The notes beneath the pieces were generated by a model, which was not told where the DNA came from, did no database searches, and saw nothing but the letters and a program-made list of their open reading frames with translations. 64,000 nucleotides of DNA from a phage: the sequence record PZ445521.1. One strand, written 5' to 3'. The position numbers and the translations under genes were made by a program. The number at the start of each line of letters is the position of its first letter. Positions within the stretch are counted from its first letter, which is position 1. Below are positions 1 through 64,000 of this stretch, piece after piece.

Positions 1-255
1 CTGGCCAAATTGAATCACCTTCAGTTGACGTTTTAATTCTTTTATCATTTCTTCGTTCATCGCAATATAAAGATCGCGTAAAGCAGGTTTTAGCATGTCA
101 TTTATTATAGAACTAAATGGACATACATAATCTTTTCCTACGAGCTTTTTGGTGAATTCCATATCACAGAACTTAAATCCCGGCTCATTGGTATAAATTC
201 CCCAATTAGTTGACATCATTTTATTGGCATATTCTAGTGCCTGGATTTGATTCAT
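1..255 (-). CDS. hypothetical protein, N-terminal part (runs off window start)
   Basis: Minus-strand ATG at 255-253 opens a frame (MNQIQALEYANKMMSTNWGIYTNEPGF...) with no stop through position 1; not in ORF track because it has no stop in the window. Confidence 0.35.
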   Translation of the reverse strand, partial: MNQIQALEYANKMMSTNWGIYTNEPGFKFCDMEFTKKLVGKDYVCPFSSIINDMLKPALRDLYIAMNEEMIKELKRQLKVIQFGQ

Positions 256-287
256 AATTCCATCAATTTGAAACTTTTTAATATTCA

Positions 288-749
288 TTAGTAAAGGTCC
301 TCAGAGTAAAGTTCTTTTTCACTACCACCACGTTCAATACGTACTTGTCCAGCGTAAGTTGCAATAATCATTGCTTCTTCGCGAGTCCAATAATTACTAT
401 ATTGGTCAATAAATCCTTGGTCATCATCACAAACTTGCTGAGTAACTAATTGGGGTTTAACTACATCTAAAACTGCTGCCATATCTTTAGAATAATGACG
501 AGCACCTGGAATAATAAGAGTTCGTCCATCTTTTAATTTAAAACGGTTGGCTGCACAGACAATTCGTCGTTGATACTTTTGATTTTCATCCCAGTACGCA
601 GTCTGCCAACAAATTTCAGGAACTTCTTTCAGAATATCTTCTTCTGTGCATTTATAACCATGTGCTTTAAACTTTTGAACAAGACTTTCTGGAGTTTCAC
701 GAGATAAAGGAACATTCAGCATTTTTAAACGATTAATAAATGGGTTCAT
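288..749 (-). CDS. hypothetical protein, 153 aa
   Basis: ORF track; stop/start overlap with next gene; position downstream of motA. Confidence 0.55.
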
Positions 750-1075
750 TTAAACCATCCTTTAATACGTTGCCACAAAGTTTTCTGCTGAGCTTTGTTA
801 ACGCCAATTGAGCGAATAACCGGTTGAGATTCCTGGAATTCTTTATAATCGGCAAGGTAAATTTCGTAAGCTGCATCTGTAAAGGAACTTATCGCTGCCA
901 TGAAATTATTGCGAATACCTACTGGAGCATCTTTACTTTCACGAATAATCATGTATTTACCAGTCTTAATCTTTACAATAGTTCCAAGATAAGCTCCATG
1001 ATACCAGATGTCCCACCCCTCTTGAGTGGGTTCTGCGCAACGACGAAGTTCATTGACAATTTCTAACTTGTTCAT
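746..1075 (-). CDS. hypothetical protein, 109 aa (motA.1-like position)
   Basis: ORF track; 4-nt overlap with downstream ORF; directly downstream of motA. Confidence 0.55.
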
Positions 1076-1085
1076 TATTTATTCC

Positions 1086-1721
1086 TCACAGTTCAGATGC
1101 TACAGTGATTACAGCTTCAATGTTTTCTGCCGAGCGTTTAATGTCAAGATACACATTACCGTTTTTAGCGATTTTACATGACATTCCGATGTCAGTAAAT
1201 TTCTGAATATGATGTTCCATCATTTTGTATCCAAAAATTCGCATATTTCCATTGTTGTTAATTTCAAAATTACGAATTCCGTGGGTGCGTTTTTCTAAAA
1301 TAGCGAGATAGTTACTGCGGTAAGTTTCAACCTTTTTAAGAACAAATCCATTTTCATCTAAAAGTTTTAACATGAGGTCTTTATCTTCTTCCATATCAGA
1401 AGTAATCTCGCGAGCTTTACGAGTTGCTCGTTTTTTCAGTAGTTCCGGAGCATTTTCCTGTGCGTATAAAGTTGCTGCGTTTGAAATAATATCTTGCGCT
1501 TCGCCTGTGATGATTAATCCATCACCTGATTTCTCTACCAGGCCTTTTTTGATCAATACCCCAATATTACTATTAACTACTGCGTTACCTAAATCTGGAT
1601 GCACCTCACGAACTTCTGCAGCTGTAATGAAATCTTTCTTAGCAATAGTAATTAAAATCGCAGCAGTTTTTTCATTCAGAACATCGTTAGAAGCTTTGAT
1701 GATGTAAGTTACTTTAGACAT
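1086..1721 (-). CDS. motA: MotA, activator of middle transcription
   Basis: 211-aa ORF, same length as T4 MotA, sequence recognised; early promoter immediately upstream; synteny next to gene 52. Confidence 0.9.
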   Translation of the reverse strand: MSKVTYIIKASNDVLNEKTAAILITIAKKDFITAAEVREVHPDLGNAVVNSNIGVLIKKGLVEKSGDGLIITGEAQDIISNAATLYAQENAPELLKKRATRKAREITSDMEEDKDLMLKLLDENGFVLKKVETYRSNYLAILEKRTHGIRNFEINNNGNMRIFGYKMMEHHIQKFTDIGMSCKIAKNGNVYLDIKRSAENIEAVITVASEL

Positions 1722-1754
1722 TTTCTAATCTCCGTAATTCTGTATCAGTAGTTG

Positions 1755-1795
1755 ATAGTTGTATAGTACCACAGTATGCTTTGGTTGTAAACCGT
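1755..1795 (-). promoter_or_regulatory. early promoter, sigma70-type (-35 TTTACA, 17-bp spacer, -10 TACTAT)
   Basis: Plus-strand tgtaaa at 1786-1791 and atagta at 1763-1768, spacer exactly 17; A/T-rich element upstream; member of the repeated cassette. Confidence 0.6.
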
Positions 1796-1810
1796 TTTGT
1801 GAAAAAAATT

Positions 1811-1843
1811 TTAAAATAAAAAAGGGAGAGCCTCGGCTCTCCC
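1811..1843 (-). terminator. intrinsic terminator-like hairpin with U-tract
   Basis: Stem gggagagc...gctctccc at 1824-1843, followed on the minus strand by a run of U (plus-strand A-run 1811-1823). Confidence 0.55.
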
Positions 1844-1848
1844 TAAAA

Positions 1849-1998
1849 TTACTGCATGACTGTGATAACTGTCATGATAACACGTTGAATGCCGAACGCA
1901 AGAAGACCTCCTGCTACGGCTGGAACAACACCTACCCCCGCTAGTAAAATGCCGCCAGATACTAATGCTGCGCTTGTAATACCTATAAATGGACTCAT
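1849..1998 (-). CDS. small hydrophobic protein, 49 aa
   Basis: Read from DNA: ATG at 1998-1996 overlaps gene 52 stop (ATGA); GAGGAAA Shine-Dalgarno upstream; MSPFIGITSAALVSGGILLAGVGVVPAVAGGLLAFGIQRVIMTVITVMQ; length is a multiple of 3. Confidence 0.4.
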   Translation of the reverse strand: MSPFIGITSAALVSGGILLAGVGVVPAVAGGLLAFGIQRVIMTVITVMQ

Positions 1999-3323
1999 TT
2001 GATTTCCTCTAAATCTTTAGTGTATTCTGTAACTACATCAGTAGTTTTCCAATATTCGTTTTCTTCTTTCTTAGCTTTAGCTTCTTCAGCAAGTTTCTTT
2101 GCTTCGTCGGAAGTCATATGAAAAATATTCATTCCGACTAGTTTATCAACATAAGAAGAATACATATCAATTTTAGAAAGTTCTTCGGTCAGTTCTTTGC
2201 GAGTTTTACCCTGTACAACGATTTCACCTGAAATTACTTTCTTAATGAAATGTGCCTTGGCAAAGGCTAAACGAAATGCTGATTCAGTTTCTTTGATTTT
2301 GTTATCAATTCGTTTTTGGACATAAGTTTTACGAACTTCAACGAAGTCTTTGATTAAATCAACTACGTTATCGTAAACTTGTAGCTTTCCTTTCTCATTA
2401 ATAACGGTAATATTTTGGGAACGACGCTCAATCAACCCGAAGTCTTTCATAATTTTCGCGTGACGTTCTTCTTCGTTATCGCTCAAAGCGTATTCTTTGC
2501 GGAATTTAACTTTAAAGCCAAAACCATGCTCACCACAAGCATCATCCCATGTAATGAAGCCTTTATCTTCAAGTGGGTCTAAGATTTTACTCACATAAGT
2601 TTCACGATCATACTTATACGGAATCTCAGTGATGTGCATTTGAGTTCGTGAAGTAAACTTATATGTTCCACGAATTTCATATTGTCCATCAATTTCAACG
2701 ACTTCACCACGAAATTCTGGGAATTCTACCTTCGGTTTAGTTACTTTCTTTCCTTGAAGAGCTTGTAGTACAGCTTTCTTGACAGAAGAAACACTATGAG
2801 GAAGAATGTAAGTTGCATAACCAGTTGCAATACCGGAAACGCCATTAAGAAGAACAGTAGGAATAATAGGCAAATAGAAAGCAGGCGGAATGTGTTCTTT
2901 ATCTTGATGTACCGGAGCATACTCAGTATCTTTATATACACTATAGAAATTTTTACTTACACGAGCAAAAATATAACGACTTGCTGCTGCTTTTTGGACA
3001 GTACGAGAACCAAAGTTTCCTTGACCATCTAACAGAGGAAAGTTATTATTCCAAGTGTTAGCCATCAAAGCACCTGCGTCTTGCGCAGAGTTTTCACCAT
3101 GATGATATCCAAGGTCCGCTACACCACCTGCAATAGAAGCGAGTTTGTGAAACTTATCTTTATTTCCTCGTGCCAAATCAAGAGCTCGAGCAATAACAAA
3201 TCGTTGAACTGGCTTAAATCCATCAATCATATTTGGAATAGCACGATTTTCAACCGTGTACATAGCATAAGCCAATGCTTCATTATCAATGATACTTTTT
3301 AAATCGCGATTATTCAGTTGCAT
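1995..3323 (-). CDS. 52: topoisomerase II medium subunit gp52 (GyrA-like)
   Basis: 442-aa ORF, same length as T4 gp52; sequence recognised; synteny. Confidence 0.92.
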   Translation of the reverse strand: MQLNNRDLKSIIDNEALAYAMYTVENRAIPNMIDGFKPVQRFVIARALDLARGNKDKFHKLASIAGGVADLGYHHGENSAQDAGALMANTWNNNFPLLDGQGNFGSRTVQKAAASRYIFARVSKNFYSVYKDTEYAPVHQDKEHIPPAFYLPIIPTVLLNGVSGIATGYATYILPHSVSSVKKAVLQALQGKKVTKPKVEFPEFRGEVVEIDGQYEIRGTYKFTSRTQMHITEIPYKYDRETYVSKILDPLEDKGFITWDDACGEHGFGFKVKFRKEYALSDNEEERHAKIMKDFGLIERRSQNITVINEKGKLQVYDNVVDLIKDFVEVRKTYVQKRIDNKIKETESAFRLAFAKAHFIKKVISGEIVVQGKTRKELTEELSKIDMYSSYVDKLVGMNIFHMTSDEAKKLAEEAKAKKEENEYWKTTDVVTEYTKDLEEIK

Positions 3324-3327
3324 AAAT

Positions 3328-3468
3328 TTACCATACTAGTGAATGTAGTGCCATAATAACATCAGAAATGAAAAGCACGACTTGAATTAATCCGAACATT
3401 ACTCCATAATATAGTGCTACTAATAAAGTAGCAAGGGCTAATGAATAGCCCAAGATTTTCTTAATCAT
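3328..3468 (-). CDS. small hydrophobic protein, 46 aa
   Basis: Read from DNA: ATG overlaps ac stop (AATGATTAA); predicted MIKKILGYSLALATLLVALYYGVMFGLIQVVLFISDVIMALHSLVW; sits between ac and gene 52. Confidence 0.35.
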   Translation of the reverse strand: MIKKILGYSLALATLLVALYYGVMFGLIQVVLFISDVIMALHSLVW

Positions 3469-3619
3469 TAGTAGATAACAACACAAATGTTAAATATGCA
3501 CACATACCCTGAGCTAAAGCTTGCGAAAACACACTGCTGGCATCAATACAGATAGTTAAAACACATGCTACTATCCAACAAATAAATGAAATAACTCCTA
3601 ATAATTTTGCAATATTCAT
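3461..3619 (-). CDS. ac: Ac-like small membrane protein (acriflavine sensitivity), 52 aa
   Basis: Read from DNA: GAGGAAAAT-ATG at 3619; MNIAKLLGVISFICWIVACVLTICIDASSVFSQALAQGMCAYLTFVLLSTND; length and position between stp and 52 match T4 ac. Confidence 0.5.
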   Translation of the reverse strand: MNIAKLLGVISFICWIVACVLTICIDASSVFSQALAQGMCAYLTFVLLSTND

Positions 3620-3626
3620 ATTTTCC

Positions 3627-3707
3627 TCACTGGAGTCCGAAGACGCCTTTGGTTTTAAGATTGTTACGATAGAACTGCATCACGTGTTCGTTGTGGAAAT
3701 TACTCAT
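3627..3707 (-). CDS. stp: Stp, 26-aa peptide (activator of host PrrC anticodon nuclease in T4)
   Basis: Read from DNA: [26 protein letters not shown]; start overlaps ndd stop (TAATG); length 81 nt; matches T4 Stp as remembered. Confidence 0.7.
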
Positions 3708-4165
3708 TAATATGCCTGTAAAACAAATTTAAAGTTATCAGCCAACATACGGTTCATTTCTTCAAGTGTTTGATACTCAGAATGATGATTACGAGTAAAC
3801 GCCAAAGCTAACTGACCTTTACCAAATCCCGTCGTCAGAGGTTTCATCTTAGAAGCAGGCAGATAAAACACTGTGTATGGAACATTGTTATTTGCAATAG
3901 TACGCGCAAGTTGAGACCGGCGTTGACGAATATGACTTAAAACCGCACTGAATCCTTGCTTAGAACGCTGATTACCTACATAAAATCGTGCTGACACACA
4001 TGGATTACTAAATGGACGACCATCTAATTTACTTACTAAAAAGTAAAATCCAGGTTTAGATAAAATGTCTTTATGCGGAGTTCCCAAAAACCATTCACCG
4101 CCCTTGATTGTGCCAATAACAGTAGCGCCTGCATTATTCAGATCAGTAACAGTCATGTATTTCAT
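3707..4165 (-). CDS. ndd: Ndd-like nucleoid disruption protein
   Basis: ORF 3707-4213; chosen start MKYMTVTD has GAGGAAA 7 nt upstream, giving 152 aa (T4 Ndd about 151 aa); position upstream of stp. Confidence 0.6.
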
Positions 4166-4225
4166 ATTAATTTCCTCTAAATTATTTTCTACTCCAAGGC
4201 CGCATGAATACACACGGCCATTAAA

Positions 4226-4441
4226 TTACTCGTCGCAGTCGACGCTCAATTCCCAGAATTCTTCTACGGTATAAGTTTCAGTATCATTTTCAATACAGAA
4301 ACGTTCATTACTGTTATTTGCTAAAGTAGCGTTAACTGTCATTTTCTCGCTAGTGCTCTTAAGAGGTGAAATACGAATTAACTGATCACCATTATCTAAA
4401 CAAAAAATTTCACCAACTTTTACATCTTTAAAGCTTTTCAT
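4226..4441 (-). CDS. hypothetical protein, 71 aa
   Basis: ORF track; synteny block between ndd and denB. Confidence 0.5.
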   Translation of the reverse strand: MKSFKDVKVGEIFCLDNGDQLIRISPLKSTSEKMTVNATLANNSNERFCIENDTETYTVEEFWELSVDCDE

Positions 4442-4556
4442 AATTCACCTCAAGGAGTATAAAATCCAAATGCAGTTGTTGACCATCCCATCCAATATGG
4501 GAAATTTGCACCAATGTAAAACATAAGAATATAAAACCAACCGCTCAGCAAATTCA

Positions 4557-4775
4557 TCATTTTACACCGTTCCAAATTGTTTCAACCACAGATTTTAAAC
4601 CATTTTGATGAATATCCATTCCGACTACTGCCATCAAATAGATTCCAACTACAACTGAACCTAAGGCAAAAATCAGCATGAAAATGAATAAAGCCGGAAA
4701 AATATTATCGAAAAACCATTCAATAAATGTAAAAGCACTGCGTTTACGCTTCATATTTTCCTCACATAAATCCAA
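4557..4775 (-). CDS. small membrane protein, 72 aa
   Basis: ORF track; hydrophobic stretch LFIFMLIFALGSVVVGIYLMAVVG. Confidence 0.5.
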   Translation of the reverse strand: MDLCEENMKRKRSAFTFIEWFFDNIFPALFIFMLIFALGSVVVGIYLMAVVGMDIHQNGLKSVVETIWNGVK

Positions 4776-4875
4776 AGTAAACGTTTAATACATCAATCAT
4801 TAAAACGATTGGGAATATACTCAAAACTATTAGTATTATAACTACATTCCATATAGCTTTAACAATCTTTTTCAT
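4762..4875 (-). CDS. small membrane protein, 37 aa
   Basis: Track ORF 4762-5010 trimmed to the first ATG after the promoter (GGAGG Shine-Dalgarno, MKKIVKAIWNVVIILIVLSIFPIVLMIDVLNVYFGFM); upstream part of the track ORF is translated promoter. Confidence 0.35.
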   Translation of the reverse strand: MKKIVKAIWNVVIILIVLSIFPIVLMIDVLNVYFGFM

Positions 4876-4894
4876 TTTCTGTTCCTCCGTAGTT

Positions 4895-4935
4895 GATAGG
4901 GTAATAGTACCACGGAAGAACAGTCTTGTAAACAA
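4895..4935 (-). promoter_or_regulatory. early promoter cassette
   Basis: tgtaaa 4927-4932, atagta 4904-4909, 17-bp spacer. Confidence 0.55.
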
Positions 4936-5118
4936 CTTTTTTAAAAATATTCGTAATAAATGTGAATACCAATCACTACTGCCGAAACTTGTGCAACCAA
5001 CCATGCACACGCAATAAGTACAGAATTCAAAATTTTCATAATAACCTCATCACAAAAGTAAATGTTAAACAAATTACTGGAATACTAATTAACCAAACAA
5101 AACACCACCATAATGAAC

Positions 5119-5382
5119 TCATAGTTCAATCTCAGCGATTTTCATTTCACTACTATTAATAGCCGCTTTAAGACTATCTGAAAGAATTACATTCCAGTGG
5201 TCATTCATATGACCATTAACTAAGCGTGTAATTTCTTCAGGAGTTGAAAAATAAGGCTGATCAGACTCCCAATGCGATAATCCTAAGCGAGTATAAATCA
5301 TGCCTTCATCATCGCTAGAATATTCAACTGACACAAACTCATCAGTTATTTTATGTTTAGCGTAATAAAATTTAAATTTCAT
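5119..5382 (-). CDS. hypothetical protein, 87 aa
   Basis: Track ORF 5119-5484 trimmed to MKFKFYYAKHK after GGAGAATAAA; N-terminal extension is translated promoter/leader. Confidence 0.5.
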   Translation of the reverse strand: MKFKFYYAKHKITDEFVSVEYSSDDEGMIYTRLGLSHWESDQPYFSTPEEITRLVNGHMNDHWNVILSDSLKAAINSSEMKIAEIEL

Positions 5383-5409
5383 TTTATTCTCCAAATCCGT
5401 ATCAGTTGA

Positions 5410-5450
5410 TAGTTGTATAGTACCACGGTCCTTGTGGTATGTAAACTGTT
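5410..5450 (-). promoter_or_regulatory. early promoter cassette
   Basis: tgtaaa 5440-5445, atagta 5417-5422, 17-bp spacer, conserved leader. Confidence 0.55.
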
Positions 5451-5465
5451 TTGTGAAATTTTTTT

Positions 5466-6023
5466 TTAAATGGAAAGATACCATCCGTTGTAGTTGCTTT
5501 TTCTTACAACCTTACGAAGGTCTTCTCTGTCACCGATGAACTTCGGAGTGTACTGGATGACACCTGGATGAATTTCTTTAGTGTTGAATATAATTATACA
5601 GTCAGCGACTTGATGATTTAGAATGGGCCCTAGATTTATTCCAGAACCGTATGGATACTCTCCGCTGCATCCTGTTGTTACAGAAATCCAACGTGAGTCA
5701 GTTTGGTGTGTCTTAACTTCTACACGAAGCCCGCAGTATCTTGGATGCGCCAATACATCCCATGCGTATGTATACGGGTCATTAACATCCTCTTGGCCTT
5801 TATTGACATATCCGCTTAGCCAATCTGCTACAAAAAATTCTGCGTACACAGCGATACGACATCTTTCAATAACTTCTGCTTTATCCTGGTTCGGGTTTTG
5901 TTTTAAAGAGTATCTTGCTGTATCAGCAATTTTGACCTTCATTTCACTAGTCAAGTCACTGTTCGATAGGGTAAATGTCGGAATCTGAAATAGTCTCTGT
6001 AAACCCGGATTCGTTTTCTGCAT
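5466..6023 (-). CDS. denB: DenB-like endonuclease IV
   Basis: 185-aa ORF, same length as T4 DenB; position near rIIB. Confidence 0.6.
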   Translation of the reverse strand: MQKTNPGLQRLFQIPTFTLSNSDLTSEMKVKIADTARYSLKQNPNQDKAEVIERCRIAVYAEFFVADWLSGYVNKGQEDVNDPYTYAWDVLAHPRYCGLRVEVKTHQTDSRWISVTTGCSGEYPYGSGINLGPILNHQVADCIIIFNTKEIHPGVIQYTPKFIGDREDLRKVVRKSNYNGWYLSI

Positions 6024-6285
6024 TTAGACTTTCCTTTTTACCGCTGAGATAAGCGTTATATACTTTAAGAGTGCCATAATAAATTCGGTCATTTTCATCT
6101 AAAGACTCGCGGTCAAGTTCATCGAGCTCCTTTTTATCCATGACTATAACATCATTACAGTAAAGAAACCCAAGTTTTTCGTGACCAAACTCAAATTTAT
6201 TACAGTACACAATATTAGCGTGATGATTTCCGTGCAGTTTAATCTCTTTTATGTCGGAATCACCGATATTCATACAATAAATCAT
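5956..6285 (-). CDS. hypothetical protein, 109 aa
   Basis: ORF track; 3-prime end overlaps denB start by 68 nt. Confidence 0.5.
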   Translation of the reverse strand: MIYCMNIGDSDIKEIKLHGNHHANIVYCNKFEFGHEKLGFLYCNDVIVMDKKELDELDRESLDENDRIYYGTLKVYNAYLSGKKESLNAENESGFTETISDSDIYPIEQ

Positions 6286-6294
6286 AATTTTTCC

Positions 6295-6317
6295 TTAAAA
6301 CAAAAGGGCCGAAGCCC
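6295..6317 (-). terminator. tetraloop hairpin with U-tract
   Basis: gggccgaagccc at 6306-6317 (GGGCUUCGGCCC on the transcript) followed by a U-run. Confidence 0.5.
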
Positions 6318-6323
6318 TTTATT

Positions 6324-6518
6324 TTACTTGAATTGTGCAATTCTTTTCTCTAGACATTCAGCATAAGATTTCATTGAGATGAACTGTGAAAGCAGCAGTT
6401 CTTGCTCAACTGCACTAACTGTTAGAAACTTTGCGCTTTCTAAAAATTTACTCAGTGCATTAATTTTGAGCATTAATTGATCGTATTCTTCTTTTACTCG
6501 TGCTTGATAACCTAACAT
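6324..6518 (-). CDS. hypothetical protein, 64 aa
   Basis: ORF track; between rIIB and denB. Confidence 0.5.
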   Translation of the reverse strand: MLGYQARVKEEYDQLMLKINALSKFLESAKFLTVSAVEQELLLSQFISMKSYAECLEKRIAQFK

Positions 6519-6546
6519 AATTTTCCTTAGTTAAGGGCCGAAGCCC

Positions 6547-7485
6547 TTATTTAAATTGTTCAGTAACGTCTTCAACTACTTCGTATTGGCAGGTACGCAT
6601 TTTAGCATCGTTGTAATCAATCGGAATTGATACTACATCACGCGGATGTACTTTAACTTTTACGACTCGGCTGGTTGAACTGCCAAAGTGACGAATATAA
6701 GATTTAGAACACACATGCAGACCACGAGAACAAGTTTGTGTATCATCGTCATTCACACGAGTACGTGGCATTTTAACTACTTTACCCGGACTGTTATCAA
6801 AGGTGTTTGAGTGACAGTCAAAGTAATTGCTGCGAACTACTTTCCAAGCATAGAAGTAACCATCTTCTGTAATTTCAATATCGTTTGCTACCAAGAAATC
6901 AAAGAGTCGAGATACCGCTTTTTGGCTTGGGTTTTCCAGCAGATTTTCCAAGAACGGAAAATAAAATTCAAAGTTTTCGCCTTTTTCCATCGAATCAAGA
7001 ATACGATCAACTAAACCAGACCGCAATTCAATATTTTGATAGAACAAGCTTCCACCTTCAATTCGAACATCGCCGGAAATATATTTTTCAACAGCGCGAC
7101 GAACATTAATTTTTTGTGCAGCTTCTTCCAGCCTATCCGCTACAAGCAGATTAAGAATTTCCTGGAAGTTTGAATGAGTATTAGGAGTTGCGTTATAAGT
7201 TACACCGTCAACAGTAATTGAAATGAATTTTTTAGATGCATTCCAAATAATGTCAGATTTAGCAACTGGAGCAATAACTGCATCGCTATTAACTTTAACT
7301 GTAATATCACCGCTAATAGTAACTTTAGAGCGTTTAGCTTCTTCAGCATTTTTCAAAACACGACGGATTGTGTCAACCGATACATCCTTCCAATAAGCTA
7401 ATTCCTGTTGGGTATAATTACCACTTGAATACAGTTTAACAATTTCAGCTTGTTCGTTTTTGGTCAGGCATTTAATATTGTACAT
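6547..7485 (-). CDS. rIIB: RIIB
   Basis: 312-aa ORF, same length as T4 rIIB; directly downstream of rIIA. Confidence 0.9.
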   Translation of the reverse strand: MYNIKCLTKNEQAEIVKLYSSGNYTQQELAYWKDVSVDTIRRVLKNAEEAKRSKVTISGDITVKVNSDAVIAPVAKSDIIWNASKKFISITVDGVTYNATPNTHSNFQEILNLLVADRLEEAAQKINVRRAVEKYISGDVRIEGGSLFYQNIELRSGLVDRILDSMEKGENFEFYFPFLENLLENPSQKAVSRLFDFLVANDIEITEDGYFYAWKVVRSNYFDCHSNTFDNSPGKVVKMPRTRVNDDDTQTCSRGLHVCSKSYIRHFGSSTSRVVKVKVHPRDVVSIPIDYNDAKMRTCQYEVVEDVTEQFK

Positions 7486-7496
7486 AATTTTCCTTA

Positions 7497-9674
7497 TTAG
7501 GCCGCAAGGGCCTTCATAGTTTTAGCGATTTGGGAAACTTCATCATCACTTAAAGAGTTGCGATAACCGATGAAGTCGGAAACAATACGGAATTTCTTGG
7601 TAAACTCAGCAACCATTTTATCACTATTTTTTGAAGCATTACGTGATAATTCATCAAAAAGATTAGTTACCGTCCAGATGTCATGACCGATGGTATCTTT
7701 TCCACCATTAAAATATACACCGCGCAATGAACTAACTATATTAGCGAGTCGTGTATATTCTTCAGAAACTTCATCTGTACTGAAGTACTTCATCATAAAA
7801 TCTAGTTCAGGATGCTTGATAATTTTATCAATATATCGTTGAGCTGAACTTGAATAACCTACATACTTATCATAATCTACATCATCAAAAGCATCTACAT
7901 ATAAATCACGCAAAGCTTCAAAAATACATTGGCACTGACCAAGCTCTTTTACCTTTTTCTGCAAAAGCGGACGAATAACATAAAATTCATTAATGCCAAT
8001 AAGATTAGCCATACGAATCAAAATATTCATAGATGGATGACAAAGCGATGTAGTACCATCCATAGAGAAAATATCAGAACGATGCATATACGCTACATAA
8101 CCAGTAATTTCATCTGCTTCTGACGTAAGTGTAAATAGTTCCTCTTTTTCCCAGCGCCCGTCTTTAATTTCAAACTTAAATGCTGTAGCAGCTTTAGGAC
8201 GAGGAGCTTTACTTTTAACTACCTTTGGAATATAACTTTTTACTAAAGCTTCAATTTCTGACAAATAGTGAATGTTAACTTCATCACTTTCAAACATCGC
8301 CATAATATCAGGGAGTAAATCAATCTGCGATTCTACTTCCGGATTAATAAACAGAAGACGCTCATTGTGATGAATATTTAAAGTGTTATTAAATTCACTA
8401 TCATCTAACGCATGTGCTAATCCACGGACAATATTAACACGATTTTTAATATTATCAATAACGATATTAATTTTTGTTGTATTAATACCAAACAGACGAT
8501 AACTTGATGCAACGGCTGAAGTTTCATGACTTTGCTTAATACGCTTCAGTCGAGGGTCAAGATTTACTTCATACACAACCCCTGCATTGCATAGCTTACT
8601 GTCAGGTTCAAACATGCTCTGCATTTTCTTATATGACAGATTTTTAGTCGTGAATTTGACTGAATTACTAATCATATAATCTCGAGCAGAATACCCCATC
8701 TTCATCAATTCACGATATGTATGACGAGGAGATGTAGATTCTTTAAATCGTTTTACATCTTCATTAAATGCTTTCTCACTGAGTTCTTTAACTCGTTCAA
8801 TAATATTTTTACGAGTACGATCATCAAGTGAAAGAGCCTCACGAGATGGAGCAATATCCAGTGAACCCATTGGAAACTTAATGTAATTCACTTCATTGCG
8901 AATGCTTAGCCAGTTACGGTCTCTAATAACACCATCGATAGGATAAACGATACCGCCGTAGATAGCATATAATCCACCACGATCTGGCCAGTATCTTTCT
9001 GGATTTACACCGTAATAATCATCAAAATCCGGAAAATAATCAATTTCGCGGTCAAGACCATTAATGATAGCCAAATCTTTGAATGGTCGCATGATATAAG
9101 AAACTTCATAAGCAAAGTTTCTAAAGTCTTTTTCTTCAACTGGAACTACGATTTCAATACCAGTTTTATCATCTGGACCCATTTCTTTTACGAATGTAGG
9201 TTTAATTTGTGGACCATCGCCATCCATGTAAGCTACATAACCACGAATTTCACCTTTATGATACGAAGTAATACTAAATGTATCAGTATAACTAAACGGA
9301 GATTTAGAACCTAAACCAAATCCGCCAATGAAATCGTTAGATTCAGCCTTAGATGAACTGAAGTATGAATTATACAAACCAGGAGAATTATCATCACCTT
9401 GAATATCAAAATCACTCATACCCGGACCAAAATCTCGACAAACAAATCGTGGGTCTAAACGTCCAGGAACTTGTATGATAAATTTTTCAGGATTTCCATT
9501 AAGTGCATGGGCATCAATCATGTTAGTAATCAATTCACGGACTACTGCGCGAATCTTGTTTGTATACAAATCAGATGACAGAATTTTAAATACTTTAGGA
9601 TTTGCTGCGATGCTAAATGCTTTTGATTTAGAACCATTACCAAGAATTGTTTCTTTTTCAGTGGTGATAATCAT
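7497..9674 (-). CDS. rIIA: RIIA
   Basis: 725-aa ORF, same length as T4 rIIA; synteny rIIA then rIIB. Confidence 0.9.
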
Positions 9675-9684
9675 AATTTCCTCA

Positions 9685-9888
9685 TTAATTCATATTACGC
9701 TTAATAACTTCAGCAACTTCTAGTAGTTCATCTTTAGTTGCAGTGTCGGATTGAATTTTATCTCTAATATCTTTAAAGCGGTTTTTAAATTCTTCGGCTT
9801 CTCCCATATCGAAAAAGCGTTGAATGATTCTATATTCTCGATGAACTGCTTTATCAAAAAGTTCTAAATTTACTTTATATGATTTCAT
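9685..9888 (-). CDS. hypothetical protein, 67 aa (rIIA.1-like)
   Basis: ORF track; between the early promoter and rIIA. Confidence 0.55.
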
Positions 9889-9907
9889 TTCAATATCCTC
9901 ATTTGCC

Positions 9908-9945
9908 CAATTAATTATACCACATCCTTGTGGTAAAGTAAACTA
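9908..9945 (-). promoter_or_regulatory. early promoter (-35 TTTACT, -10 TATAAT)
   Basis: agtaaa 9937-9942, attata 9914-9919, 17-bp spacer; overlaps the 3-prime end of gene 39. Confidence 0.6.
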
Positions 9946-11763
9946 CTGGCTCATCCATTCTTTACGAAGGTCAGCATTATCTCCCATGAGCATTTCAAAA
10001 AGCTCTTTCCAGTTCTCAGGAAGTTTAACAACATCATATACTGGATTTTGAATCATCTCACGATATTCAGATTTTTCCAAAGAGCCAAGTCCCTTAATAT
10101 AACGGATGCTATGTTTAGGTAGAGCATCTTTGGCACTCTCATATTCAGCGACTGTATAAAACCATTCTTGTTTTTTACCGACCTGAGCGATGATTACAGG
10201 AGTTTTGACAAAGCGAATTCGTCCTTGCTCAAACAATTCTGGCCAATTACTAAAAAACCCGAGCAGAGAAGGATAAATGCTTCCTAGACCATCATGGTCA
10301 GCATCGGTCATAATAGCAATATTATGATAATTCAAGTTTTCAGCTTTTTCACCAAGAACTAATCCAGTGATTGCGCAAATATCAAACAGTTCTTTGTTTT
10401 TAAGCATATCAGCATATGACATACCCCAACTGTTGAGAACTTTACCACGCAATGGATAACCACCATGAAGTTCTTTATCACGAACATCAATAAGATATCC
10501 GATAGCAGAATCACCCTCAGTCAAGAAAAGAGTAGTATCAGCATCTTTACCACAAAGATTCGCTTTGATATGTTTATGAACCTTAGCTTTAGAAGCCTTT
10601 TTAGCTGCTTTAGTTTCTGCTGCTTTTTCTGCTGCCAATTTACGGGCCAAGGCAGCTTCAATAATCGGCATTAAAATTGCTTCATTATTTAGAATAGCGC
10701 GTGAAATCTTTTTAGCATCAAGTTGAATATGACTACGAATTTCACCAAAAGGAGAAGTAAGTCGTTCTTTAGTTTGAGAATCAAATCGCATGTTTTTCAT
10801 ATCACGGACAAACATAACGATAGTCAAACATTCTTTAACGCGTGCTTTAGTTACATCAATTTTGAACTTACGTTTGATTTGTGGAATAAGGTCTTCACAA
10901 ATATCATCCATAACACAGTCAATGTGATGGCCACCATTCTTAGTGTGAATGTTATTCACATAAGTTAATTGGCGAAATCCATCCGGTGAACGACCAACCG
11001 CAATAGAACAATTTTCTTGTTCTTGAACAATAGCATGTTCATCATACTGTCGTGCATATTTCTTAAAATTGCCCTGAACCTTTTTACCATTAAAGGTAAA
11101 TTGAATATCAGGATAAACAACAGCAAGTGTCTGGAGACGATCTAGTGTAATGTCAAGATAAACTTGGGACAGCTCATTAGTTTCAAATGACATAAAATCA
11201 GGAATGAAAGTAACACGGGTTCCTTTCCATTTTCCTGGAATAGTTTCCCATGATTTATTTTCCATGCCATTTGAACAACGAACTACAATATTATTTTGAC
11301 CATCGCCAGTTTCACCGACAAACATCACAGAAAAAATGTTAGTTAAACTAGAACCAACACCATTCATACCACCGGTGACACGTTCTTTATCATCACCGAA
11401 GTTACCACCCGCTTTTGGAATAGTCCAAGCAGCAACTGGACCAGGAATTTCTTCACCGGTAGGTGTTTTAACCATCGCTTGTGGAATACCGCGACCGTTA
11501 TCTTCAACTGTTACCTGATTATTTTTAATGGTAACATTAATTTTATTCGCGAATTTAAACTTAGTACGAATACCTTCATCGACTGAGTTATCGATAATTT
11601 CATCAATAAGCTTAACAAGACCAGGTACATACTGAACACTTTCCCATTTACCAAACAGAAAGCGCTCATGCATTTCATTAGCAGAAGAGCCAATATACAT
11701 GCCGCTACGCTTTTTGATATGTTCAATATCGCTCAGAATTTTAATTTCATTCTTAATCATCAC
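9943..11763 (-). CDS. 39: topoisomerase II large subunit (GyrB-like), single 606-aa ORF
   Basis: GHKL ATPase-type sequence (GGMNGVGSSL) plus TOPRIM-like region in one continuous ORF; T4 splits this into genes 39 and 60. Confidence 0.92.
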   Translation of the reverse strand: MMIKNEIKILSDIEHIKKRSGMYIGSSANEMHERFLFGKWESVQYVPGLVKLIDEIIDNSVDEGIRTKFKFANKINVTIKNNQVTVEDNGRGIPQAMVKTPTGEEIPGPVAAWTIPKAGGNFGDDKERVTGGMNGVGSSLTNIFSVMFVGETGDGQNNIVVRCSNGMENKSWETIPGKWKGTRVTFIPDFMSFETNELSQVYLDITLDRLQTLAVVYPDIQFTFNGKKVQGNFKKYARQYDEHAIVQEQENCSIAVGRSPDGFRQLTYVNNIHTKNGGHHIDCVMDDICEDLIPQIKRKFKIDVTKARVKECLTIVMFVRDMKNMRFDSQTKERLTSPFGEIRSHIQLDAKKISRAILNNEAILMPIIEAALARKLAAEKAAETKAAKKASKAKVHKHIKANLCGKDADTTLFLTEGDSAIGYLIDVRDKELHGGYPLRGKVLNSWGMSYADMLKNKELFDICAITGLVLGEKAENLNYHNIAIMTDADHDGLGSIYPSLLGFFSNWPELFEQGRIRFVKTPVIIAQVGKKQEWFYTVAEYESAKDALPKHSIRYIKGLGSLEKSEYREMIQNPVYDVVKLPENWKELFEMLMGDNADLRKEWMSQ

Positions 11764-11784
11764 TTATCCTCGTTTGGTTTCGGG

Positions 11785-11815
11785 AATATTATACTCCAGT
11801 AATCATAAAGCTAAA
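11785..11815 (-). promoter_or_regulatory. middle promoter-like (MotA-box-like AGCTTTA, 12 bp, TATAAT)
   Basis: Plus-strand taaagct 11806-11812 and attata 11788-11793; upstream of the gene 39 start. Confidence 0.5.
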
Positions 11816-11830
11816 GGCCCGAAGGCCTTT

Positions 11831-12100
11831 TTATTTAAAACGAATAGTTGAATCCTTAAAGAACAGCCCAGAACATACTGTTCCTTCTACTTTCTGCCCG
11901 GTAGGTCCAACAGCACGAAATCCAGTATGTTGGAAATCATTTTCAGAGCAACCGAACCAGTTATATCCAGTGATTTCAATATTCGTAAAACCACTCGATG
12001 ATAAAATTTTAGTTGCATTATCAGCATCAGTACATCCTACTAAAGATACTGCTAATACTAATGCTGCGATAGAACGATTAACATATTTCATAATTTTCAC
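11831..12100 (-). CDS. putative lipoprotein, 89 aa
   Basis: Signal peptide with lipobox LVGC; ORF track. Confidence 0.55.
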   Translation of the reverse strand: MKIMKYVNRSIAALVLAVSLVGCTDADNATKILSSSGFTNIEITGYNWFGCSENDFQHTGFRAVGPTGQKVEGTVCSGLFFKDSTIRFK

Positions 12101-12468
12101 TTAAATTTAATGGCTTGAAGGAGACTAATAATTCTTAAACGGCTTCTTTCATCTTTAACTGTAAAAGAAAGAGGATCGCCAGATTTCATAGTGATAGTGC
12201 ATTCAAAATCAAAATCTTCGGAAACTTCTTTGAAGAAGTCAAATTCTTCATCATAAATTAGAACATTACTCTGACAACTATGAAGAATTTTTCCATCATT
12301 TCCAGATGCTGTACTAATCATTGTAACATTATGACCTTTCATATCTTCAACGATAAATTCACTAGTCAATATTACAGCATTAATAGAACTATTCCTATTA
12401 CTAGCAGAAAGTAGATATTTCTGTTCTTCACCTTCACGAATGCGATATTTCTTACCAATTTTAAACAT
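12097..12468 (-). CDS. hypothetical protein, 123 aa
   Basis: ORF track; 4-nt overlap coupling. Confidence 0.5.
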   Translation of the reverse strand: MFKIGKKYRIREGEEQKYLLSASNRNSSINAVILTSEFIVEDMKGHNVTMISTASGNDGKILHSCQSNVLIYDEEFDFFKEVSEDFDFECTITMKSGDPLSFTVKDERSRLRIISLLQAIKFK

Positions 12469-12470
12469 AA

Positions 12471-12647
12471 TTACCCTTTAAGTAAGTCGTAAAAACCACC
12501 ATTCACATGCTTAGGAGCAGAAGGCCGACGAGTAGACAAACGATGACATTTAGGGCAAACATCATTTTCTCGTTCAGAAATCTTTTTAATTTTTTCATAT
12601 TCATGCCCGCAATCTTCGGATTGGCATTTATAATCATACATTGGCAT
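12471..12647 (-). CDS. FmdB-like zinc-ribbon protein, 58 aa
   Basis: Read from DNA: MPMYDYKCQSEDCGHEYEKIKKISERENDVCPKCHRLSTRRPSAPKHVNGGFYDLLKG; two CxxC pairs; AAGGAATAATT-ATG start. Confidence 0.5.
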   Translation of the reverse strand: MPMYDYKCQSEDCGHEYEKIKKISERENDVCPKCHRLSTRRPSAPKHVNGGFYDLLKG

Positions 12648-12649
12648 AA

Positions 12650-13075
12650 TTATTCCTTAAAGTGTGCTTTCAACATTTGATACAAGGACCATGCCTGTTC
12701 ATTATTTTCAATAGTAACTTTCATGACAGGAAATTCTGTGAAATCTTCTATTTGTTCTTGCTCTTTCTCTTCCTGCTCTTGCTCTTCAGCTGCCTGGTAT
12801 GGATTTTCAACTTCATCAAAGAATTCAGCTTCGCTAGTAGAAAGCCAAATAAAATCTTCATCCAAAATATCTTTACCGGAGGATAATGCCAATCTTCCAG
12901 TAGATGACATAATTTTAGTTGGACGACCAAGATAGTCAATATCTATAACTTTAAAAGGTTCCATACCTAAACGTCGTGCATAAATTCCGTTTTCAGTATG
13001 GTCTTTAATAAAAGCTTCTTGAGCTTGTTTATTTTTAAATTGATACCATTTATTAACTTCAAATCTAATAGCCAT
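12650..13075 (-). CDS. GoF-like protein, 141 aa
   Basis: Length matches T4 goF and position is downstream of gene 39; acidic repeat region. Confidence 0.55.
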
Positions 13076-13290
13076 TAATAAATTTCCTTCCAGTAAGTTG
13101 TACCGTCTTCAGTGATTTCACGGAATACACCGTAAATCGGTTGTTTATCACCAACCTTTTCATACACATAAACCGAAGTCAAGTGAGTAAACTTGATGGT
13201 GTGTTCCTTTTGAACTACTACCAAATCTGGATTGAATAATACATCTTCAAATTCGTCATTAGTGCAGTTCTGAACAATTTTACGTTTCAT
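13075..13290 (-). CDS. Cef-like protein, 71 aa
   Basis: Length and position match T4 cef; ORF track. Confidence 0.5.
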
Positions 13291-13303
13291 TACAATTTCC
13301 TCA

Positions 13304-13585
13304 TTAATTGAACAGTGGAGCGATGCGTTTCAGAAGAGTAGCAGCACCTTTGGCAAATTTTACATCATGAAAAACAGTTTCTTCTTCCGTTACAACACGA
13401 GCTTTAATGTTTTCACAATCCCAATTTTTGCGAACAATCTTCAAAAGCTGCAGTAAATCTTTACATTCAGCAATATCAATAACACATCCACGAGAATCTT
13501 CCATTATCGCACGATAACCGTAAGCCATACCATAATCATTAAAAGATTGCTCGATGATAATTAAGTTTTCCATTTTATTCTCCAA
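13304..13585 (-). CDS. hypothetical protein, 93 aa
   Basis: ORF track; preceded by promoter cassette. Confidence 0.5.
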   Translation of the reverse strand: MENKMENLIIIEQSFNDYGMAYGYRAIMEDSRGCVIDIAECKDLLQLLKIVRKNWDCENIKARVVTEEETVFHDVKFAKGAATLLKRIAPLFN

Positions 13586-13609
13586 GTTATTTTCTGTATC
13601 AGTAGTTGA

Positions 13610-13648
13610 TATTGATATAGTACCATAATCAACTACTGATGTATATAG
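13610..13648 (-). promoter_or_regulatory. early promoter cassette variant (weak -35 TATACA) with flanking inverted repeat
   Basis: atagta 13617-13622; 17-bp spacer; cagtagttgat ... atcaactactg inverted repeat flanks the -10. Confidence 0.45.
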
Positions 13649-13670
13649 TTTTATGAAAAAATTTTAAACT

Positions 13671-14162
13671 TTATGCATAGCGAGCTTTGCTGTAGTGTTT
13701 AATCCAACTTTCAGGAATGACTTTGTATGTTCCTAAAAATACCGCGTTGTATAACTTAACGCCATCTTCTACCCATTGATCGGTAATGTATGCACACATA
13801 GCGCGAGTACGGTTAACAACACCTTCCTCACCTTCAGTAAATTCAAACTCATAAGGAGCAACGAACTTGATAGCTTGACCGAGTTTCCACTTAAAGTCTA
13901 CACCTACATGCGAAGTATCAATCGTTTCAATTCCTTTAGCGGGAACAGCTTTCAAAAACGCAGGCTCAAGAAATTTCCATCGAACATAACCAAACTGAGG
14001 TTTAGACATTCCATCTTTAGGAATGATACGCACTTTTACTTCAGAATCTTCATCTTTAACACCATGTTTAAGCTGAATGCTTACGACTTCAACCAATTTT
14101 CCTGCTGCCTTAGAACGGGATTTATCAGATACACGAGCAATTTCACCGATATTAATATTCAT
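13671..14162 (-). CDS. MotB-like protein, 163 aa
   Basis: Length close to T4 MotB (162 aa); early promoter upstream; paralog of the next ORF. Confidence 0.55.
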   Translation of the reverse strand: MNINIGEIARVSDKSRSKAAGKLVEVVSIQLKHGVKDEDSEVKVRIIPKDGMSKPQFGYVRWKFLEPAFLKAVPAKGIETIDTSHVGVDFKWKLGQAIKFVAPYEFEFTEGEEGVVNRTRAMCAYITDQWVEDGVKLYNAVFLGTYKVIPESWIKHYSKARYA

Positions 14163-14199
14163 AATTATCTCTCACTTGTTAAAAAGATTTTATACTCCA

Positions 14200-14240
14200 C
14201 AGGACCATTATACTCTGGTCCCAAGAGTTTGTAAACTAGC
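14200..14240 (-). promoter_or_regulatory. early promoter (-35 TTTACA, -10 TATAAT)
   Basis: tgtaaa 14230-14235, attata 14207-14212, 17-bp spacer. Confidence 0.55.
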
Positions 14241-14739
14241 TTACACGAACATTAATCACTGCGCTACGAGGAACTACAGAGTATTCTCCAGCATGAACTA
14301 CGTTCAGAAGTTCAACGCCATCTTCAATCCACTGGTCAGTTACCCAACCACCGACCGGATTCGCGAATGGACGACGAATGTAAACCGCCTTACACAACAA
14401 ATCAGTCGGGTCTTCAATTTTTTCAACTGGTGCCACATACATAGAAACTAAATCCATATCAATATGGAATTTTTCCTGTTCTTCTTTTTCAATTTCTGTC
14501 AATAGACTAAAATCTTTTTCATAAATAATAAGCGATGACACCATTCCATAATAGTTTCTAATTTCAATATACATCATGCCGATAAGAATTCCGCTATTAA
14601 CACTAATAACAGTAAAAGGATATCCGCCAGTTAAAGCAAGAAGTTCACAAAACTTATTATGAGCTGTATTAGACAGTACCGGAAAATTCTTAATTTCATC
14701 AAATTTTTTCAATTGATAAACAGCATTATTTTTAATCAT
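14236..14739 (-). CDS. MotB-like paralog, 167 aa
   Basis: Shares YITDQWVEDGVKLYNAVFLGTYKVIPESW / WVTDQWIEDGVELLNVVHAGEYSVVPRSA with the 13671-14162 ORF. Confidence 0.55.
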   Translation of the reverse strand: MIKNNAVYQLKKFDEIKNFPVLSNTAHNKFCELLALTGGYPFTVISVNSGILIGMMYIEIRNYYGMVSSLIIYEKDFSLLTEIEKEEQEKFHIDMDLVSMYVAPVEKIEDPTDLLCKAVYIRRPFANPVGGWVTDQWIEDGVELLNVVHAGEYSVVPRSAVINVRVS

Positions 14740-14749
14740 AATTTTCTCT

Positions 14750-15253
14750 TTAATCTAAGGTAATAAAGCCTTTTAGTTCGGCATGAGATTTGCGGAACAT
14801 TACTTGATGCCCGCCAACGATAACTTGGTCATCTGGTACTTCGTATACAGCAAGATAAAATCCTTTAGAAGCTAATTCTTCACGCTCTTCTCGTGTGAAC
14901 CATCTCATCATATCATATTCGCTAGCGAAAGCAAAATGATAAAGAGCTATAAACCATCCTGGAATATAGTGATCTACGCCTACATATTCTTCTTTCTCAA
15001 AATTAGTATTAATTGCTATATTAGCATTTTTAACTAATAATTTGTCTTCATGCGGCACAGGAATTCTTTTATTATCATTACTATGATGCATAAAATTGGG
15101 TCTGTCATAACCTACGCGTAATAACCACTCTTCACTCCATGAATCTATTATACTCCTGTACGGAGTTATTTGAACACAAAGATCTCGACGTATTGTTATA
15201 GCATCTTCATAATTAAGAATACTAAACGATGATTCAACACGATAAATTTTCAT
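14750..15253 (-). CDS. hypothetical protein, 167 aa
   Basis: ORF track; promoter cassette upstream. Confidence 0.55.
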   Translation of the reverse strand: MKIYRVESSFSILNYEDAITIRRDLCVQITPYRSIIDSWSEEWLLRVGYDRPNFMHHSNDNKRIPVPHEDKLLVKNANIAINTNFEKEEYVGVDHYIPGWFIALYHFAFASEYDMMRWFTREEREELASKGFYLAVYEVPDDQVIVGGHQVMFRKSHAELKGFITLD

Positions 15254-15274
15254 TTTATTATCCTCAGTAGCTAT

Positions 15275-15312
15275 GGTGTTATAATACCATAACTAACCGA
15301 GGAAGTAAACAA
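15275..15312 (-). promoter_or_regulatory. early promoter (-35 TTTACT, -10 TATTAT)
   Basis: agtaaa 15303-15308, ataata 15280-15285, 17-bp spacer. Confidence 0.55.
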
Positions 15313-15316
15313 CTTT

Positions 15317-16000
15317 TTATCGTTTTGTTGGAAGAGATAGAGGATCGCACTCTTCCTCTGACGGAGCATCTTCAAGACCCATAGCATAGCGCAAAGCATA
15401 CTTCATCATCAGGATGTCTTTCGCACAGTCATGAATAGAATCATGCGCAACGAATCCATCTAAAGTTCCTTTTGGAAGAGGACACGTGGTCATATCACGA
15501 ACAAGGAGAAGTGCTTCAATTCTGGTACGAATATCACGCTGATTCCAAAATTTACAAGGTTCTAACTTAAATGTATCAAGCTCATTCTCGGAAACGCCGT
15601 TAAGACGTTGAATATCGCGAATGAGATCGACTAAAATTGGAAAATCAAAAGACATTCCACGGCACCAGCCTTGAGATTTCCAAGGATCGATATTATGCGC
15701 ATTGATGTAATCATTAAATTTTGCAATACCATCGATAGTGCTTACATCTTCATCTGATGGCGCAATATTTTTTCGAGCTTCAGGAGATTGATTCTTCCAC
15801 CATTCGATAGTGCTTTTAGTAAAAAGACGATGTCCTTTTTGGCTTTTTAAATCAAATTTGATTTTAATGCCACGTGAAACTAATTCATCAAATGTTTCAA
15901 CGACTTCTGGATTAGGGTCAAAAGCAATTACAGCCAAATCAATAACAGCTGCTTTTTCACCGCTTCCCATTGTTTCAAAATCTATAATAAAATCAAACAT
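15317..16000 (-). CDS. dexA: exonuclease A (DnaQ-like 3-prime-5-prime exonuclease)
   Basis: 227-aa ORF, same length as T4 DexA; N-terminal DFETMG exonuclease-type motif; synteny with dda. Confidence 0.85.
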   Translation of the reverse strand: MFDFIIDFETMGSGEKAAVIDLAVIAFDPNPEVVETFDELVSRGIKIKFDLKSQKGHRLFTKSTIEWWKNQSPEARKNIAPSDEDVSTIDGIAKFNDYINAHNIDPWKSQGWCRGMSFDFPILVDLIRDIQRLNGVSENELDTFKLEPCKFWNQRDIRTRIEALLLVRDMTTCPLPKGTLDGFVAHDSIHDCAKDILMMKYALRYAMGLEDAPSEEECDPLSLPTKR

Positions 16001-16275
16001 TAAATTTTCCTTGCTAAATCGCGAATTTGACCTACAGTATAATCTTGGATATAAACTTTATTAATAGGCTCATCAATAAATTTTGCCATAGATTCAATAT
16101 CTTTTTGTATCTCTTCAAGACTGTATACTATCTTTAAAGCTTTTTCGCGAATAGTAATATTTTCAGGACTAGAATTTTCCTCAATGACAGCTTTAACATT
16201 TGTCATAAGAGATTTAAACTGATGCAAACTTAATTCAATCATTAATAACCGCCTTATAAAGATGGCTAATTTCAC
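16000..16275 (-). CDS. hypothetical protein, 91 aa (dexA.1/.2-like)
   Basis: ORF track; paralogous to 16235-16495 (LEEIQKDIESMAKF ... DYTVGQIRDLAR versus LEEIERDLIALEFF ... DYVLGEISHLYK); true start may be internal. Confidence 0.45.
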   Translation of the reverse strand: MKLAIFIRRLLMIELSLHQFKSLMTNVKAVIEENSSPENITIREKALKIVYSLEEIQKDIESMAKFIDEPINKVYIQDYTVGQIRDLARKI

Positions 16276-16495
16276 CTAAAACATAATCACTGATTGTGAC
16301 AGTTTTCACTTCACCACAAAAGAATTCTAACGCAATTAAATCTCGTTCAATTTCTTCTAATTGAAGCATTAACTTGCCAGATTCAATTTTTACATTTCTA
16401 CGATTTTTACTATAAGCTATTTCATAAATTTCGCTCACTTTATCTTGAAGCAGATAAAACTGGTCTTTAGTTATTTCCACGAATAGCTTCCTCAA
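16235..16495 (-). CDS. hypothetical protein, 86 aa (paralog)
   Basis: ORF track; paralog of neighbouring small ORF. Confidence 0.45.
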   Translation of the reverse strand: MRKLFVEITKDQFYLLQDKVSEIYEIAYSKNRRNVKIESGKLMLQLEEIERDLIALEFFCGEVKTVTISDYVLGEISHLYKAVIND

Positions 16496-16727
16496 ATTTA
16501 ATTAGTAATTTACAGACACTTTCATCTAGTGTAATTACCGTATCTGTATTACTGTGATATGATTGTTTTTCAATTCGTTTAATTGCTAATATAGTATCAC
16601 TTATAAGATAAAGCTTATGAAGGAGCTCAGCTCCTGTTACCATAACATCGAGATTATCTTGCTTATTAGTATGCTTCCTTATACCATCTATTAGACGATT
16701 TAAATATTTTGAATTAATGTTAATCAT
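16467..16727 (-). CDS. hypothetical protein, 86 aa
   Basis: ORF track. Confidence 0.45.
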   Translation of the reverse strand: MININSKYLNRLIDGIRKHTNKQDNLDVMVTGAELLHKLYLISDTILAIKRIEKQSYHSNTDTVITLDESVCKLLIKFEEAIRGNN

Positions 16728-16733
16728 ATAGCC

Positions 16734-18053
16734 TCACACATAAAACACATCATAACGACCACGTGTTACACCAACATAAAGAAGCTGCTGAGCTAGTTCA
16801 GCATCTGCATAATGAATACAAGGCGTATAAATGAAAGCACGGTCTACAGACATACCCTGGGCTTTATGGAATGTTGATGCAGGAAGTGCTTTCACTTTAC
16901 TAAACTGTGATTTAGCATCCCAAAAATCACTCCACGGAGCCTTTCCGCCTTTATTCCAATTTTTATAAGTTTCTGCCGTTTTACCTAAAAACAGGTTAAA
17001 CTTATATAGCTCTTCATCAGATGAAATTATTTTAATCTTTTCACGATAATATTCATCATCGCCGTAAGTTTCTACTGTTAAATCCCAATGACGAATTAAG
17101 TATTCTCCAGGAACACCACGAGCTTTAACAAACGTTGATGTATACTCTGCTTCTATAATACGAACTAATTGTCCATTATTAAAAATAATTTCTGATACCG
17201 GTTTTCCGTCAATTTTATACGTTTTAATTAACGGTTCTTGCATTACAATAATTTCACCGACAATAAAGTCTTTATCAGTTTCAAAAATCTTTTTGCGAAT
17301 AATATTGTTTAACTTATCAACAGATTTATTCGTAAATGCCATTACGCGATTTTCAAACAAATCATCTAATGATTTTACGATTGAAAAATAATTTACCATA
17401 AAATCACGTAAAGCGGTATCACCAGTAAATCCACGTACTCCATGCCCGTCAACAACTTTATCATAAATCCACTTACCGTTGCGAACATCAGTAGCTACAT
17501 CAATAATAGGAGCATTACTGCGTTTAACTTCAGTAAGTTCACACTGATAAAAATCTTTGTGTGTAAAGAATGGACTGATATAAGCAGTATTTTCTCCTGG
17601 GTCAACAGGTCTAATTTGCTTATTATCGCCTATTCCAATTATAGTACACCACGGTGGAATAGTTGAAAGCAAAATTTTGAAGAGCTTTCTATCATACATT
17701 GACACTTCGTCGCAGATTAATACCCTGCATTTAGCTAAATCTGGTACTTCCTTCTGTTCAAAAAGAACGTTTTCTTCATACGTAACTGGGTTAATTTTAA
17801 GAATACTGTGAATAGTACTCGCTTCTTTCCCTGACAGTTTTGAAAGAATCTTTTTAGCTGCATGAGTAGGAGCTGCTAAAATAATACCAGTTTCACCCGT
17901 AGATATTAAAGCTTCAATGATGAATTTTGTAAGAGTAGTCTTACCAGTACCAGCAGGTCCATTAATAGTTACATGATGTTTCTTTTCTTTAATAGCCCTC
18001 ATAACGATGTTAAAGGCATTTTTCTGGCCTTCTGTCAAATCATCAAATGTCAT
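16734..18053 (-). CDS. dda: Dda DNA helicase (SF1)
   Basis: 439-aa ORF, same length as T4 Dda; Walker A GPAGTGKTT; synteny. Confidence 0.88.
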   Translation of the reverse strand: MTFDDLTEGQKNAFNIVMRAIKEKKHHVTINGPAGTGKTTLTKFIIEALISTGETGIILAAPTHAAKKILSKLSGKEASTIHSILKINPVTYEENVLFEQKEVPDLAKCRVLICDEVSMYDRKLFKILLSTIPPWCTIIGIGDNKQIRPVDPGENTAYISPFFTHKDFYQCELTEVKRSNAPIIDVATDVRNGKWIYDKVVDGHGVRGFTGDTALRDFMVNYFSIVKSLDDLFENRVMAFTNKSVDKLNNIIRKKIFETDKDFIVGEIIVMQEPLIKTYKIDGKPVSEIIFNNGQLVRIIEAEYTSTFVKARGVPGEYLIRHWDLTVETYGDDEYYREKIKIISSDEELYKFNLFLGKTAETYKNWNKGGKAPWSDFWDAKSQFSKVKALPASTFHKAQGMSVDRAFIYTPCIHYADAELAQQLLYVGVTRGRYDVFYV

Positions 18054-18361
18054 CGGAAAGTCCCTGCAATTGGAATACTAACAATACGCCCAGTATCTAG
18101 AATTCGTTGATATAATCTTTGTGTATCTACATCAGGCTTAACATGTTTAACTTCTATTTTATTAAACCAAAACTTGCGTGGAGTCTCAACTAGTCTTGGA
18201 ATTCCCATACCTAAAGCTAGTTTATATTGGTCTTTGAGAGTAGTAAAAACTCTATCAGCAATCTCTCTTTCAAAAAACACAGCAGGACGATGTTCATCAA
18301 GTGGAACTGGCGCCGTAAATCCGTCTTTGTCTCGGTAAACTATCGCGTATACATAAACCAT
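18050..18361 (-). CDS. hypothetical protein, 103 aa (dda.1-like)
   Basis: ORF track; 4-nt overlap with dda. Confidence 0.5.
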   Translation of the reverse strand: MVYVYAIVYRDKDGFTAPVPLDEHRPAVFFEREIADRVFTTLKDQYKLALGMGIPRLVETPRKFWFNKIEVKHVKPDVDTQRLYQRILDTGRIVSIPIAGTFR

Positions 18362-18362
18362 A

Positions 18363-19109
18363 TTATCCTCGGATAAGTTTAAACATTGAACAATTTAGCG
18401 GGTATCCTCTTTTCAGTTTAAGTTTATCAATAAAAGACAAATTTTGATACCGCTCTACACCTTGAATAATTTTATCACACATATCATATTGCATTTCTGC
18501 TTCTGACAGCTTTTTCACAATTTTCCAATCCGAGCCTTTAAGAAGAACGTTCAATTTAACAACTTCAGCGCCTTCTGCTATGCGAGAACCATCAATACGT
18601 GCTTTAAGTGCTATAATCCTTAGCTTAATGTCAGAGGTCTGTTTTGATTTAGAAAGCTGAGAAATGTGTTCAATTCGGTTTTCACGTTTTTTCTGTATAG
18701 CTTTAATTTGATTATAAGTCTTTTTGATTTTAGCCCATTTCTTTTCATCTAAATTTAGTTTATGAACTTTTTTCGCAGATGAACGACCAATTCGCAAAGC
18801 AAACAAATCACGTTTTTCAATTAACTCCTCTAAAGTATAATCAGAACGAAATGTATTATACTTTTTCTTTACTGCAATAACATTCCCTTTAATGTATCCA
18901 ATGTTATTATCAAAACGTTCTAATGATAATTTCTCTCCTTCAATACGATTATCAAAAGGTTCTCCTGAATAGGCACAAACTTTTTGATCTAAAATATTCT
19001 TAATGTAATTGAAGTCTAAGTTAAAATCTTTAGAACGTCTTTTTGCAGATGCCTGAGTGTGCTCTAAACGACGTTTAATTTTACGAATTTGATTATTAGA
19101 CAGTTTCAT
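18363..19109 (-). CDS. srd: Srd-like protein, 248 aa
   Basis: Length and position (between dda and modA) as for T4 srd; very basic protein. Confidence 0.55.
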   Translation of the reverse strand: MKLSNNQIRKIKRRLEHTQASAKRRSKDFNLDFNYIKNILDQKVCAYSGEPFDNRIEGEKLSLERFDNNIGYIKGNVIAVKKKYNTFRSDYTLEELIEKRDLFALRIGRSSAKKVHKLNLDEKKWAKIKKTYNQIKAIQKKRENRIEHISQLSKSKQTSDIKLRIIALKARIDGSRIAEGAEVVKLNVLLKGSDWKIVKKLSEAEMQYDMCDKIIQGVERYQNLSFIDKLKLKRGYPLNCSMFKLIRG

Positions 19110-19139
19110 ATTTTCTCACATCTTACGGACGATTGACTA

Positions 19140-19175
19140 CTATATTATAACATTTTTACCTTGGCTTGTAAACAA
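19140..19175 (-). promoter_or_regulatory. early promoter (-35 TTTACA, -10 TATAAT)
   Basis: tgtaaa 19167-19172, attata 19144-19149, 17-bp spacer. Confidence 0.55.
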
Positions 19176-19182
19176 TTTTATG

Positions 19183-19212
19183 AAAAATGCTTCAAAAATT
19201 TCATGGTATAAT
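19183..19212 (+). promoter_or_regulatory. plus-strand MotA-box middle-promoter-like element
   Basis: Plus strand aaaaaTGCTTCA (19183-19194), 12 bp, TATAAT (19207-19212); would transcribe antisense into modA. Confidence 0.35.
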
Positions 19213-19229
19213 GAATCTAAGTCCTTCCG

Positions 19230-19832
19230 TTATAGATTAAATCCTTCAAAATCAAGAGTATAGATAGTATATGTTGAATACTTTTTATACTCATATCTAT
19301 CTGCAATTCTAAATACACTTCCAGCTGGTATCATTACTTCTTGTTCATCTGAAACTAATTCCATATTACGATAACGATGGCTATCCGGAAACTTAAAGTT
19401 TGGATTGTATTCTTTACAGCGTAGAGCTTTTATAGCATACTCCTGGAAATTGAATACCATAGGAGCTTTGAATTCAAAAATAACTTGTGTGTTATACTCT
19501 AAACCAGAAGCAAAATGTAGAGCTATATTTTTATCATATGAAGCTGATACTACTTTATCAAATGTAATAATATCAATTCCTTGATTTAACACCTGCTTAG
19601 TCTCAGCTGGAACACCTCTCCAAAGAGGTTTATCGTTTGGAACCAAACGAGATTTGATTATTTCATTTAACCAAGAATGATCGTCTGGTTTATTAGTAAT
19701 ACAATGAATTAAAAGTTCAATTTCAGATAAATTAAACCCTTCAGAAAGTAATTCTTCACGAATAGAAGCACGCACCGATGCATCCATTGATTTTATTTTA
19801 AAATCTTTTAGTTGCATTACTGAGTATTTCAT
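19230..19832 (-). CDS. modA: ModA-like ADP-ribosyltransferase
   Basis: 200-aa ORF, same length as T4 ModA; paralog of adjacent 207-aa ORF; synteny. Confidence 0.65.
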   Translation of the reverse strand: MKYSVMQLKDFKIKSMDASVRASIREELLSEGFNLSEIELLIHCITNKPDDHSWLNEIIKSRLVPNDKPLWRGVPAETKQVLNQGIDIITFDKVVSASYDKNIALHFASGLEYNTQVIFEFKAPMVFNFQEYAIKALRCKEYNPNFKFPDSHRYRNMELVSDEQEVMIPAGSVFRIADRYEYKKYSTYTIYTLDFEGFNL

Positions 19833-20452
19833 TCAACTACCTCAATATCATAAACTTTAAATGTTCCAAATGAATCGTGTAATTTTTCTTTTGAAATAGA
19901 AGTTATTCTATACTTTCCAATTGGAATCATCCATTCTTGTTCACGCACAATCATCATTAAGTTATCAGTACGCTCTGAATCTAGCCCATCAGTATCTTCA
20001 TACGTGTACTTAAACTCAGTATTAGGAGAAGAAAGTATAATATCGCTGATATGGTCAGAATAATTAAAAGCTTTATTAGTTTTTAAGCGAAGTATTATTT
20101 TAGTAAAATATTCAGCGTAAGAAAAAGAACATGCTGTGAGCAAACTAGTAGTAAATGAATCTACTCTATTCGTTGAAAACACTTCTCCAACTTGTAAATC
20201 TTTAATAAGTTCTTCTGTTGATTTTGATATACCACGATATAACTGATAAGGTGATTTAGTTAAATGCTTTTTAATGATTTTATTCAACTGCCGATGAAGA
20301 GCTTCATTCTTTTTGGCTTCCATACATTGCCAAAGAACTGACTGCTCAAAGTCAGTAAATTTTTCACAGACCTTTTTATACATATCATATTGAAAATCGA
20401 CGCTTTCAGCTTTTATAGATAACTGTTCAACATCTGCAAGATTAATAATCAT
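19829..20452 (-). CDS. modB: ModB-like ADP-ribosyltransferase
   Basis: 207-aa ORF, same length as T4 ModB; 4-nt overlap with modA. Confidence 0.65.
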   Translation of the reverse strand: MIINLADVEQLSIKAESVDFQYDMYKKVCEKFTDFEQSVLWQCMEAKKNEALHRQLNKIIKKHLTKSPYQLYRGISKSTEELIKDLQVGEVFSTNRVDSFTTSLLTACSFSYAEYFTKIILRLKTNKAFNYSDHISDIILSSPNTEFKYTYEDTDGLDSERTDNLMMIVREQEWMIPIGKYRITSISKEKLHDSFGTFKVYDIEVVE

Positions 20453-20474
20453 GATAGCCTCCGTATACTTCAGA

Positions 20475-20510
20475 AGCTATCATATCATCGTTAGAAAGGA
20501 AAGTAAACAA
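20475..20510 (-). promoter_or_regulatory. early promoter (-35 TTTACT, -10 TATGAT)
   Basis: agtaaa 20502-20507, atcata 20479-20484, 17-bp spacer. Confidence 0.45.
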
Positions 20511-20519
20511 CTTTTTGAA

Positions 20520-20702
20520 TTATTTTGCCCAGGGAGCCCAGGGCGGAGGGTCAAGATGGTATGAAGCTAGTTCTTCTAGAAGAGCATCTGGGGCTTCAAT
20601 TCCATAATTCTGTAATACTATACGGTACTCTTTCTTATAATCACTGGAATCATTCTGGTTATTCGTAGAATGATTATCTTCTAACATCTCAAATAAATCC
20701 AT
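20520..20702 (-). CDS. hypothetical protein, 60 aa
   Basis: ORF track. Confidence 0.45.
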   Translation of the reverse strand: MDLFEMLEDNHSTNNQNDSSDYKKEYRIVLQNYGIEAPDALLEELASYHLDPPPWAPWAK

Positions 20703-20710
20703 ATTAATTC

Positions 20711-21181
20711 CTAGCGATAAAAACCAAATTGACGATTAGCTTCAATAATCTTTCTTTCTTCTTCGGACATTCTCCAGCGTAGTCCAACGTCAAAATGAGC
20801 CCAGACCATCTTAACAAATGCATTTATATCTTTAATATCTTCAATAATGAATGTTTTACTTTTAAAAGGCTGACTCGCTAATTTAACTTTATCATCTTCA
20901 AACAGGTCAAAAAGACCATATTCATGAGCTCTTTTATAGCCTTTAATAGTTAAAGCTTCAGAAGAAGAAAATGGTGAATCTGTATTCTGCAAAATATCTT
21001 CAGTATGCTTTATAATTAGAATAATATTTTCTGGATATTTTCTTTCTTTTATATCTTTAATTAAAATATCCGGATTTTCTGCTAAAGGAATAATTAATGA
21101 GCATTTTTTATCAAGTGTATTTACTGATTTACCTTCTTTAGACATAAATTCTATTGAATAATGTTTTGCTACTTCAATCAT
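20711..21181 (-). CDS. hypothetical protein, 156 aa
   Basis: ORF track. Confidence 0.5.
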
Positions 21182-21326
21182 GGGATTTCCTTTTGCCTAC
21201 TAATGGACCATCGGGAATTTTGTTTTCCTGGATATATTTCTCATTTTCTTCCATCATTTTACTGCCAATTTTAAGAAGCAAATCCAGTGCTTCATTTGCT
21301 TTAGCTTTAGCCTCTTCCAGCGTCAT
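21174..21326 (-). CDS. hypothetical protein, 50 aa
   Basis: Read from DNA: [50 protein letters not shown]; stop overlaps next start (CATGATTGA); below the track length cut-off. Confidence 0.35.
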
Positions 21327-21334
21327 ATCTTTGT

Positions 21335-21538
21335 TCACGATTTATCCCCATAGATGTCTCTCATCAATTTAAGCGCTGAGCGTTCTAATTTCTTTTCTTT
21401 CTCAGCACTAATCATTGATTTCATCCATTCTTCCGATTCGTTCTGCATTTCTTTATTTGCTTGTTCAACCCAACCATCATCAATGTACATTGAGTTTGGT
21501 CTATTGAACCATTCAAGAATCTTCTTGAGAGCTTTCAT
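21335..21538 (-). CDS. hypothetical protein, 67 aa (srh-like position)
   Basis: ORF track. Confidence 0.45.
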
Positions 21539-22010
21539 TTATTTTACCTAAAACAATAGTAGGAGCATTGTCAAATTTATGAATTTTTAGCAAATTTGGA
21601 TTTAAATTATTCCATAAAGAGGTAATAAAATATGATAGCGCACTTTCGTCCGTAATTATAAATTTATTTCCTTTATCTATTTTCCAATCATATATTGAAT
21701 CATATGAATAGAAGGATAACGGTTTATTATTATAATATGCTTCAGCAACATCAATATAGTTAGATTTAGTAAATGCTTGAATTGCCATAAATGGAGAATT
21801 TTGTACAGTTTCAATAATTCCGATCTTTTTAAGTTTTATTTCAACATCTTCTGGAATTGGCATTGAAATAAAATCTTCTACTAGATACATGTTATTGTCA
21901 TATCTTTTATCAATCATTACTGCTACGGTAATTGGAACATCCTTGACAAACGCCATACTAATGCTATTGATAGACATTTCAAACAAAATTGCTTCCATAA
22001 TTTTCCTCAA
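21513..22010 (-). CDS. hypothetical protein, 165 aa (mrh-like position)
   Basis: ORF track. Confidence 0.5.
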
Positions 22011-22348
22011 TCACAAGATGTAGATGAACAACTAGAATCACAAGAACTTCCACATGAATCGCCCGTCCATACATAAACAGGAACATTAGTATCATATGAA
22101 TCAGAACTAGACTGTGTTTTCTGTGTGTTAGATGATGTAGTAGGTACTGACCAGCGCCAAGGATTTTTATAATATTCTTGGGCTTCTTCATAAGTCATAG
22201 TAACTGCTTCTACTGTTCCATCTCCCATATAAACATATTCAACTACAGTTAAAGGAAGGTAGTCATTTGAAATAGGAACTACACCTTCCCCAGGAGTCGT
22301 AGAGAAAAAATCCGTAAAGAAACTTTTAAACCAGTTAAAGATAAACAT
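22007..22348 (-). CDS. hypothetical protein, 113 aa, Cys/Ser-rich C-terminus
   Basis: ORF track; C-terminal [18 protein letters not shown]. Confidence 0.5.
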
Positions 22349-22554
22349 TACAAAAAGCCTCTTTTGAATTCGACTTGCTTTTCACCATAATCATATCGAA
22401 TCTCTGCATTAAATTCGACAGAACCATCTGCGTACATCATAAATGAATGCACAACAACTTCTGTAGACCATGGTTGCAATTCATATTTCTTCATTACATG
22501 TCGTGAAATGATAATATCTAAATCTTCATTCGGTTTAATCCAACGATTTAACAT
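22348..22554 (-). CDS. hypothetical protein, 68 aa
   Basis: ORF track. Confidence 0.45.
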   Translation of the reverse strand: MLNRWIKPNEDLDIIISRHVMKKYELQPWSTEVVVHSFMMYADGSVEFNAEIRYDYGEKQVEFKRGFL

Positions 22555-22574
22555 AGTGCTCTCCTCTATAAGAT

Positions 22575-22612
22575 AATTCTATTATACCATACTCATTTTG
22601 GAAAGTAAACCG
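22575..22612 (-). promoter_or_regulatory. early promoter (-35 TTTACT, -10 TATAAT)
   Basis: agtaaa 22604-22609, attata 22581-22586, 17-bp spacer. Confidence 0.55.
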
Positions 22613-22620
22613 TTTAAATG

Positions 22621-22647
22621 AAAAAAAAAGGACTCCCGAAGGAGTCC
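22621..22647 (-). terminator. intrinsic terminator downstream of soc
   Basis: Stem ggactcc cgaa ggagtcc at 22630-22647, followed on the transcript by nine U. Confidence 0.6.
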
Positions 22648-22653
22648 TTGAAT

Positions 22654-22899
22654 TTATTCACCAGTTACTTTCCACAAATCTTCATTTGCAGCAATCCATT
22701 CAGTACGTTGATTTTCTTCATATACTGTAGAATATGCTGCTTTTTCTGAAGGGAATGTCTGGTAATGAGCTCCAGAAATTTTGTGAACGTCAGAATAAAG
22801 AGGGAAAGCTACGGAAATTTCCTTTCCTTCAATTTTCTTATTTCCATCTAATTTCTGCTCAAATGTTTTGATATTAACATAACCGCGAGTACTAGCCAT
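22654..22899 (-). CDS. soc: small outer capsid protein Soc
   Basis: 81-aa ORF recognised as T4 Soc; late promoter TATAAATA about 30 nt upstream. Confidence 0.85.
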   Translation of the reverse strand: MASTRGYVNIKTFEQKLDGNKKIEGKEISVAFPLYSDVHKISGAHYQTFPSEKAAYSTVYEENQRTEWIAANEDLWKVTGE

Positions 22900-22929
22900 G
22901 TAATTCTCCTTTTATTTAAATTACATGAT

Positions 22930-22937
22930 TATTTATA
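22930..22937 (-). promoter_or_regulatory. late promoter core TATAAATA
   Basis: Plus-strand tatttata at 22930-22937 is TATAAATA on the minus strand, upstream of soc. Confidence 0.5.
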
Positions 22938-22982
22938 ATAAATTCTCGCGGCTTTTAAGTCGTCGTTTAAATAAACGAGCTA

Positions 22983-23501
22983 TTAATAGCCTCGATCTTG
23001 ACGTGCGAAATTTTCGGCATTTTTCAGATAATAAAGTTTAAAGATTTCCTCAGCTGACATTCCAAGAGCAATAAATTTATTCATAAAAAAGTGAAATTGG
23101 TCAATCAGTTCAAATTTAATTTCAAGCTGATCTTCAGGAGATAAGTCTTGAATTTTCTTGGATTGCATTTCAGAATAACGTTTCTTCCAAGGTTTCCATA
23201 CGGCAGAAGCTTCTTTTTCACCATTACTCATACCACCAAGAGAAGTATATAGCTCGCGAGTTTCATCTGCGATATAATCGTCTTGGTTTCGCAGCCAAGC
23301 AAGAACTTCTCCTGCGGTTTCAAGTGAATCAGGATGACGATTTGTTTCTGGCTTATCATTAGCCAAACGAATCTGTAAAGACCGCTGCATATCAAGCATA
23401 ACCTGCAATGGGTCTTTTTCATCACCGAGAATATCCCAGTATTCATTTTGAGCTTTATCAACACCTTCGATCAAATGAGCGCATTCATTAAAGTGAGCCA
23501 T
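22983..23501 (-). CDS. 56: dCTPase/dUTPase gp56 (MazG-like)
   Basis: Track ORF 22983-23594 trimmed to MAHFNECAHL (AGGAAA Shine-Dalgarno), giving 172 aa against T4 gp56 171 aa. Confidence 0.8.
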   Translation of the reverse strand: MAHFNECAHLIEGVDKAQNEYWDILGDEKDPLQVMLDMQRSLQIRLANDKPETNRHPDSLETAGEVLAWLRNQDDYIADETRELYTSLGGMSNGEKEASAVWKPWKKRYSEMQSKKIQDLSPEDQLEIKFELIDQFHFFMNKFIALGMSAEEIFKLYYLKNAENFARQDRGY

Positions 23502-23529
23502 TATTTTTCCTTTCAATTCATGGGTTAGT

Positions 23530-23562
23530 AGATTAATTATACAATAAATATATAAAGCAATA
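23530..23562 (-). promoter_or_regulatory. middle promoter (MotA box TTGCTTTA, 11 bp, TATAAT)
   Basis: Plus-strand taaagcaa 23553-23560 and attata 23536-23541; upstream of gene 56. Confidence 0.55.
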
Positions 23563-23572
23563 AGGAGGACAT

Positions 23573-23773
23573 ATGGTACAAAAATTAATGGCACTTGTTG
23601 ATGCCATAAAAGGTAATAAGAAACGTATAGCTTTTACTATTTCTGCTATGGTAGGAATTTTACTCTGGAACTTTATTCTATCACCTGTTGCGATTGCACA
23701 TGGTATTAATATTCCAGTAGTTACTCTTGATACATTCGTAGATTTAGCATTTGCTTTAGTTGGGTTAATTTAA
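23573..23773 (+). CDS. small membrane protein, 66 aa (plus strand)
   Basis: AAGGAGGA Shine-Dalgarno 4-5 nt before ATG; two hydrophobic helices; stop overlaps primase stop; only well-supported plus-strand ORF in the window. Confidence 0.4.
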   Translation: MVQKLMALVDAIKGNKKRIAFTISAMVGILLWNFILSPVAIAHGINIPVVTLDTFVDLAFALVGLI

Positions 23774-24798
23774 ATCTTGGCATATTTAGATAGCCGCATT
23801 TTAGCCATCAACCCCTGGGCAATATTATTTTTCATATATTCCATAATTTGTTCAGTGGTTGCACCTTCCTTTCTAATCATATCATTAACATCTTTTGATT
23901 TCCAGGGAGATTTATCCCAAAACATAACCCTTTCTCCTGCATCAACTAATTTAGTCATTCGCTTAATAGTGTCAGGATGACGAGGTTCATTATCTAAAAC
24001 CCACACACGTCTATCTTTAAATGGAACAACTTCTAGGTCTAATTGACCACCCGTAATAGCTATACCATTTTCAATAAAAAGTGAATCTATAGGTCCTTCT
24101 AGAACATATACATCACCATCTTTAACTCGTTCTACTCCATAGATTTTTGTTGCCTCAGGATAAGCTTTGATGGTGATATATTTTTGAGGAGCATCTTTCT
24201 TTAATGCACGTCCTTGAAAAGACTCAGCTTTTCCATTAGCATTATAAATTGGAATAACAAGACGAGGCTCAGAAATTTCCTTTTTATATGTTCCCGGTGC
24301 TATACTATTAACTAATTTAGGCCATTCGGTTGTAAACCAAAGATATTTCCATTTATCCTTTGGAATACAACGAGCTTTTACGTATTTTATAATTGGATGG
24401 TCTTCCGCCAGTTTATCTAATCTAACACATGACGGAAGAGATTTAATTATTTTCTTCTCAGGTTGTTTAGGAAGTTCTTTAGGTTTTTCTACTGGACGAC
24501 TTTTACCTTTTTCTTTTCTTATTTCAAAGATATACTCACGATATAAATCAGGTTCAAACTCCTTTAAATATATTCCGATTGGTGCATGATAGTTACAGTT
24601 ATAACAATGAATATTTCCTTCATTATTATCGCCATAATACCATCCACGAGCTTTATTCTGGTCGGTTTTTGAATCTCCACAAACAGGGCATCTAAACCGT
24701 AATTTAAAAGTTGAACTATTATTTACTTGTGTGAATTTAGGTAAATGGGCTAATGCACGATACGCAAACTCATTATCAATCCAAGGTATTGATGACAT
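23770..24798 (-). CDS. 61: DNA primase gp61
   Basis: 342-aa ORF, same length as T4 gp61; zinc ribbon CPVCGDS ... CYNC; TOPRIM-like EGPIDS / LDNE. Confidence 0.9.
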   Translation of the reverse strand: MSSIPWIDNEFAYRALAHLPKFTQVNNSSTFKLRFRCPVCGDSKTDQNKARGWYYGDNNEGNIHCYNCNYHAPIGIYLKEFEPDLYREYIFEIRKEKGKSRPVEKPKELPKQPEKKIIKSLPSCVRLDKLAEDHPIIKYVKARCIPKDKWKYLWFTTEWPKLVNSIAPGTYKKEISEPRLVIPIYNANGKAESFQGRALKKDAPQKYITIKAYPEATKIYGVERVKDGDVYVLEGPIDSLFIENGIAITGGQLDLEVVPFKDRRVWVLDNEPRHPDTIKRMTKLVDAGERVMFWDKSPWKSKDVNDMIRKEGATTEQIMEYMKNNIAQGLMAKMRLSKYAKI

Positions 24799-24800
24799 TT

Positions 24801-24965
24801 TTACTCTTCTTTTTCTTTAGATTCCTCTTTTTTCTTTTTAGGAATCTGTTCAGGACCTTTATTTACTACAGCACCTGATGTTGTTCCAGTAGAGATATTT
24901 TCAGGATTACCACCTGAATCTCCAGCAACCATATCTTCTTTAATAAATTCTTTATATGTTTTCAT
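24801..24965 (-). CDS. hypothetical protein, 54 aa (61.1-like)
   Basis: Read from DNA: MKTYKEFIKEDMVAGDSGGNPENISTGTTSGAVVNKGPEQIPKKKKEESKEKEE; TAATATG junction with upstream gene. Confidence 0.5.
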   Translation of the reverse strand: MKTYKEFIKEDMVAGDSGGNPENISTGTTSGAVVNKGPEQIPKKKKEESKEKEE

Positions 24966-24966
24966 A

Positions 24967-25323
24967 TTAACCTCTATTCATAAAAGCATTAAAAATTTGG
25001 TCATCAATAGATGGCGCAGTAATATTTTCTGCATCATTTAGCAAATCATTAATTTCATCGGATAGCATAACACATGTACCTTTATTTCCTGTAATTGTTA
25101 CTGCACAATTACGAACGTTTTCTTTATCAAATTTTAGGTTAATATTTTCGTAGTGAAAATCCTTTAATGCCGAATATATCTTTAAAATGAAATTGTCTTT
25201 TACTACAATAAACCCAACCTCACTATTAAAACGCGGTTCATGGAAACTGTAATAAACCTTTTCATCTATAAAATCGTATGAAATTTTTTCCATTTTTAAA
25301 TATGAAAATTCAGAACTATACAT
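24967..25323 (-). CDS. hypothetical protein, 118 aa
   Basis: ORF track; C-terminus SIDDQIFNAFMNRG encoded by the duplicated junction cassette. Confidence 0.55.
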   Translation of the reverse strand: MYSSEFSYLKMEKISYDFIDEKVYYSFHEPRFNSEVGFIVVKDNFILKIYSALKDFHYENINLKFDKENVRNCAVTITGNKGTCVMLSDEINDLLNDAENITAPSIDDQIFNAFMNRG

Positions 25324-25324
25324 A

Positions 25325-25957
25325 TTAACCTTTATTCATAAAAGCATTAAAAATTTGATCGTCAATAGAAACTTTTACTTTAGGCTGTTCTTCAAACGGT
25401 AATTCATATCCACATATTACAATTTTGTGATCGATACCAAAATACACAGAAGCAATATTATTAATATTATTTTCAGTGAAATCTAAATCAACATCAATAT
25501 CTTTTTGACTAACGCTCAAAGGATAATTAATACGAATAATTCGATTATCTTTAACAAAGATTCCACCGACATACTCTGTGCTGCGTTTAAAGTTTACACG
25601 TTTCCTAAATGAAAAATATTCAGGTTCTTTATGGGCTCGACTCATAGGGCTTAAAGTGTATTCCGAATATGAAATATCAAATCCTACACCTTCAATATGA
25701 GCCAAAGTATCATGATTAAACCAATTATAATCGTATGCCAAATCCATTAAATTGTAATATGTGAAAGGCACCGGATTAACATCATATGTTGTACCTTTAA
25801 AATCTGCCCAGGCAACGATTTCGTTATCTTTAACAATTACAAAAATTGTGCCAATAAGATATCCACGGTTATTTTCATCAGGTGTTATATTATAACATTG
25901 TGCATCAGGAAATTTACCGTATTTAAACGGTGGATTTTTGTGCATATAATAAATCAT
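25325..25957 (-). CDS. hypothetical protein, 210 aa (61.2-like position)
   Basis: ORF track; length close to T4 61.2; C-terminus SIDDQIFNAFMNKG. Confidence 0.6.
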   Translation of the reverse strand: MIYYMHKNPPFKYGKFPDAQCYNITPDENNRGYLIGTIFVIVKDNEIVAWADFKGTTYDVNPVPFTYYNLMDLAYDYNWFNHDTLAHIEGVGFDISYSEYTLSPMSRAHKEPEYFSFRKRVNFKRSTEYVGGIFVKDNRIIRINYPLSVSQKDIDVDLDFTENNINNIASVYFGIDHKIVICGYELPFEEQPKVKVSIDDQIFNAFMNKG

Positions 25958-25958
25958 A

Positions 25959-26252
25959 TTATTCGCCTGTGATTTCGGTTACGATATTTTTGTTATTAAA
26001 GTTTTTATCGCAATACAGAACATAATTATACTGCATTACACCACCAGACTTAAGTTGTTTTTGCACTTCAGCTTTCATTTCAGGACGATCGCGCTCAACG
26101 ATATTCATAATATCCGCTTCAATTTGAGTTTCAACTTCAGTCTGATCTGCAGTCATAGACCATTCACACAAATCTTTATCATATCCTGCCATAGCAGGCT
26201 GAGCAGCACAAGAAGCCAAAGTAAAAATTGTAGCAAAAATAAATTTTTTCAT
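25959..26252 (-). CDS. sp: Spackle periplasmic protein
   Basis: 97-aa ORF with signal peptide, recognised as T4 Sp. Confidence 0.8.
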   Translation of the reverse strand: MKKFIFATIFTLASCAAQPAMAGYDKDLCEWSMTADQTEVETQIEADIMNIVERDRPEMKAEVQKQLKSGGVMQYNYVLYCDKNFNNKNIVTEITGE

Positions 26253-26312
26253 GATAATCTCCTCAGTAGTTTATGTTTATATAGTATCTCAATTTCCAAC
26301 AAAAGTAAACAG

Positions 26313-26570
26313 CTATTTTAAAACTTCTGCGTAATCACATGTTACAAACTGTTTCTCTAGCTTAACGATTTTACGAAAATACCTTTTATACTGACGAATC
26401 TGCCTCTTCGTAGGACGTACAGCAAACTTAATAAATTCCACTCGACCAAATGGAGGACTTTCTTCTGCTGGAATATCTAGCACCAATTCCCACGTATCTG
26501 CAATAAGTGCTTTGAATTGAGTATTTTTCCTGACGTTATACGGAGTAGGTTTAAATAAAACAATATGCAT
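26313..26570 (-). CDS. hypothetical basic protein, 85 aa (61.4-like position)
   Basis: ORF track; immediately upstream-adjacent to dmd. Confidence 0.55.
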   Translation of the reverse strand: MHIVLFKPTPYNVRKNTQFKALIADTWELVLDIPAEESPPFGRVEFIKFAVRPTKRQIRQYKRYFRKIVKLEKQFVTCDYAEVLK

Positions 26571-26571
26571 A

Positions 26572-26754
26572 TTATCCTCGGCAATCTACTTCACATACTT
26601 TCTTGTCATCAATGAAAGCTTTAACTAATGCTTTATTAACTTCAGCATATTGAGTAGTAGCCCATTGAACGTCATCTTTCATCATTGTGGTTTCTTTAGT
26701 AAACATGCTTTCATTCTTAAACCACCCCATAAAAACTACCTTTACCAATTCCAT
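26572..26754 (-). CDS. dmd: Dmd antitoxin (inhibitor of host RnlA/LsoA)
   Basis: 60-aa ORF MELVKVVFMGWFKNESMF..., recognised as T4 Dmd; early promoter upstream. Confidence 0.8.
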   Translation of the reverse strand: MELVKVVFMGWFKNESMFTKETTMMKDDVQWATTQYAEVNKALVKAFIDDKKVCEVDCRG

Positions 26755-26777
26755 AACAATCTCCTCATTTAACCAAC

Positions 26778-26815
26778 AAGACTACTATACCATAGTCTCG
26801 TCAGCTTGTAAACTA
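26778..26815 (-). promoter_or_regulatory. early promoter (-35 TTTACA, -10 TATAGT)
   Basis: tgtaaa 26807-26812, actata 26784-26789, 17-bp spacer; lies just after gene 41 stop. Confidence 0.55.
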
Positions 26816-28240
26816 AAATTTTAATTCATTCGCCAAAGCATCTAACTGAGCTCGAGTGGATTCATTTCTTTGATAGCGATTCTGCTCAGCCTGAATCTGT
26901 TGTGAACCTGCTACTTCACTCACTTCAGTTGGAGTAGAATCTTGTTCGATTTCTACCCATTTCTGATTTCCCTTTTGAACACCCATCAAAAACTTATTCC
27001 ATTTATTTTTATCACCATATCGTGATTTGATTTGCTTAATGAGTTGTTGTTCAGCAGCTGCTAACTCCTCGGTTTCAATGACCGCAAGCATAAAATCGGC
27101 TGTTGCTGGAAGACCGGCAGATTCTGCAATATCGCTCATGTTAACATCGGAAGAGTCCCAAGCTTGTTTACCAACCTGTGCTGCAGTCCAAAGAACAGTT
27201 TCGGTTTCAACAGCAAGAGCACGCAATTCCTCTGCAATAGCTTTAACAGTTGTGTAACTATTTTCTGAATAAACTCTAATGCGGCAAGATTTACAAATAC
27301 CCAGATAGTCGACAATAATGATTGTTGGAACAAAATTCTTCTTAAGCTTCAATTCGTTTAAAAGTGATCGAAATGTATTAGCATCTGCTCCACCAGTAGG
27401 ATACTGTTTAACGATTAAACGACCGAGAGTAGATTTCTCGCGCCATTTTTCCATTTTTCCTTTATACTCAGCGTAAGAAATATGCCCATCATCAATGTCA
27501 TCAAGAGAAACATCAAGCATGTTAGCGTCAATACGCTTAGCACAGACTTCTTCTGCCATTTCCATGGAAATGTAAAGAACATTATGTCCGAGCTGTAAAT
27601 AATCTGCCGCTAATGAACACAATCCTAATGATTTACCAACGTTAACGCCAGCCATTAAAACGTTCAGTGTTCCAGTTTCAGCTCCGCCTTTAGTAATTTT
27701 GTTTAGAATTCTGAGTTTAAATGGAACCTTACGAGCTTTATTCATATAAGATAGCCAACGCGCTTCATAGTCATCCATCCAATCATGACCAACGTAGCTA
27801 TCAAATGAAATTGATAATGCTTGGCGCATGATGTCAGGAATAGCACCTACATCTGGCATTTTCTTATTTCGTTTTTCCGGAGGAAGCTCAGCATTAGTTT
27901 GAATTTCGATTATTTTAGACGTAGCATTAAACATCGCCCTTTGCTGAACATATTTTTCTGTTTCTTTTACTAACCAGCTGTGGTCTTCTGGAGAATCAGC
28001 CAGTTTTGAAATAAGTGTTTTTACACCAGAATATTCTGTTTCAGTAAATGAACTATTTTCTAATGCAACATTTAATGCATTAATAGATGGAACGCTATGA
28101 TACTCATTAACATGAGATTTAATTAATTTGAATGTATTTTTAGCTGGACCACTTTCAAAATATTCTGAATCCATATATGGCCAAACTTTTGAAAAATAAG
28201 CTTGATCAAATATAAGATGAGAAAGAATAATTTCTACCAC
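26813..28240 (-). CDS. 41: replicative helicase gp41 (DnaB-like)
   Basis: 475-aa ORF, same length as T4 gp41; Walker A GVNVGKS. Confidence 0.92.
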   Translation of the reverse strand: MVEIILSHLIFDQAYFSKVWPYMDSEYFESGPAKNTFKLIKSHVNEYHSVPSINALNVALENSSFTETEYSGVKTLISKLADSPEDHSWLVKETEKYVQQRAMFNATSKIIEIQTNAELPPEKRNKKMPDVGAIPDIMRQALSISFDSYVGHDWMDDYEARWLSYMNKARKVPFKLRILNKITKGGAETGTLNVLMAGVNVGKSLGLCSLAADYLQLGHNVLYISMEMAEEVCAKRIDANMLDVSLDDIDDGHISYAEYKGKMEKWREKSTLGRLIVKQYPTGGADANTFRSLLNELKLKKNFVPTIIIVDYLGICKSCRIRVYSENSYTTVKAIAEELRALAVETETVLWTAAQVGKQAWDSSDVNMSDIAESAGLPATADFMLAVIETEELAAAEQQLIKQIKSRYGDKNKWNKFLMGVQKGNQKWVEIEQDSTPTEVSEVAGSQQIQAEQNRYQRNESTRAQLDALANELKF

Positions 28241-28249
28241 ACTTACTCC

Positions 28250-28612
28250 TTAAAAGAATTTAAACTTTTTCTTTGACCTTTTATTAAATGCATCTTGTAG
28301 TTGCATTGTAATACATTTTTCTACATGAGGAGCTAACTCAGCTTTTCTTTCTTGGTCAAGAACAGCAAAGTCCATTACAACCTTTCCATCAACCCAATCC
28401 AGTTTTGTTACATACACTATATGTGTAGAACCATCTTCTAGTTTAATGACAATCTCCTGGATAACATTTTCCATGGCAGATTTAATTATCTTAAGAGACT
28501 CATTAAAAAGACGTTCTTTTCTTTCTTCTTCCCCCTCCGAAGAGGGGGATTCATCGATAATTTCTAGATCTAAATCTAAATCATCTTTATTCATTAAATT
28601 CTTCCATATCAC
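28250..28612 (-). CDS. gp40-like protein, 120 aa
   Basis: Position between 41 and uvsX as for T4 gene 40; start may be internal (overlaps uvsX 3-prime end). Confidence 0.55.
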   Translation of the reverse strand: MIWKNLMNKDDLDLDLEIIDESPSSEGEEERKERLFNESLKIIKSAMENVIQEIVIKLEDGSTHIVYVTKLDWVDGKVVMDFAVLDQERKAELAPHVEKCITMQLQDAFNKRSKKKFKFF

Positions 28613-29768
28613 TTAACTGTTCGAGGTCAGTTTCTAAATCAGCTGCTGATTTACTTTTACTTTCTGGAGATTTAAATTTTTCAACCTTTGAGTTAATCAA
28701 TTCATCAACTTCAGCTTCAACAATTTCATTACTATCAATAGCACCTAACTGATAAGCACGTTTAATAGCATCTCGGAATGGTTGATGCTTAAATAAAGGA
28801 CCCCAGAATGTAGTGCAGTTGGTATCTTTTGCACGCCAAGATTTTTCTTCGCGAATCATCTCGCCGGTTTCTTCATCAAGAAATTCACGAGCATACCAGC
28901 CATTTTTAGGTTTTACCACGAATCCTAATTCTAGAGCCATATCTAACAATCCAGAATAAGGATCGATACCACCGTCAAATTTAACATCAATAAAGAATTT
29001 ACTTTTTTCTTTAACGGTACGAGATTTTTCTACATTTAGAACAAATTGATACCCCTGAAGATCAGAACCATCTTTAATCTGACGCTTACCGATAATGAAT
29101 ACGGTATCAGCCGAATACATTACGCCTGTACCACCTGTCATCACGGTTTTACTAAACATTTCAATTGTTTCAATTGTATGATTAACCGCAACACATGGAA
29201 TATTTTTAATGCTAAAGTAAGGAGTAACAATACGGAATAATGACTTCAGTGATTTAGCACGAGTCATATCTGCCACAGATTTTTCATTCAAGGCATCTTC
29301 CGTTTCTTTCTTAGAAGCCATATTACCGATTGAGTCGATGAATACAATAACTTTTTCACCGCGCTCAATAGCTTCAAGCTGATTCACCATATCAATTTTC
29401 AGCTGTTCAACTGACTGGATTGGCGTATGAATTACTCGTTCCGGGTCAACTCCCATGGATCGTAAATAAGCTGGAGTAATACCAAATTCACTATCATAGA
29501 ATAGACAAACCGCGTCAGGATATTTGTTCAAATATGCCGCAACCATAGTCAAAGACATATTTGATTTAAAGTGTTTAGAAGGCCCTGCGAAAATAGTTAA
29601 ACCAGACTGCATACCGCCATCAATCGCGCCAGAAATAGCAATATTAAGCATTGGGATTTTTGTACGGATTACATCCTTTTCATTAAAGAATTTAGATGTA
29701 GTCAGTTCAGCAGTCATTTTAGAAGTGGAAGCTTTAATCAAACGGGATTTTAAATCTGCAATAGACAT
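28587..29768 (-). CDS. uvsX: UvsX recombinase (RecA-like)
   Basis: 393-aa ORF with RecA-type Walker A region (GPSKHFKS); T4 UvsX is 391 aa. Confidence 0.92.
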   Translation of the reverse strand: MSIADLKSRLIKASTSKMTAELTTSKFFNEKDVIRTKIPMLNIAISGAIDGGMQSGLTIFAGPSKHFKSNMSLTMVAAYLNKYPDAVCLFYDSEFGITPAYLRSMGVDPERVIHTPIQSVEQLKIDMVNQLEAIERGEKVIVFIDSIGNMASKKETEDALNEKSVADMTRAKSLKSLFRIVTPYFSIKNIPCVAVNHTIETIEMFSKTVMTGGTGVMYSADTVFIIGKRQIKDGSDLQGYQFVLNVEKSRTVKEKSKFFIDVKFDGGIDPYSGLLDMALELGFVVKPKNGWYAREFLDEETGEMIREEKSWRAKDTNCTTFWGPLFKHQPFRDAIKRAYQLGAIDSNEIVEAEVDELINSKVEKFKSPESKSKSAADLETDLEQLSDMEEFNE

Positions 29769-29845
29769 TCATTTTTTCCATAGGCATCATTATATTTTCC
29801 TCACTGGTTAAAGATAGAGTAATTATAACACAATAAATTTAGGCA

Positions 29846-30694
29846 TTAATCAACTGCTATTGGATGAATAGCATTAAACTTATGAAATGCTTCTGATTTT
29901 TCTTTACGTGAAACACACATGCGAAGAACCTTTAATGGCTCGTCTTCTTCACCCAACGATTTTCGTTTTTCAATATTCGATGTTTTCCAACGAGCTTGCT
30001 CTGGAAACTCTCTATTGATTTGCTCAAGCGCTCTATTATGTTTAGAATTACTACGAATTGAACTGCACCCGCCAGGAGCTTGTGCTTTTCCAGATACAAC
30101 CAGATATTTGAACAAGGCCAAATGCGGATAACCTTGATTAATTAAATTGAGAAATGCATACATATCTTCGCACAAATCAATTTTTCCATACCCAATTTGT
30201 TCTGTCGTAAGTTTTCCAAGGTCATACCATGTATTCGTGAATCCATATGAATTTTCACGATAATTACCCCAAGATGAAGTAATTTTAAAAATTGGTAGAC
30301 GAGCATGGCCATGATAATACCCGCAATCCATGGCATCTTCGACGTATTGAATCAATTCATAGAACTGTTCACGGGTTAATTGATTGACTTTATCTACACA
30401 ACGACGGTCATCTCTTTTTCGCATTGAACTCATACGAATAGTAGTATCATCGTCAATCATCCAGATTCGTTGACCTGCATACATATCAGTAATTGCTTTA
30501 CGAGTACCAGCAATTCCATTTACATCGTCAGGAATAGTTATAATTTTAGCTCTAGACCCATAGGCATCATAATAAGCTTTTTCTTCATGTTCACGCACTA
30601 CAATATGGGGTTCATAATTAGTCGGAAACATATCAAGGGCAGAAACTGCCCCGACACGCTGATAACTTGGAATTACGAATTGAATCATTTCCAC
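29846..30694 (-). CDS. GT-A/GT2-like glycosyltransferase (DxD), 282 aa, in the beta-gt slot
   Basis: N-terminal FVIPSYQR strand and IWMIDDDTT DxD motif; sits between uvsX and 42 where T4 has the 351-aa beta-gt. Confidence 0.6.
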   Translation of the reverse strand: MEMIQFVIPSYQRVGAVSALDMFPTNYEPHIVVREHEEKAYYDAYGSRAKIITIPDDVNGIAGTRKAITDMYAGQRIWMIDDDTTIRMSSMRKRDDRRCVDKVNQLTREQFYELIQYVEDAMDCGYYHGHARLPIFKITSSWGNYRENSYGFTNTWYDLGKLTTEQIGYGKIDLCEDMYAFLNLINQGYPHLALFKYLVVSGKAQAPGGCSSIRSNSKHNRALEQINREFPEQARWKTSNIEKRKSLGEEDEPLKVLRMCVSRKEKSEAFHKFNAIHPIAVD

Positions 30695-31425
30695 TCACCT
30701 TTATAGTCTTTTTTCACAATATGAGTTTCGCCAGTATTCCACCAATGATCAACCAAGTAAAAATGACGAGAATATACATGAAGACTTCCAACATTCCATA
30801 TAATAGAACCTGCTTTATACTGACGAGTTGAATCGCCTGCATTCAAATCAGATACTAATTTATCTAATACGTATTTTTGCCATGCATAATCATTACGGAA
30901 TCCGAAGACCACGTCATTTGAGCGCATGCTTACTACTGCATTGACTTTCTTATCACGAATCAGGTACTGTACTGTATTAGTACACATGAAATCTGACATA
31001 CCATCTTTATTGTAGTCAAATTGCATGGATGGACGAGTATAAATCATGATACCACGCCGAGAATCAGGATTTTGACCAAGTTCAGCTAAACACATATCAT
31101 ACTGGGCATAGTTATCTTCTGACCAAATAGCCCAACCATAATTCGAGTTAATTTCGCCTTTAGAAGATGCTACCTGCTGCCAAATCTTTGGTGTTTCACC
31201 TGGAATATCTTTAACAAACAAGCTCTTAGATTTATACCATTCAAGTTCGCGCTGAATGTATTCATCATTAAGAGCACCAAAAATAAACGGTTCATCTGCT
31301 ACAAATGATGCGCCAATAATTTCAATAGTTTTAACACCAGTTTTATCAACTACGAAATCTTTTTCTTTTAATGCAAGCCCCAAATGAAGACGGATTTCTT
31401 CAACTGTCATAGAGTCACTAATCAT
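30685..31425 (-). CDS. 42: dCMP hydroxymethylase gp42
   Basis: 246-aa ORF, same length as T4 gp42; thymidylate-synthase-like sequence. Confidence 0.92.
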   Translation of the reverse strand: MISDSMTVEEIRLHLGLALKEKDFVVDKTGVKTIEIIGASFVADEPFIFGALNDEYIQRELEWYKSKSLFVKDIPGETPKIWQQVASSKGEINSNYGWAIWSEDNYAQYDMCLAELGQNPDSRRGIMIYTRPSMQFDYNKDGMSDFMCTNTVQYLIRDKKVNAVVSMRSNDVVFGFRNDYAWQKYVLDKLVSDLNAGDSTRQYKAGSIIWNVGSLHVYSRHFYLVDHWWNTGETHIVKKDYKGEWK

Positions 31426-31432
31426 TTAAACC

Positions 31433-31582
31433 TCAATTGATACATTCATATTTAACTTGTAACAGTAATAAACCCCAACCTAAAATAATAGTTGGAATCA
31501 TAAGAGGAACCGTTACACTATAGTATATACTTATTATAATCATCAAGATTAAAAGCAACACTGTTATAATTTTGCTTTTCAT
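31433..31582 (-). CDS. small membrane protein, 49 aa
   Basis: Read from DNA: MKSKIITVLLLILMIIISIYYSVTVPLMIPTIILGWGLLLLQVKYECIN; ATGA overlap with imm stop. Confidence 0.4.
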   Translation of the reverse strand: MKSKIITVLLLILMIIISIYYSVTVPLMIPTIILGWGLLLLQVKYECIN

Positions 31583-31830
31583 TCCTTATCTCTGATGATA
31601 ATTACCTGATTTGGTTGTGCAGACTTTTTAGTTTCACCCGCAATTGACCAAATAAATGTAATAAACCAACCAATAATTGACCAGTTAAACAGTAAAGATG
31701 TGAAAAAGATTCCTACTGTCGATTTTGACCCACGCATCAAAGCAATAAACCATGGAAGCATGTATATAATAATAGCCAACACACCTGAAACTAAAACCAT
31801 AAAAATTGAACCTGCTACTAAAGTTTCCAT
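31579..31830 (-). CDS. imm: Imm superinfection immunity membrane protein
   Basis: 83-aa membrane ORF, same length as T4 Imm; synteny between 42 and 43. Confidence 0.8.
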   Translation of the reverse strand: METLVAGSIFMVLVSGVLAIIIYMLPWFIALMRGSKSTVGIFFTSLLFNWSIIGWFITFIWSIAGETKKSAQPNQVIIIRDKE

Positions 31831-31837
31831 ATTTTCC

Positions 31838-32218
31838 TCACTTAGTCAAATTTTTTACGCATGAATTATAAGAATTCACTACATACTCCATCGGAGCATT
31901 TTTACCAGTACGCCATTGGTAATTATTGGCCCAATTAGCCCAAAGCTCGGCGCAGTAGTTTTCAATTTTTTCTTCGCGTGTAATTACATCCGAATTACGA
32001 TATGCTTGAGCAGATTCATCTGGACGAATAGCTTCGTCAAAATTCGCCTGCATTTGTTCGACTGTTTGCTTTGGAGCTTCTTTATAACACTTGACATTAG
32101 GATTATAAAATTTGCTTGAACAGTTTACAATTTTTCCTGCATCAGACTGATTTACTACCGGTCCTTGAGCTACACAACCAGTAAGACCTAATGCAATAAC
32201 CAAAATAGCGATTTTCAT
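31838..32218 (-). CDS. putative lipoprotein, 126 aa (imm.1-like position)
   Basis: Signal peptide with lipobox LTGC. Confidence 0.55.
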   Translation of the reverse strand: MKIAILVIALGLTGCVAQGPVVNQSDAGKIVNCSSKFYNPNVKCYKEAPKQTVEQMQANFDEAIRPDESAQAYRNSDVITREEKIENYCAELWANWANNYQWRTGKNAPMEYVVNSYNSCVKNLTK

Positions 32219-32228
32219 AATAATTTCC

Positions 32229-32465
32229 TCAAATGCAAGTAGTAATTACTCCAGTAGTGCTTATGCAGGTATTACCCATTTGCACACCTAAAGATCCATT
32301 TGTATTCACATGAAGATTATCATCAATTTTAACTGATATTTTACCATTAGTGTGAATAACAGTGCTAGATTCAATCACAGGTTGAGTATCATTTTCAACA
32401 CTAACAAATGGAACTGCTGCTAATGCAACTAAACAAACTGCTAAGCATCCCATAACAATTTTCAT
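32229..32465 (-). CDS. secreted small protein, 78 aa
   Basis: Track ORF 32229-32522 trimmed to MKIVMGCLAVCLVALAAVPF (GGAGAATAAA Shine-Dalgarno); signal peptide. Confidence 0.5.
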   Translation of the reverse strand: MKIVMGCLAVCLVALAAVPFVSVENDTQPVIESSTVIHTNGKISVKIDDNLHVNTNGSLGVQMGNTCISTTGVITTCI

Positions 32466-32494
32466 TTTATTCTCCAAATCCGTATCAGTAGTTG

Positions 32495-32533
32495 ATAGTT
32501 GTATAGTACCATGGAAGAACATTCTTGTAAACA
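32495..32533 (-). promoter_or_regulatory. early promoter cassette
   Basis: tgtaaa 32525-32530, atagta 32502-32507, 17-bp spacer; conserved leader and Shine-Dalgarno. Confidence 0.6.
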
Positions 32534-32613
32534 GTTTTGTGAAAATTTTTTAGGGAATTCTAAATGTCCAGAATCATCTGTTTTTCATAAGTATAGATTT
32601 ATATTACTTGTAT

Positions 32614-32635
32614 GAAAAAGGGACCCGGAGGTCCC
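32614..32635 (-). terminator. terminator hairpin downstream of gene 43
   Basis: Stem gggacc cgga ggtccc at 32620-32635 plus U-tract. Confidence 0.55.
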
Positions 32636-32648
32636 TAGATTTATTCTA

Positions 32649-35345
32649 TCAGCCAAACAGGAAGTCTAACGAAGCTTTTTCTTCATAGTCCATACCAGCC
32701 GATTCACACATGCCCGCAAGCGGTTTAACAAACGATTTTTGGAACAAAGTTGAGTAGTCAATCCAAGACAGTACGTCAGAACGAATTTCTTTTGGAAGTT
32801 CTGTACCCGACGGCCAAGCAATGCATTTGTCACCAAATGGATTTCCTTCACGCAATGGAAGAACCATTACTTTATTTCCATCCAAAATTGGAGCTACACC
32901 TAAACCGCTAACAGCTCGACGATAAGTTAGCACACCACGAATATGGAACGGACATTTAAATCCTGGCCAACCTTTATCATCATATTTCGCTATATCGTTC
33001 GCAGTTTTTACTTCAGCAATAACTTTATAGTCAAGTTGACGATATTCTTTCTCGAAGTTCTTGTAATATTCTTGGACAGACTCTTCACCTTCCTGAAGAA
33101 TACGACGAATACTTTCTTCGAGAGCTTCTTGGACCGCTTTAGGCGTTGAACTTTGCTGAGTTTCCATACCCATGATTTTTAGATGCGGTTCAGCAAATCG
33201 CTTATCTTCCATATCATAAACGTTCAGAGCATAACGCTTTTTCGCTTTCCAAAATCCACCAACGCCCTTTGAACCAAGTGGAGGGCAAGAAATAGCTTCA
33301 CGGTCCATATGCATCAGATGCTCGCGGTTATTCATATAATCACATAACTCACGATATGCAACATCAATCATAGGTTCCATCTTTTTCTTACCGAACTGAT
33401 TCATGAATTCAACTAAATCGTTCTGCTCTTTGAATCGGTCAAGACCAACTTTTTCAATAACTTTATCTACACAAACATATACCGAATCAGTATCACCTGC
33501 TGCGATGAAATCTTCGCCATTAGTTCCGCATACTTTATTCAGATATTCATTAATTTTACGAGCAATCCACTGAATACCAACTTGGCCGAAAATTGTGATA
33601 GCAGTAGCATTTCGCAAATCATAGTAACGGAAATGAATATTACCAAGAGCACCGTAAAGGCTGTTAATAAGAATTTTACGGTTCAGCTGATTTGTATTAG
33701 CAAGTGTAGCAGCTTTTTCACATTCTTCAATCAGACTATTGAGAACAGATTCAGTATAATTCGATAGTTCATTTAAGAAATCATCACTGAACTTAACATA
33801 TCGTTCAACTTCAGGTTTAGTTGAACAAGACCCTGCGCCTTTCATAATAATCTTTTTAATAGCTTCGGCATTCATTTCTTCAGCGAACATTTTCTTTTTC
33901 CAATCTTTACGCTGGAAAAATACTTTAGCGATTTCCTTTGGAATGATACCTTCTTGATGCTTATCATACATCCATCCATTCGGAGAACAAGAATATTCAT
34001 CACTCGGTTTAGGAGCTGTTCCTGCGATATATTCATGAATTGGATGAACTTTAAACTGACCACGAATAGTCTCAGGACTAATGTTAACCTGACGAATAAT
34101 GCTCGGATACAGAGACGTCAAGTCAAAACTCATAATATATCGACGAGCAATTGGTTTAGGTTCAAATACGAATGCACCCGGAAAACTCTGTTTAACGTGC
34201 GAACCTTGTTGAGGAATAACCTTATGTTCACCTTTCAATGAGTTAAAAATAATAGCATCCCAGGTTTTAATAGGACTCATTACACCAGAAAAAGGCATTT
34301 TAGCGTAATAAGACATACTTAAAACTAGATCGATAAACCCGCGAATTTTATCAATTGCTTGAACTGATTCTACGTCAATGATGTTATAACTAATGTATCG
34401 TTGATGATTAGTCTCACGAAGTTTATTAATAGGACCGTCGTATGGTAATTTACCTTTTTTGGTTTCATGTTGAGCAACTGATTCCAAAGAGAATGACGGC
34501 AAATTAGTAAAAGCGAATTTCTTGTACAAATCTAAATAATCAAGAATAGATACGCCATCAATAGAATAAATTTCTTTGCTACCGTACATATTTTGAATTA
34601 GTTTAGATTTTACCCGACCGATTGGAGAGAAACGTTTCATACTGCGTTCACCGAGAACCATTTTAACGCGATTCATGATATATGGAACGTCAAACCCCTC
34701 AATATTCCAACCAGTAAAAATAGCAGGTCGTTTCTGTTCCCAGAGATTGATATATTCCATGAGCATATCACGCTCATTATCGAATGGCATATAAATTACT
34801 CGGTCAAGAATTTCTTGAGGAACTTCATCACCACCTTCGCAGTCAAGCTTAGCAGCTAACTTTGCATCCCATTTTGATACTGAACCGTACATTGAATTCA
34901 AAAGGTCGAAAACATAAAAACGATCATCAATTGAATCGTAATGAGTGATAACATCAATTTCATATTCAGCTTTCATTGGGTCAGGAAATTTATCACCAGT
35001 AACCTCAATGTCACAGTTAGCTACACGAACAAATTTTCGGTCATAAACAATTTCTGAACCGTATGTATCACTGATATAAGCGAGTTTAAAATCGTTCATA
35101 CCGAGAGCTTCGAGACCGATGTCTTCCATTCGCTTCATCCAATCTCGAGCATCTTTCATTGATGGAAATTTTTGAGGAGCGCAATTTTTACCATAAATGT
35201 CTTTGTATTTTGACTCTTCCTTACAATGCCTAAACATAGTCGGAAGATATTCTACTTCACGAGTACGTTCCTTTCCGTTTTCATCAATATAACGTTCAAC
35301 AATGTTATTTCCGACTGTTTCGATAGAGATATAAAATTCTTTCAT
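32649..35345 (-). CDS. 43: DNA polymerase gp43 (family B)
   Basis: 898-aa ORF, same length as T4 gp43; N-terminal sequence recognised. Confidence 0.95.
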   Translation of the reverse strand: MKEFYISIETVGNNIVERYIDENGKERTREVEYLPTMFRHCKEESKYKDIYGKNCAPQKFPSMKDARDWMKRMEDIGLEALGMNDFKLAYISDTYGSEIVYDRKFVRVANCDIEVTGDKFPDPMKAEYEIDVITHYDSIDDRFYVFDLLNSMYGSVSKWDAKLAAKLDCEGGDEVPQEILDRVIYMPFDNERDMLMEYINLWEQKRPAIFTGWNIEGFDVPYIMNRVKMVLGERSMKRFSPIGRVKSKLIQNMYGSKEIYSIDGVSILDYLDLYKKFAFTNLPSFSLESVAQHETKKGKLPYDGPINKLRETNHQRYISYNIIDVESVQAIDKIRGFIDLVLSMSYYAKMPFSGVMSPIKTWDAIIFNSLKGEHKVIPQQGSHVKQSFPGAFVFEPKPIARRYIMSFDLTSLYPSIIRQVNISPETIRGQFKVHPIHEYIAGTAPKPSDEYSCSPNGWMYDKHQEGIIPKEIAKVFFQRKDWKKKMFAEEMNAEAIKKIIMKGAGSCSTKPEVERYVKFSDDFLNELSNYTESVLNSLIEECEKAATLANTNQLNRKILINSLYGALGNIHFRYYDLRNATAITIFGQVGIQWIARKINEYLNKVCGTNGEDFIAAGDTDSVYVCVDKVIEKVGLDRFKEQNDLVEFMNQFGKKKMEPMIDVAYRELCDYMNNREHLMHMDREAISCPPLGSKGVGGFWKAKKRYALNVYDMEDKRFAEPHLKIMGMETQQSSTPKAVQEALEESIRRILQEGEESVQEYYKNFEKEYRQLDYKVIAEVKTANDIAKYDDKGWPGFKCPFHIRGVLTYRRAVSGLGVAPILDGNKVMVLPLREGNPFGDKCIAWPSGTELPKEIRSDVLSWIDYSTLFQKSFVKPLAGMCESAGMDYEEKASLDFLFG

Positions 35346-35363
35346 AGATATTCCTTAGTTTAT

Positions 35364-35382
35364 AGCCCGAGTTATTAGGCTC
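35364..35382 (-). promoter_or_regulatory. gene 43 translational operator hairpin
   Basis: Transcript reads GAGCC UAAUAACUC GGGCU just 5-prime of UAAGGA and the AUG; loop matches the classical T4 gp43 operator loop AAUAACUC. Confidence 0.6.
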
Positions 35383-35405
35383 TTGATATATTATACTCCA
35401 AATAA

Positions 35406-35419
35406 GGGGCCGAAGCCCC
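35406..35419 (-). terminator. tetraloop hairpin
   Basis: ggggc cgaa gcccc at 35406-35419, U-rich 3-prime side. Confidence 0.45.
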
Positions 35420-35425
35420 TTTGCT

Positions 35426-35662
35426 TTAAATTTCTATTGTACGACGCGATATAACGGACTTGCCATCTGTATTTGTGGTTTTGATAATCGCATGAAATGC
35501 GCGTTGGCGTGGGTAAACTAATCGTTGGAATTCTTTTTGGAATTCTATTTGTTTATCTTCCGGGAGGTCAAAAACCAGTTGGGTAGAAGACAGACCATAT
35601 GTTTGTTTTAGATTTTCGAATATTAGAAAAGCTTCGGTAAACTGAATCTCTGATTGTGTCAT
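35426..35662 (-). CDS. hypothetical protein, 78 aa, between regA and 43
   Basis: Track ORF 35426-35713 trimmed to MTQSEIQF (TAAGGT Shine-Dalgarno, start 11 nt after regA stop). Confidence 0.45.
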   Translation of the reverse strand: MTQSEIQFTEAFLIFENLKQTYGLSSTQLVFDLPEDKQIEFQKEFQRLVYPRQRAFHAIIKTTNTDGKSVISRRTIEI

Positions 35663-35672
35663 ATAATTTACC

Positions 35673-36041
35673 TTAATTACCAATCGTATATTTAGGAACG
35701 AGTTTCCATTCATGTTTTTGCTTAAAAGAAATAACTCGGAAGTTATTAGTTAAATCTTTCATAAAAGTTCTTTGACCAGGAACGATTTCAATCAGTCCCC
35801 AATCTTCTAACAACCATGCTATTGAATCACGACGAACTTCATCTTCTTCTGTCATTTCAACTTGGCGACCATCCATACGAAGCATTTCTTTAAAATGAAC
35901 GATATAGTATAGTCCTTTTTTCTGAAGAATATGACAGGACTGATACAGAACTTTATCTTTATTATTAGCAATTCCCATACGAGTCAAAGTTTCTTTTACT
36001 TTCAGAAAATCTTCAGGTTTTTTAAGAGTAATTTCAATCAT
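35673..36041 (-). CDS. regA: RegA translational repressor
   Basis: 122-aa ORF recognised as T4 RegA. Confidence 0.9.
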   Translation of the reverse strand: MIEITLKKPEDFLKVKETLTRMGIANNKDKVLYQSCHILQKKGLYYIVHFKEMLRMDGRQVEMTEEDEVRRDSIAWLLEDWGLIEIVPGQRTFMKDLTNNFRVISFKQKHEWKLVPKYTIGN

Positions 36042-36042
36042 T

Positions 36043-36606
36043 TTACCATTCCAATGCTAGTTTTTTGAGTTGTTTCTGTTCTTTTACGTTCTTAGTCACT
36101 TCTTTCAAAAAATCATCCGTGACTAATCCTTTAAGTTCTTTTAATACTAAAGGAAGTTTTCCATTTTTAGTAAGAATTGATTTATAGTTAATTGCATCAT
36201 TTGTATTAACTTGATACCGCTTAGCAAGTAACTTAATAATCAATACTTCGGTGGAATCTTCAACTAGTTTTGCCCATTTACCATATCTTTTACCACGAGG
36301 AACTGCAGCCATTAGATAATTAAAATGAGCTTCATCACTTAAGCCTGATCCAATTAAATTCATAGCATATACAGCTGGCATGCACTCTGGAAATTGTGAT
36401 AATGCATTTTCGACCATGAATTTTGAATAATCTTTTTGAGCAATTGAGCATTTAGTTTTATTATTGATAGCTCCAATTATTTCAAAAAATTCATTTTCAG
36501 CTTTTTCTTTAAAAGAATCAGCAGCGGATTGGACAGCTGTCCAATCTTTTGAATACCAAGCAATTTGATGCTCGTTTAATTGAATATCATCTTCAAATAA
36601 GCTCAT
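36043..36606 (-). CDS. 62: clamp loader small subunit gp62
   Basis: 187-aa ORF, same length as T4 gp62; synteny. Confidence 0.9.
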
Positions 36607-36607
36607 A

Positions 36608-37567
36608 TCACTTCCACTGCATTTCGCATGCTAATTGAATGAAAAGATAAGCTAAATGCAATTCAGTATTAGCTGCAATACCATGATACTGATTATTTTC
36701 GCCGACAATTTCGTACATACGAATAATACTTTGTGGAGTTACACGTGAATAGATTTCTTCGGCAAGTTTACCCACGAACCACGAATAATCGGCTGCATAT
36801 TTTGGTGCTAAAGCTCTGAGTTGTTTAACATCTTTATTTTTGAGAGACTCAAGAACATCATCAATAGCACCACGATCGTTAGTAACCAGTGATAAAATAC
36901 CAGCATCCAAAACACCTTTAGATGAATAACTATCGAGCTCGCCAATAGTTTTACGAAAATCAGGAAAATTCTTTTTAACCAAAGCTGCCACAACTTTCAT
37001 ATCAGCTATAGCAATACCTTCATGTTTACAGATTTCAGTCAATCGACGAATCATCTGCTTCATCATTTCAATTTTATCTTCATCGGTCGGTTGACCGAAC
37101 GTAATAACTCGGCAGCGTGACTGAAGTGGTTTAATAATACCATCAATATTGTTAGCAGTAATAATAATACTACAGTTTGAACTATAAGCTTCCATAAAGG
37201 AACGAAGATGTCGCTGAGATTCTGCTAAACCTGAACGGTCAAATTCATCAATAACGATTACTTTTTGACGACCATCAAATGAAGCGGCGCTGGCAAAATT
37301 AGTCAAAGGACCACGAACGAAATCAATTTTACAGTCTGATCCATTCACAAACATCATATCAGCATTTACATCATGACACAATGCTTTTGCTACAGTTGTT
37401 TTACCTGTTCCTGGAGAAGGAGAATGAAGAATAATATGTGGAATCTTACCTTTACTTGTAATAGATTTAAAGGTTTCTTTATCAAAGGCGGGAAGAATAC
37501 ATTCATCGATAGTAGATGGACGATATTTCTGTTCAAGAATGTGTTCTTTTTCATTTACGGTAATCAT
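36608..37567 (-). CDS. 44: clamp loader ATPase gp44 (AAA+)
   Basis: Track ORF 36608-37582 trimmed to MITVNEKEH (GAGGAAATT Shine-Dalgarno), 319 aa as in T4; Walker [11 protein letters not shown]. Confidence 0.9.
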
Positions 37568-37602
37568 AATTTCCTCATTCAAGTTTTAGTGTAAATTATA
37601 AA

Positions 37603-37614
37603 GGGCCGAAGCCC
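37603..37614 (-). terminator. tetraloop hairpin between genes 45 and 44
   Basis: gggccgaagccc at 37603-37614. Confidence 0.45.
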
Positions 37615-37618
37615 TCTA

Positions 37619-38305
37619 TTAAAAATCATGGGTAGAATCAGCTTCAAGAGCTACTACATAATTCGCATGTTCACCTTCAAATTTAGCAGCGCCTTGTTTA
37701 CCTTTTGCCCAAAGCAGAAGTTTATAATTTCCTGGTTGCATTTTCATATTTGCCATATTGATAATGAAATTAAATGTGTTTTCACCATCATAATCACCAA
37801 GAGTCAAAGAATATTTAACACGAGTCAAAGCAGAATCTTCTACTTTATTAAAACCGTTAATTACGATTTTACCTTCTTTTACTGTGATAGCAATTGTATC
37901 AATCTGCAGACCGCGAGATACACGCAACAGCTGTTGAAGGTCTTCAGCTTTAATTTCGGTAACAACAGATGCTACCGGGAATGGAATTGGTTTATTAGGA
38001 GCAACTACTGTACTCGGATCGGCTGCTGGCCAAAAAATTGTTGAACGGGCATCAGCAATTTTAATATTTCCATCTTCTGACTGGGAAATTTCTGCATCAT
38101 CATTAACTAGAGACAGAATACCGAGAAAACCGTTCAAATCGTAAATTGCTACATCAAAATCAATAACGTCAGAAATATTTGCTTCCGCATAAGTTGTACC
38201 ATTAACTGCGCGAGTCATAATAAATTGACCGGATTTAAGCATAATACCGGAGTTAATAGTAGCGAAATTTTTAAGCAGAGCAGTAGTATCTTTAGACAGT
38301 TTCAT
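37619..38305 (-). CDS. 45: sliding clamp gp45
   Basis: 228-aa ORF, same length as T4 gp45; synteny. Confidence 0.92.
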   Translation of the reverse strand: MKLSKDTTALLKNFATINSGIMLKSGQFIMTRAVNGTTYAEANISDVIDFDVAIYDLNGFLGILSLVNDDAEISQSEDGNIKIADARSTIFWPAADPSTVVAPNKPIPFPVASVVTEIKAEDLQQLLRVSRGLQIDTIAITVKEGKIVINGFNKVEDSALTRVKYSLTLGDYDGENTFNFIINMANMKMQPGNYKLLLWAKGKQGAAKFEGEHANYVVALEADSTHDF

Positions 38306-38329
38306 GTAATTTCCTTCAATTCAAATGAG

Positions 38330-38362
38330 ATTTAATTTTATAACTAATTTAATAAAGCAATT
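38330..38362 (-). promoter_or_regulatory. middle promoter (MotA box TGCTTTA, 12 bp, TAAAAT)
   Basis: Plus-strand taaagca 38353-38359 and atttta 38335-38340; upstream of gene 45. Confidence 0.55.
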
Positions 38363-38750
38363 AACGATTAAAATCAGCCGCAATTGTTTCCGCAACAATT
38401 TGTGCAGCAACAATTAGACGTTCATCTGCATTACCGCAATAATCATCTTCAAGGCGTTCACCACATGAAGTCATAATAAATTTAGCACCGGCGTTTAGTG
38501 ATTCTGCAGTATGTTTGCGCATTAGTTCAATCCATTTATTACTTACTTCACGATCGATAGCTTCATAATACGCATGGCGAGCAGGTGCAGATTTAATTTT
38601 GTTCTGAATAACTTCCATTGCGTTATCAGAAAGAGACAAAACCCATGCTCGACGAATTTTATTTTGGTTTTGTGGATTTGATTCAGAACGCACGTGTTTT
38701 GGCTGAATATCTTTTACGTCAACAGTATAATTCACAGTAATTTTAGTCAT
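38361..38750 (-). CDS. rpbA: RpbA RNA polymerase-binding protein
   Basis: 129-aa ORF, same length and position as T4 rpbA. Confidence 0.8.
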
Positions 38751-38759
38751 AATACACCT

Positions 38760-38948
38760 TTAGTCATAATAATCAGTAACAGTCCAAGCTTCATTTCTAT
38801 TGGACATTATTTTTGTATATTCTGCTTTAAATGCATTCCTAAGCATAGATTCAGTAACTATATGCTCTTCATTAGAAAAATTATTTCTCAGAATATATCG
38901 TTTTATTTCAGGAATAGTTAATAGATGTTGTCCAGTTGAATATTCCAT
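38760..38948 (-). CDS. hypothetical protein, 62 aa (45.2-like)
   Basis: ORF track; synteny. Confidence 0.5.
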   Translation of the reverse strand: MEYSTGQHLLTIPEIKRYILRNNFSNEEHIVTESMLRNAFKAEYTKIMSNRNEAWTVTDYYD

Positions 38949-39003
38949 GTTTTTCCTCCACAGAGATTATACTCTAATAAATTAAAGCATAATCTCTTAT
39001 AAA

Positions 39004-40686
39004 TTAAACCATTACAGTAAATCGACCAACTTTCTTCATTTGAAGATGCTGACCATATTCTTGCGGGTCATGGTCTTTATGCGAAATTATAAAAACATTA
39101 GTGTTTTTCATTGAATTTATAATATTAGCTACACCTTTAATACCTTCGGCGTCAAATGACCCATCAAACACTTCATCGAGTATTAATGTACTAATACTAA
39201 CACCAGATACAATAGAAGCAATATCACGCCAAGTAAATAAAAGAGCAATATCAATTCTTGCCTTTTCACCTTCACTAAATGAAGCATAACTAAAATCTTC
39301 ACGACCACGGGATTTAATTGTCTCATTAAATTCTTCATCTAATGTAAACACATAATCCGCTTCCATTATTTTAAGATAATGGTTAATCTGCTTATTAAAT
39401 AATGGAATGTACTTTTTAATAATAGCACCTTTAATACCAGAATCTTTGAGCATATCAGTCAAAATTCCTCTGTGGTATTTTTCCATTACTAAATTAGTTT
39501 TTGTCTTAACAATTTTATCAAGTTCTTCTTGAAGCAGTGCTATTTCATCAGCATGGTCAATAAACTCAGAAGATGCTTTTTCTATAGCCGCTTTAACCTT
39601 TTTAGCTTTATCTACCGTCGTGATTAGAGATTGCTTTTTATTGCGAATATCATTTGCCAACGACTGTTGGGTTTTAATATTATCTCGGTATTCATCAACA
39701 AGAACTTTTAAATTATCACGGTGTGTTGAAAGCTGTTCAAACGAATGCGTACATTCAGAAACTTTATCTTTAATTTTAGAAACAACTTTATCACCGGAAC
39801 TTAATTGTGACAAACAGGTTGGACATAATCCACCTTCGTGATACATATTAATGACTTTATTATATGAGTCAATTTTTGATTTAATTAAAACTGCTTCTTG
39901 ACCGATTTTATTAAATGCATCAGTCGGGTCTTCATCCAAAACAATATTAACTAATCTTTCATTAGCTTCTTCTATTTCCGATTTTAGCGTTCTAGCTTCT
40001 TTTGCCAAATCATCGTACATATTTTGCAGACGAGTAAGGTTGTCACCCGTTAATTTTTTCTGGCGTTCAACGTTATCATTATATATTTTAATTTGTTGGA
40101 TAATACTATCTTTTTTAACATCAAGCACTTGGTTCTGCGAATTTAATTCACGTATTAGTGCTTTATTAAGCTTATCCATTTCAGCTAATGTTCCTACCTC
40201 GAGCAGGTCTTCCACAAGCTTTCTTCGCGCAGGGGTCGACAAACCCATGAAAGGGGTATACCCTGCTGTACCAAGGACAACAATCTGCTTGAAACTGGCA
40301 TATGACATTCCGATAAGCTGTTCAAATTCTGCTTGGAAATCTTTACTGCTGGCAGATTCATTAAGACGCGTACCGTTAACGGTGATTTCGAAAACGTTTG
40401 GTTTTTGTCCTCTTTTGATATAGTACTTTTTCTCATCATATTCCATCCACAGTTCAACTAAAAGTTCTTTCTTATTTGTGCTGTTTATTAATTGACCTTT
40501 CTTTACATCGCGAAATGGCTTGCCAAAAAGCCCAAATGTGATGGCTTCTAGCATAGTAGACTTACCACCGCCATTTCGTCCAGTAATAAGAGTTTTTTGA
40601 ACCTTATCTAATTGAATGTCAATAGGATTTCCACCTACTGACATTATATTTTGATACCTAACTCGATTTAGTTTAAAATTCTTCAC
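39004..40686 (-). CDS. 46: recombination nuclease subunit gp46 (Rad50/SbcC-like)
   Basis: 560-aa ORF, same length as T4 gp46; Walker A GRNGGGKST; coiled-coil middle. Confidence 0.92.
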   Translation of the reverse strand: MKNFKLNRVRYQNIMSVGGNPIDIQLDKVQKTLITGRNGGGKSTMLEAITFGLFGKPFRDVKKGQLINSTNKKELLVELWMEYDEKKYYIKRGQKPNVFEITVNGTRLNESASSKDFQAEFEQLIGMSYASFKQIVVLGTAGYTPFMGLSTPARRKLVEDLLEVGTLAEMDKLNKALIRELNSQNQVLDVKKDSIIQQIKIYNDNVERQKKLTGDNLTRLQNMYDDLAKEARTLKSEIEEANERLVNIVLDEDPTDAFNKIGQEAVLIKSKIDSYNKVINMYHEGGLCPTCLSQLSSGDKVVSKIKDKVSECTHSFEQLSTHRDNLKVLVDEYRDNIKTQQSLANDIRNKKQSLITTVDKAKKVKAAIEKASSEFIDHADEIALLQEELDKIVKTKTNLVMEKYHRGILTDMLKDSGIKGAIIKKYIPLFNKQINHYLKIMEADYVFTLDEEFNETIKSRGREDFSYASFSEGEKARIDIALLFTWRDIASIVSGVSISTLILDEVFDGSFDAEGIKGVANIINSMKNTNVFIISHKDHDPQEYGQHLQMKKVGRFTVMV

Positions 40687-40946
40687 AAAAGATTCCTTTT
40701 AATGTATCTTTTAGACCATTCTATCATATCATCATAATCTAAAAAGTATTCGTCAAATTCAGCCATGCAAACAACGCCTTGTGCTGTTTTTGATGTAATG
40801 TAAATTATTCCAACATATCTAGAATCTTCTTCGATATAATCAATATTTGCTATGAATTCATCATTAATGTCAAATGTCGAAAACTTCACAGTATGCATCC
40901 TTAATACAAGATACAGCCATATCTCGTAATGATTTAGGTGTGTCAT
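40683..40946 (-). CDS. hypothetical protein, 87 aa
   Basis: ORF track; start probably internal. Confidence 0.45.
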   Translation of the reverse strand: MTHLNHYEIWLYLVLRMHTVKFSTFDINDEFIANIDYIEEDSRYVGIIYITSKTAQGVVCMAEFDEYFLDYDDMIEWSKRYIKRNLL

Positions 40947-41133
40947 TATCTAAAATGTTGAAGTTAAAAGATACAGCCCAGTCAGTGCAGACTGTAACCT
41001 TTTTAATACAATTATCTTCAACCTCTAACGGTTCAAACCAATATTCAATAATTTCTTTATGCCCAATATCATCTTTTACTTCGCATTCAAAATGCTGACT
41101 CATCATAACATTTTTAAATTCATCAAAAGTCAT
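40870..41133 (-). CDS. hypothetical protein, 87 aa
   Basis: ORF track. Confidence 0.45.
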   Translation of the reverse strand: MTFDEFKNVMMSQHFECEVKDDIGHKEIIEYWFEPLEVEDNCIKKVTVCTDWAVSFNFNILDNDTPKSLRDMAVSCIKDAYCEVFDI

Positions 41134-42149
41134 TGTGTTGCCTCTACATATAACTGATTTGCATATTGAATAAGTGCTTCACGGTCAGAATCAGTGATGT
41201 CTGGAATTGCATTAATGTATTCTTCCATCAACGTCTGAAGAGATTGAACTTCAACTTCTTCACTGTCATCTGACTCGACAGAGTTATCAATCTTTGACAC
41301 AACTCGTAATGAATGCACAACTTTTTCTAGTTCAGATTCGAACTTCGTCAGATTTTTGTCTACTTCAGTTACTATAACACGTACTGATAGATTTGTAAAA
41401 TCTTTATAGTCAATTTTTCCTTTAAATGGATAATGAATTCTACGATGCCAGGTAGTATTGTTTGGAATAAATTCCATTCGTTCTGTTTCTGTATCAAACA
41501 TCCAGAACCCACGAGGGTCATTCTCGTCACCTGCAGTTAGTGTCCATGGTGTCCCAATATATCTGACGTTAGCAGCCTCAGAAATAGTATGGAAGTGACC
41601 AGACCACACCTCTTTATAAGTCTTAAGGAAATCAGGTTCAAGACCGTGAGATTTCATTCCTTTATAAAAATAAAATCCATTCAGCTCCCAGTGACCAACA
41701 CAAAAAGAAGCAGATGAAGTTTTGATGTGTTCAAGAATTTCACCAGTATTTTCTTCACACATCCAAGGAATTAAATCAATCAAACATCCGTCAAAATCTA
41801 CTGTAGTAGGCTTATCATATACTTTAACATTATGATATTTAGCCAAAAGCTCAGTAGAGGCATTTGGAGTTAAAGTATTTTTAAAGTGCATATCATGGTT
41901 TCCTACAACAGTATGTAGGGTAATACCAGCATCATCAAGCATTTGAACTATTTCACGAGCGAACTCCATAGTTTTATGCGTGATTGCTTTTCGCACATCA
42001 AAAATATCGCCGTATTGAATCCATGTAGTAATTCCATTTTTCTTAGAATATTCTATTGCTTGTTTAATTCCATCCAACTGAATGGATTGAACCCACTCAT
42101 CATCGGCTTTAACGCCTAAATGCCAATCACCTAAATTTAAAATTTTCAT
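41130..42149 (-). CDS. 47: recombination nuclease subunit gp47 (Mre11/SbcD-like)
   Basis: 339-aa ORF, same length as T4 gp47; phosphoesterase motifs GDWH, GNHD. Confidence 0.92.
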   Translation of the reverse strand: MKILNLGDWHLGVKADDEWVQSIQLDGIKQAIEYSKKNGITTWIQYGDIFDVRKAITHKTMEFAREIVQMLDDAGITLHTVVGNHDMHFKNTLTPNASTELLAKYHNVKVYDKPTTVDFDGCLIDLIPWMCEENTGEILEHIKTSSASFCVGHWELNGFYFYKGMKSHGLEPDFLKTYKEVWSGHFHTISEAANVRYIGTPWTLTAGDENDPRGFWMFDTETERMEFIPNNTTWHRRIHYPFKGKIDYKDFTNLSVRVIVTEVDKNLTKFESELEKVVHSLRVVSKIDNSVESDDSEEVEVQSLQTLMEEYINAIPDITDSDREALIQYANQLYVEATQ

Positions 42150-42279
42150 ATATCAAGAACCGTCATTGAAATGCAAAATAAAATTATTGAAATAAATCCA
42201 TCTGGAGTGCTAAAGAACCCAATCCAACATGCTCTAGTGAATAGATAAAATGCAAGAAAAAGTATCACATATCCAAGAA

Positions 42280-42312
42280 ATATCATTATATCAAACTCCG
42301 TATAAAGCTAAA
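42280..42312 (-). promoter_or_regulatory. middle promoter-like (AGCTTTA, 12 bp, TATAAT)
   Basis: Plus-strand taaagct 42303-42309 and attata 42285-42290. Confidence 0.5.
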
Positions 42313-42324
42313 GGGCCGAAGCCC
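42313..42324 (-). terminator. tetraloop hairpin downstream of alpha-gt
   Basis: gggccgaagccc at 42313-42324, U-rich flank. Confidence 0.5.
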
Positions 42325-42325
42325 T

Positions 42326-43528
42326 TTATTTTGTAATAATGTCAAACTGTTCTTTAAAGCAGAAGCTTGAATCTTGATGCTGATACAAAAATTCATATGC
42401 TTTTTCTCGCTCACGGTCATAAAGAGCTCGGTCAGATGACAGTTCTTTAATACGCTCGAATGTTGATTCCATGTCATTTTCATCAAACCAAATGATACCG
42501 CTATCATGCGAGGTCAAAGGAGTATTATCAACACGGAATTTTAAATTTTCGCCAGTAGATTTCCAAAATACCGGAATTGTTCCACATGCACCAAGCTCGA
42601 GATGAGTATATTCTAAAGAGCGCTGTAGATATTTTTTATCCAACTTACTCAACTGATAACCAAATCCGGATTTACTCATACGTTCAAGCATTTCGCTATT
42701 TACATAACGATCGAGAATTTGCGTTGGTAAATTAGGAGCAATTTTAATTTGGTCTACTTGATGAAGACGATAATACTCGTATGGAATTCCTTTTTCTTTA
42801 ATAGGAATGAACGCTGGAGAACGTTCCAGACCTTCCATAATAGTACTTAGTCCTGCAGGTTTAAGATGTTTTTCATGAAAATCAAACATCTGATAAAAAC
42901 CTTTCCATGTAGTCGTACGACCAATCCAACGATTGATATTCATGTTAATTTCAGAAACATCTTTCCAGTAGGTTGACCGAACCTTCGCAATATCCATAGG
43001 AGGCTGAAAGTTATATACTGTCGGTGCTTCTTCAATATCATCAAACAGAGAAACTGTTTCAGGATACCATTCTTTCATCAGAACTTTATTAAAATCACCA
43101 TTATCAGAATGGCTAAAAATAACATCAGCTCGACGAACAGTTTCTTCTAATCCCAAATTTCGGCGCAAAGAAAGAGAAGAATGGTCATGTTGATAAACTA
43201 CAACACGAACAGAAGGTTTAATGTTATCAATAATTTTTTTATAGTTATTAATAGTGTCTTCTTCAACCGAAGTAGCAGGAACTGAATTGATAATTAGAAT
43301 ATCACAATCATTTACCAGCTTAAGTGTTTTATCGTATTCTTTTGCCAATAAAACCGGAATTGAAAATGATTTATAATCATGCGCACAGTTACGAGTAAAT
43401 GATTTATCTTTGGCATAAACCAAAGTTACTTCATGACCATTTTTAATAAACCAATCACGTTGCTCAAGAGAAAATTTAGTTACACCGCAACCTTCAAGAC
43501 CTCGAGCCATAAAAATACATACTTTCAT
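42326..43528 (-). CDS. agt: alpha-glucosyltransferase
   Basis: 400-aa ORF, same length as T4 alpha-gt; sequence recognised. Confidence 0.88.
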   Translation of the reverse strand: MKVCIFMARGLEGCGVTKFSLEQRDWFIKNGHEVTLVYAKDKSFTRNCAHDYKSFSIPVLLAKEYDKTLKLVNDCDILIINSVPATSVEEDTINNYKKIIDNIKPSVRVVVYQHDHSSLSLRRNLGLEETVRRADVIFSHSDNGDFNKVLMKEWYPETVSLFDDIEEAPTVYNFQPPMDIAKVRSTYWKDVSEINMNINRWIGRTTTWKGFYQMFDFHEKHLKPAGLSTIMEGLERSPAFIPIKEKGIPYEYYRLHQVDQIKIAPNLPTQILDRYVNSEMLERMSKSGFGYQLSKLDKKYLQRSLEYTHLELGACGTIPVFWKSTGENLKFRVDNTPLTSHDSGIIWFDENDMESTFERIKELSSDRALYDREREKAYEFLYQHQDSSFCFKEQFDIITK

Positions 43529-43549
43529 TTAATATCCTCATTGTTTTGG

Positions 43550-43580
43550 TTTATTTTACCAAAAATTTATAAAGCAATAT
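43550..43580 (-). promoter_or_regulatory. middle promoter (MotA box TTGCTTTA, 11 bp, TAAAAT)
   Basis: Plus-strand taaagcaa 43570-43577 and atttta 43553-43558. Confidence 0.5.
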
Positions 43581-43581
43581 A

Positions 43582-43595
43582 GGAGCCGAAGCTCC
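43582..43595 (-). terminator. tetraloop hairpin
   Basis: ggagc cgaa gctcc at 43582-43595. Confidence 0.45.
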
Positions 43596-43771
43596 TATCC
43601 GCATAATACGCCATACAAAGGCTCATTAGAACTTCTAAATTTTATGCGCTTATATGTTATAGTTCCTTCTGCTTTAGCTTTATCATAAGACTCTTTAAAG
43701 AGTCTCATCATTTCCTCTTTAGAGGAACGAATTTTATTATAATCTATTTCAGAAGTCTGGGTGTTCATCTT

Positions 43772-43978
43772 TCATAACTGCCACCATTTTTTGACTTGAT
43801 AAGAATCAACCCACACTTTCATATTAGGGTCTGCTCTTACAATAGGAGGATTAACTTCTTTAATTGAACTATCATGGTATTCTTTTTCAGAAATTTTCAC
43901 ACAAAGATGACCATTCAAAGATTCAGTAAATCCTGCATTAATTTTAAGACGCTTGAATTTTACGCGTGTAAGCATCAA
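43772..43978 (-). CDS. hypothetical protein, 68 aa
   Basis: ORF track. Confidence 0.45.
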   Translation of the reverse strand: MMLTRVKFKRLKINAGFTESLNGHLCVKISEKEYHDSSIKEVNPPIVRADPNMKVWVDSYQVKKWWQL

Positions 43979-44261
43979 TCATATCCTCAATTTGCGATCT
44001 AGTAGTCTTCCAAAGAATACTGATGAGTTCATCGTTATATGGCTGTTTTAGAATATCCCGACTTTTCTTGATAGCATATTCGTATTGAGCAAAATTATTG
44101 TTTTCAGCTGCGATCTGAGCGTGCTTATAAAGACGATTCAGTTCGCGTTTGTTTTTAGACAATAACTTATTTGCTTTTCTTTCTGCTTCAAGACGGTTCT
44201 TTTCTTCAATAGAAGAAATAAGCTTTTCCACTTCATCATTAATTTCGGGTTTATCAGTCAT
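43944..44261 (-). CDS. hypothetical protein, 105 aa
   Basis: ORF track. Confidence 0.5.
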   Translation of the reverse strand: MTDKPEINDEVEKLISSIEEKNRLEAERKANKLLSKNKRELNRLYKHAQIAAENNNFAQYEYAIKKSRDILKQPYNDELISILWKTTRSQIEDMIDAYTRKIQAS

Positions 44262-44262
44262 A

Positions 44263-44481
44263 TTATTTCTCTAATATAAAATAAAAATCATCATCTGTTA
44301 AATGATACCTGTAATTTAATTCTACACCATTAGATTTAAAAGCGGTATCATACGGATTTTCTGGATCAATATCAATGTCAAGAGCTAAAACTTCCCTGAG
44401 ATACATTTTAAGTAAATAGGGAATAGCTTCAACTTCAGGTATTTCTTCCAAGAATCCGGAGAGGTTAATCGTTAGCCTCAT
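44263..44481 (-). CDS. hypothetical protein, 72 aa
   Basis: ORF track. Confidence 0.5.
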
Positions 44482-45022
44482 ATAAAAAATCCAAACTAGG
44501 AGAATCGTCTACAACACTTTTCTTTTCAGCCCCCGGTGTTCTATAGGTTGATTCTTCGTAATGCGTCATTTTATCATAGATGTCTTGAATAAAAGTTTCA
44601 TCTACTAACGCAACCATATCGTCGTCACGACTGTCATAGACATTGTGAACGAAGTAACTATATTTCTTTGCAACTTCCTTACGTTCTTTTTTAATACGTT
44701 GGACGAATGCATTAAAACAAGCTTGAGTTATATATGCATGTGGGTTTTTATATTTCGTTTCATCAAAATTATGAAGCCCCTTAATAGAAGCTTCTATACC
44801 ATCTGCAATCATTTCTTGTTTCCAAGACTGGGTGTATCCTGAAAAGTTGAAACGTTTAGATAAGCCTTCTGCAATAAGCATAATGGCTAATCCAATAGTA
44901 TCATTTTGACGAACTACTTTATTTGGGTCTTTATTATTTGCTAATTCTGTTTTCCAATCAATAATAGCTTGTAAAAGCTCTTTATTGTTTACGTAATTAT
45001 ATTTAGGCTTAGTTTCTGACAT
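44465..45022 (-). CDS. 55: late sigma factor gp55
   Basis: Track ORF trimmed to [10 protein letters not shown], 185 aa as in T4 gp55; sequence recognised. Confidence 0.88.
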
Positions 45023-45100
45023 TTTCACCTCTTAGCTCAATTCATAGATCTATTATATCATAATATTTGAAGATCTATCTTAAAGCATAGAGGATATCAG

Positions 45101-45370
45101 TTATCTAAGTAAACAGTATGCTTGGAATACTTTTTCCATCATCTTTTTAAATTCATGAATATCTATATAATGACTAGTTAAATCAGCATGATATAAAAAG
45201 TCTAAAAACTTTTCATGTGTACTAACATATTCACTTTCATTTAATTCAGAAACATGACTTTCCCAATATCCAACACCAGTTTTATTTGGGAAAAATGAAA
45301 TTTTCATGTATTGGTCAACATAGAAAATGCCATAATTTTCAATAGTAATAGAAATATTAATAAATTTCAT
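45101..45370 (-). CDS. hypothetical protein, 89 aa
   Basis: ORF track. Confidence 0.5.
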   Translation of the reverse strand: MKFINISITIENYGIFYVDQYMKISFFPNKTGVGYWESHVSELNESEYVSTHEKFLDFLYHADLTSHYIDIHEFKKMMEKVFQAYCLLR

Positions 45371-45582
45371 ACATTCATCAACTTAGCCGCTTCAAGAGCT
45401 GCATCTAGTGAATCAAATTGGTCAACATATTCAATCAATTCGCCATAATTGGCATATAACCACCATTGGCTAAATTCATACTCAAGGATGAATCCATTTC
45501 CTTCAATTTGAGTTAAACCATTGCCGTTTGTATTTACTTCATATCCGGCAAGACGCAAATCGTTAATAAGAGCTTCGTTCAT
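45367..45582 (-). CDS. hypothetical protein, 71 aa
   Basis: ORF track. Confidence 0.5.
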   Translation of the reverse strand: MNEALINDLRLAGYEVNTNGNGLTQIEGNGFILEYEFSQWWLYANYGELIEYVDQFDSLDAALEAAKLMNV

Positions 45583-45584
45583 AA

Positions 45585-45911
45585 TTATACCTTAGTAATT
45601 TTCAGGTCTGCAAATTTTTTCTTGCGTTGATTTTTCATGCGACGAATAGTTTTATCGGAAATTTCATGCTTTTGATAAGCTTTAGATTCTACACCAAAAG
45701 CTTTAACATCAAATTCTGACAAGATATATTGAACCAACAATTCACGGACAGTATTGCGTCCAATCTTCTGATCATTCTGTTTCATCGTCTGATGAAGCTC
45801 TTTTTCCCATTTATCCAAAATTTGAGGAGTTACAATATCGCCTTTTTCTAGCAAAGAAACTACTTTATCATATGCGTAAGAATTAATGACGTTTTTAATT
45901 TGAATAGTCAT
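45585..45911 (-). CDS. hypothetical protein, 108 aa
   Basis: ORF track. Confidence 0.5.
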   Translation of the reverse strand: MTIQIKNVINSYAYDKVVSLLEKGDIVTPQILDKWEKELHQTMKQNDQKIGRNTVRELLVQYILSEFDVKAFGVESKAYQKHEISDKTIRRMKNQRKKKFADLKITKV

Positions 45912-45946
45912 ACATTATCCTCAATTACGTTAAAATTTTATTATCC

Positions 45947-45963
45947 AAAAAGGGCCGAAGCCC
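45947..45963 (-). terminator. tetraloop terminator
   Basis: gggc cgaa gccc at 45952-45963 followed by a U5 tract. Confidence 0.55.
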
Positions 45964-46164
45964 TTAGCTAAACTTTTTGGCACCCTTCCAGCCTTCATAC
46001 ATCATTGCGGCTGATATTAATATTGCTCCTGAGCAACTTGAATATTTGTGATTCCAAAACCAGTTTAGAAAAACTTCATCATCAATACCTTGGGCTATCA
46101 TATTTTCAAAGAACTGACGACGAGATTCGGCAATTCGTTGTGATAATTTAGATTCAGGATTCAT
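45964..46164 (-). CDS. hypothetical protein, 66 aa
   Basis: ORF track. Confidence 0.45.
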   Translation of the reverse strand: MNPESKLSQRIAESRRQFFENMIAQGIDDEVFLNWFWNHKYSSCSGAILISAAMMYEGWKGAKKFS

Positions 46165-46380
46165 TTAAATTTTCCAGTTACCATTTTCATCAATAAATTT
46201 AATCCAGTCATTTACTGACCACTTAGTTGTATCGCCTTTTGGAGTAACATTTAAAGTGTATAACCCCTGCTTAAAAAGCATTCGTTTAATATTCATATTT
46301 TCCTCAGCTGTAACGATAACATTCGTTTGATTTGCGCTTAGCAACCCATTGAGATGTATTATAATCAAAATCATCGTCAA
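46165..46380 (-). CDS. hypothetical protein, 71 aa
   Basis: ORF track. Confidence 0.45.
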   Translation of the reverse strand: MTMILIIIHLNGLLSANQTNVIVTAEENMNIKRMLFKQGLYTLNVTPKGDTTKWSVNDWIKFIDENGNWKI

Positions 46381-46636
46381 TGTAAACTGATTTTTTCAAC
46401 TTTCTTACTTCACCACGCAGTTGACGATTCAATTCATTCTTAACCTCTGAATCAACACCTCGCATACGTCGCCATTTATCTGAACGAAAAATGTTTTCAA
46501 CCATATCTTTATGACTTACCCCATCAGGAGCTTTACGCTTTCCGAAATAGTCATAATCACGCACTTTTAAGTCTTTACGACGATACGTTTTACCCATGGA
46601 GTTTAATTTCCTTAGCAACTGAACTAAATGCAGCAC
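46304..46636 (-). CDS. hypothetical basic protein, 110 aa
   Basis: ORF track; overlaps next ORF, start may be internal. Confidence 0.45.
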   Translation of the reverse strand: MLHLVQLLRKLNSMGKTYRRKDLKVRDYDYFGKRKAPDGVSHKDMVENIFRSDKWRRMRGVDSEVKNELNRQLRGEVRKLKKSVYIDDDFDYNTSQWVAKRKSNECYRYS

Positions 46637-46772
46637 GATCGCAAATCATGCGTTTATGTAACTTGAGTATAATATAGCAAACTTCAAAACTATTTACATG
46701 AGTAACACGAACAGCATTACCATTAATGAGATAATACTGTCCCTTTTTAATTTCTTTATCAACCATAACCAT
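46590..46772 (-). CDS. hypothetical protein, 60 aa
   Basis: ORF track; promoter upstream. Confidence 0.45.
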   Translation of the reverse strand: MVMVDKEIKKGQYYLINGNAVRVTHVNSFEVCYIILKLHKRMICDRAAFSSVAKEIKLHG

Positions 46773-46797
46773 ATCAATTCCTCAAAGGTAATTCATA

Positions 46798-46835
46798 TGT
46801 TAATAATACCACGGTTTGAACTTGTTGTAAACAAC
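46798..46835 (-). promoter_or_regulatory. early promoter (-35 TTTACA, -10 TATTAT)
   Basis: tgtaaa 46826-46831, ataata 46803-46808, 17-bp spacer. Confidence 0.55.
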
Positions 46836-46903
46836 TTTGTGAAAAATATTTTAGGGAATGATAAGAAAGGAACGATAGCTTAGAATGGTAATATACAGAA
46901 TGT

Positions 46904-46926
46904 GAGAAAGAAAGGCCCAGAGGGCC
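46904..46926 (-). terminator. terminator-like hairpin
   Basis: ggccc aga gggcc at 46914-46926 with U-rich 3-prime tract. Confidence 0.5.
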
Positions 46927-46930
46927 CGTC

Positions 46931-47225
46931 TTAATCTTCTATGATATCTCTATCATATCCAAGTGAAATGAGAGTTTCTTTGAAGTGTTTAATGTTCTTT
47001 TGTCTAGAATCATTAATGAAAATGACTGGATAACGAATGTTAAGAGATGTGAATCCAGCGCGTTTAGCAAGAGATACAATCAGTGGACGATCATACTCAA
47101 TCTTACCATTATTAGTAAGAACTTTATAAAAAGTAAAAGGAGCATTGAGCTCCTTTAGAAGTTTTGTAACTGATTGACATCCAGGACAACGACCTACTTC
47201 ATCTGGAATTCCATAGACTTCAATC
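46931..47225 (-). CDS. glutaredoxin-like redoxin (CPGC), start codon unresolved
   Basis: KIEVYGIPDEVGRCPGCQ glutaredoxin-type motif; no in-frame ATG/GTG/TTG between the upstream stop at 47226-47228 and the motif. Confidence 0.5.
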
Positions 47226-47537
47226 TTATTCTTTAAGTTCGAGTTTTGTTCCACGAGAAATAATTCCTTGGTAAGCCCAATAAGGAGGATTAACAGAATC
47301 CTCACCAGAGTTTTCTTCAGGAAAATAAACCTGGATAACGAAGCCGGATTCATCAAAGGTAAAATAAACCGTAGGCAGTTCACCTAACAATTCGGCACGA
47401 GCATTAATTTCTTCGAGATCTCGTTCACGTCCAGCCCAAAAACTAGGATTTAGACTACATTCGTAAAAATAATAGTCATTACCGAACATATCAAAACCCT
47501 TCCAACTCTCTACCACATACCGCTCAAAACTAATCAT
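47226..47537 (-). CDS. hypothetical acidic protein, 103 aa
   Basis: ORF track. Confidence 0.55.
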   Translation of the reverse strand: MISFERYVVESWKGFDMFGNDYYFYECSLNPSFWAGRERDLEEINARAELLGELPTVYFTFDESGFVIQVYFPEENSGEDSVNPPYWAYQGIISRGTKLELKE

Positions 47538-47539
47538 AA

Positions 47540-47755
47540 TTAAGCCTTTTTATCAAGAACAGAATTCAGCTTGTTAGTAATTTTATCCAGACGCTCATTG
47601 AACTCACTAGAAGATAAGCCCTTTTCTGGAGAAATCAAACTAATCACGAAAAATATAGCAATAAAAGGAATAAGGAAAATAGCTCCAACTGCCATAAACA
47701 GAAAGAATGTTACAGTTGTAAGAAAATCAGCTAAACCTTTACGAAATTTATACAT
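47540..47755 (-). CDS. small membrane protein, 71 aa
   Basis: ORF track; hydrophobic helix. Confidence 0.5.
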   Translation of the reverse strand: MYKFRKGLADFLTTVTFFLFMAVGAIFLIPFIAIFFVISLISPEKGLSSSEFNERLDKITNKLNSVLDKKA

Positions 47756-47870
47756 ATTTTACCCTTAATTGATTAACCAAGCATTGATAAGCACTAAACT
47801 ATATTGCGAATAAAATTCTGGACCAAAATGAAAAATCATATCATTTATAGTATCCATAATGTAATTCAAT

Positions 47871-48341
47871 TTAATCATGTGTCCACACCCCATCGGTATT
47901 TGACCAAAGTCGCTGATTATCTGATCCTCGCCACAGCTTTTTAGTCGGAAGATTTTTCTCATACTTCCCATCAATAATAACATCAACATATTTAAGCATT
48001 TCTAGTTGTTTAATATCTTCAAACTTATATCCTGTCCACAACCAAATGCTTTTATTGGGATAAAGATTTTTAATAGTTTGAACCACAGAGTGAATCACGT
48101 CTCTGTTATCAGGATAAAGAGGGTCACCTCCGGTTATAGTCAATCCTTCTATATAATCATTATTCAAACATTCAATTAATTGTTCTAGTGTTTCACCAGT
48201 GAATGGAACACCATTTCTAGCATTCCATGTTGATTTATTATAACACCCTTCGCATTTATGCAAACAACCTGTAACGAAAAGAACGACCCTGCATCCAGGG
48301 CCATTCACAAAATCACAGGGATAAAATCTATCGTAATTCAT
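47871..48341 (-). CDS. nrdG: anaerobic ribonucleotide reductase activase NrdG (radical SAM)
   Basis: 156-aa ORF with Cx3Cx2C (CLHKCEGC); 4-nt overlap with nrdD. Confidence 0.85.
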   Translation of the reverse strand: MNYDRFYPCDFVNGPGCRVVLFVTGCLHKCEGCYNKSTWNARNGVPFTGETLEQLIECLNNDYIEGLTITGGDPLYPDNRDVIHSVVQTIKNLYPNKSIWLWTGYKFEDIKQLEMLKYVDVIIDGKYEKNLPTKKLWRGSDNQRLWSNTDGVWTHD

Positions 48342-50155
48342 TGGTGTTTAACCCTATGCATGATTTCTTTATTTTTACCGAGATTAAATCCGCGTTCGTT
48401 CGGATTTCCCAAATAACCACATGTTCTTCTTATTGTGTTCATCTTTTTAGGATCAGTTTCTCCACAAATAGAACAAACAAATCCGTTTTCAGTAGGAGTC
48501 ATTTCATGGGTACTTCCGCATGTAAAACATTTATCTACTGGCATATTAACACCAAAATAATCTAAATGTTGTGCAGCATAATCCCATACGGCCTCAAGAC
48601 CTTTTAGGTTATTTTTCATATCAGGAAGTTCAACATAAGAAATGTGGCCGCCTGTCGCAATGAAATGATATGGTGCTTCGCGAGAAATCTTTTCAAACGG
48701 AGTAATATTTTCTTCTACTGAAACATGGAAACTGTTAGTGTACCAGCCTTTATCAGTAACATCCTTTACACTTCCATATTTTTCTGTATCAAGTTTACAG
48801 AAGCGATAACAAAGGTTTTCAGCAGGAGTCGAATATAAACTAAAAGCAAATCCGGTTCTTTCAGTCCACTGCTTAAGATGAGCATTCATTTTAGTTAAAA
48901 TTTCTTGTCCAATATCACGACCGACAAGAATATTTAATTCGTGAATACCAATGTATCCTAGAGACACTGAACTTCTACCGTTTTTAAATAACTCAATTAT
49001 ATCGTCATCGGGTTTAAGACGAACCCCGAATGCACCTTCTTGGTAAAGAATAGGAGCAACAGTCGCTTTAACTCCTTTTAAGGAACTAATTCTACACATC
49101 AAAGCTTCAAAACACAGATCCATTCGTTCATTAAATAGCTCAACAAATTTCTGCTCATTGAATTGAGTTCCAATATAAGAATCTAATGCGATACGAGGAA
49201 GATTCAGTGTTACAACACCGAGATTATTACGTCCATCAAGAATTTCATTACCGGTTGAATCTTTCCACACACTCAAAAAACTGCGGCAACCCATTGGAGA
49301 AACAGGAATAGATGAGCCGGTGATAGCTTTATTGTTCTTAGCTGAAATAATATCAGGATACATTCTTTTGCTTGCGCACTCTAGAGCAAGCTGTTTAATA
49401 TCATAGTTCGGATCGTCTTTATAAAGATTAACACCTTCTTCAACAAACATAACAAGCTTAGGGAAAATAGGAGTTATCCCATCACGACCAAGACCTTTAA
49501 TACGATTTTTCAGAATTGCTTTCTGAATCATTCGTTCAGTCCAGTCAGTTCCTGTACCAAATGTAATTGTTACAAAAGGTGTTTGTCCGTTTGAACTAAA
49601 GAGAGTATTTACTTCATATTCATAAGCTTGGAATGCATCGTATACATCTTTTTCTGTTTTAGATTGAGCATAATTCAACGCATCAGCGATTTGCCATTTT
49701 TCTGCATCCTCAATATGTTTTGCATAGGTGCGTTTAACATAAGGAGAAAGTACTTTATCTACATTCGCAAAAGTCGTTCCGCCGTATTGGTGAGAAGCAA
49801 CTTGCGCAGTAATTTGCGCCATAATTGCAGTAGCAACTCCAATTGATTTAGGAGTTTCAATCTGTGCATTACCTAGCTTAAATCCGTTTTCAAGCATTCC
49901 TTTTAAATCTACTAAACAACAATTAGTAAATGGAAGAGCAGGGGAATAATCAATATCGTGGAAATGGATAATTCCGCTTTCATGCGCTTTCATAATAAAA
50001 GACGGGACCATATTTTTGGCAATGTGTTTAGACACAATACCAGCCATAAGGTCCCGTTGAGTTGGAAAAACACGAGAATCTTTATTAGCATTCTCGTTCA
50101 AAAGGTCTTTATTAGTTTTATGAATCAATCCTTCAATTTCTTTTTCAATTGTCAT
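48338..50155 (-). CDS. nrdD: anaerobic ribonucleotide reductase NrdD, uninterrupted
   Basis: 605-aa continuous ORF; C-terminal glycyl-radical region RRTCGYLG and Zn-ribbon cysteines. Confidence 0.92.
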   Translation of the reverse strand: MTIEKEIEGLIHKTNKDLLNENANKDSRVFPTQRDLMAGIVSKHIAKNMVPSFIMKAHESGIIHFHDIDYSPALPFTNCCLVDLKGMLENGFKLGNAQIETPKSIGVATAIMAQITAQVASHQYGGTTFANVDKVLSPYVKRTYAKHIEDAEKWQIADALNYAQSKTEKDVYDAFQAYEYEVNTLFSSNGQTPFVTITFGTGTDWTERMIQKAILKNRIKGLGRDGITPIFPKLVMFVEEGVNLYKDDPNYDIKQLALECASKRMYPDIISAKNNKAITGSSIPVSPMGCRSFLSVWKDSTGNEILDGRNNLGVVTLNLPRIALDSYIGTQFNEQKFVELFNERMDLCFEALMCRISSLKGVKATVAPILYQEGAFGVRLKPDDDIIELFKNGRSSVSLGYIGIHELNILVGRDIGQEILTKMNAHLKQWTERTGFAFSLYSTPAENLCYRFCKLDTEKYGSVKDVTDKGWYTNSFHVSVEENITPFEKISREAPYHFIATGGHISYVELPDMKNNLKGLEAVWDYAAQHLDYFGVNMPVDKCFTCGSTHEMTPTENGFVCSICGETDPKKMNTIRRTCGYLGNPNERGFNLGKNKEIMHRVKHQ

Positions 50156-50625
50156 TTTAAACTCTTTCTAAGCTGCTTCTTGAATGAAGCTATTAATTGT
50201 GTTTTGGTGTCAGATTCATTATATTCAAATCCTCTTTGAAGCATCTCGGCCATCATTTCCTCTTTTCCTAAACGAGAAAATTCCTTTGATTTATCTCCAA
50301 CGAAGTTAGGGTGAATATTATTTTGGGTGTAATCGGATTTTAAATAAGTAAGTAAATTTTCTAACCATTCAAGATAATCAACACCTTGTCCCTTTAAGCC
50401 AGAACGATTAAATTTATGCTTCATTTGACCTTCTGCGGCATTGCAGAGATTACAAAGCAATCCACGTACCTTTCCTGCTTTTGGTCCATTTAATTCATGG
50501 TCATGGTCGAGGTGATTAGCTTGAACGTCAGGATTTAGTTCTCGTTGGCAAATTAAGCATTTACCATTTTGTGCATCATAAAATTTCTGTTTTTCTTCTT
50601 TGTATAATTTGCCAGTCAATAACAT
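50152..50625 (-). CDS. 49: endonuclease VII gp49
   Basis: 157-aa ORF recognised as T4 endo VII; cysteine/histidine zinc motif. Confidence 0.9.
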   Translation of the reverse strand: MLLTGKLYKEEKQKFYDAQNGKCLICQRELNPDVQANHLDHDHELNGPKAGKVRGLLCNLCNAAEGQMKHKFNRSGLKGQGVDYLEWLENLLTYLKSDYTQNNIHPNFVGDKSKEFSRLGKEEMMAEMLQRGFEYNESDTKTQLIASFKKQLRKSLK

Positions 50626-50667
50626 AATAAAACCCTTACCTTAAATAGATAAGGGTATTTATTATTT

Positions 50668-51153
50668 TCAAGTATTGTAAAACATTTGATTCAATCGCTT
50701 ATATTGCCGAATCTTTTGGTCAGAAAAAGAAATTTGGGTTTCAAGCCATTCAATATATTCTGCCGCAGCTTGCATCAAATTTCCTTCATAGCCATCGTTA
50801 TTTTCTTGTGCAGCTAATTTAGCTAATGCGTATGAAATACGTTCACCTTGAAAATCGGCTTTAGGCTTCTGAACAACTTGATTAGTTCTCTCTACAACTT
50901 CTTCAATTTCGCCATTTTCTACTGATTCAGTATTCCACAAGCACCAATACGTAATTGGCTTATCGTAGATGTTAATAATCTTTCCATCAGAAAGTTCAAT
51001 TTCAATAATTCCAGTATCAGGTTCTATATCATCTTCACATTCTTTTGCAAGTTCACGAACTTTAAAGACAGTACCTGCACTAAGTTCCGGCCAGTAATTA
51101 CACAGCCCTGTATCAGCACGATTAATTCTAAACCACTTATCTACTGTAATCAT
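50668..51153 (-). CDS. pin: PinA-like protein
   Basis: Track ORF trimmed to MITVDKWF (GGAG Shine-Dalgarno), 161 aa; position after gene 49 as T4 pin. Confidence 0.6.
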   Translation of the reverse strand: MITVDKWFRINRADTGLCNYWPELSAGTVFKVRELAKECEDDIEPDTGIIEIELSDGKIINIYDKPITYWCLWNTESVENGEIEEVVERTNQVVQKPKADFQGERISYALAKLAAQENNDGYEGNLMQAAAEYIEWLETQISFSDQKIRQYKRLNQMFYNT

Positions 51154-51276
51154 GTCCCATCTCCATATCAATTAAGTCATTTATCGTTGGTTCATTATAT
51201 ACTGTTTCTTCATCAGTGTAAACCGGTTCTTCCGGCTCTGGCTCTACAGTTTCCCATCTAGCCGCCCACCAAGGTT

Positions 51277-51597
51277 TTATAGCGTAATCCATTCTCGTAC
51301 TGTCTGAGTTACTACACGTTCACGGGGCTCGACTAGTTCAACAGTCGGAACTGCATAATACCAATCAGAATGATAAGAACCTGACCGAGATTCATTTACA
51401 GCCACATGTACATTATGTTTTGGACTAAAGTAAACACACTGACGATATTGACATTTACCATCTTGCACCCAGTCTTCTATTTCGACAGGTTTAAGATAAT
51501 CGGAAAAATCGAAATCATAGTTTTCCGAAAATGCATCATGGTCTTCAATGATTTCGCTCAGAACTGCATCAACATCTAATTTATTTTCAATAGTCAT
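51277..51597 (-). CDS. hypothetical protein, 106 aa
   Basis: ORF track. Confidence 0.5.
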   Translation of the reverse strand: MTIENKLDVDAVLSEIIEDHDAFSENYDFDFSDYLKPVEIEDWVQDGKCQYRQCVYFSPKHNVHVAVNESRSGSYHSDWYYAVPTVELVEPRERVVTQTVREWITL

Positions 51598-51607
51598 TTT
51601 TCACCAA

Positions 51608-51778
51608 TTAATTTCGCAATTTATTAAGTTCTTCATCATCAATCCAGGATTCTAATCCTGATGGCAGGTCACATTCAATTTCCCAAAGAAGTTCTTCAAT
51701 TTTATGAAGACGATCTAATTCTTCAACAGGAATAGTAACCATTGATGGAGCTCTTGCTGCACTAATATCGTATATCAT
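51608..51778 (-). CDS. hypothetical protein, about 56 aa
   Basis: Track ORF 51608-51817 trimmed to the internal Met after the upstream stop. Confidence 0.45.
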   Translation of the reverse strand: MIYDISAARAPSMVTIPVEELDRLHKIEELLWEIECDLPSGLESWIDDEELNKLRN

Positions 51779-51780
51779 AT

Positions 51781-51996
51781 TTACCCCAGTTTGACCATGC
51801 AATCGCCGTATTTCCACTTAGAAATAGACTTTTCACCATTAGAATAATAAACTTCGAGTTTAGCACGATTATTTTTAATTTGAATAACCTTGGCTGTCAT
51901 CAAAGTTCCATACCCATAATAAACTGCAACCTCATCACCTACATATACCGCGCTTCCGCGGTAATCATGGATATAATCAGTTCCTTCGAGAATCAT
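51781..51996 (-). CDS. hypothetical protein, 71 aa
   Basis: ORF track. Confidence 0.45.
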   Translation of the reverse strand: MILEGTDYIHDYRGSAVYVGDEVAVYYGYGTLMTAKVIQIKNNRAKLEVYYSNGEKSISKWKYGDCMVKLG

Positions 51997-52256
51997 TTAA
52001 AGTATTCTCGCAATTGGTCAAATCCACCAATATGACTTCCATCAGGAGCAAATACCTGGGGCATTGTCAAGCCGATTTGAGTATCACGACCTAGTTTAGT
52101 CAGAAGCTCAGCGATTTTCTCATCATCAAAAACACCTTTTTCCGGCATAATGTTGATAAATTCAAACGGCTGTTTCTTCACGGTCAAAAGACGTTTTGCA
52201 TTATCGCAATACACACATTTATGAATGTTGCTATCATAACCATATACTTTAAACAT
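51993..52256 (-). CDS. nrdC: thioredoxin/glutaredoxin NrdC
   Basis: 87-aa ORF with CVYC active site, recognised as T4 thioredoxin. Confidence 0.85.
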   Translation of the reverse strand: MFKVYGYDSNIHKCVYCDNAKRLLTVKKQPFEFINIMPEKGVFDDEKIAELLTKLGRDTQIGLTMPQVFAPDGSHIGGFDQLREYFK

Positions 52257-52257
52257 A

Positions 52258-52500
52258 TTATTCCTTAATTCCTAGTACTTGTTTAAAAGTCTCGTCGTAA
52301 TCAAGACTTTGGCCCGTTTGTTCTTTATGTTTGTATATAATATCACTTACTTCTGATAGCATATTTTTATATGAACGAGTTAAAGCAGATTTAAGCACGC
52401 TGTATCTATCAGGAAATTTACCGTGTTCATTATAATAAGCTATTGCTAATTCACGGACTGCCTTTTCAGCAGCCTCCATATATTCTTTACGCTTGGTCAT
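52258..52500 (-). CDS. hypothetical protein, 80 aa
   Basis: ORF track. Confidence 0.5.
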
Positions 52501-52502
52501 TT

Positions 52503-52892
52503 TTAATCCAAAATATTATTAGGCATTGGTTGAACACTCACAAGTTCTTTAAAGAACTCAGTAGAGTCAGGCAATTTAACCATTTCCGGAGCATGCTTAC
52601 TGAATTTATGTTTACATTGACGGCATTTATATTCAAGCTCTGGTTTACGCCAGTTAATCAACTGAACTTGTTCAGTACCGCATTCAGGGCAATTAGGAAC
52701 GTTTTTAGAAGCTCTTTCACGTCGTTCAACCATAGCCATAATAGCATCCCATGCTGGAGGTTTAAAATCTAAATCGTCGCAGCCGTGAATCTTTCCACGC
52801 ATTTCCATATCATCTTCCTCACCAGCCATAATAATTTTAATTAAACTGGAATTACTTGAAGCTGCAATGTCTTCTAATAAACGCTTTTTCAT
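52503..52892 (-). CDS. zinc-ribbon protein, 129 aa
   Basis: CPECG ... CRQCKH motif. Confidence 0.5.
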
Positions 52893-53818
52893 TTCAATAC
52901 CTCAATAGCATTACGTAAACCATTTGCTTTTGCATTAAGAGCTTTTAACAATTTGGTGTGTTCTGCAATTTGGGCTTCAACTTCAATCAAACGGGCATTG
53001 AGATATTCACGTTCTTCACTCAGATTATCAACCTTTTCCACTTTAGGCTCTTTTACAACTGTCTTATATGTATTAGGGTTCTTCAGTTTAATTAGAATGC
53101 GTGAACTGTATAACATTGAACCATTATCTTCGGTTTCGTCATACATTTCCACTACGTCCATAATTTTTAACATCATGCGGAGTTTATAAGACAACGAACG
53201 AATAGTTTTGTTGTGCTTATTAATTTCTTTAGCTGTCATGGTGCCAAGATTACGTGAGTAATAATAAGGAACCTGGATATTAATTAATACTGATGAACCA
53301 CCTGGCTTGTGTGTTACTTCATCAGCAATAACCCAGTCCTTAACATGAACTGTATTTGTACGGTCATCGCCCGCGGTAAATAGTTTGCGAGCATGCTTAA
53401 AAAGCATATTCACTTGGGTATTGAATTGACAAGCAAATTTATCAGCAAATTTAGTTTCAGGAATGGTAGATAACCAATCAGCCAAATGGGTCTTTTTAAC
53501 ATCGTTAACAATAGTAAATTCAACCAAATCGGTTATAGATGTCGCAGTTTTAATGAATCTCGGCTTCATAAAGTTTTCAATGTTATCACGAGCTACAGTA
53601 GAAGATAACATACGAGAACGTTTAAACCATTCAAGCAAATTGCCTAACGAATGAGAATAAGCGTTTTGAGTATCTTTACAGATATGATTTTCCTGGCCAA
53701 CATATTGAAGGAAATCACGAAGAATATTATTGATTACTGCTCTGTGTCCTATCTGATAATTACGATGTTTAGTAATAAGACTGTCAAAATAATCAATATA
53801 ATGTTTACGAGTTTTCAT
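52889..53818 (-). CDS. coiled-coil family protein 1, 309 aa
   Basis: N-terminus MKTRKHYIDYF; C-terminal heptad coiled coil; tandem family member. Confidence 0.6.
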   Translation of the reverse strand: MKTRKHYIDYFDSLITKHRNYQIGHRAVINNILRDFLQYVGQENHICKDTQNAYSHSLGNLLEWFKRSRMLSSTVARDNIENFMKPRFIKTATSITDLVEFTIVNDVKKTHLADWLSTIPETKFADKFACQFNTQVNMLFKHARKLFTAGDDRTNTVHVKDWVIADEVTHKPGGSSVLINIQVPYYYSRNLGTMTAKEINKHNKTIRSLSYKLRMMLKIMDVVEMYDETEDNGSMLYSSRILIKLKNPNTYKTVVKEPKVEKVDNLSEEREYLNARLIEVEAQIAEHTKLLKALNAKANGLRNAIEVLK

Positions 53819-53870
53819 GTTCTTCTCACTTGGTTAATGATTTATACTCCGAGCCATCCTTGGCTTTAAA

Positions 53871-54872
53871 TTACTTAATTAACTGTAAAGCTTGTTCAAG
53901 ACGATCCAGGCGATTAACAGATTCTTCCCAAATCCTTTTAGCCTGCTCATATTCTTTCTGCGCTTTATTAGAAATTTCTAGAACTTCTTTATAAGCTTTT
54001 TCTAATGCAATAACTTCTGGACGAATTTCTACCGGTTCAGGCGAATCATCAAGATTATCCATTAGTTCCTCAAGGGTAGTTTCTTCTTTAGGAGTATTCA
54101 CAATTTCATCACATTTTTGTTGGTAAATTTCTTTATCAGTAGGTGAATAAGCACATTTCACTTCACGAAGACTAATTACAATTTTATATCCTTCCCAGCC
54201 GCATATATTCTTAAAAGGATATGTATGAATATTTTCTACTGTTTCCATACAAAGTAATGCGGTCTCTAATTGACGAGTTATAGTGCTAGCAATTGAGAAA
54301 AATTTATTAATATTCTTTTGGTTAGTTTCTGGTGTAAAAAATCCATAATTCACAAAAATAGATACTTTATTTTTATCAAGTTCATATTCTTTTATGATAA
54401 TCATGTCAGAAGCCAAAGGATGAATTTGACGATAATCACCATAACATAATTTAGAAGCTGATTTTAGAATTTGCTTCTTAAAAAGTCTGAAATTACTAAT
54501 CCAACGACGAGTAAAAATATTCTCAGGGTCTTCTTTATTATTAAGATGATAAGAATTAACATCACCGAACCAATTATATCCTACTACATCTTTGGTTCGT
54601 TTAATTTCTTTCCCAAAATTACCAAGAATATCCCGATTAACCAAATATGAAAGAAGACGAGACTCTTTAAAGGTTTTCTTGATAACATCTTTATCTACAC
54701 GACTAGAAATTTTACGAATTTCATGAATAAATTTAGTAGAAGAAACAATACTTGCATCAACACTATTGAGCCATTGATTGATAATAGAAAGAACGATATT
54801 TTGACCAAACATCGGTATAGCTTTATCATCAATAACGCTATTGAATGATTTGATATATTCGTTACGAGTCAT
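53871..54872 (-). CDS. coiled-coil family protein 2, about 333 aa
   Basis: Track ORF trimmed to MTRNEYIKSF (GAGGAG Shine-Dalgarno); shares FKKQILKSASKL-type block with next ORF; C-terminal coiled coil. Confidence 0.6.
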   Translation of the reverse strand: MTRNEYIKSFNSVIDDKAIPMFGQNIVLSIINQWLNSVDASIVSSTKFIHEIRKISSRVDKDVIKKTFKESRLLSYLVNRDILGNFGKEIKRTKDVVGYNWFGDVNSYHLNNKEDPENIFTRRWISNFRLFKKQILKSASKLCYGDYRQIHPLASDMIIIKEYELDKNKVSIFVNYGFFTPETNQKNINKFFSIASTITRQLETALLCMETVENIHTYPFKNICGWEGYKIVISLREVKCAYSPTDKEIYQQKCDEIVNTPKEETTLEELMDNLDDSPEPVEIRPEVIALEKAYKEVLEISNKAQKEYEQAKRIWEESVNRLDRLEQALQLIK

Positions 54873-54894
54873 ATTAATCTCCTCATTAGAAAGT

Positions 54895-54932
54895 AAGAAC
54901 ATTATACCACATCCTTGTGGCGAAGTAAACTA
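54895..54932 (-). promoter_or_regulatory. early promoter (-35 TTTACT, -10 TATAAT)
   Basis: agtaaa 54924-54929, attata 54901-54906, 17-bp spacer; near-identical to the promoter at 9908-9945. Confidence 0.55.
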
Positions 54933-55955
54933 GTTTAGTGCATTTAGTGCATTGTTCAGTTTAGAACGTTGCTTTGTCAGATTTTGAACCCTTGACTGAG
55001 CTTGTTCTAACACCTTTTCAGCTTCTAGCACTTCATTGGTCGCTTTAACGAGTTCATCATCTACTGCCTTAAGAGACTTCTCAATCGCGTCAGCGTGCCA
55101 TTTTTCTACAGGTTTAAGACTCGGATTTTCAACAGGAAGAAAATTCACTTTATTGAATTTCCATGCATCATTATTACCTGAACTATACATCCAAAATTTA
55201 GAATCGTTTGATGAGTAATTGGATAAATTTAAATTTAAGTTATCTTGCACTTCTTGCTTTTTCTCTTGCGGGACTTCGTCCTTTCTCAAAAAATCGTATT
55301 TAAATGAAACGATCATATCAAGTTCATATGTTGTCGTATCTAACTTAAATCGTTCAAAACGAGGTAAAATCTTAGATTGAACAGCAGCAACAACATCCAT
55401 ATACTTAAATGCTTCTGTCAACTGTGATTTAAGACATTCACAAATTGAAAGAGAATTTTTAGTATTAGGCTTAAAGCTAATTCGTGCAGTTCTATTATTT
55501 TCTTTAGATGGTCTTACTTCCATTTGAAGAGTATAACCATCAAATTTCAAATTCTTTAAGTTAATATCAGAACCTTTTAATCGACTAGCAGTAGACAAAA
55601 TTTGCTTTAATTGTTTACGGAATAGAGCAATAAATCTCCATTCAAGACGATAATGATTTGGATTAAAAAATCCTGTTGATAAATCAACCTTACTCTGACC
55701 AATGCCTTGAACAAATAGAGGATTTTTATAATCAATAGTTTTACAGAAATCGGTGAGCTGCTCACGAGCAGTCATTTGTGTAATATATCCCGCTTTACTA
55801 AAATGACGTAACCATTCACTGCTATTCATATATTTAAAGTGAATATCACGATTAACTTTATCAGGGTCTAAATTATTTTGGCACAAAAATGTCATAACAT
55901 CACGAGTATAGCTGGCATTACGAACCATATCTTCAATTTGAGAACGAGTTTTCAT
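54930..55955 (-). CDS. coiled-coil family protein 3, 341 aa
   Basis: MKTRSQIEDMV; RKQLKQILSTASRL block; C-terminal coiled coil. Confidence 0.6.
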   Translation of the reverse strand: MKTRSQIEDMVRNASYTRDVMTFLCQNNLDPDKVNRDIHFKYMNSSEWLRHFSKAGYITQMTAREQLTDFCKTIDYKNPLFVQGIGQSKVDLSTGFFNPNHYRLEWRFIALFRKQLKQILSTASRLKGSDINLKNLKFDGYTLQMEVRPSKENNRTARISFKPNTKNSLSICECLKSQLTEAFKYMDVVAAVQSKILPRFERFKLDTTTYELDMIVSFKYDFLRKDEVPQEKKQEVQDNLNLNLSNYSSNDSKFWMYSSGNNDAWKFNKVNFLPVENPSLKPVEKWHADAIEKSLKAVDDELVKATNEVLEAEKVLEQAQSRVQNLTKQRSKLNNALNALN

Positions 55956-55963
55956 GGTGTTCC

Positions 55964-56866
55964 TTAAGATTTAAGTAAATCAACAATTTTAATTAACTTT
56001 TCACGCTCAGATTTAGCTTTACTACTCAATCCAGATAGTCTGAATATTTCATCATCATATTGTTGAATAGAAATATTTAGCTCTTCTATTTGTTTACTGA
56101 AATAATCAATCTGCTCGGAATATTTTTCATTACTGCGAACTGGTACAGGTTTTGTAGGAAATTTAGTTAAACTGGATTCATCCGGGCGATAAATTAAAAT
56201 GCAATTTGAACCAATCGGGCATTTAGCACCAGATGAATATTCTAACGTTCCAGCTTCTTTTAAAACTTCAAAAGCTAAACAGAGATGATGCCCCATATTA
56301 ACATAATCTGTAGAGCGAGCTCTGACGTAATAATCATCGCCGCGAATACTAAATTTAAAGCATTTAAGGTCTTCTGTATTATTGGTCTTAAAAATCATTT
56401 GTTTATCTAGACCTTTAGCTAATCGAGCGCCTAATGCTAATAATCGTCGTTGATTTTCCCACAAATCCGTAATCATTTGATCGAATGATAATTTAGGCAT
56501 TAGTCGACCATAAAGGTCATATCCTTTATTATAATTGCGAAGGATTTCACTCGCATTAATACGAGACAACGCTCCAATTTTATTAAGGGCTTTCATGATG
56601 CGATTAGATAAACCCATTCCAGACCCATTTGTTCGTTGTAAATGTTTTTCTAATCCAAATCCAATATCAACTTTAAATTTATCTAAAATTTCAGCATGAA
56701 CATCTCTGTCAATAACATTCAAATCCAAAGTTGGGTTAAATCTATGAAAAAATTTATCTGGCTCTCCACGACGAAGTACAGTCCATTCATTTAATTTTTT
56801 ATTAACTAAAGATTTAATTACTGCATTGACATTATTAATTACTACTGACATATTTTTCTCACTCAA
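55964..56866 (-). CDS. coiled-coil protein, 300 aa
   Basis: ORF track; C-terminal coiled coil (QIEELNISIQQYDDEIFRL...). Confidence 0.6.
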   Translation of the reverse strand: MSEKNMSVVINNVNAVIKSLVNKKLNEWTVLRRGEPDKFFHRFNPTLDLNVIDRDVHAEILDKFKVDIGFGLEKHLQRTNGSGMGLSNRIMKALNKIGALSRINASEILRNYNKGYDLYGRLMPKLSFDQMITDLWENQRRLLALGARLAKGLDKQMIFKTNNTEDLKCFKFSIRGDDYYVRARSTDYVNMGHHLCLAFEVLKEAGTLEYSSGAKCPIGSNCILIYRPDESSLTKFPTKPVPVRSNEKYSEQIDYFSKQIEELNISIQQYDDEIFRLSGLSSKAKSEREKLIKIVDLLKS

Positions 56867-57267
56867 TTTTCAATTTTACTAAATACACAGAATATGATGG
56901 AAAAGACTATATAAGCACCGCATACAGATTGAACTAATACCATTCCAAAGAACCAAACAATATTATCAAACAATGTCTGTTTTACGTCGAAAGGACGTAA
57001 ACTTACAGTAATATTATCGCCTTTTTCTATTGATGAATACATCTCTGGTGAAATATATTCACTAAATCTATAACCGTCTTTGAGTTCATATACGGCAATA
57101 AACGATAAACTAGACCCCTTTCCTTGAGTTCCTGTAAGGGTATTAACTACAGTAACATCATAATCTTTATAATGCATATAATCATTAATTGCATAATAAC
57201 CATATGCAACTACTACACATAAACAACATATCAATAAATTCAATCTTTTAATTATCAACTGTTTCAT
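56863..57267 (-). CDS. membrane protein, 134 aa
   Basis: N- and C-terminal hydrophobic helices; 4-nt overlap coupling. Confidence 0.55.
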   Translation of the reverse strand: MKQLIIKRLNLLICCLCVVVAYGYYAINDYMHYKDYDVTVVNTLTGTQGKGSSLSFIAVYELKDGYRFSEYISPEMYSSIEKGDNITVSLRPFDVKQTLFDNIVWFFGMVLVQSVCGAYIVFSIIFCVFSKIEN

Positions 57268-57296
57268 AATAATCTCAATTAAAAGGGCTTAGAACC

Positions 57297-57320
57297 ATTA
57301 TACCATCCTTGGTATAAAGC
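57297..57320 (-). promoter_or_regulatory. middle promoter-like (GCTTTA, 12 bp, TATAAT)
   Basis: Minus strand reads CGCTTTATACCAAGGATGGTATAAT. Confidence 0.4.
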
Positions 57321-57322
57321 GG

Positions 57323-57850
57323 TTATGCGAGTACCGTCTTTAACCGTTCTTCAAACTTCCGAAGAGTATTTTGGCGTTCAGCTCTTTGCTTTTTGTAAGT
57401 TTCAATACGCTCTGAAATGAGAGTGTATCGTTCATTTACTGATTCTTTCATAAAATCAGGAATTTCACGAGAAGCTTTAATCTCATCAAATTTATCAATA
57501 ACAGCTTGCTCTTCAGCAATTAAGTTATCATACATCAAAATATCTTTCTTGATGAACTCAATATCTTCTTGAGTTACACGAGATAATTTAGATGCTTTAT
57601 CCTTTTTGTACTGTTCGTTAGTATCACGAGACCAGTGTAATGTACGATTTTTATTCGTATTCTTGTAAATTTCTACAATACCAATCTCATCAATAATAAC
57701 GATCCAATTCCAACGAGATTTGTAAATTTGTCCTCCGTCAACCGTGATTTCACCTCCGATTGAGATGTCATTAAAGAACTTGCTTTGTGCTTCAGATTTA
57801 AATTTACCATCGTTGTAATTTACCAGGTTGAAAATATCTTTAGCGTTCAT
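57323..57850 (-). CDS. hypothetical protein, 175 aa
   Basis: Track ORF trimmed to MNAKDIF after the promoter/leader; C-terminal coiled coil. Confidence 0.55.
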   Translation of the reverse strand: MNAKDIFNLVNYNDGKFKSEAQSKFFNDISIGGEITVDGGQIYKSRWNWIVIIDEIGIVEIYKNTNKNRTLHWSRDTNEQYKKDKASKLSRVTQEDIEFIKKDILMYDNLIAEEQAVIDKFDEIKASREIPDFMKESVNERYTLISERIETYKKQRAERQNTLRKFEERLKTVLA

Positions 57851-57871
57851 TTTGTGTTCCTCCGTAGTTGA

Positions 57872-57910
57872 TAGTTGTATAGTACCACAGAGGAACGGTC
57901 TTGTAAACAA
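57872..57910 (-). promoter_or_regulatory. early promoter cassette
   Basis: tgtaaa 57902-57907, atagta 57879-57884, 17-bp spacer. Confidence 0.6.
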
Positions 57911-58225
57911 CTAAAAGAAACTTCTTTCACAATTTTTTCCACTGAACCACGCACTCACTGCTTTCTTAGTCTCAGGAGCAGTGTTATCCATAAACCATTC
58001 AAAGGCAGCCTTTTTATGATTCTGGAGGGCTTCTCGGGCTTTAATCTGCTCACGGTCTATTAACACTAACATATGAGCCTTTCTTGTCACCATGGGCTTC
58101 TTATGATTTTTTGAATACTCCCAATCATTTGTCCATCGCATCGTTGTTGCGAACTGAAATACAGCTTCTTTAATTTTAGTTTCGTAAATTTCACGAGCCT
58201 TTGAGTATAACATCACTACCTCCAT
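57911..58225 (-). CDS. hypothetical protein, 104 aa
   Basis: ORF track. Confidence 0.5.
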   Translation of the reverse strand: MEVVMLYSKAREIYETKIKEAVFQFATTMRWTNDWEYSKNHKKPMVTRKAHMLVLIDREQIKAREALQNHKKAAFEWFMDNTAPETKKAVSAWFSGKNCERSFF

Positions 58226-58314
58226 TTATCAGTTTAATTCTAATCATCTTTTTGATGGCAGTCCATATAATCTATTTCTGAACTGCCTTTTTGTCATAGA
58301 AGGCCTCTTATGAA

Positions 58315-59283
58315 TTATTTCAGAAGAGTAACCTCAGCAATTTCTTCCCAACCGTTTTTGTCTGTCATAATAAAGTCAGCAAGATAAAGAGCAGTACGCA
58401 GTGAAACATTACGTAAACGATTAACATTGACTTTCATCCATGATAATGCTTTATAAGTTTCTTCATCAGAAAGACCGCGCTTTTGCATCATGTCAGTTGA
58501 AAGAATAACATCTTCAACCCTGACCATAATTTCTTCATTAGTGTGAACACCCAAATCCAAATAAACTGAGCGGGACACTAATGCTTGTAAATGTGGAGCA
58601 AGTTTAGTACCACGGTCTAATTCGCGGTCAATGTCAACGTTTGTGATAAAAACAATCGTTCCTTTAAATTCAAACTCACGCTCAATGCCTTTTTCTTCTA
58701 AGTAAGAAGATGCGGTGCTCCAGCAGACTTTACGGGTCTCTCCGGTGTCCAGAGCAGCTTTCAGAAGATTAAGAATGTCCATATCAGAGAAAACATCCAC
58801 ATCATCAATCAAAAGGACAGAATTCTCTTCACGATTATTCCAAAGCTGCTCATAAAGACCAATACCAGAGATTTTACCATTAATGCTTTTATATTCAATG
58901 TATCCAATATCATTTGCTTTATTTAAAGCTTTATCTAAAGAATACGTTTTACCAATACCCGCCGCACCAGAGATAATTAATGAACGAATATTTCCATTAA
59001 TAATACCATTCGTCATCATTCCCATAACATTAAATCTTTTATTAATGCGGGTTTTCATATCTTCATACGATTCTTTAACTTCTTCAACTTTTACACCATC
59101 ATATGAAATGTCTGATTTGTAAACCCAAACACCGCGACGTTTACCGTCAATTTCAACAAAAACTTTACCATCTCCTTGTGCATCTACCGGAGCATTATCT
59201 GGGAACCATTCGCCTAAGAGCTCAAAAGTTCCAGAGATTTCTTTACCGAAGTAGATACCCTTATTGATAGTTACAGTTTTCAT
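58315..59283 (-). CDS. P-loop ATPase (AAA-like), 322 aa
   Basis: Walker A GAAGIGKT and Walker B LLIDDVD after a roughly 100-aa N-terminal domain. Confidence 0.7.
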   Translation of the reverse strand: MKTVTINKGIYFGKEISGTFELLGEWFPDNAPVDAQGDGKVFVEIDGKRRGVWVYKSDISYDGVKVEEVKESYEDMKTRINKRFNVMGMMTNGIINGNIRSLIISGAAGIGKTYSLDKALNKANDIGYIEYKSINGKISGIGLYEQLWNNREENSVLLIDDVDVFSDMDILNLLKAALDTGETRKVCWSTASSYLEEKGIEREFEFKGTIVFITNVDIDRELDRGTKLAPHLQALVSRSVYLDLGVHTNEEIMVRVEDVILSTDMMQKRGLSDEETYKALSWMKVNVNRLRNVSLRTALYLADFIMTDKNGWEEIAEVTLLK

Positions 59284-59340
59284 TTTATTCTCCTTTGATT
59301 TGATAGGACTACTATAACATAGTCCTATCAGTTTGTATAC

Positions 59341-59541
59341 TTATTTTGACATTTCTTCGATGTCACGACGATACCCGTCACGAACTTCACGAAGAGCTTC
59401 AAGGCCACACATAGGCTCGATACCAGTAATGTGAACTTGATTAATCTGATACTCTACATCTTCTAACTGAGCGAAAACATAACGACGTTCAGCTGCACAA
59501 CCAGGTTTAGCTTTACCGAAACGTTTATTCAAAGTAGTCAT
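59341..59541 (-). CDS. hypothetical protein, 66 aa
   Basis: ORF track; first gene after the promoter at 59573-59611. Confidence 0.5.
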   Translation of the reverse strand: MTTLNKRFGKAKPGCAAERRYVFAQLEDVEYQINQVHITGIEPMCGLEALREVRDGYRRDIEEMSK

Positions 59542-59572
59542 TTTGTATCTCCAATTTACTCATTTGTTTTGA

Positions 59573-59611
59573 TAGTTGTATAGTACCATAAAGCTTTATG
59601 CTTGTAAACAG
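59573..59611 (-). promoter_or_regulatory. early promoter cassette
   Basis: tgtaaa 59603-59608, atagta 59580-59585, 17-bp spacer. Confidence 0.6.
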
Positions 59612-59630
59612 TTTTGTGAAAAATTTTTGA

Positions 59631-59657
59631 AATAAAAAAGGGAGCCCGAAGGCTCCC
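59631..59657 (-). terminator. intrinsic terminator downstream of the nucleotidyltransferase gene
   Basis: Stem gggagcc cgaa ggctccc at 59640-59657 followed by a U6 tract. Confidence 0.6.
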
Positions 59658-59659
59658 TA

Positions 59660-60673
59660 TCATTTATAATAACTTCGGTGGTTTTCAAGATAGACCTTCT
59701 CAAGGAAGTCATCCCAGAAACTCATGTCTACTGTTTTAGGCATACCGTTCTTAGAAGCTTCAGTAGATGCTGCTTCTACTTGATCGACCACATCTTCCAA
59801 AAACTCTTGAACTGTTTTAAATGGATGTTTACCCAACTTCACGTCGAGAATAAATGGAGCATCTTGAAGTGGATAGACTAAGTCACCAGTTTTGTAAATT
59901 TCCAATAGTTGAAGTCCACCACGACAAGCATGGCTCAGAGCTTTCCAGTCAATGCCTTCATTGGCTTCGGCCTTACGAGCGCGTTCACCATATTCAGCAT
60001 CTAATTTGTTCAGTGACTGCTTAAGCTCAATAAGAGAAAGAGTTGTCTGATATTTACGACCCAACACTGTGTAAAACGTCTGTGGGCCTGTTTTCTCATG
60101 ATTATGGAACACCCATTCACAGAATTCGTTTTCTGGAAGACGATGCTTAATATCTTCAACTTTAGTACGACGCTGCTTAATGGAACCGTCTTCTTGGTAA
60201 TCAACCCATTGCTCAGGGATTTGATTAACTACTTTCAATACATCACGTAATGCAGCCAAACGAGAACCCTTGACACCGTATTTAGAAGCTTGCTTGCGAA
60301 CATATCCTAAATAGGATTTCATGTTAGTCGTATAAAAACGAGAACGGTTGTCTTGAATAAACTTCCACACATCAGGCAAATCAGATTTAACCACTAGTTC
60401 AGGTGGAGTATGAAGCATATCTAATGCTACAGTTTCACCATCTGCAGCTAATTTAAAGAAATATTTAAGACTGTATAGTTCATGGTCAATATCATCTTTA
60501 GTGTTTTTAGATGATGTGTTGTTGGTGTTTTTACTCATGTGCTCTTTGACATTTCCGATAAGAATATCGCGAGCAGGAGGAACAAAAATTTCTTTAAAAT
60601 CTACATCAGATTCTGGGGTAGAAGTTCCATAAAGATGACTACCAAAATAGCTTTTCATTACTGTTTTCATCAT
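59660..60673 (-). CDS. MNT/ANT-type (Pol-beta superfamily) nucleotidyltransferase-like protein, 337 aa
   Basis: N-terminal GSHLYGTSTPESDVDF fits the GS-x3-G-x5-SD-x-D nucleotidyltransferase signature; long helical C-terminal region; start overlaps upstream membrane ORF (ATGA). Confidence 0.65.
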   Translation of the reverse strand: MMKTVMKSYFGSHLYGTSTPESDVDFKEIFVPPARDILIGNVKEHMSKNTNNTSSKNTKDDIDHELYSLKYFFKLAADGETVALDMLHTPPELVVKSDLPDVWKFIQDNRSRFYTTNMKSYLGYVRKQASKYGVKGSRLAALRDVLKVVNQIPEQWVDYQEDGSIKQRRTKVEDIKHRLPENEFCEWVFHNHEKTGPQTFYTVLGRKYQTTLSLIELKQSLNKLDAEYGERARKAEANEGIDWKALSHACRGGLQLLEIYKTGDLVYPLQDAPFILDVKLGKHPFKTVQEFLEDVVDQVEAASTEASKNGMPKTVDMSFWDDFLEKVYLENHRSYYK

Positions 60674-61131
60674 TCAGCCTTATATTCAATAACAGGACAT
60701 ACTTTAGCTTTACGAGCTTTTAAAAATTCGACGATAATCGATTTCTTGGGTTGAATAGGAGGTAAACCTTTATACGCTCTATCAATATTTTCTACGTGTA
60801 AAGCATAATCCTTTTTCCATTTATAATCTTTATATTTTTCACGCAAATGTGCAGGAATAACAAATGAACCGATAATAAGTAAAACAACCAAAAGTGCAAG
60901 TATAAATGCCGATGGAAGAAGAGTCCATAAACTACCGAAAATAAGCCAACGTTGTAGGCTTTCTGCACAAATAATTGTTAACCCTACGAGTATAGCACAC
61001 CCAAAAATAGAAACGAAAAATGTAGGAATGGCAATAGACCAAAAATATGCGCATAGTGTCTTAGGTCGTTGCCATTCGTCGTTAAACAATTTGAATAATT
61101 TATAATGCCAAGAGTTTTCATTAATAATCAT
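60670..61131 (-). CDS. membrane protein, 153 aa
   Basis: Two to three hydrophobic helices; translationally coupled to the nucleotidyltransferase ORF. Confidence 0.55.
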   Translation of the reverse strand: MIINENSWHYKLFKLFNDEWQRPKTLCAYFWSIAIPTFFVSIFGCAILVGLTIICAESLQRWLIFGSLWTLLPSAFILALLVVLLIIGSFVIPAHLREKYKDYKWKKDYALHVENIDRAYKGLPPIQPKKSIIVEFLKARKAKVCPVIEYKAE

Positions 61132-61133
61132 AA

Positions 61134-61655
61134 TTATCCTTTCATTGAAGGAGTAATGGTTGTTAAATACTTAATCATAGCTTCAGCTTCTGATTTTGAT
61201 AATGAAATTTCTCCATTGTTTTGACGAATAGAAATAAAATCCGGATGACGGTCACCACCAGCTTTTAAAACACACATATAAGTATCAACTTCACCTTCAA
61301 TATTTGAAATGATTGAAGCAGTTCCGCATGAATGTGGTTTTTGATAAATCAATGCAGCTTTTCTTCCACCATTTGACTGTTCATAGGCTTTTAATACATC
61401 AAACAAATCAGTTCTTTTATCAATAGCTAAAATGTTATTTTCATCTTCAATGTTAAATCCTTCGGATACTTCATAAAGCGTTACCCATAAATCACCGATG
61501 TCAATAACAGCATTTACTTTTCCACGGCTTTCAAGAGTATGACAAATTTTCTTGATTTCGTCATAACTCATTTTAATAATATCATCTCCTTGACTAAGGA
61601 AGATGTCATTTTTAAATTCAACACGAATTAAACCACTTTCACTTGAAATAAACAT
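61134..61655 (-). CDS. hypothetical protein, 173 aa (paralog pair)
   Basis: Shares GFNIE(D/S)E and a C-terminal block with the next ORF. Confidence 0.55.
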   Translation of the reverse strand: MFISSESGLIRVEFKNDIFLSQGDDIIKMSYDEIKKICHTLESRGKVNAVIDIGDLWVTLYEVSEGFNIEDENNILAIDKRTDLFDVLKAYEQSNGGRKAALIYQKPHSCGTASIISNIEGEVDTYMCVLKAGGDRHPDFISIRQNNGEISLSKSEAEAMIKYLTTITPSMKG

Positions 61656-61661
61656 ATTTCC

Positions 61662-62207
61662 TCACTTTGAAATCATAGTTGGAATAACAGAATCAAGATA
61701 AGTCTTTAGTGCAATAGCTTCGTCTTTGGTAAATGTGACAATATGTGCTCGAAAATCATCAATTTGACGAATAGTTAAGACATCTCCATCTTCATAACAT
61801 TTTGATACGTTTAAAACAGTTTCATCATTCTGATTGCAAGCGTTAGTAATAATAGCATTGCAATTTTTAAACCATTTTAAACTATGTTTTCTTTCATTAG
61901 AATAATAAAAATATTTAATCTTATCTATAAAACTATCCCAATGGATAACTGATAAGCATATTGACTCGCTTTCAATATTAAATCCTGGGCATGAAGAATA
62001 AAAATGAATTTTATGCTCATCATTAATGCTTACAATTTTATCAGTATAAGGATTTTCAATTTTGGTTAAATGAATGATTTCACTAGGCGTAAAATACAGC
62101 ATATCGTCTTCTTGTGTCAAACGATACATATTATTTACTTTTTCTATAGCCAATTCACCAAAAAGTGAACTAACTTCTAATACTAATCGTTTCGCCGCTA
62201 CCGTCAT
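61662..62207 (-). CDS. hypothetical protein, 181 aa (paralog pair)
   Basis: C-terminus TKDEAIALKTYLDSVIPTM versus SKSEAEAMIKYLTTITPSM in the neighbour. Confidence 0.55.
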   Translation of the reverse strand: MTVAAKRLVLEVSSLFGELAIEKVNNMYRLTQEDDMLYFTPSEIIHLTKIENPYTDKIVSINDEHKIHFYSSCPGFNIESESICLSVIHWDSFIDKIKYFYYSNERKHSLKWFKNCNAIITNACNQNDETVLNVSKCYEDGDVLTIRQIDDFRAHIVTFTKDEAIALKTYLDSVIPTMISK

Positions 62208-62332
62208 TACATACTCCTCTGAATCATATCAATAATGTTGTTCACCAGATTATAAGTAAACATTGGGTAATTATATTGAATCACCACATACACAACAAAC
62301 AAAACTTTCATTCTCTTCTCCTTGGCAGTTGA

Positions 62333-62370
62333 CAAGATTACTATACCATAACCTTGCCAACTTGTAAACC
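62333..62370 (-). promoter_or_regulatory. early promoter (-35 TTTACA, -10 TATAGT)
   Basis: tgtaaa 62362-62367, actata 62339-62344, 17-bp spacer. Confidence 0.5.
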
Positions 62371-62534
62371 ATTAAATGACGTTTTCGATAAAATTCTGAA
62401 GCTTTGTATGAGCATCAACCATGATTTTCATTTCTTCCTTTGCGAAAGCTGTACCTCTTTCACGAGAAGAACATTCATAGTCAGAAACTGCATTAGCATA
62501 TTCTTCAATTAGCTTCATTAAAAACATCTGCTTT

Positions 62535-62729
62535 TCAGTTTTCATTATTCCACCTAATCATTTCAAGATATTGAACTAACTTAGCTTTGGATTTATCCAA
62601 ATCCTTTTTAGCTGCTTCTATACCGTCGTATGAATATCCTTCACAATGCTCAACTGCTAATTGATATGAATCTATTTCAATATCACGTGCTAATTTAATG
62701 ATTTTTTCAAACTGTTCGCGTGTTAGCAT
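62535..62729 (-). CDS. hypothetical protein, 64 aa
   Basis: ORF track. Confidence 0.45.
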   Translation of the reverse strand: MLTREQFEKIIKLARDIEIDSYQLAVEHCEGYSYDGIEAAKKDLDKSKAKLVQYLEMIRWNNEN

Positions 62730-62731
62730 AC

Positions 62732-62971
62732 TTAAACTCTCGTATTATGATCGATAATTTCATCAAGAAACATATCTAACGCTTCTACAGCATTATTAAC
62801 TTTATCTTCAAGTTCTTCAATACTTTTATTTGCAATGCCTGACGAAAACCAAGCAAAGTCACTAAGTTCCTCATCTGCTTTACGAATTAAAGCTACCAAT
62901 TCCTTAATTTTATCCGCTTGTTCGATACTAATCATTATTCCACCACATATGAAAGAGAGAATATTGCACAC
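62732..62971 (-). CDS. hypothetical protein, 79 aa
   Basis: ORF track. Confidence 0.45.
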
Positions 62972-63123
62972 GCCATGTGAGTTGCAACTTCATCACACAT
63001 ATTATAACGTTTCTTAAGAAATTCTACAAGTTCTTCACTAGTAACTTCATCCATGTCGACGAAAAAATCACCATTAATGATGACGTAGATATTTCCTTCT
63101 TGATTAAGTGCTTCAATTTTCAT
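62935..63123 (-). CDS. hypothetical protein, about 62 aa
   Basis: Track ORF 62935-63168 trimmed to MKIEALNQ after the promoter/leader (AGAGGAGAACATC-ATG). Confidence 0.45.
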
Positions 63124-63144
63124 GATGTTCTCCTCTTTATCCGA

Positions 63145-63183
63145 TAGTTGTATAGTACCACAGCTCAAACGGAAAGTAAACCG
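63145..63183 (-). promoter_or_regulatory. early promoter cassette
   Basis: agtaaa 63175-63180, atagta 63152-63157, 17-bp spacer. Confidence 0.55.
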
Positions 63184-63190
63184 GTAAAAT

Positions 63191-63213
63191 GAAAAAAGTC
63201 TCCCGAAGGAGAC
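63191..63213 (-). terminator. intrinsic terminator
   Basis: Stem gtctcc cgaa ggagac at 63198-63213 followed by a U6 tract. Confidence 0.6.
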
Positions 63214-63218
63214 TAATG

Positions 63219-63605
63219 TTATTCGAGGGAAAGAAGATACTTACTCTGGTAAAACATTCCAGTAATATCATCTATCGTGCTTTGGATGGCTGGAGGCATT
63301 TCTTTATAAATGCTGTTAGATTGGTCTAGTATGTGATCAATCATTTTAATTGTGTCGGTAGGAAGTTTACTGGCATCTGGAATTGAAGGTGTGTATTTTC
63401 TACCAGAATACCCCAAATATTGCTCACCAAATTTATCAATCAAATCTGGCAACTCGGAGAAAATAAAATCGTATGCTTTGTGTCTAGCATAACTTTTAGT
63501 TTCAAAATGTGCAGAATGAAAATAAGCTTGTGCAGCCATTAATAAACCTAAGTATTCATCTGCCTTTGAAGGTTTTCCACTTTGTGAAAAGTCGCTGAAT
63601 TTCAT
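63219..63605 (-). CDS. hypothetical protein, 128 aa (rI.-1-like position)
   Basis: ORF track; 4-nt overlap with rI. Confidence 0.5.
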
Positions 63606-63895
63606 TCAGTCTCCAATTTAATGTTCATAATTCTAGCGTATGATTGTGCCATCTCCGCGCCTCGCTCTATACATTCAAAATCAGAAGAGCACGGGTCATT
63701 TTTATAGGTCGTTCTCATAAAACTATAGAATTGTTCAGACGATTCTACGCTTTTATTTTCAAAAAGCATATAAACGTGCCTAATACCAGATTCCATAAAT
63801 TTATCAAAATGAGGATCGACATTCGCTTCAATCGGTGGAGATAAAACAAATGACAATCCTAGCATGGCAAATAGTGCCGTTGCTTTTAAGGCCAT
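63602..63895 (-). CDS. rI: RI antiholin (lysis inhibition)
   Basis: 97-aa ORF with N-terminal signal-anchor MALKATALFAMLGLSFVLSP, recognised as T4 RI; TAGGAGG Shine-Dalgarno. Confidence 0.8.
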   Translation of the reverse strand: MALKATALFAMLGLSFVLSPPIEANVDPHFDKFMESGIRHVYMLFENKSVESSEQFYSFMRTTYKNDPCSSDFECIERGAEMAQSYARIMNIKLETE

Positions 63896-63910
63896 AAAGG
63901 CCTCCTATCA

Positions 63911-64000
63911 TTTTTGTCCTGTATTTACTTTATGCCGATGCACGGCCTTAACTTTATCAAGGTATTTTTCAAAATTTCGCAATCTAGTATAGTCTGCCGG
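63911..64000 (-). CDS. hypothetical protein, C-terminal 29 codons (rI.1-like position; runs off window end)
   Basis: Open minus-strand frame from the window edge to TGA at 63911-63913. Confidence 0.3.

Follow-up and report, generated by a model that had tools for sequence, protein, structure and literature searches.

The middle promoters of phage T4 that depend on MotA and AsiA, such as PuvsX and PrIIB2, operate by sigma appropriation. They carry a MotA box at -30, followed after 11-13 nt by the -10 hexamer, and have no -35 hexamer, and about half of them display the TGn extension of the -10 element (PMC2988021). The spacer between srd and modA of a T4-like phage that itself encodes motA contains an element with this organization, TGn included. 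It differs from the described members of the class in that it is oriented opposite to prereplicative transcription, is followed by no gene and is convergent to an early operon, and it is not one of the 58 mapped T4 promoters.

In phage lambda, OOP RNA is made from the promoter pO, is antisense to the 3' end of cII, triggers cleavage by RNase III and lowers cII expression. The locus described here shares with OOP and cII a convergent promoter placed just past the stop codon of a dosage-sensitive early gene, and a predicted untranslated RNA that would overlap the 3' end of the mRNA. Its geometry is also reminiscent of 3'-overlapping antitoxin RNAs. However, OOP has a discrete length of 77 nt, a terminator of its own and a promoter independent of any phage activator, whereas the element has neither a conserved terminator nor a defined transcript length and its promoter belongs to a temporal class.

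Two further T4 systems are relevant. The origins oriF(uvsY) and oriG(34i) use promoters with MotA boxes whose transcripts act as R-loop primers rather than as mRNAs (PMC3016281); unlike at these origins, no origin has been mapped at 11.9 kb, the T4 position of the element, and no distinctive unwinding element lies downstream of it. Antisense transcription of gene 32 provides a T4 precedent at a different locus (Belin et al. 1987, as cited in PMC2988021).

An orthologous site is on record for RB69. The entry 'Pm:12081 (+)' in Additional file 4 of Nolan et al. 2006 spans positions 12081-12122, and thus covers aaaaTGCTTTA-13-TATAAT on the plus strand of the srd–modA spacer. It is a mere HMM prediction with a low score (7.9), with no comment on its orientation, conservation or meaning. 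In T4, none of the 58 mapped middle promoters in Table 1 of the Hinton review maps near 11,897, the nearest ones being Pdda.1 (11138) and P56/69 (16813) (PMC2988021), and the GenBank and RefSeq T4 records have no promoter features at the srd–modA spacer. A T4 dRNA-seq study reports 150 start sites, 22 of them antisense (bioRxiv 10.1101/2024.04.04.588121, 2026 version). A full-text literature search pairing antisense transcription with MotA, middle promoters or modA returned no description of an antisense middle promoter here; subscription papers might mention one. We regard this antisense middle-type promoter as new, or at least undescribed, within a known promoter class.

Two promoters in the srd–modA spacer

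The window, i.e. the whole 64-kb stretch of DNA that was analysed, comes from a Tequatrovirus. Its positions 18900-19500 are 100% identical to Shigella phage JK38 (601 bases compared), and about 500 Tequatrovirus genomes match the same segment at 90-99% identity. According to the T4 annotation, the minus strand of this region codes for dda (16734-18053), dda.1 (18050-18361), srd (18363-19109), the RNA polymerase alpha ADP-ribosyltransferase ModA (19230-19832) and a second ADP-ribosyltransferase, ModB (19829-20452), whose gene is the upstream one of modA's early unit. ModA has been characterized as highly toxic (PMC2988021). Also present in the window is motA, the gene of the activator that recognizes MotA boxes, as a 211-aa ORF on the minus strand (1086-1721); this promoter class needs both MotA and AsiA, and asiA possibly lies outside the window.

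At the start of modB, a 14-pair inverted repeat on the minus strand (20450-20484, TATGATAGCTTC...GGAGGCTATCATG) spans the -10 of the modB early promoter, the Shine-Dalgarno sequence and the ATG. Its transcribed part could mask the modB ribosome-binding site.

The divergent promoter pair is located within the 120-bp spacer between srd and modA. Its minus-strand member is the early promoter from which srd is read (19144-19173), detected by a promoter scan. It consists of GTTTACA (19173-19167), 17 nt and TATAAT (19149-19144), with a TG before the -10; taking TTTACA (19172-19167) as its -35 hexamer, it scores 11 of 12 matches in addition to the TG. This promoter is conserved in the Tequatrovirus alignment and annotated as such in phage DalCa. 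It is probably the Pe11.5 of T4 named in PMC6024815, an assignment based on an inferred 0.35-kb offset between map systems.

The 5' UTR of srd harbours an 11-mer at 19121-19131 (plus strand TCTTACGGACG, srd mRNA CGUCCGUAAGA), some 12-20 nt ahead of the srd start codon. A core of 10 nt within it, CTTACGGACG, is exact in Tequatro-, Mosig-, Gapriver-, Dhaka- and Jiaodavirus, while the surrounding UTR diverges. The 11-mer sits within the spacer of the antisense promoter in Jiaodavirus, and it is clipped by a 7-nt deletion in the Tequatroviruses HY01, pSs-1, F26 and Lv5cm. This 11-mer could be a translational or processing signal for srd.

In the plus-strand member of the pair, an A-run, aaaaa (19183-19187), precedes the box core. 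The MotA box, aaaTGCTTCA (19185-19194, with TGCTTCA at 19188-19194), is centred near -30 and conforms to the consensus (a/t)(a/t)(a/t)TGCTT(t/c)A. It is followed by a 12-nt spacer (19195-19206) that ends in TGg, with the TG at 19204-19205, by the -10 hexamer TATAAT (19207-19212), and by a conserved discriminator and start region, GAATCTAAGT (19213-19222), of pattern G(G/A)nTCTA. Given the usual 7-nt distance, the predicted start is A19219 (about 11,897 in T4), 11 nt outside the modA stop codon. The sequence 17 nt upstream of the -10 (19184-19189) reads AAAATG and is not a -35 hexamer, and the promoter scan reported no plus-strand sigma70 promoter at the element.

The sequence-only reading of this DNA had proposed a MotA box and a TATAAT on the plus strand at 19183-19212, forming a middle promoter that points into modA beside the srd early promoter. 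We found its coordinates and its reading of the letters to be correct, and the early srd promoter and the plus-strand middle-type promoter do stand back-to-back. The plus-strand member has all the sequence features that would be expected of a MotA-dependent middle promoter, with a GCTT core that is invariant in 10 lineages and a hexamer of the TAnnnT type within 11-13 bp of the box. That reading had not mentioned the TG, which makes the element an extended -10 promoter, TGnTATAAT. Given this extension, the element may not strictly need MotA.

Motif counts in the window show an excess of such sites. TGCTTNA-N11-13-TANNNT occurs 18 times against 4.7 expected, and GCTTYN-N11-14-TATAAT nine times against 1.0 expected. 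Seven of these nine matches follow prereplicative transcription in their direction, on the minus strand, and two are on the plus strand. In a looser scan (GCTT core and at least five of six positions of the -10), 20 sites were found on the minus strand and three on the plus strand. The site at 19188 is the only plus-strand site of the 64 kb that combines an A/T-rich triplet, TGCTTYA, a 12-nt spacer, TGn and a perfect TATAAT, and it ranks among the best matches of either strand; the remaining two of the plus strand are poor. For GCTTY...TATAAT, the plus strand has just one match besides the element, at 51952-51977 (GCTTCCGCGGTAATCATGGATATAAT), with a 14-nt spacer, which is out of range; it is probably fortuitous.

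A functionless chance match in A+T-rich DNA has to be considered for the element itself. The two other weak plus-strand matches in the window speak for this explanation, as does the argument that a match to the consensus is not enough to make a middle promoter: Stoskiene et al. in 2007 reportedly found some good consensus matches that yield no transcript. Taken by itself, one such site per genome could still be due to chance, and it is the comparative data that rule this out.

Conservation and linkage to the mod genes

Conservation was first considered within the genus, in an alignment of 11 Tequatroviruses that included T4, T2, T6, RB5, HY01 and pSs-1. All 11 have the same box, TGn, -10 and next 20 nt, apart from differences at the t/c position within the box and at two positions of the spacer. 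The T4 box is the consensus TGCTTTA, an even better match than the TGCTTCA of the window. The other half of the srd–modA spacer shows indels and substitutions. Among 18 distinct sequences, nucleotide diversity was 0.017-0.023 over the promoter half (19170-19229), versus 0.075-0.082 over 19110-19169.

For comparisons across genera, we collected the srd neighbourhoods of phages whose Srd proteins are only 32-72% identical. Their intergenic DNA cannot be aligned, yet GCTT-(12-13 nt)-TATAATG recurs opposite mod, just beyond the last mod stop codon. The element reads TGCTTTA-13-TATAAT in RB69 and pEK20 (Mosigvirus), in the Klebsiella phage Clarke_MM3 and in fHe-Yen9-01 (Tegunavirus), and TGCTTTA-12-TATAAT in MX01 (Dhakavirus). 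The other versions are CGCTTTT-12-TATAAT in VR25 and CJ20 (Gaprivervirus), TGCTTTT-13-TATAAT in STML-198 (Gelderlandvirus) and TGCTTTC-13-TATAAT in KP13MC5-5 (Jiaodavirus). In an alignment of ten lineages, GCTT and TATAATG are invariant, the hexamer being so in all lineages that carry the element, and the spacer is free in sequence with a length of 12-13 nt (14 in an Acinetobacter phage). The TGn is present in six of the nine Tevenvirinae lineages compared, or seven of ten if the Acinetobacter phage is counted. Invariant half-sites on either side of a free spacer of fixed length point to a two-part promoter, rather than to an RNA structure or a single protein site.

We also looked for the element by motif and independently of it. 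GCTTTN-N11-14-TATAAT gave one match per fetched locus, always in the same orientation, with a single extra match in all, which corresponds to a background in these loci of roughly one additional match for every 60 kb of strand scanned. For the motif-independent test, a search of IMG/VR by Srd alone gave seven loci; a profile of ten mod proteins was used instead and gave 25. All 25 loci harbour the element opposite mod, and they include at least two further sequence-distinct lineages. Over these loci and the compared lineages, the predicted start falls near the mod stop codon, at most 3 nt inside it and at most 39 nt beyond it.

In Jiaodavirus only, a second antisense-oriented match (GGCTTTAATACC...TATAAT) is found inside a small gene upstream of mod, on the strand opposite mod (560-585 in locus L027, about 1220 in loci L140-L142).

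The refuting condition named along with the sequence-only reading, absence of the motif from related phages, is clearly contradicted: T4 has the element, which is kept across about nine T4-like lineages. Half-sites and spacing persist across those lineages while spacers and flanks diverge beyond alignment, and the 25 motif-independent loci have to be set against the low background given above. On these comparisons a chance match is effectively refuted, and we consider it highly improbable; the plus-strand element is very probably under selection.

The arrangement of the locus varies in two lineages. In Clarke_MM3, a dmd-like gene lies between mod and srd, and the element remains next to mod, some 200 nt away from the early promoter of srd. 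The product of this gene (locus positions 1251-1442) matches Pfam Dmd with E = 7e-7; the dmd gene of T4 is located elsewhere. In STML-198, the srd early promoter is on the mod side of the element, and the two promoters point towards each other, their predicted starts nearly coinciding. There, within locus positions 1393-1459, TTTACT-17-TAGAAT of the early promoter faces the antisense middle-type promoter, in contrast with the back-to-back layout of the window, and polymerase binding at the two facing promoters should be mutually exclusive. Together, these layouts indicate that the element is tied to the 3' end of mod and not to the divergent arrangement.

We also considered that the conservation might reflect a mere A/T-rich UP element of the srd early promoter. 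This was rejected, as the exact GCTT and TATAAT are kept, and it is also contradicted by the separation of the element from the srd promoter in Clarke_MM3 and STML-198.

The same layouts bear on an explanation by protein occupancy, in which MotA alone or the polymerase with MotA and AsiA would stand in the way of early read-through, as a roadblock or 'sitting duck', or would occlude the srd early promoter by covering its UP-element region or core, the RNA being a by-product. In the window, the MotA box (19185-19194) indeed lies between -40 and -60 of the srd early promoter, and the face-to-face promoters of STML-198 fit occlusion too. RNA structure, terminator and ORF are all unconserved, and in a motA-amber infection srd RNA increases 1.48x with modA and modB unchanged. 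Nevertheless, in Clarke_MM3 the srd promoter is about 200 nt away and separated from the element by a gene, so that proximity is conserved to the mod stop codon instead, and a perfect -10 and a conserved start region exceed what a binding site needs. Occupancy as the main function appears improbable to us.

The element is not present in all relatives. It is absent from the RB49-like Krischvirus Ec_Makalu, RB49 being devoid of motA and middle promoters (PMC1524935), as well as from Serratia phage 4S, whose mod–srd gap is 39 bp, and from Jiangsuvirus PspYZU05. MotA homologues are annotated in about 1,140 phage records, among them Serratia and Acinetobacter phages. Since Serratia T4-like phages generally have MotA, the absence of the element from 4S implies that it is dispensable in some lineages. 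The element is thus not universal among MotA-encoding phages.

The lineage distribution can be used to judge how far MotA is involved. Extended -10 promoters need no contact at -35 and are resistant to AsiA. A constitutive, MotA-independent sigma70 promoter of this type would produce antisense RNA from the first minute and would buffer the toxicity of ModA and ModB for the whole of the infection; it would be active in cloned DNA too. Such a promoter would agree with the occurrence of TGnTATAAT in most of the Tevenvirinae lineages compared, with the ability of extended -10 promoters to work in the presence of AsiA and without a -35 contact, and with the unchanged modA and modB RNA levels in the motA-amber infection. 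Yet without MotA there is no explanation for a GCTT that is invariant and at the right distance in every lineage, including the three that lack TGn, and the element is missing from the MotA-less Krischvirus. We thus view a purely constitutive promoter as rather unlikely, while stimulation by MotA is somewhat probable.

The copy of the Acinetobacter phage vB_AbaM_3014 (Lazarusvirus) was left out of the core evidence. It reads TGCTTTA-14-TATAATGGTTCTA, on the minus strand of the locus (1556 to 1350), and is antisense to an srd-like gene. It precedes a non-coding segment of about 175 nt with good folding (-55 kcal/mol, z = -3.8); the strong hairpin at the end of this segment is shared by a convergent Macro-domain gene, and no Rfam match was found for it. 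In about 50 Acinetobacter phages, part of the segment is present in 5-6 copies per genome. Because of this repetition, which may denote a generic promoter cassette, we dropped the idea that this copy represents an orthologous small-RNA gene. The segment could thus belong to a mobile promoter/leader cassette, or else to a family of small RNAs.

The predicted transcript and mod expression

The predicted product of the element is a non-coding plus-strand transcript antisense to modA (19219-19650, the end being nominal), which may run into modB. With regard to geometry only, the locus has the layout of a cis-antisense system, with a promoter convergent to mod and a predicted RNA complementary to the mod 3' end. 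In the 400 nt downstream of the element, no two lineages share an ATG-initiated ORF of at least 15 codons at a similar position. Two weak terminator-like hairpins on the plus strand at 19614-19650 could end an RNA of about 430 nt, and terminator scans revealed nothing comparable in RB69, VR25 or STML-198. Rfam scans of the window region and of eight related loci gave no match at E up to 1-5. Folding of either strand of the spacer and modA 3' end was not significant (z = -0.81 and -0.66). The locus is thus devoid of the defined 3' end or structure of a discrete RNA, with no conserved terminator, significant fold or Rfam family, and its putative product is best regarded as antisense transcription that is not translated and has no defined length.

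The 10 conserved nt that follow the -10 were considered as a special RNA 5' end. This possibility was rejected, as the same pattern is present at ordinary middle-type promoters of the minus strand, namely those at 57290, 50211 and 23529. These three (57290-57321, 50211-50243 and 23529-23559) share TATAAT(G/T)(G/A)nTCT(A/G) with the antisense promoter. The G(G/A)nTCTA pattern is therefore part of the promoter class, and there seems to be a subset of middle promoters with a conserved discriminator and start context outside the usual consensus.

An untranslated transcript from a middle promoter might also prime replication. The element would then be an origin-type promoter, whose R-loop transcript primes leading-strand synthesis as at oriF(uvsY) and oriG(34). 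Both of these origins use middle promoters, and a MotA-dependent transcript has been implicated at oriA (PMC3016281). The 100 bp downstream of the element have 27% G+C, the 8th percentile of the window; however, ordinary middle promoters are followed by similarly A+T-rich DNA. The mapped origins are elsewhere, with oriA near soc (PMC3016281), and the estimated 56/69 region has a minus-strand promoter match of its own, placed about 550 bp off the published start. A tight link to the mod stop codon would not be expected of an origin either. Identity with T4 oriA was rejected on account of the location of soc, which we take to be about 3.5 kb from the element. Overall, we hold an origin-type function to be quite unlikely.

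Published stranded RNA-seq data compare a motA-amber with a wild type infection at 5 min (PMC6024815). The ratios are 0.88x for modA, 1.11x for modB and 1.48x for srd, with an amber allele that is leaky; in the same data set, 44% of early genes are up at least 2-fold. The flat levels of modA and modB sense RNA argue against a strong MotA-dependent destabilization of the mod mRNA, and they lend no support to the switch-off of the ADP-ribosyltransferases that the sequence-only reading had suggested. These data weaken the antisense model, with a force that is limited by the leakiness of the allele and by the possible MotA-independence conferred by the TGn.

In the same comparison, dda.1 and dda decrease to 0.23x and 0.30x, respectively, while srd directly upstream increases (PMC6024815). 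This fits the mapped position of Pdda.1 inside srd and makes the srd/dda.1 boundary a sharp regulatory border.

A possible antisense control of the mod operon

The explanation that we favour, with slightly more confidence than doubt, is that of a genuine middle-class promoter kept by selection, which drives an untranslated RNA head-on into the mod operon and limits its expression. Its parts can be graded separately. That the element is active as a promoter in vivo is likely. That it chiefly serves to restrain mod or early read-through is a more tentative proposal, which we would not rate as probable. The analysis establishes the sequence anatomy of the element, its statistical rarity, its conservation and its fixed place at the mod stop codon, from which we go on to infer the firing of the promoter, its MotA dependence, the length of the transcript, and the sign and size of any effects on mod, srd or dda.

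The mechanism that we envisage is as follows. The MotA box at -30, the 12-nt spacer and TGnTATAAT would launch a transcript from about 19219, complementary to the modA mRNA from 11 nt past the stop codon inward and possibly on into modB. The promoter would become occupied when AsiA and MotA remodel the sigma70-RNA polymerase, a few minutes post-infection, and unmodified polymerase may occupy it earlier still by way of the TGn. Convergent transcription and pairing of sense and antisense RNAs would then reduce expression of the ADP-ribosyltransferase genes, and would likewise limit early read-through from Pe12.8 into srd and dda. In addition, occupancy of 19185-19240 would extend over the upstream positions -40 to -60 of the srd early promoter, which stands back-to-back with the element. 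The OOP-like geometry and the toxicity of ModA favour control of the mod operon and of early read-through, by cis-antisense RNA or by collision, since the terminator scan revealed no minus-strand terminator after modA. The complete scheme, in which MotA sets the time at which head-on RNA and polymerase traffic shuts down modA and modB and remodels read-through into srd and dda, is doubtful in our view.

T4 is the reference for temporal control of phage transcription. Deletion of modA or of asiA does not abolish the early shut-off (PMC2988021). A wrong-way middle promoter, maintained over a long evolutionary period right at the end of an operon for toxins that modify RNA polymerase and translation, is a concrete candidate for a part in shut-off that can be tested cheaply. 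If it turns out to be silent or neutral, it will still be a useful case of a perfect, conserved consensus without promoter action. Gene-by-gene promoter catalogues have missed conserved antisense units, even in T4. If the proposed control is true, the element would bring an RNA- or collision-based component to the long-unexplained shut-off of T4 early genes, and it would be the first regulatory antisense unit tied to the early-to-middle switch.

Follow-up and report, generated by a model that had tools for sequence, protein, structure and literature searches.

Between gene 56 (dCTPase) and gene 61 (DNA primase), both of which lie on the minus strand, the stretch of phage DNA analysed here (PZ445521.1, 64,000 nt; hereafter the window) carries a short open reading frame on the plus strand, together with transcription signals on either strand (Table 1). 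A comparison over 2 kb (22900-24900) shows 100% identity between the window and Shigella phage JK38 (MK962755.1), a Tequatrovirus, in whose record the ORF is JK38_00030, annotated "hypothetical protein"; in relatives it goes by the names RB32ORF030w and RB69ORF029w (phrog_2024). The structural claims that an earlier note had made about this ORF are all supported. It encodes 66 amino acids on the plus strand between the two genes, with the start and stop codons where they had been placed, and its end, described as lying 3 nt inside the primase stop, is essentially right, as the two CDS features share the 4 nt TTAA, a tail-to-tail overlap that is present in most homologous loci. The ORF had also been called the only convincing plus-strand gene of the window, and the JK38 record bears this out in that, of its first 89 CDS (record bases 1-50000, corresponding to window positions 7497-57496), no other lies on that strand; when all of the window was scanned for ORFs, none of the others on the plus strand combined an ATG, a Shine-Dalgarno site and a place free of minus-strand coding. 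As had been stated, dam and segF, both present in T4, are missing here, and JK38 has neither. The idea that the ORF occupies the place of dam is rejected, as T4 has dam and the ORF together. Three things had been missed: the T4 copy next to dam, the existing annotation as a hypothetical protein, and a late-promoter box belonging to the ORF itself.

Table 1. Features of the gene 56-gene 61 interval and its flanks, in window coordinates.
Feature	Position	Strand	Basis or remark
Gene 56 (dCTPase), left neighbour	22983..23501	-	JK38 annotation
TATAAT, -10 element of the gene 56 middle promoter	23536..23541	-	predicted start about 23529
AATAAATA, T4 late-promoter box, A(-13) variant of TATAAATA	23543..23550	+	7/8 match; start predicted
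MotA box ATTGCTTTA of the gene 56 middle promoter (9/9)	23553..23561	-	orthologue of T4 P56/69, the oriA promoter
Shine-Dalgarno site AAGGAGGA, 3 nt before the ATG	23562..23569	+	sequence
CDS, 66-aa small membrane protein (ATG 23573, TAA 23771-23773)	23573..23773	+	ORF list, purifying selection
Terminator-like hairpin ATGGCAT-CAACAA-GTGCCAT (23607..23588) with T-run TAATTTTTGT	23578..23607	-	downstream of gene 61
Transmembrane helix IAFTISAMVGILLWNFILSPVAIA, codons 19-42	23627..23698	+	hydropathy, AlphaFold helix 16-42, invariant columns
Codons 43-66: HG-x3-P loop and short hydrophobic C-terminal helix (52-63)	23699..23770	+	predicted periplasmic
TTAA, in which the stop codons of the ORF (+) and of gene 61 (-) overlap	23770..23773	both	
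Gene 61 (DNA primase), convergent right neighbour	23770..24798	-	JK38 annotation

A lack of conservation in related phages would have told against the earlier note, but the ORF is clearly conserved: tblastn found matches in 698 phage records, and in 935 when a distant family member served as the query. Residues 2-66 align with positions 1-65 of the 65-position phrog_2024 profile ("unknown function") at E = 4.1e-31, and five distant members match the same profile with E values of 3e-27 to 2e-15. A homologue on the plus strand, tail-to-tail with the primase gene, is present in all nine lineages examined, which comprise eight named Tevenvirinae genera and one unclassified Klebsiella phage: Tequatrovirus (JK38, T4, RB51), the RB69 type (RB69, a Mosigvirus, and F2, a Tequatrovirus according to its record), Gaprivervirus (VR26, which has two tandem paralogues), Dhakavirus (PSD9), Karamvirus (CkP1), Moonvirus (KM16), Jiaodavirus (JD18), Kanagawavirus (CIP9) and the Klebsiella phage Clarke_MM3. 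RB69ORF029w and RB32ORF030w share its family (E = 4e-31), length, position, orientation, late box and Shine-Dalgarno site, and nothing of substance sets them apart; the ORF is a member of this family. What varies is the upstream side, where the next gene is gene 56 itself (JK38, RB51, RB69), dam (T4), dam plus a gene for 186 amino acids (L011), or a small MazG-like gene. In the more distant T4-like phages examined (Krischvirus kaaroe, Muldoonvirus, a Slopekvirus-like Klebsiella phage, an Acinetobacter Lazarusvirus and an Aeromonas Biquartavirus), the next minus-strand gene follows directly after primase, this being gene 56 in Muldoon and kaaroe, and there is no room for the ORF, which among the phages sampled is therefore confined to the Tevenvirinae. 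A scan of IMG/VR with the single protein returned five close loci, and a family HMM run against the six-frame translation of the window found the ORF alone, with no paralogue.

The ORF is a genuine protein-coding gene, and its frame is under purifying selection. The nine Tequatrovirus copies differ at 22 sites, 12 of which fall at codon position 3, eight at position 1 and two at position 2, and the position-1 changes are mostly exchanges of Val and Ile or synonymous changes in Leu codons. Values of dN/dS (Nei-Gojobori) are 0.135 for JK38 against L012, 0.12 for T4 against L012, 0.10 for F2 against RB69 and 0.07 for PSD9 against VR26b; between PSD9 and Clarke_MM3, where synonymous sites are saturated, pS is 0.77 and pN is 0.18. 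The synonymous excess within the ORF is supported by Fisher tests with p values from 3e-4 to 1e-12. At the local composition, 67 open codons would arise with a probability of about 0.013 (1.3% per start), and the frame is open, under strong purifying selection, in every lineage examined. Its length (63-69 aa) and a W-N...P...G...P motif are kept at protein identities of 22-54%, a distance at which the DNA is saturated.

The signals for translation lie close in front of the ATG. The ribosome-binding site that had been noted is strong, and the arrangement AAGGAGG-N3-9-ATG is unique in the 64 kb, both strands considered. Most homologous loci have AGGAGGA, with GGAG-core variants in F2/RB69 and CIP9, and the distance from the Shine-Dalgarno site to the ATG is short (3-4 nt).

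Late promoters of T4, whose use depends on gp55, gp33, gp45 and replication, need no -35 element, and their box lies at -13 to -6. This box is an 8-bp TATA element at about -10. Of the 50 late promoters listed for T4, 32 match it perfectly, nine carry A at -13 and the remainder mostly show single deviations; variant promoters are weaker, and some of the listed sites are unproven in vivo (PMC2988020). As the early and middle transcripts of T4 are all of the opposite polarity, and late ones may be of either polarity (PMC2988020), a plus-strand gene at this position needs a promoter of its own. A box of the form nATAAATA stands 12-25 nt upstream of the ATG in all lineages: it is the perfect TATAAATA in PSD9, CIP9 and Clarke, AATAAATA in JK38, RB51, RB69 and F2, GATAAATA in T4, CATAAATA in VR26 and JD18, and TATTAAATA in CkP1 and KM16. 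The match is thus perfect in three lineages only, and the boxes of Karam- and Moonvirus have two mismatches. The downstream paralogue of VR26 has no late box and is presumably co-transcribed with the first. No perfect TATAAATA was found upstream of the ORF in the window, whose only copy belongs to soc. Even the heptamer ATAAATA is scarce there, with five occurrences on both strands against 40.6 +/- 6.4 expected, the lowest count among the 21 A5T2 heptamers (21-71 for the rest); two of the other four copies precede soc and gene 49, which in T4 both have late promoters. The pairing of ATAAATA with a Shine-Dalgarno site that begins AAGGAGGA and lies 13-14 nt further on is also the only upstream element common to all three Tequatrovirus contexts. 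In the window the box is followed directly by TATAA, which provides the AT-rich segment expected just downstream of a T4 late box.

Because the box recurs in every lineage and its heptamer is so rare elsewhere in the window, the ORF is apparently a gp55-dependent late gene, as judged from sequence motifs, and we infer that its own late box explains how a plus-strand gene within the early region is transcribed. RNA polymerase carrying gp55 would recognise AATAAATA and start near 23556, producing a leader of 17 nt that would hold the strongest Shine-Dalgarno site of the window and from which the 66-aa protein would be translated. A likeness in the window is soc (22654..22899, minus strand), which in T4 too is a small gene inside the early cluster with a late box of its own, here TATAAATA at 22930-22937, some 30 nt upstream and thus a short distance before the Shine-Dalgarno site and ATG. 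The two genes differ in that soc, which codes for a soluble protein decorating the capsid, shares the strand of the genes around it, whereas the ORF opposes its neighbours, has a box matching at 7 of 8 positions and encodes a membrane protein.

With regard to the protein, the earlier note had described two hydrophobic helices. One of them stands, as there is a single clear transmembrane stretch at about residues 19-42; the second amounts to a predicted helix of 12 residues only (52-63). Hydropathy is highest over residues 19-42 (windowed means of about 1.5-2.3), with KGNKKR just before, and the last 22 residues, two of them Asp, are of moderate hydrophobicity. The C-terminus itself (...FVDLAFALVGLI) is hydrophobic and has no basic residues, and residue 53 is acidic in most members of the family. 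AlphaFold2, working from a shallow alignment, predicts helices at 2-12, 16-42 and 52-63 with a mean pLDDT of 76. Across 11 aligned sequences from the nine lineages W32, N33, P38, G44, P48 and G64 are invariant, and A40 nearly so. Membrane helices that carry an Asn at mid-length usually associate with other helices through it, and the invariant mid-helix Trp-Asn pair suggests that the protein works by such association, its partner being either a second copy or a different membrane protein.

By the positive-inside rule the topology should be N-in/C-out. The Lys-rich N-terminal part (KGNKKR) would thus remain in the cytoplasm, residues ~19-42 would cross the inner membrane, and the P-x-A-x-A|HG-x3-P motif and the short C-terminal helix would face the periplasm. 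A cleavable Sec signal has a charged n-region, an h-region of about 7-15 residues, a helix breaker near -5 and, at -3 and -1, small residues. In the conserved P-x-A-x-(A/S/T)|(H/Q/N/Y)-G there is a resemblance to the c-region of signal-peptidase substrates, and the possible A-x-A|H site falls between codons 42 and 43; the n-region is present as KGNKKR, the invariant Pro would be at -5, Ala at -3 (in all but the RB69 type) and A, S or T at -1. However, the hydrophobic stretch, at ~19-24 residues, is long for a cleavable signal peptide and looks more like that of a signal anchor. The periplasmic part would either stay attached as a signal-anchored tail or, less likely, be freed by signal peptidase as a peptide of 24 residues. 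The semi-tryptic peptide that cleavage after A42 would leave is HGINIPVVTLDTFVDLAFALVGLI.

Taken jointly, the reading that the ORF is a real gene, transcribed late and encoding a membrane protein, has in our estimate a probability of roughly 0.78.

The earlier note had placed a MotA-dependent middle promoter for gene 56 in the same DNA, and this assignment holds: the MotA box ATTGCTTTA matches at nine of nine positions, an 11-nt spacer separates it from TATAAT, and 34 nt further on comes the ATG of gene 56. The arrangement fits the MotA-box consensus (a/t)(a/t)(a/t)TGCTTtA at 12 +/- 1 bp from TAtaaT (PMC2988021). In T4 the start of P56/69 has been mapped to 16813 (PMC2988021). The distance between TATAAT and the gene 56 ATG is the same in JK38 and T4, which puts the start 28 nt upstream, as mapped in T4, and by sequence and position the promoter is to be regarded as the orthologue of T4 P56/69, the site of oriA according to the T4 record. 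The 11-nt spacer of the middle promoter encloses the late box in JK38, so that the first bases of the predicted late transcript include the MotA box. Replacing the late box AATAAATA by AACAAATA would leave the length of the P56 spacer unchanged. In T4 about 0.9 kb, occupied by dam, separates the late box from P56, and in RB69 and F2 the MotA box lies upstream of the late box; since dam separates the two in T4, their overlap in JK38 reflects compaction and is no general feature.

A second minus-strand element, the hairpin with its T-run downstream of gene 61, sits in codons 2-12 of the ORF. Its stem of 7 bp (3 GC) is kept in both the MFE and the centroid fold, and the hairpin is kept in the five Tequatrovirus loci scanned, reaching 8-11 bp in other Tequatroviruses; it is absent from the loci scanned in other genera. 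TransTermHP independently calls it a terminator in phage SA21RB. Codons 2-12 may double as a terminator-like hairpin for transcripts of gene 61, and the minus strand of the same 70 bp also holds the MotA-dependent promoter of gene 56, the P56/69/oriA orthologue. The locus is a compact case in that within some 70 bp a putative late promoter faces a middle promoter on the opposite strand, in T4 that of an origin.

It might then be asked if the unit acts mainly as RNA, antisense to the primase mRNA and, in phages without dam, occluding P56/69/oriA, with the peptide being secondary. The ORF does overlap the primase stop, and no plus-strand terminator was found before ~27424, so that for ~3.6 kb nothing would end a late transcript, which must therefore run antisense into gene 61; such RNA would help to shut off early functions, and the late box does lie inside the spacer of the middle promoter. 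Yet the boxes of T4 and RB69 are arranged without this overlap, and as their late box sits outside the P56 spacer, occlusion cannot be the general function. Purifying selection, moreover, acts on the amino-acid sequence, which argues that the protein itself matters. We consider a mainly RNA-level role unlikely, although antisense transcription could nonetheless occur as a side effect.

Another reading has a real gene whose expression is early or constitutive and driven by some promoter, of sigma-70 or other type, that does not depend on gp55; this seems to us distinctly unlikely. In most lineages the box does deviate from TATAAATA, and AT-rich DNA offers many weak -10-like hexamers. Against this, a scan found no plus-strand sigma-70-like promoter upstream of the ORF, the known early and middle transcripts of T4 run the other way (PMC2988020), nATAAATA at a fixed short distance is the only upstream element conserved across both the Tequatrovirus contexts and the genera, and ATAAATA is strongly purged from the rest of the window.

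What such a late membrane protein might do is less easily approached. Pfam, NCBIfam, PADLOC, PDB profile and BFVD (Foldseek) searches gave no homologue of known function, and searches of 5.8 billion protein clusters and, with phmmer, of 1.84 billion representatives gave nothing beyond the family itself. Two phmmer matches were rejected as due to chance, one to a repeat protein of 1822 aa with 18 repeats (P0032) and the other to a beta-propeller repeat protein containing 'LLWNF..SSPAVANG' (P0036).

Being small, membrane-spanning and furnished with late-type signals, the ORF product resembles a holin, and its homologue in phage OE5505 is labelled 'Holin' in UniProt (A0A482MZV5). This identity is highly improbable. 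No holin family in Pfam, NCBIfam or PHROGs is matched, the family being phrog_2024; the neighbours are dCTPase and primase and not a lysis cassette; all other cluster members read are named 'hypothetical'; and structural matches in BFVD that carry the name holin appear only at E > 9. Holins typically end in a charged, hydrophilic cytoplasmic tail, whereas the C-terminus here is hydrophobic and acidic, and T-even phages already possess a well-characterised holin, T.

The T4 antiholin RI consists of a membrane segment at the N-terminus and, in the periplasm, a folded domain of ~70 aa. Like the ORF product, it is small, comes from T-even phages and joins an N-terminal membrane segment to a periplasmic C-terminal part, the latter only predicted for the ORF. 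The two differ in that no sequence similarity is detectable, the window holding no paralogue of the ORF, and only 24 residues follow the membrane segment, where RI has its ~70-aa domain, and for these reasons a SAR-domain antiholin of the RI kind was rejected as a candidate. In a SAR-domain antiholin the transmembrane domain is weakly hydrophobic and rich in Gly, Ala, Ser and Thr, and the folded periplasmic domain binds the holin; in the ORF family the share of Ala, Gly, Ser, Thr and Asn in the transmembrane segment is borderline, with 38% for JK38 and values reaching 46% (RB69, JD18). A further comparison is with Imm and Sp, envelope proteins of T4 that act in superinfection exclusion and are made early. 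Both are small membrane or periplasmic proteins from the same early-region neighbourhood (they are annotated in JK38), but their genes lie among the early and middle ones of the minus strand, and they have no similarity to the ORF, which has late-type signals.

It is tempting to speculate that the protein modulates an event at the envelope late in infection, such as the timing or inhibition of lysis, late superinfection exclusion or a membrane-bound step of assembly; this is a tentative proposal, drawn by inference only, and the odds are against any such specific role. If it were a late envelope factor, it would be an additional player in the biology of T-even lysis or exclusion. A fuller version of the proposal, which we regard as rather doubtful, is that this overlooked T-even late gene supplies a hydrophobic envelope peptide of 24 residues, signal-anchored or released, and that its promoter also makes antisense RNA to primase and, in phages without dam, competes with the oriA middle promoter. 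Were that so, a factor as yet unrecognised, with a possible part in lysis timing, lysis inhibition or the late exclusion of superinfecting phage, might have been absent from those T4 screens and proteome searches that used the reference gene list.

Barely credible, finally, is that the ORF is an untranslated chance frame in DNA conserved for the gene 61 3' UTR and terminator and for the gene 56 promoter and oriA: the locus does hold a minus-strand middle promoter and a terminator-like hairpin, the curated T4 reference lacks the ORF, and an open frame of 67 codons is not out of reach of chance at 1.3% per start, but substitutions track the codon phase of the ORF (dN/dS 0.07-0.14, p down to 1e-12), the frame, its 63-69 aa and the invariant W-N...P...G...P motif persist at 22-54% identity, the ORF persists outside Tequatrovirus where the hairpin is absent, and every copy has a strong Shine-Dalgarno site.

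As a conserved hypothetical (RB69ORF029w, RB32ORF030w, phrog_2024) the gene was known before, and it is annotated as such in most relatives and in hundreds of genomes. What is new here is the codon-level proof that it is coding, its conserved late-promoter box and its absence from the T4 reference. The finding is mainly a correction of annotation, and nothing points to an unusual mechanism. The T4 copy lies at NC_000866 17738..17938 (+) and is left unannotated in both NC_000866.4 and AF158101.6; newer automatic annotations of T4 include it. These curated records thus show an "empty" gap of 310 bp where a gene under purifying selection sits, and as T4 is the reference model for this group of phages, reference-based studies would overlook it. 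The exact T4 protein sequence had no NCBI accession in a collection of 15 billion proteins, and in the literature nothing was found on the ORF, its RB69 and RB32 names or phrog_2024. In T4 coordinates, the counterpart of the predicted late start would be at about 17722 of NC_000866.

Judged from heptamer counts, the core of the T4 late-promoter box, ATAAATA, is strongly purged from the early region represented in the window, where five copies are observed against about 41 expected and where its count is the lowest among all A5T2 heptamers. The perfect box, TATAAATA, occurs once in the window and belongs to soc, and the gene 49 ATG lies 31 nt downstream of the copy that reads AATAAATA. The minus-strand gene JK38_00011 of the Shigella phage JK38 record contains CATAAATA on the plus strand, at 14520-14527 (+); there is no ORF downstream of it, and it could act as an antisense late promoter.

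ATAAATA copies and stretches lacking a minus-strand ORF of at least 60 aa in the window
Feature	Position	Strand	Gene	Reading
ATAAATA copy	1076-1082	-		
ATAAATA copy	14521-14527	+		
ATAAATA copy	22930-22936	-	soc	
ATAAATA copy	23544-23550	+	small ORF	
ATAAATA copy	50656-50662	-	gene 49	AATAAATA
ORF-free stretch	1722-1994			
ORF-free stretch	3324-3706			
ORF-free stretch	43529-43771			
ORF-free stretch	62208-62534			

In the phage VR26 locus, the small plus-strand gene is present as two tandem paralogues, the first (1995-2192 in locus coordinates) of the T4/RB69 type and the second (2201-2401) of the Dhakavirus/Clarke type; as the late box precedes only the first copy, the arrangement resembles a late operon of two genes. 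The T4 orthologue, at 17738..17938 (+), lies between dam and gene 61, where the curated reference (NC_000866) has a 310-bp gap without annotation (17626-17934), and the large protein collection lists no NCBI accession for the exact T4 protein.

Between gene 56 and the small ORF lies what is clearly a hot spot for insertions. In an IMG/VR locus (UViG_2974787500), a 186-aa gene at 841-1401 (-) is inserted between dam (62-841) and the small ORF; in Pfam it matches the restriction endonucleases DpnII and BanI weakly and below threshold (E about 0.005-0.009), and it is possibly a remnant, or else a diverged GATC nuclease that partners dam.

At a broader scale, the equivalents of window 22900-24900 align as two pieces in many close relatives (T6, RB18, phiD1 and others), with about 342 bp extra and two additional small annotated genes somewhere within the 2-kb stretch. 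Window coordinates equal those of the JK38 record plus 7496, and the first 7.5 kb (1-7496) therefore falls before base 1 of the deposited record, which may start at a permuted position or come from another isolate. Small genes, RNAs or regulatory regions may be located in the four stretches of 240-380 nt that lack a minus-strand ORF of at least 60 aa.

Follow-up and report, generated by a model that had tools for sequence, protein, structure and literature searches.

A 49-nt direct repeat at two adjacent gene junctions of phage PZ445521.1 combines the conserved C-terminal motif of apparently paralogous anti-defence genes with what looks like a standard coupling junction, and appears to serve secondarily as a recombination linker. 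It exists because two adjacent genes of one family, adfA and a shorter relative encoding 118 aa, share the motif and, at an identical and very short stop-start junction, each give way to the gene that follows. In our judgement the fuller account is probably correct as well; in it, the family motif of these two anti-TA-island genes would dock on a partner, and the repeat would ease loss and gain of the cassette between its copies. The original prediction had offered a footprint of recombination or a translational-coupling module. Both are real but secondary aspects of the feature, and its main cause, a shared protein family, had been missed.

The repeat and the two genes that carry it

The window, by which we mean the whole stretch of 64,000 nt that was analysed, is a segment of a Tequatrovirus genome. 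Copies of the repeat lie at 24963–25011 and 25321–25369, 358 nt apart from start to start, and are identical at 46 of 49 positions, which bears out the near-identity first noticed at these junctions. The earlier start lay 2 nt too far to the left and the length had been given as 47 nt, but the rest of that description was correct. A search of the window with one copy, allowing up to 3 mismatches, returned these two sites only, and no such pair appeared in 100 dinucleotide-preserving shuffles of the window, the chance expectation being none.

Each copy, on the minus strand, comprises the 14 final codons of one gene with its TAA stop, then a single base, then the start codon ATG of the gene that follows. 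ORF positions agree with the earlier claim that each copy spans a stop codon, a Shine-Dalgarno (SD) sequence and the next start codon, and place the SD in the last two codons. Copy 1 encodes the end of the 118-aa protein, SIDDQIFNAFMNRG, with TAA at 24969–24967; past a 1-nt spacer, gene 61.1 begins with its ATG at 24965–24963, and the SD of copy 1, GAGG, lies inside codons AGA-GGT. Copy 2 encodes the end of the 210-aa AdfA protein, SIDDQIFNAFMNKG, with TAA at 25327–25325; here too a 1-nt spacer follows, the 118-aa gene begins with its ATG at 25323–25321, and the SD is weakened to AAAGG. One of the three differences between the copies (24974/25332; mRNA AGA vs AAA) replaces Arg with Lys, and the other two (25000/25358 and 25003/25361) are synonymous changes in Asp codons. 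The 27-nt segment encoding the core of the tail, DDQIFNAFM, occupies 24979–25005 in the 118-aa gene and 25337–25363 in adfA.

All genes of the locus are on the minus strand. In order of transcription they are gene 41 helicase (26813–28240), dmd/61.5 (26572–26754), tifA/61.4 (26313–26570), sp (spackle; 25959–26252; Pfam T4_Spackle, E 6e-45), adfA (T4 gene 61.2; 25325–25957), the 118-aa gene (24967–25323), which is the cassette between the two repeat copies, gene 61.1 (54 aa; 24801–24965), the downstream neighbour of copy 1, and gene 61 primase (23770–24798). Gene 41, dmd, tifA and gene 61 were identified from their ORFs and from annotated relatives, which show the T4 gene order at this locus; sp forms the conserved left flank of the variable slots. 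Both AdfA-family genes lie between sp and 61.1, in the dmd-tifA-adfA stretch that is called the 'anti-TA island' in 10.1101/2022.04.14.488369. Over the 1.6 kb compared, 24700–26300, the window and Shigella phage JK38 show 100% identity. The interval is matched by 665 T-even-type phage records, and 127 phage records contain at least 80% of this 1.6-kb locus in a single match, consistent with the whole arrangement.

AdfA (anti-DarT factor A, T4 gp61.2; reportedly LeRoux et al. 2022) is one of a small number of phage proteins known to inhibit the DarTG defence system. The Pfam profile PF23813 has a curated gathering cut-off of 27 bits. The 210-aa protein reaches 461.7 bits across the whole profile (E 3e-139), and the 118-aa protein 31.9 bits (E 1e-7) over profile positions 113–211 only. 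BLASTP aligns the latter with AdfA residues 111–210 at 37% identity (E 6e-11). The two-half architecture of AdfA (~208–216 aa) is present in the 210-aa protein and absent from the 118-aa protein, a single domain that matches the C-terminal half. The short gene is assigned to phrog_4122, as against phrog_3781 for AdfA, and is annotated 'hypothetical protein' in the records listed. Its dN/dS against orthologues is 0.08–0.31 (0.011/0.131 vs T2; 0.13/0.425 vs the Sf21 allele). By these sequence measures the 118-aa ORF is a real gene under purifying selection and a short, unnamed, one-domain variant of the AdfA family.

Most of the similarity between the two proteins comes from the tail. As had been claimed, they share the 14-aa end, with 13 of 14 residues the same and one R/K change, and differ in their bodies: pairwise alignment gives 39 of 42 identical nucleotides in the tail, as against 24 of 86 residues and 42% of nucleotides in the rest. 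When the last 16 residues were removed, hhalign still related the short form (class B below) to the C-terminal half of AdfA (P 8e-5, probability 60%) and, with tails removed, to the N-terminal half (P 5e-4) through a G-x-I-x-V-K-D-N-x-I motif, while BLASTP of tail-less bodies (E ≤ 1e-3) keeps the body classes apart. These comparisons show that the bodies of adfA and the 118-aa gene have diverged almost past recognition.

Conservation and predicted structure of the tail

All ORFs that end in the motif were gathered from three sources (annotated phages, IMG/VR, metagenome contigs), and gave 24 distinct tail DNA sequences. The bodies that precede them fall into three classes: A, AdfA itself (208–216 aa); B, the short form (117–125 aa); and C, a protein of 145–146 aa from Gaprivervirus-type phages with a PHROG of its own. 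Throughout the 24 haplotypes and all three classes, the DDQIFNAFM core carries 0 nonsynonymous changes, and synonymous variation is found at 6 of its 8 degenerate codons. An invariant core peptide written in synonymously varying codons points to strong selection on the peptide and not on DNA or RNA, and by this measure it is shown that protein-level selection keeps the core constant. The three final residues, (N/K)(R/K)(G/D), are variable and carry the SD of the next gene. Between orthologues of the 118-aa gene, tail dN is 0–0.03 and tail dS 0.34–0.69, the latter of the same order as body dS, and body dN is 0.15–0.49. To judge from these alignments, the tail is the most conserved protein element of the AdfA family. 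A conserved tail is not mentioned in the passages on AdfA that were consulted in PMC11257639 and 10.1101/2022.04.14.488369.

The tail is present in several Tevenvirinae genera (Tequatrovirus, Mosigvirus and Gaprivervirus-type phages). A HMMER scan of 1.84 billion representative proteins gave five true clusters only, all of them ending in the tail, and added three short-form clusters to those from a word-indexed protein search, which had returned close relatives only. Two further HMMER matches (P0024 and P0025) were discarded on inspection as spurious repeat-rich eukaryotic proteins. None of 185,579 bacterial and archaeal species genomes contains the tail pattern, PDB sequences lack the motif, and no PDB relative was found. 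With close relatives the only true matches of the protein searches and the pattern missing from bacterial genomes, we rejected both a wider family and mimicry of a host protein. To our knowledge, the DDQIFNAFM tail does not fit the sliding-clamp-binding consensus (QL[SD]LF or T4 gp45 type).

Outside the tail, class C has no detectable sequence similarity to class A or B. With tails removed, hhalign compared it with class B at P 0.015, and Foldseek matched the 118-aa model to the class C protein at E 1.9e-3 with TM scores of 0.57/0.47, a borderline result that links C to B by fold only. Weak homology between tail-less bodies, together with this borderline fold match, makes transfer of the tail onto unrelated bodies possible.

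The AF2 model of the 118-aa protein (pLDDT 82) consists of five strands followed by a helix, one more strand and a second helix. Confidence is ~90 over the core (residues 8–100), below 50 in a linker (102–105) and ~50 in the terminal helix (106–115). The model of AdfA (pLDDT 68) has two beta-rich halves and the same pattern of low-confidence linker and tail helix. The alignments behind the two models are shallow (8 and 13 sequences), and the low pLDDT may reflect this shallowness. In family alignments the linker before the tail varies in length by up to ~10 residues, and within the tail the hydrophobic residues I, F, F and M stand at i, i+1, i+4 and i+5, an amphipathic pattern. A weakly predicted linker of variable length followed by a low-confidence terminal helix suggests that the tail may be an amphipathic helix held by a tether, with which the protein docks on a partner that is itself conserved.

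It could instead be an ordinary structural element, the final helix of the domain, which would pack into the hydrophobic core and be conserved because folding requires it, as the amphipathic pattern and the helix predicted by AF2 would allow. Yet the helix and its linker have pLDDT values of ~50 or less beside a core at ~90, the linker is not constant in length, and conservation is far higher in the tail than in the core against which it would pack. The tail is also carried by the class C body, which lacks detectable sequence similarity to the others. We regard a purely structural role of this kind as unlikely.

The docking model can be set beside what has been described for AdfA. According to PMC11257639, AdfA binds DarT1, a single body change in the RB69 protein, R164H, switches binding on, and residue 164 sets specificity; binding and neutralisation of a DarT toxin are known only for RB69 AdfA(R164H) and related alleles. 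In our alignment the AdfA protein of the window has Asn at the equivalent site. Toxin binding by AdfA and its control by a body residue lead to a model in which specificity would come from the variable body, and the tail, which does not vary, would touch a conserved site. The tail would be a short amphipathic helix on a flexible linker, and its most likely partner would be a conserved surface of the neutralised toxin, much as type II antitoxins have C-terminal segments that fold on binding. The variable body would set toxin specificity, and AdfA and its short relative together might widen the range of toxins countered. It is possible, and we put this forward tentatively, that DDQIFNAFM is a portable docking helix of fast-evolving T-even anti-toxin proteins (AdfA, the 117–125-aa form and the 145-aa form), and that it binds a site which does not vary, either on the toxin (DarT-type ADP-ribosyltransferases) or on a partner from phage or host that these proteins have in common. 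Bodies would then be interchangeable for specificity, the 118-aa protein would be a second, independent counter-defence factor, and the coding repeat would double as a recombination linker with which cassettes are swapped, dropped and amplified.

A different origin for the repeat would be a recent recombination or gene-conversion event that copied the junction from one gene end to the other and left a peptide of no function. Identity drops sharply at the 5′ edge of the repeat, from 93% to 42% of nucleotides. Between the adfA and 118-aa tails of the window, 11 of the 13 codons for identical residues are the same, slightly above the codon-usage expectation (P 0.035), and some homogenisation at the DNA level may thus add to selection on the protein. 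A synonymous variant, GAC-GAT, is shared by the adfA tail of the window and the tail of the Sf21 short gene, which is compatible with exchange between copies. A comparison by hand of within-genome and between-genome pairs, on small samples, showed no difference that would indicate concerted evolution of the tails. Against a recent copying event, the core peptide is the same in several Tevenvirinae genera and in all three body classes, although its codons show synonymous variation; the paralogous tails of ECML-359 differ at four synonymous sites and encode the same core; and orthologous tails have dS of the order of body dS with dN near 0. The synonymous/nonsynonymous pattern largely refutes this reading, which we consider improbable. 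What stands of the recombination footprint first proposed is that cassette breakpoints fall inside the repeat in two lineages (see below); the repeat itself, found as it is in several Tevenvirinae genera, is old and not a recent scar.

The junction and cassette loss and gain

Beyond the codons of the tail, the repeat consists of the stop-start junction. Both copies have the form TAA-T-ATG, with GAGG or AAAGG 5 nt upstream and the SD inside the upstream ORF, and the sp-adfA junction uses the same TAA-T-ATG. Among the 24 tail haplotypes the stop is TAA in 21 (TGA and TAG also occur), the spacer is T in 23, and the SD appears as GAGG, AAAGG or GAGA. In every tandem Tequatrovirus genome sampled, the SD is weakened in the copy that precedes the short gene, where AAAGGT or AGAGAT takes the place of AGAGGT. 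The last ~13 nt of the repeat (purine-rich SD, stop, one base, ATG) look, from their sequence, like a translational-coupling junction, and the earlier proposal of a coupling module holds for this portion only, no conserved RNA structure having been found.

The stronger form of that proposal is that all 49 nt are conserved as an RNA coupling or regulatory module, such as a hairpin that hides the SD, with the peptide as a by-product. The nearly constant stop, 1-nt spacer and ATG and the purine-rich SD within the last two codons would agree with it, as would a hairpin in copy 1 that pairs CCAUCUAUU with AAUAGAGG and covers the SD. This hairpin is no better than shuffled sequences (z −0.85), however; copy 2 lacks it (z +1.7), and other haplotypes do not preserve it. 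Folding revealed no conserved or significant RNA structure in either junction or in the 24 tail haplotypes, and none that conservedly masks the SD; third codon positions of the core vary freely while the amino acids are fixed, and the SD itself varies. With folds neither significant nor shared among haplotypes, we rejected an RNA-level explanation as the main cause, and hold the module reading to be improbable too. The repeat also contains no promoter-like match above background and no terminator signal. That the repeat is an assembly artefact can be dismissed, although it did cause a misassembly in one public record, phiD1 (adapter remnant, Ns). The same arrangement occurs in independently sequenced phages and metagenome contigs (the 127 records above; L027, L028 and L035), and the absence from every related genome that would have pointed to an artefact was not observed. 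Neither ORF is disrupted, and purifying selection acts on the short gene.

Among related phages the two genes occur together and each on its own. Both adfA and the short gene are present in the window, RB68, Sf21, EC.W5-4, L027, L028 and L035; adfA occurs without the short gene in T4 and KRT47; and T2 has the short gene only, in the order sp-118-61.1 with no adfA, preceded by a possible 14-nt vestige of a tail, TAGAGGTTAGTATG. Record counts derived from tblastn are ~158 with both genes, ~141 with the 118-aa gene only and ~330 with adfA only. Two adfA alleles, window-type and T4-type (73% aa identity), occur before the same short gene.

KRT47 and T4 correspond to EC.W5-4 minus exactly one 358-bp unit and are otherwise nearly identical to it over the locus, and the single tail that they retain is chimeric, as a crossover within the repeat would make it. 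A parallel case is found in Gaprivervirus-like loci. L008 and L009 have the order C-tail, class B, B-tail, next gene, and L017 is L009 minus the class B cassette, with the C-tail placed directly before the next gene. In both comparisons (EC.W5-4 vs KRT47/T4; L009 vs L017), the variants differ by one repeat-flanked unit and one repeat is left. These alignments show that the repeat copies coincide with the breakpoints of short-gene presence and absence in two phage lineages. A slot-1 gene followed by class B is common to Tequatrovirus and Gaprivervirus-type phages, which indicates that the duplicated tails are old.

T4 amplifies and deletes segments at microhomologies of 6–10 bp in the same island, according to 10.1101/2022.04.14.488369. 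Since T4-type recombination proceeds even at 6–10 bp of homology, a 49-bp repeat should be an efficient substrate, and would make the 358-bp cassette easy to delete or duplicate. Natural genomes were seen with 0 or 1 copies of the cassette, and none had an array of two or more genuine copies; an apparent duplication in phiD1 was rejected as the misassembly noted above, with its Illumina adapter remnant and Ns. The breakpoint evidence supports a part for the repeat in recombination, which would be a consequence of the shared tail.

Implications and comparison with known systems

The only invariant part of the AdfA family is a nine-residue C-terminal motif that is predicted to be detached from the body. 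A half-size relative of AdfA in the same island, T2 included, adds a candidate counter-defence gene. T2 is described as naturally without an adfA homolog in PMC11257639; should the portable docking helix be confirmed, this statement would need revision, and the short gene that T2 carries may change how T2 and T4 phenotypes are read against each other. Gain and loss of a tail-bounded cassette in two lineages provides a clear natural example of a coding repeat that doubles as a recombination linker in a phage anti-defence island. These findings are an incremental, testable addition and do not overturn current views.

Compared with AdfA, its closest known relation, the 118-aa protein keeps the helix of the R164H site (AdfA TENNINNIAS aligned with DKENVRNCAV) and the C-terminal tail. 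It is above the Pfam cut-off and its gene adjoins adfA in the same island; unlike AdfA, it has one of the two beta-rich halves and a PHROG of its own, and its place in the family is assigned from sequence.

Phd, CcdA and RelB are type II antitoxins with C-terminal toxin-neutralising segments. The proteins described here resemble them in ending, as small toxin inhibitors, in a flexible linker and a short helix. They differ in that no relation of sequence or fold was found and in that the specificity mutation of AdfA lies in the body; contact between tail and toxin is here proposed by analogy.

Short repeats at gene boundaries have reportedly been described in T4-type phages by Arbiol et al. in 2010 as PeSLs, mobile regulatory cassettes that consist of intergenic early promoters with a stem-loop. 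The likeness is that such repeats are proposed to mediate modular shuffling of T4-type genes. The repeat of the window differs in being coding, with no promoter-like match above background and no significant hairpin, and we rejected its identity with a PeSL or promoter cassette, which would be intergenic and combine an early promoter with a stem-loop. PeSL-like promoter repeats of the window belong to other families (D1–D3) with different sequences.

A further parallel, in the same island, is the dmd-tifA 'accordion' of Srikant, Guegler and Laub (2022; 10.1101/2022.04.14.488369), in which a unit is likewise gained or lost between direct repeats and one chimeric repeat is left behind. The repeats of the accordion are chance microhomologies of 6–10 bp, whereas the repeat that bounds the 118-aa cassette is 49 bp long, coding and old.

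Copies of the tail junction

The two tail copies, each comprising the shared last 14 codons of a gene and its stop-start junction with the next, were compared at their Shine-Dalgarno sites (window 25328-25333, before the 118-aa gene, versus 24970-24975, before 61.1). In all tandem Tequatrovirus genomes sampled, which carry both adfA and the 118-aa gene, the site before the 118-aa gene is weakened (AAAGGT or AGAGAT), whereas AGAGGT is retained in the copy before 61.1. The weakened site may lower expression of the short gene.

Phage T2 contains TAGAGGTTAGTATG between the sp stop and the 118-aa gene start (2489-2503), and this stretch agrees with the 3′ end of a tail junction at all but one of 14 positions. 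It may be what remains of an upstream tail-bearing gene that was deleted. An extra copy of the 118-aa gene in Yersinia phage phiD1 (NC_027353, 2485-2680) contains a remnant of an Illumina adapter, GATCGGNNGANCNNANNTNTGAACTNNAG, as well as Ns. We rejected this second copy as spurious, a misassembly in the RefSeq record that was induced by the repeat.

Window-wide, families of 6–8 dispersed repeats of 70–77 nt each were also observed. These resemble the early promoter regions of T4 (GTTTAC...TATAGTACC, opposite strand), with examples at 1738-1814, 4879-4955, 13592-13668, 32478-32554 and 57854-57930. Neither they nor the repeated terminator-like hairpins, for example at 6280-6324 and 42287-42331 (AAAGGGCCGAAGCCCTTT) have any relation to the 49-nt repeat.

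Variation in adfA and a TifA-like cassette

Window-type and T4-type adfA diverge most in their first ~57 codons, within a region that covers the 5′ part of adfA and the 3′ end of sp (window 25780-25990). Because the final ~25 nt of sp change together with the adfA allele type, the left boundary of allele replacement lies inside the sp 3′ end.

A 73-aa ORF beginning MFVLTQFSK follows the tail in three Gaprivervirus-like IMG/VR contigs (L008, L009 and L017). It encodes a paralogue of the ToxN inhibitor TifA (61.4; 49 aa align at 41% identity with window 26313-26570, E = 2e-13). This is another variable anti-toxin cassette of the dmd-tifA-adfA island. ECML-359 lacks the cassette, and AATATG bounds the deletion.

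By alignment, residue 167 of the window AdfA (25325-25957) is Asn (TENNIN-N-IAS), at the site equivalent to R164H of RB69 AdfA. His occupies this site in T4, RB68 and KRT47, and Arg in the RB69-type protein cluster P0018. DarT1 is neutralized by RB69 AdfA with His at this position but not with Arg (PMC11257639).

Gene 61.1 downstream of the repeat

Gene 61.1 lies at window 24801-24965 on the minus strand. In Mosigvirus, a ~155-aa protein (phrog_2086) has a C-terminal third made up of 61.1-like sequence. The gp61.1 N-terminus, MKTYKEFIKE, closely resembles MKTYQEFIAE, the capsid targeting sequence carried by the T4 internal proteins IPI-III. On account of this resemblance, gp61.1 might be packaged and injected.

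Follow-up and report, generated by a model that had tools for sequence, protein, structure and literature searches.

The window analyzed here is a stretch of 64,000 nucleotides of phage DNA (PZ445521.1), which carries on its minus strand four ORFs coding for proteins of 210, 97, 85 and 60 aa, followed by further small genes. As in T4, this gene island is flanked by the genes for the gp41 helicase (26813-28240) and the gp61 primase (23770-24798), and synteny comparisons show its gene order to be shared with T4, RB69, T2 and JK38. Over the tested stretch (24700-26900), the sequence matches the deposited Shigella phage JK38 (Tequatrovirus) genome at 100% identity. The main features from the helicase end onward are given below; the biochemical activities named are those published for the T4 and RB69 proteins, from which they would carry over to the present ones:

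26784-26812, minus strand: early-promoter-like site upstream of dmd (TTTACA, a 17-nt spacer and TG-TATAGT; 10 of 12 positions match, with a TG extension)
26572-26754, minus strand: dmd (gene 61.5), 60 aa, protein that directly inhibits the endoribonuclease toxins RnlA and LsoA (Pfam, T4 identity, PDB)
26313-26570, minus strand: tifA (gene 61.4), 85 aa, binds RNA and inhibits the endoribonuclease ToxN (T4 identity, Pfam DUF7279)
26281-26310, minus strand: possible second early promoter in the 60-nt tifA-sp spacer (GTTTAC, an 18-nt spacer and TACTAT, read from the sequence)
25959-26252, minus strand: sp (spackle, 61.3), 97 aa, inhibits the tail lysozyme gp5 and acts in the periplasm (Pfam, T4 identity, PDB)
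25325-25957, minus strand: adfA (gene 61.2), 210 aa, anti-DarT factor A (Pfam AdfA, RB69 and T4 homology)
25457-25459, minus strand: AAT codon of AdfA Asn167, equivalent to RB69 R164 (CGT) and T4 H165 (CAT)
24801-24965, minus strand: 61.1, 54 aa, the last small gene before the primase gene 61 (phrog_1823, E = 7e-34, and synteny with T4 61.1; no Pfam match)

The 60-aa protein is Dmd, as the initial annotation had confidently proposed: it shows a full-length match to the Pfam Dmd family (PF17587, E = 1.8e-45), is identical to T4 Dmd at 59 of 60 positions (98%), with I22T as the single change, and matches the T4 protein crystallized with LsoA (PDB 5hy3_B, 'Antitoxin Dmd', E = 9.6e-37). The activity against RnlA-type toxins that had been attributed to it agrees with the literature, where dmd is described as an inhibitor of RnlA (PMC9391042); the protein would plug the RnlA/LsoA RNases. 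The tifA gene starts 1 nt past the dmd stop codon and the two genes are thus co-operonic. Its product is likewise nearly unchanged with respect to T4 TifA (83 of 85 residues identical, 98%; C61Y and I83V) and matches the Pfam domain DUF7279 (E = 3.7e-20). Gene 61.4 has been named tifA for ToxN inhibitory factor A (PMC9391042), and work using the K55A R56A R59A mutant of the RB69 protein indicates that ToxN inhibition requires RNA binding (PMC10853763, NAR). All three of these residues are invariant in an alignment of the window, T4 and RB69 proteins, and TifA would bind ToxN together with RNA to form an inactive ribonucleoprotein trap. At residue 41, Ser or His constitutes a strong-inhibitor allele and Phe the weak T4 allele (PMC10853763). 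The window protein has Phe, as does wild-type T4, and lacks the strong-inhibitor residues; hence, it is predicted to overcome low-level toxIN and not plasmid-level toxIN, which predicts sensitivity of the phage to strongly expressed toxIN.

In T4, dmd-tifA is driven by an early promoter upstream of dmd (PMC9391042). The promoter-like site of the window immediately abuts the gp41 stop codon, precedes a GAGGAG ribosome-binding site and probably functions as an early promoter in this phage too. For T4 there is also mention of 'a promoter downstream of tifA' (PMC9391042), and the candidate in the tifA-sp spacer, which falls below the promoter-scan threshold and is again followed by GAGGAG, may represent a second early promoter. 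As shown for T4, early promoters would probably drive the island genes shortly after infection. A 10-nt sequence, TGAGGAGATT, present at the ribosome-binding sites of both dmd and sp, 502 bp apart, brackets the dmd-tifA pair. No tRNA or Rfam matches were recovered anywhere in the 64-kb window.

The 97-aa protein is Spackle, with a full-length match to Pfam T4_Spackle (PF25676, E = 5.8e-45), 94% identity to T4 Sp, matches to the solved structures 6x6o and 7cn6 ('Protein spackle') and an N-terminus, MKKFIFATIFTLASCAAQPAMA, that reads in translation as signal-peptide-like. It would be exported to the periplasm and inhibit the tail lysozyme of superinfecting phages. Spackle is thus a superinfection exclusion protein that is functionally unrelated to the anti-toxin genes and is not a counter-defense factor. 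The initial annotation had viewed the segment as a possible counter-defense cluster inclusive of spackle; since neither Spackle nor 61.1 has a known anti-defense role, that label holds for dmd, tifA and adfA only. PADLOC and NCBIfam models matched none of the six island proteins, nor the neighboring plus-strand ORF.

The 210-aa protein matches the AdfA family over its entire length (Pfam PF23813, E = 3.2e-139, score 461.7 bits with a cut-off of 27, residues 1-210 on profile positions 1-211) and is encoded by an intact gene, with 88 of 210 positions invariant in an 18-sequence alignment. Its relatives form only 16 clusters at 90% identity among 5.8 billion proteins, all bearing PF23813. Gene 61.2 has been named adfA, an inhibitor of DarT (PMC9391042), and for AdfA of RB69 (anti-DarT factor A) both PMC9391042 and PMC11257639 cite LeRoux et al. 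2022. The placement of the 210- and 85-aa proteins at the positions of T4 61.2 and 61.4, with the suggested link to escape from DarTG and ToxIN, is therefore sustained by synteny, by identity to the T4 proteins (73-74% and 98%, respectively) and by the published names, and the comparison with AdfA sequences that the initial annotation suggested finds its closest named counterpart in RB69 AdfA (83%). The latter is a full-length homolog at the same place downstream of sp; it differs from the window protein in a 5-residue insertion before the C-terminal tail and at the residue equivalent to its position 164.

That residue (RB69 164, T4 165) is described in PMC11257639 as deciding the binding and neutralization of DarT1: wild-type RB69 AdfA, with R164, does not bind DarT1, whereas the R164H escape form, with the T4-type His, does. 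The window AdfA has Asn in place of either Arg or the neutralizing His; this concerns its activity on DarT1, which is uncertain as a consequence, and not its family membership. In a 17-phage panel, all 13 AdfA homologs had His or Arg here (PMC11257639), and we found no test of the Asn allele in the papers cited here. The peptide with the Asn recurs exactly in 49 of the 427 phage records bearing the motif, so that the allele is not a one-off lesion. The protein would bind the DNA ADP-ribosyltransferase DarT, and Asn167 could shift its specificity, perhaps adapting it to a different DarT variant. In T4, AdfN (gene 30.3, elsewhere in the genome) does the work on DarTG1, such that deletion of adfA is silent there; its deletion in a phage that also lacks adfN is likewise without phenotype (PMC11257639). 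The physiological target of T4-type AdfA is thus only putative. A profile of the AdfA alignment recovered nothing meaningful among solved structures (the best match was dCMP deaminase, E = 0.29). Its N- and C-terminal halves, compared as a possible internal tandem duplication that we do not claim, align with each other over 68 aa at 26% identity by BLASTP (E = 0.024), and hhalign aligns between them only a 12-column VKDN motif (probability 11%). A 15-nt inverted repeat in adfA (25411-25425 and 25749-25763), perfect in this phage, is considered a chance occurrence as it is not conserved in T4 or RB69.

Taken together, gene identity, order, intactness and conservation, including that of the known critical residues, are established in the present analysis, and we consider it very probable (about 0.9) that the locus is the conserved early-gene anti-toxin-antitoxin island of T4-like phages between genes 41 and 61. 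Each anti-toxin gene therein would furnish a small protein that directly binds and blocks a different host abortive-infection toxin. The island itself is already known, the T4 region having been termed the 'anti-TA island' (Srikant, Guegler & Laub 2022, eLife, PMC9391042), and the finding only confirms it in a JK38-like Tequatrovirus; in practice, it is of use for annotation and for predicting host range. The window resembles the T4 island in its genes, their order, strand and flanks, in the promoter-like site upstream of dmd and in the 1-nt dmd/tifA junction, but differs in the above-noted TifA and Dmd substitutions, in an AdfA closer to that of RB69 than to that of T4 and in an extra 118-aa gene between adfA and 61.1.

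A competing view, which we judge somewhat unlikely, is that these are generic hyperplastic, non-essential early genes whose adjacency is accidental, with the Asn167 AdfA being inactive on DarT and DarTG resistance deriving wholly from AdfN. The gene content of the interval lends it some weight: in RB69, imm and imm.1 lie between sp and 61.4, which points to a general hyperplastic early-gene region rather than a dedicated anti-TA locus, VR7 has several additional ORFs plus two 61.4-like genes, and Spackle and 61.1 are not anti-defense genes. The replacement of the neutralizing His and the silent T4 adfA deletion fit it as well, as does the report that DarTG1 sensitivity is uncorrelated with the presence or type of adfA (PMC11257639, PMC11825919). 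Against it, dmd and tifA form a single operon, and their products, for both of which anti-toxin activity has been demonstrated in T4, are here almost identical to their T4 counterparts; moreover, adfA is intact and conserved, and its Asn allele is recurrent. We retain the anti-TA island as the preferred reading.

The extra gene and the repeated sequence at its two ends are located as follows:

25321-25369: repeat copy A, comprising, as read on the coding strand, the last 14 adfA codons (SIDDQIFNAFMNKG), the stop and, overlapping it in TAATATG, the start codon of the following gene
24967-25323, minus strand: 118-aa gene, stand-alone homolog of the AdfA C-terminal half (Pfam, phrog, BLASTP, hhalign)
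24963-25011: repeat copy B, comprising the tail of the 118-aa gene, the stop and the start of 61.1

The 118-aa protein matches the Pfam AdfA profile at 31.9 bits (cut-off 27), with its residues 22-118 aligning only to profile positions 113-211, and belongs to phrog_4122 (E = 2e-72). It shows 37% identity to AdfA by BLASTP (E = 6e-11), and hhalign pairs it with the C-terminal half of AdfA at a probability of 98.2% (E = 4e-14) as against 8% for the N-terminal half, where only the VKDN motif aligns. Both proteins share the same C-terminal tail, and the AlphaFold model of the short one has a pLDDT of 81. By these profile comparisons, it is a homolog of one half of AdfA and not an AdfA ortholog, as it does not have the full-length architecture. 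The gene is found in 333 phage records, including T2, whose 'gp61.2' (118 aa) is 97.5% identical to the window protein and sits between sp and 61.1. Thus, three arrangements are observed: T4 has adfA only, T2, described as naturally without an adfA homolog (PMC11825919), has the short gene replacing it, and in this phage the two coexist, with both genes covered in 158 of 633 records.

The junction cassette is a 49-nt direct repeat with copies that are 94% identical and spaced by 358 nt. The shared tail, back-translated into a degenerate pattern, gives exactly two hits across the 64-kb window, as compared to zero expected from shuffles. The initial annotation had placed a duplicated junction cassette in the segment 25325-26754 and had taken it as a sign of active rearrangement. 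The repeat is real, though only one copy lies inside that segment; rearrangement stands on the evolutionary scale, as a presence/absence polymorphism among phage genomes, and not in the window itself, where all genes are single-copy and nothing points to amplification or rearrangement. The second copy and the bracketed gene lie just outside the segment.

The repeat brackets the 118-aa gene exactly, that is, the very segment whose presence varies among T4, T2 and this phage. Furthermore, copy B has exactly the sequence of the T4 adfA tail, and an adfA with the copy-B version of the tail is what would be expected after a crossover. We therefore propose that the 118-aa gene would be a cassette bounded by the 49-nt repeat and gained or lost through recombination there, which would make it a naturally occurring case of a cassette that comes and goes where a gene junction is repeated. 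The flanking of functional units by direct repeats recalls the microhomology-driven amplification and deletion reported in T4, but at 49 nt the repeat far exceeds the 6-10-bp microhomologies reported there (PMC9391042).

We give an even chance to the repeat being kept mainly for a required peptide, SIDDQIFNAFMxxG, predicted to form a terminal helix, together with translational coupling, in which the last codons, AGAGGTTAATATG, provide the ribosome-binding site and the overlapping stop/start of the next gene, rather than for recombination. What is conserved in the tail is the protein sequence, the codons differing synonymously (GACGAT versus GATGAC between the window copies), with further changes in VR7, RB69 and viral contigs. 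The DDQIFNAFM tail is also the C-terminus of at least three distinct protein families of the island, namely AdfA, the short form and the approximately 145-aa VR7 ORF039c (phrog_8539), and is followed in most loci by TAATATG or TGATATG and in the rest by TAAAATG or TAGTATG. AlphaFold predicts the tail helix at residues 198-207 of AdfA and 106-115 of the short protein, although at a pLDDT of only about 52-60. Selection for peptide and coupling is not mutually exclusive with recombination, and it is the latter that would yield both the exact bracketing of the variable segment and the copy-B tail of T4 adfA. We also considered the VR7 ORF039c family as a homolog of the AdfA N-terminal half, with AdfA as a fusion, and found no support for this, as hhalign gave a probability of 0.8% (E = 0.07) and only the tail is shared.

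Returning to the cassette reading, the C-terminal half of AdfA is the one that carries the DarT-specificity residue. We tentatively raise the idea, which we regard as unlikely, that the 118-aa protein might be a free-standing AdfA C-module acting as an independent inhibitor with its own toxin specificity, with the invariant tail serving as both functional handle and recombination linker. If true, T-even phages could swap or stack anti-toxin 'heads' via the DDQIFNAFM tail, and T2 and phages like the present one would bear a second, unrecognized anti-toxin factor. The gene offers a cheap and well-defined candidate for an additional factor of this kind. In sequenced phages it is often annotated as '61.2' or 'hypothetical'.

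The helicase gene 41, the primase gene 61 and all the genes between them form one run on the minus strand at 23770-28240 (ORF table of the window):

23770-24798, minus strand: gene 61, primase, 342 aa
24801-24965, minus strand: 61.1, 54 aa
24967-25323, minus strand: 118-aa ORF
25325-25957, minus strand: 210-aa ORF (AdfA)
25959-26252, minus strand: 97-aa ORF (Sp)
26313-26570, minus strand: 85-aa ORF (TifA)
26572-26754, minus strand: 60-aa ORF (Dmd)
26813-28240, minus strand: gene 41, helicase, 475 aa

The initial annotation had proposed a possible counter-defence cluster at 25325-26754, whose limits coincide with those of a block of four ORFs running from the 210-aa to the 60-aa protein. Pfam recovers AdfA (PF23813) end to end in the 210-aa protein (E 3.2e-139), T4_Spackle in the 97-aa protein (E 5.8e-45), DUF7279 in the 85-aa protein (E 3.7e-20) and Dmd in the 60-aa protein (E 1.8e-45), and the identities to the T4 counterparts (NC_000866) are 73% for AdfA/61.2, 94% for Sp, 98% for TifA/61.4 and 98% for Dmd. 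These matches bear out the earlier Dmd call and answer the suggested comparisons of the 210-aa and 85-aa proteins with AdfA and TifA. Solved T4 structures are matched as well, 5hy3_B by Dmd and 6x6o/7cn6 by Spackle; PADLOC and NCBIfam scans of the four proteins gave zero matches. At least one recent GenBank record (H113) already uses the name 'anti-DarT factor A' for adfA.

The earlier link of this locus to DarTG and ToxIN escape is correct: 61.2 is adfA, whose product in T-even phages inhibits DarT toxins, and 61.4 was renamed tifA because its protein inhibits ToxN, while Dmd (61.5) directly inhibits RnlA (PMC9391042). The counter-defence label fits dmd, tifA and adfA; Spackle, whose well-known role is another one, is a bystander. 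With the observation confirmed and its interpretation supported, the cluster is the published T4-type anti-toxin–antitoxin island, already known biology, in a phage that has a deposited genome. A megablast search with 24700-26900 matched 665 phage records, nearly all Tequatrovirus and relatives, and the Tequatrovirus Shigella phage JK38 (MK962755) is 100% identical across the entire query, with the same genes annotated as in window 23770-28240. Relative to base 1 of the JK38 GenBank record, the window begins about 7.5 kb further upstream (rIIA stop at window 7497), so its source is either a copy linearised at another point or a phage very closely related to JK38. No tRNA genes or Rfam families (gathering threshold) were found across window 1-64000. 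Three modest leads lie outside the cited literature, namely an Asn167 allele of AdfA, the joint presence of adfA and a half-AdfA gene bracketed by a repeat, and a C-terminal tail common to three families.

TifA binds both ToxN and RNA, trapping the toxin in a ribonucleoprotein; its potency is tuned by residue 41, with Phe (T4) weak and Ser or His strong, and RNA binding is reported to be necessary for inhibition in work using a K55A R56A R59A mutant of TifA-RB69 (PMC10853763). The window TifA retains K55, R56, R59 and Phe41 and differs from that of T4 solely by C61Y and I83V. By analogy with T4 TifA, it should be adequate against chromosomal but not plasmid-level toxIN (PMC9391042).

As for AdfA, DarT1 binding by the RB69 protein requires R164H, and deleting adfA from T4 produces no DarTG1 phenotype, since this role falls to the NADAR enzyme AdfN (gene 30.3); the alleles in the published 17-phage panel are His and Arg only (PMC11257639, PMC11825919). 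In a three-protein alignment, Asn167 of the window AdfA (AAT, 25457-25459) lies opposite RB69 R164 (CGT) and T4 H165 (CAT). Across 17 other aligned sequences, which comprise the T4 and RB69 proteins and representatives of the other 15 of 16 protein clusters identified among 5.8 billion sequences, this position is His in 15 and Arg in 2. The Asn allele is no singleton: the 23-aa peptide carrying it has exact matches in 49 of 427 phage records. The adfA coding sequence also holds a perfect 15-nt inverted repeat (25411-25425/25749-25763, arms 323 nt apart), which is probably fortuitous since it is not conserved in adfA of T4 or RB69.

The 118-aa protein, a member of phrog_4122 (a PHROG of unknown function), scores above the cut-off against Pfam AdfA over the C-terminal half only (31.9 bits, profile positions 113-211). 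It shares 37% identity with the window AdfA (BLASTP, E 6e-11) and aligns with the C-terminal half of AdfA in hhalign (probability 98.2%, E 4e-14). Its fairly confident AlphaFold model (pLDDT 81, core >89) predicts a five-strand β-meander followed by a helix, a strand, a helix and a terminal tail helix; the weaker AdfA model (pLDDT 68.6) has matching elements in strands 127-159, helix 162-173 and tail helix 198-207. Asn72 of the 118-aa protein aligns opposite AdfA Asn167, with His there in one homologue. We regard this protein as a half-AdfA paralogue rather than an AdfA orthologue.

A repeat search found that this gene is bracketed by a 49-nt direct repeat, 94% identical (24963-25011 and 25321-25369), whose start-to-start distance of 358 nt exceeds the length of the gene (357 nt) by exactly 1 nt. 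Read along the coding strand, both copies have the sequence TCTATTGA(Y)GA(Y)CAAATTTTTAATGCTTTTATGAATA(A/G)AGGTTAATATG, which takes in the final 14 codons (SIDDQIFNAFMN[K/R]G) together with the stop codon and, overlapping it, the start of the following gene. The 118-aa gene is absent from T4, where adfA ends in the sequence of the 24963-25011 copy, which in the window is the tail of the 118-aa gene, and leads directly into 61.1; T2 shows the converse, with sp, the 118-aa gene and 61.1 in order and adfA absent, which fits the published statement that T2 has no adfA homologue (PMC11825919). The short protein is present in 333 records. Among 633 phage records matching a query of adfA plus the short gene, 158 contain both (>=80% of the two-gene query covered), the remainder each matching just one part of the query, either adfA or the short gene. 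The best explanation for the presence/absence polymorphism that the repeat marks is recombination at the tail common to the two genes. Thus, the duplicated junction cassette described earlier is real, but the active rearrangement read from it is supported only on an evolutionary scale, by this polymorphism among phage genomes; nothing is amplified or rearranged within the window itself.

A degenerate-pattern scan of viral contigs with ORF extraction showed that the tail S[IV]DDQIFNAFM[NK][RK][GD] ends three kinds of protein in the Tevenvirinae gene 41-61 island (window 24963-25011 and 25321-25369; VR7, 2059-2857 of locus L005; further loci L006-L021).

Protein families ending in the common tail
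AdfA: 208-216 aa
Short (half-AdfA) form: 117-119 aa; Gaprivervirus VR7 and relatives carry a version with 44-50% identity
VR7 ORF039c/phrog_8539: ~145 aa

The body of VR7 ORF039c/phrog_8539 has no detectable similarity to AdfA, the tail alone being aligned by hhalign (probability 96%). In most loci a TAATATG or TGATATG stop/start overlap directly follows the tail. Synonymous sites in it vary both between and within genomes, which argues that constraint acts on the peptide, as well as on the embedded ribosome-binding site and the stop-start overlap, besides or instead of DNA homogenisation.

The interval from the gene 41 stop to dmd holds a T4-early-type promoter-like site (26812-26784: TTTACA, 17-nt spacer, TG-TATAGT), and the 60-nt tifA-sp spacer carries a weaker GTTTAC/18 nt/TACTAT element that fits the 'promoter downstream of tifA' of the T4 literature (PMC9391042). 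Promoter-like matches in the region do not exceed shuffled expectation (17 versus 13.1 ± 3.3), and these candidate assignments draw on position and T4 precedent. The 10-nt sequence TGAGGAGATT occurs as an exact direct repeat at the ribosome-binding site of dmd (26758-26767) and at that of sp (26256-26265), the copies flanking dmd-tifA 502 bp apart. T4 amplifies dmd-tifA in tandem via such microhomology under toxIN selection (PMC9391042). The window contains no such amplification.

The 41-61 interval is highly plastic among relatives: RB69 has imm and imm.1 between sp and 61.4 (L003, 5012-5690), and VR7 has two 61.4-like genes plus several additional small ORFs (L005, 1078-3246). Between genes 56 (dCTPase) and 61, where T4 has a dam methyltransferase gene, the window phage lacks dam. 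A lone plus-strand ORF there (23573-23773, 66 aa, hydrophobic) is annotated as hypothetical in JK38 and resembles by position the plus-strand ORF029w of RB69.
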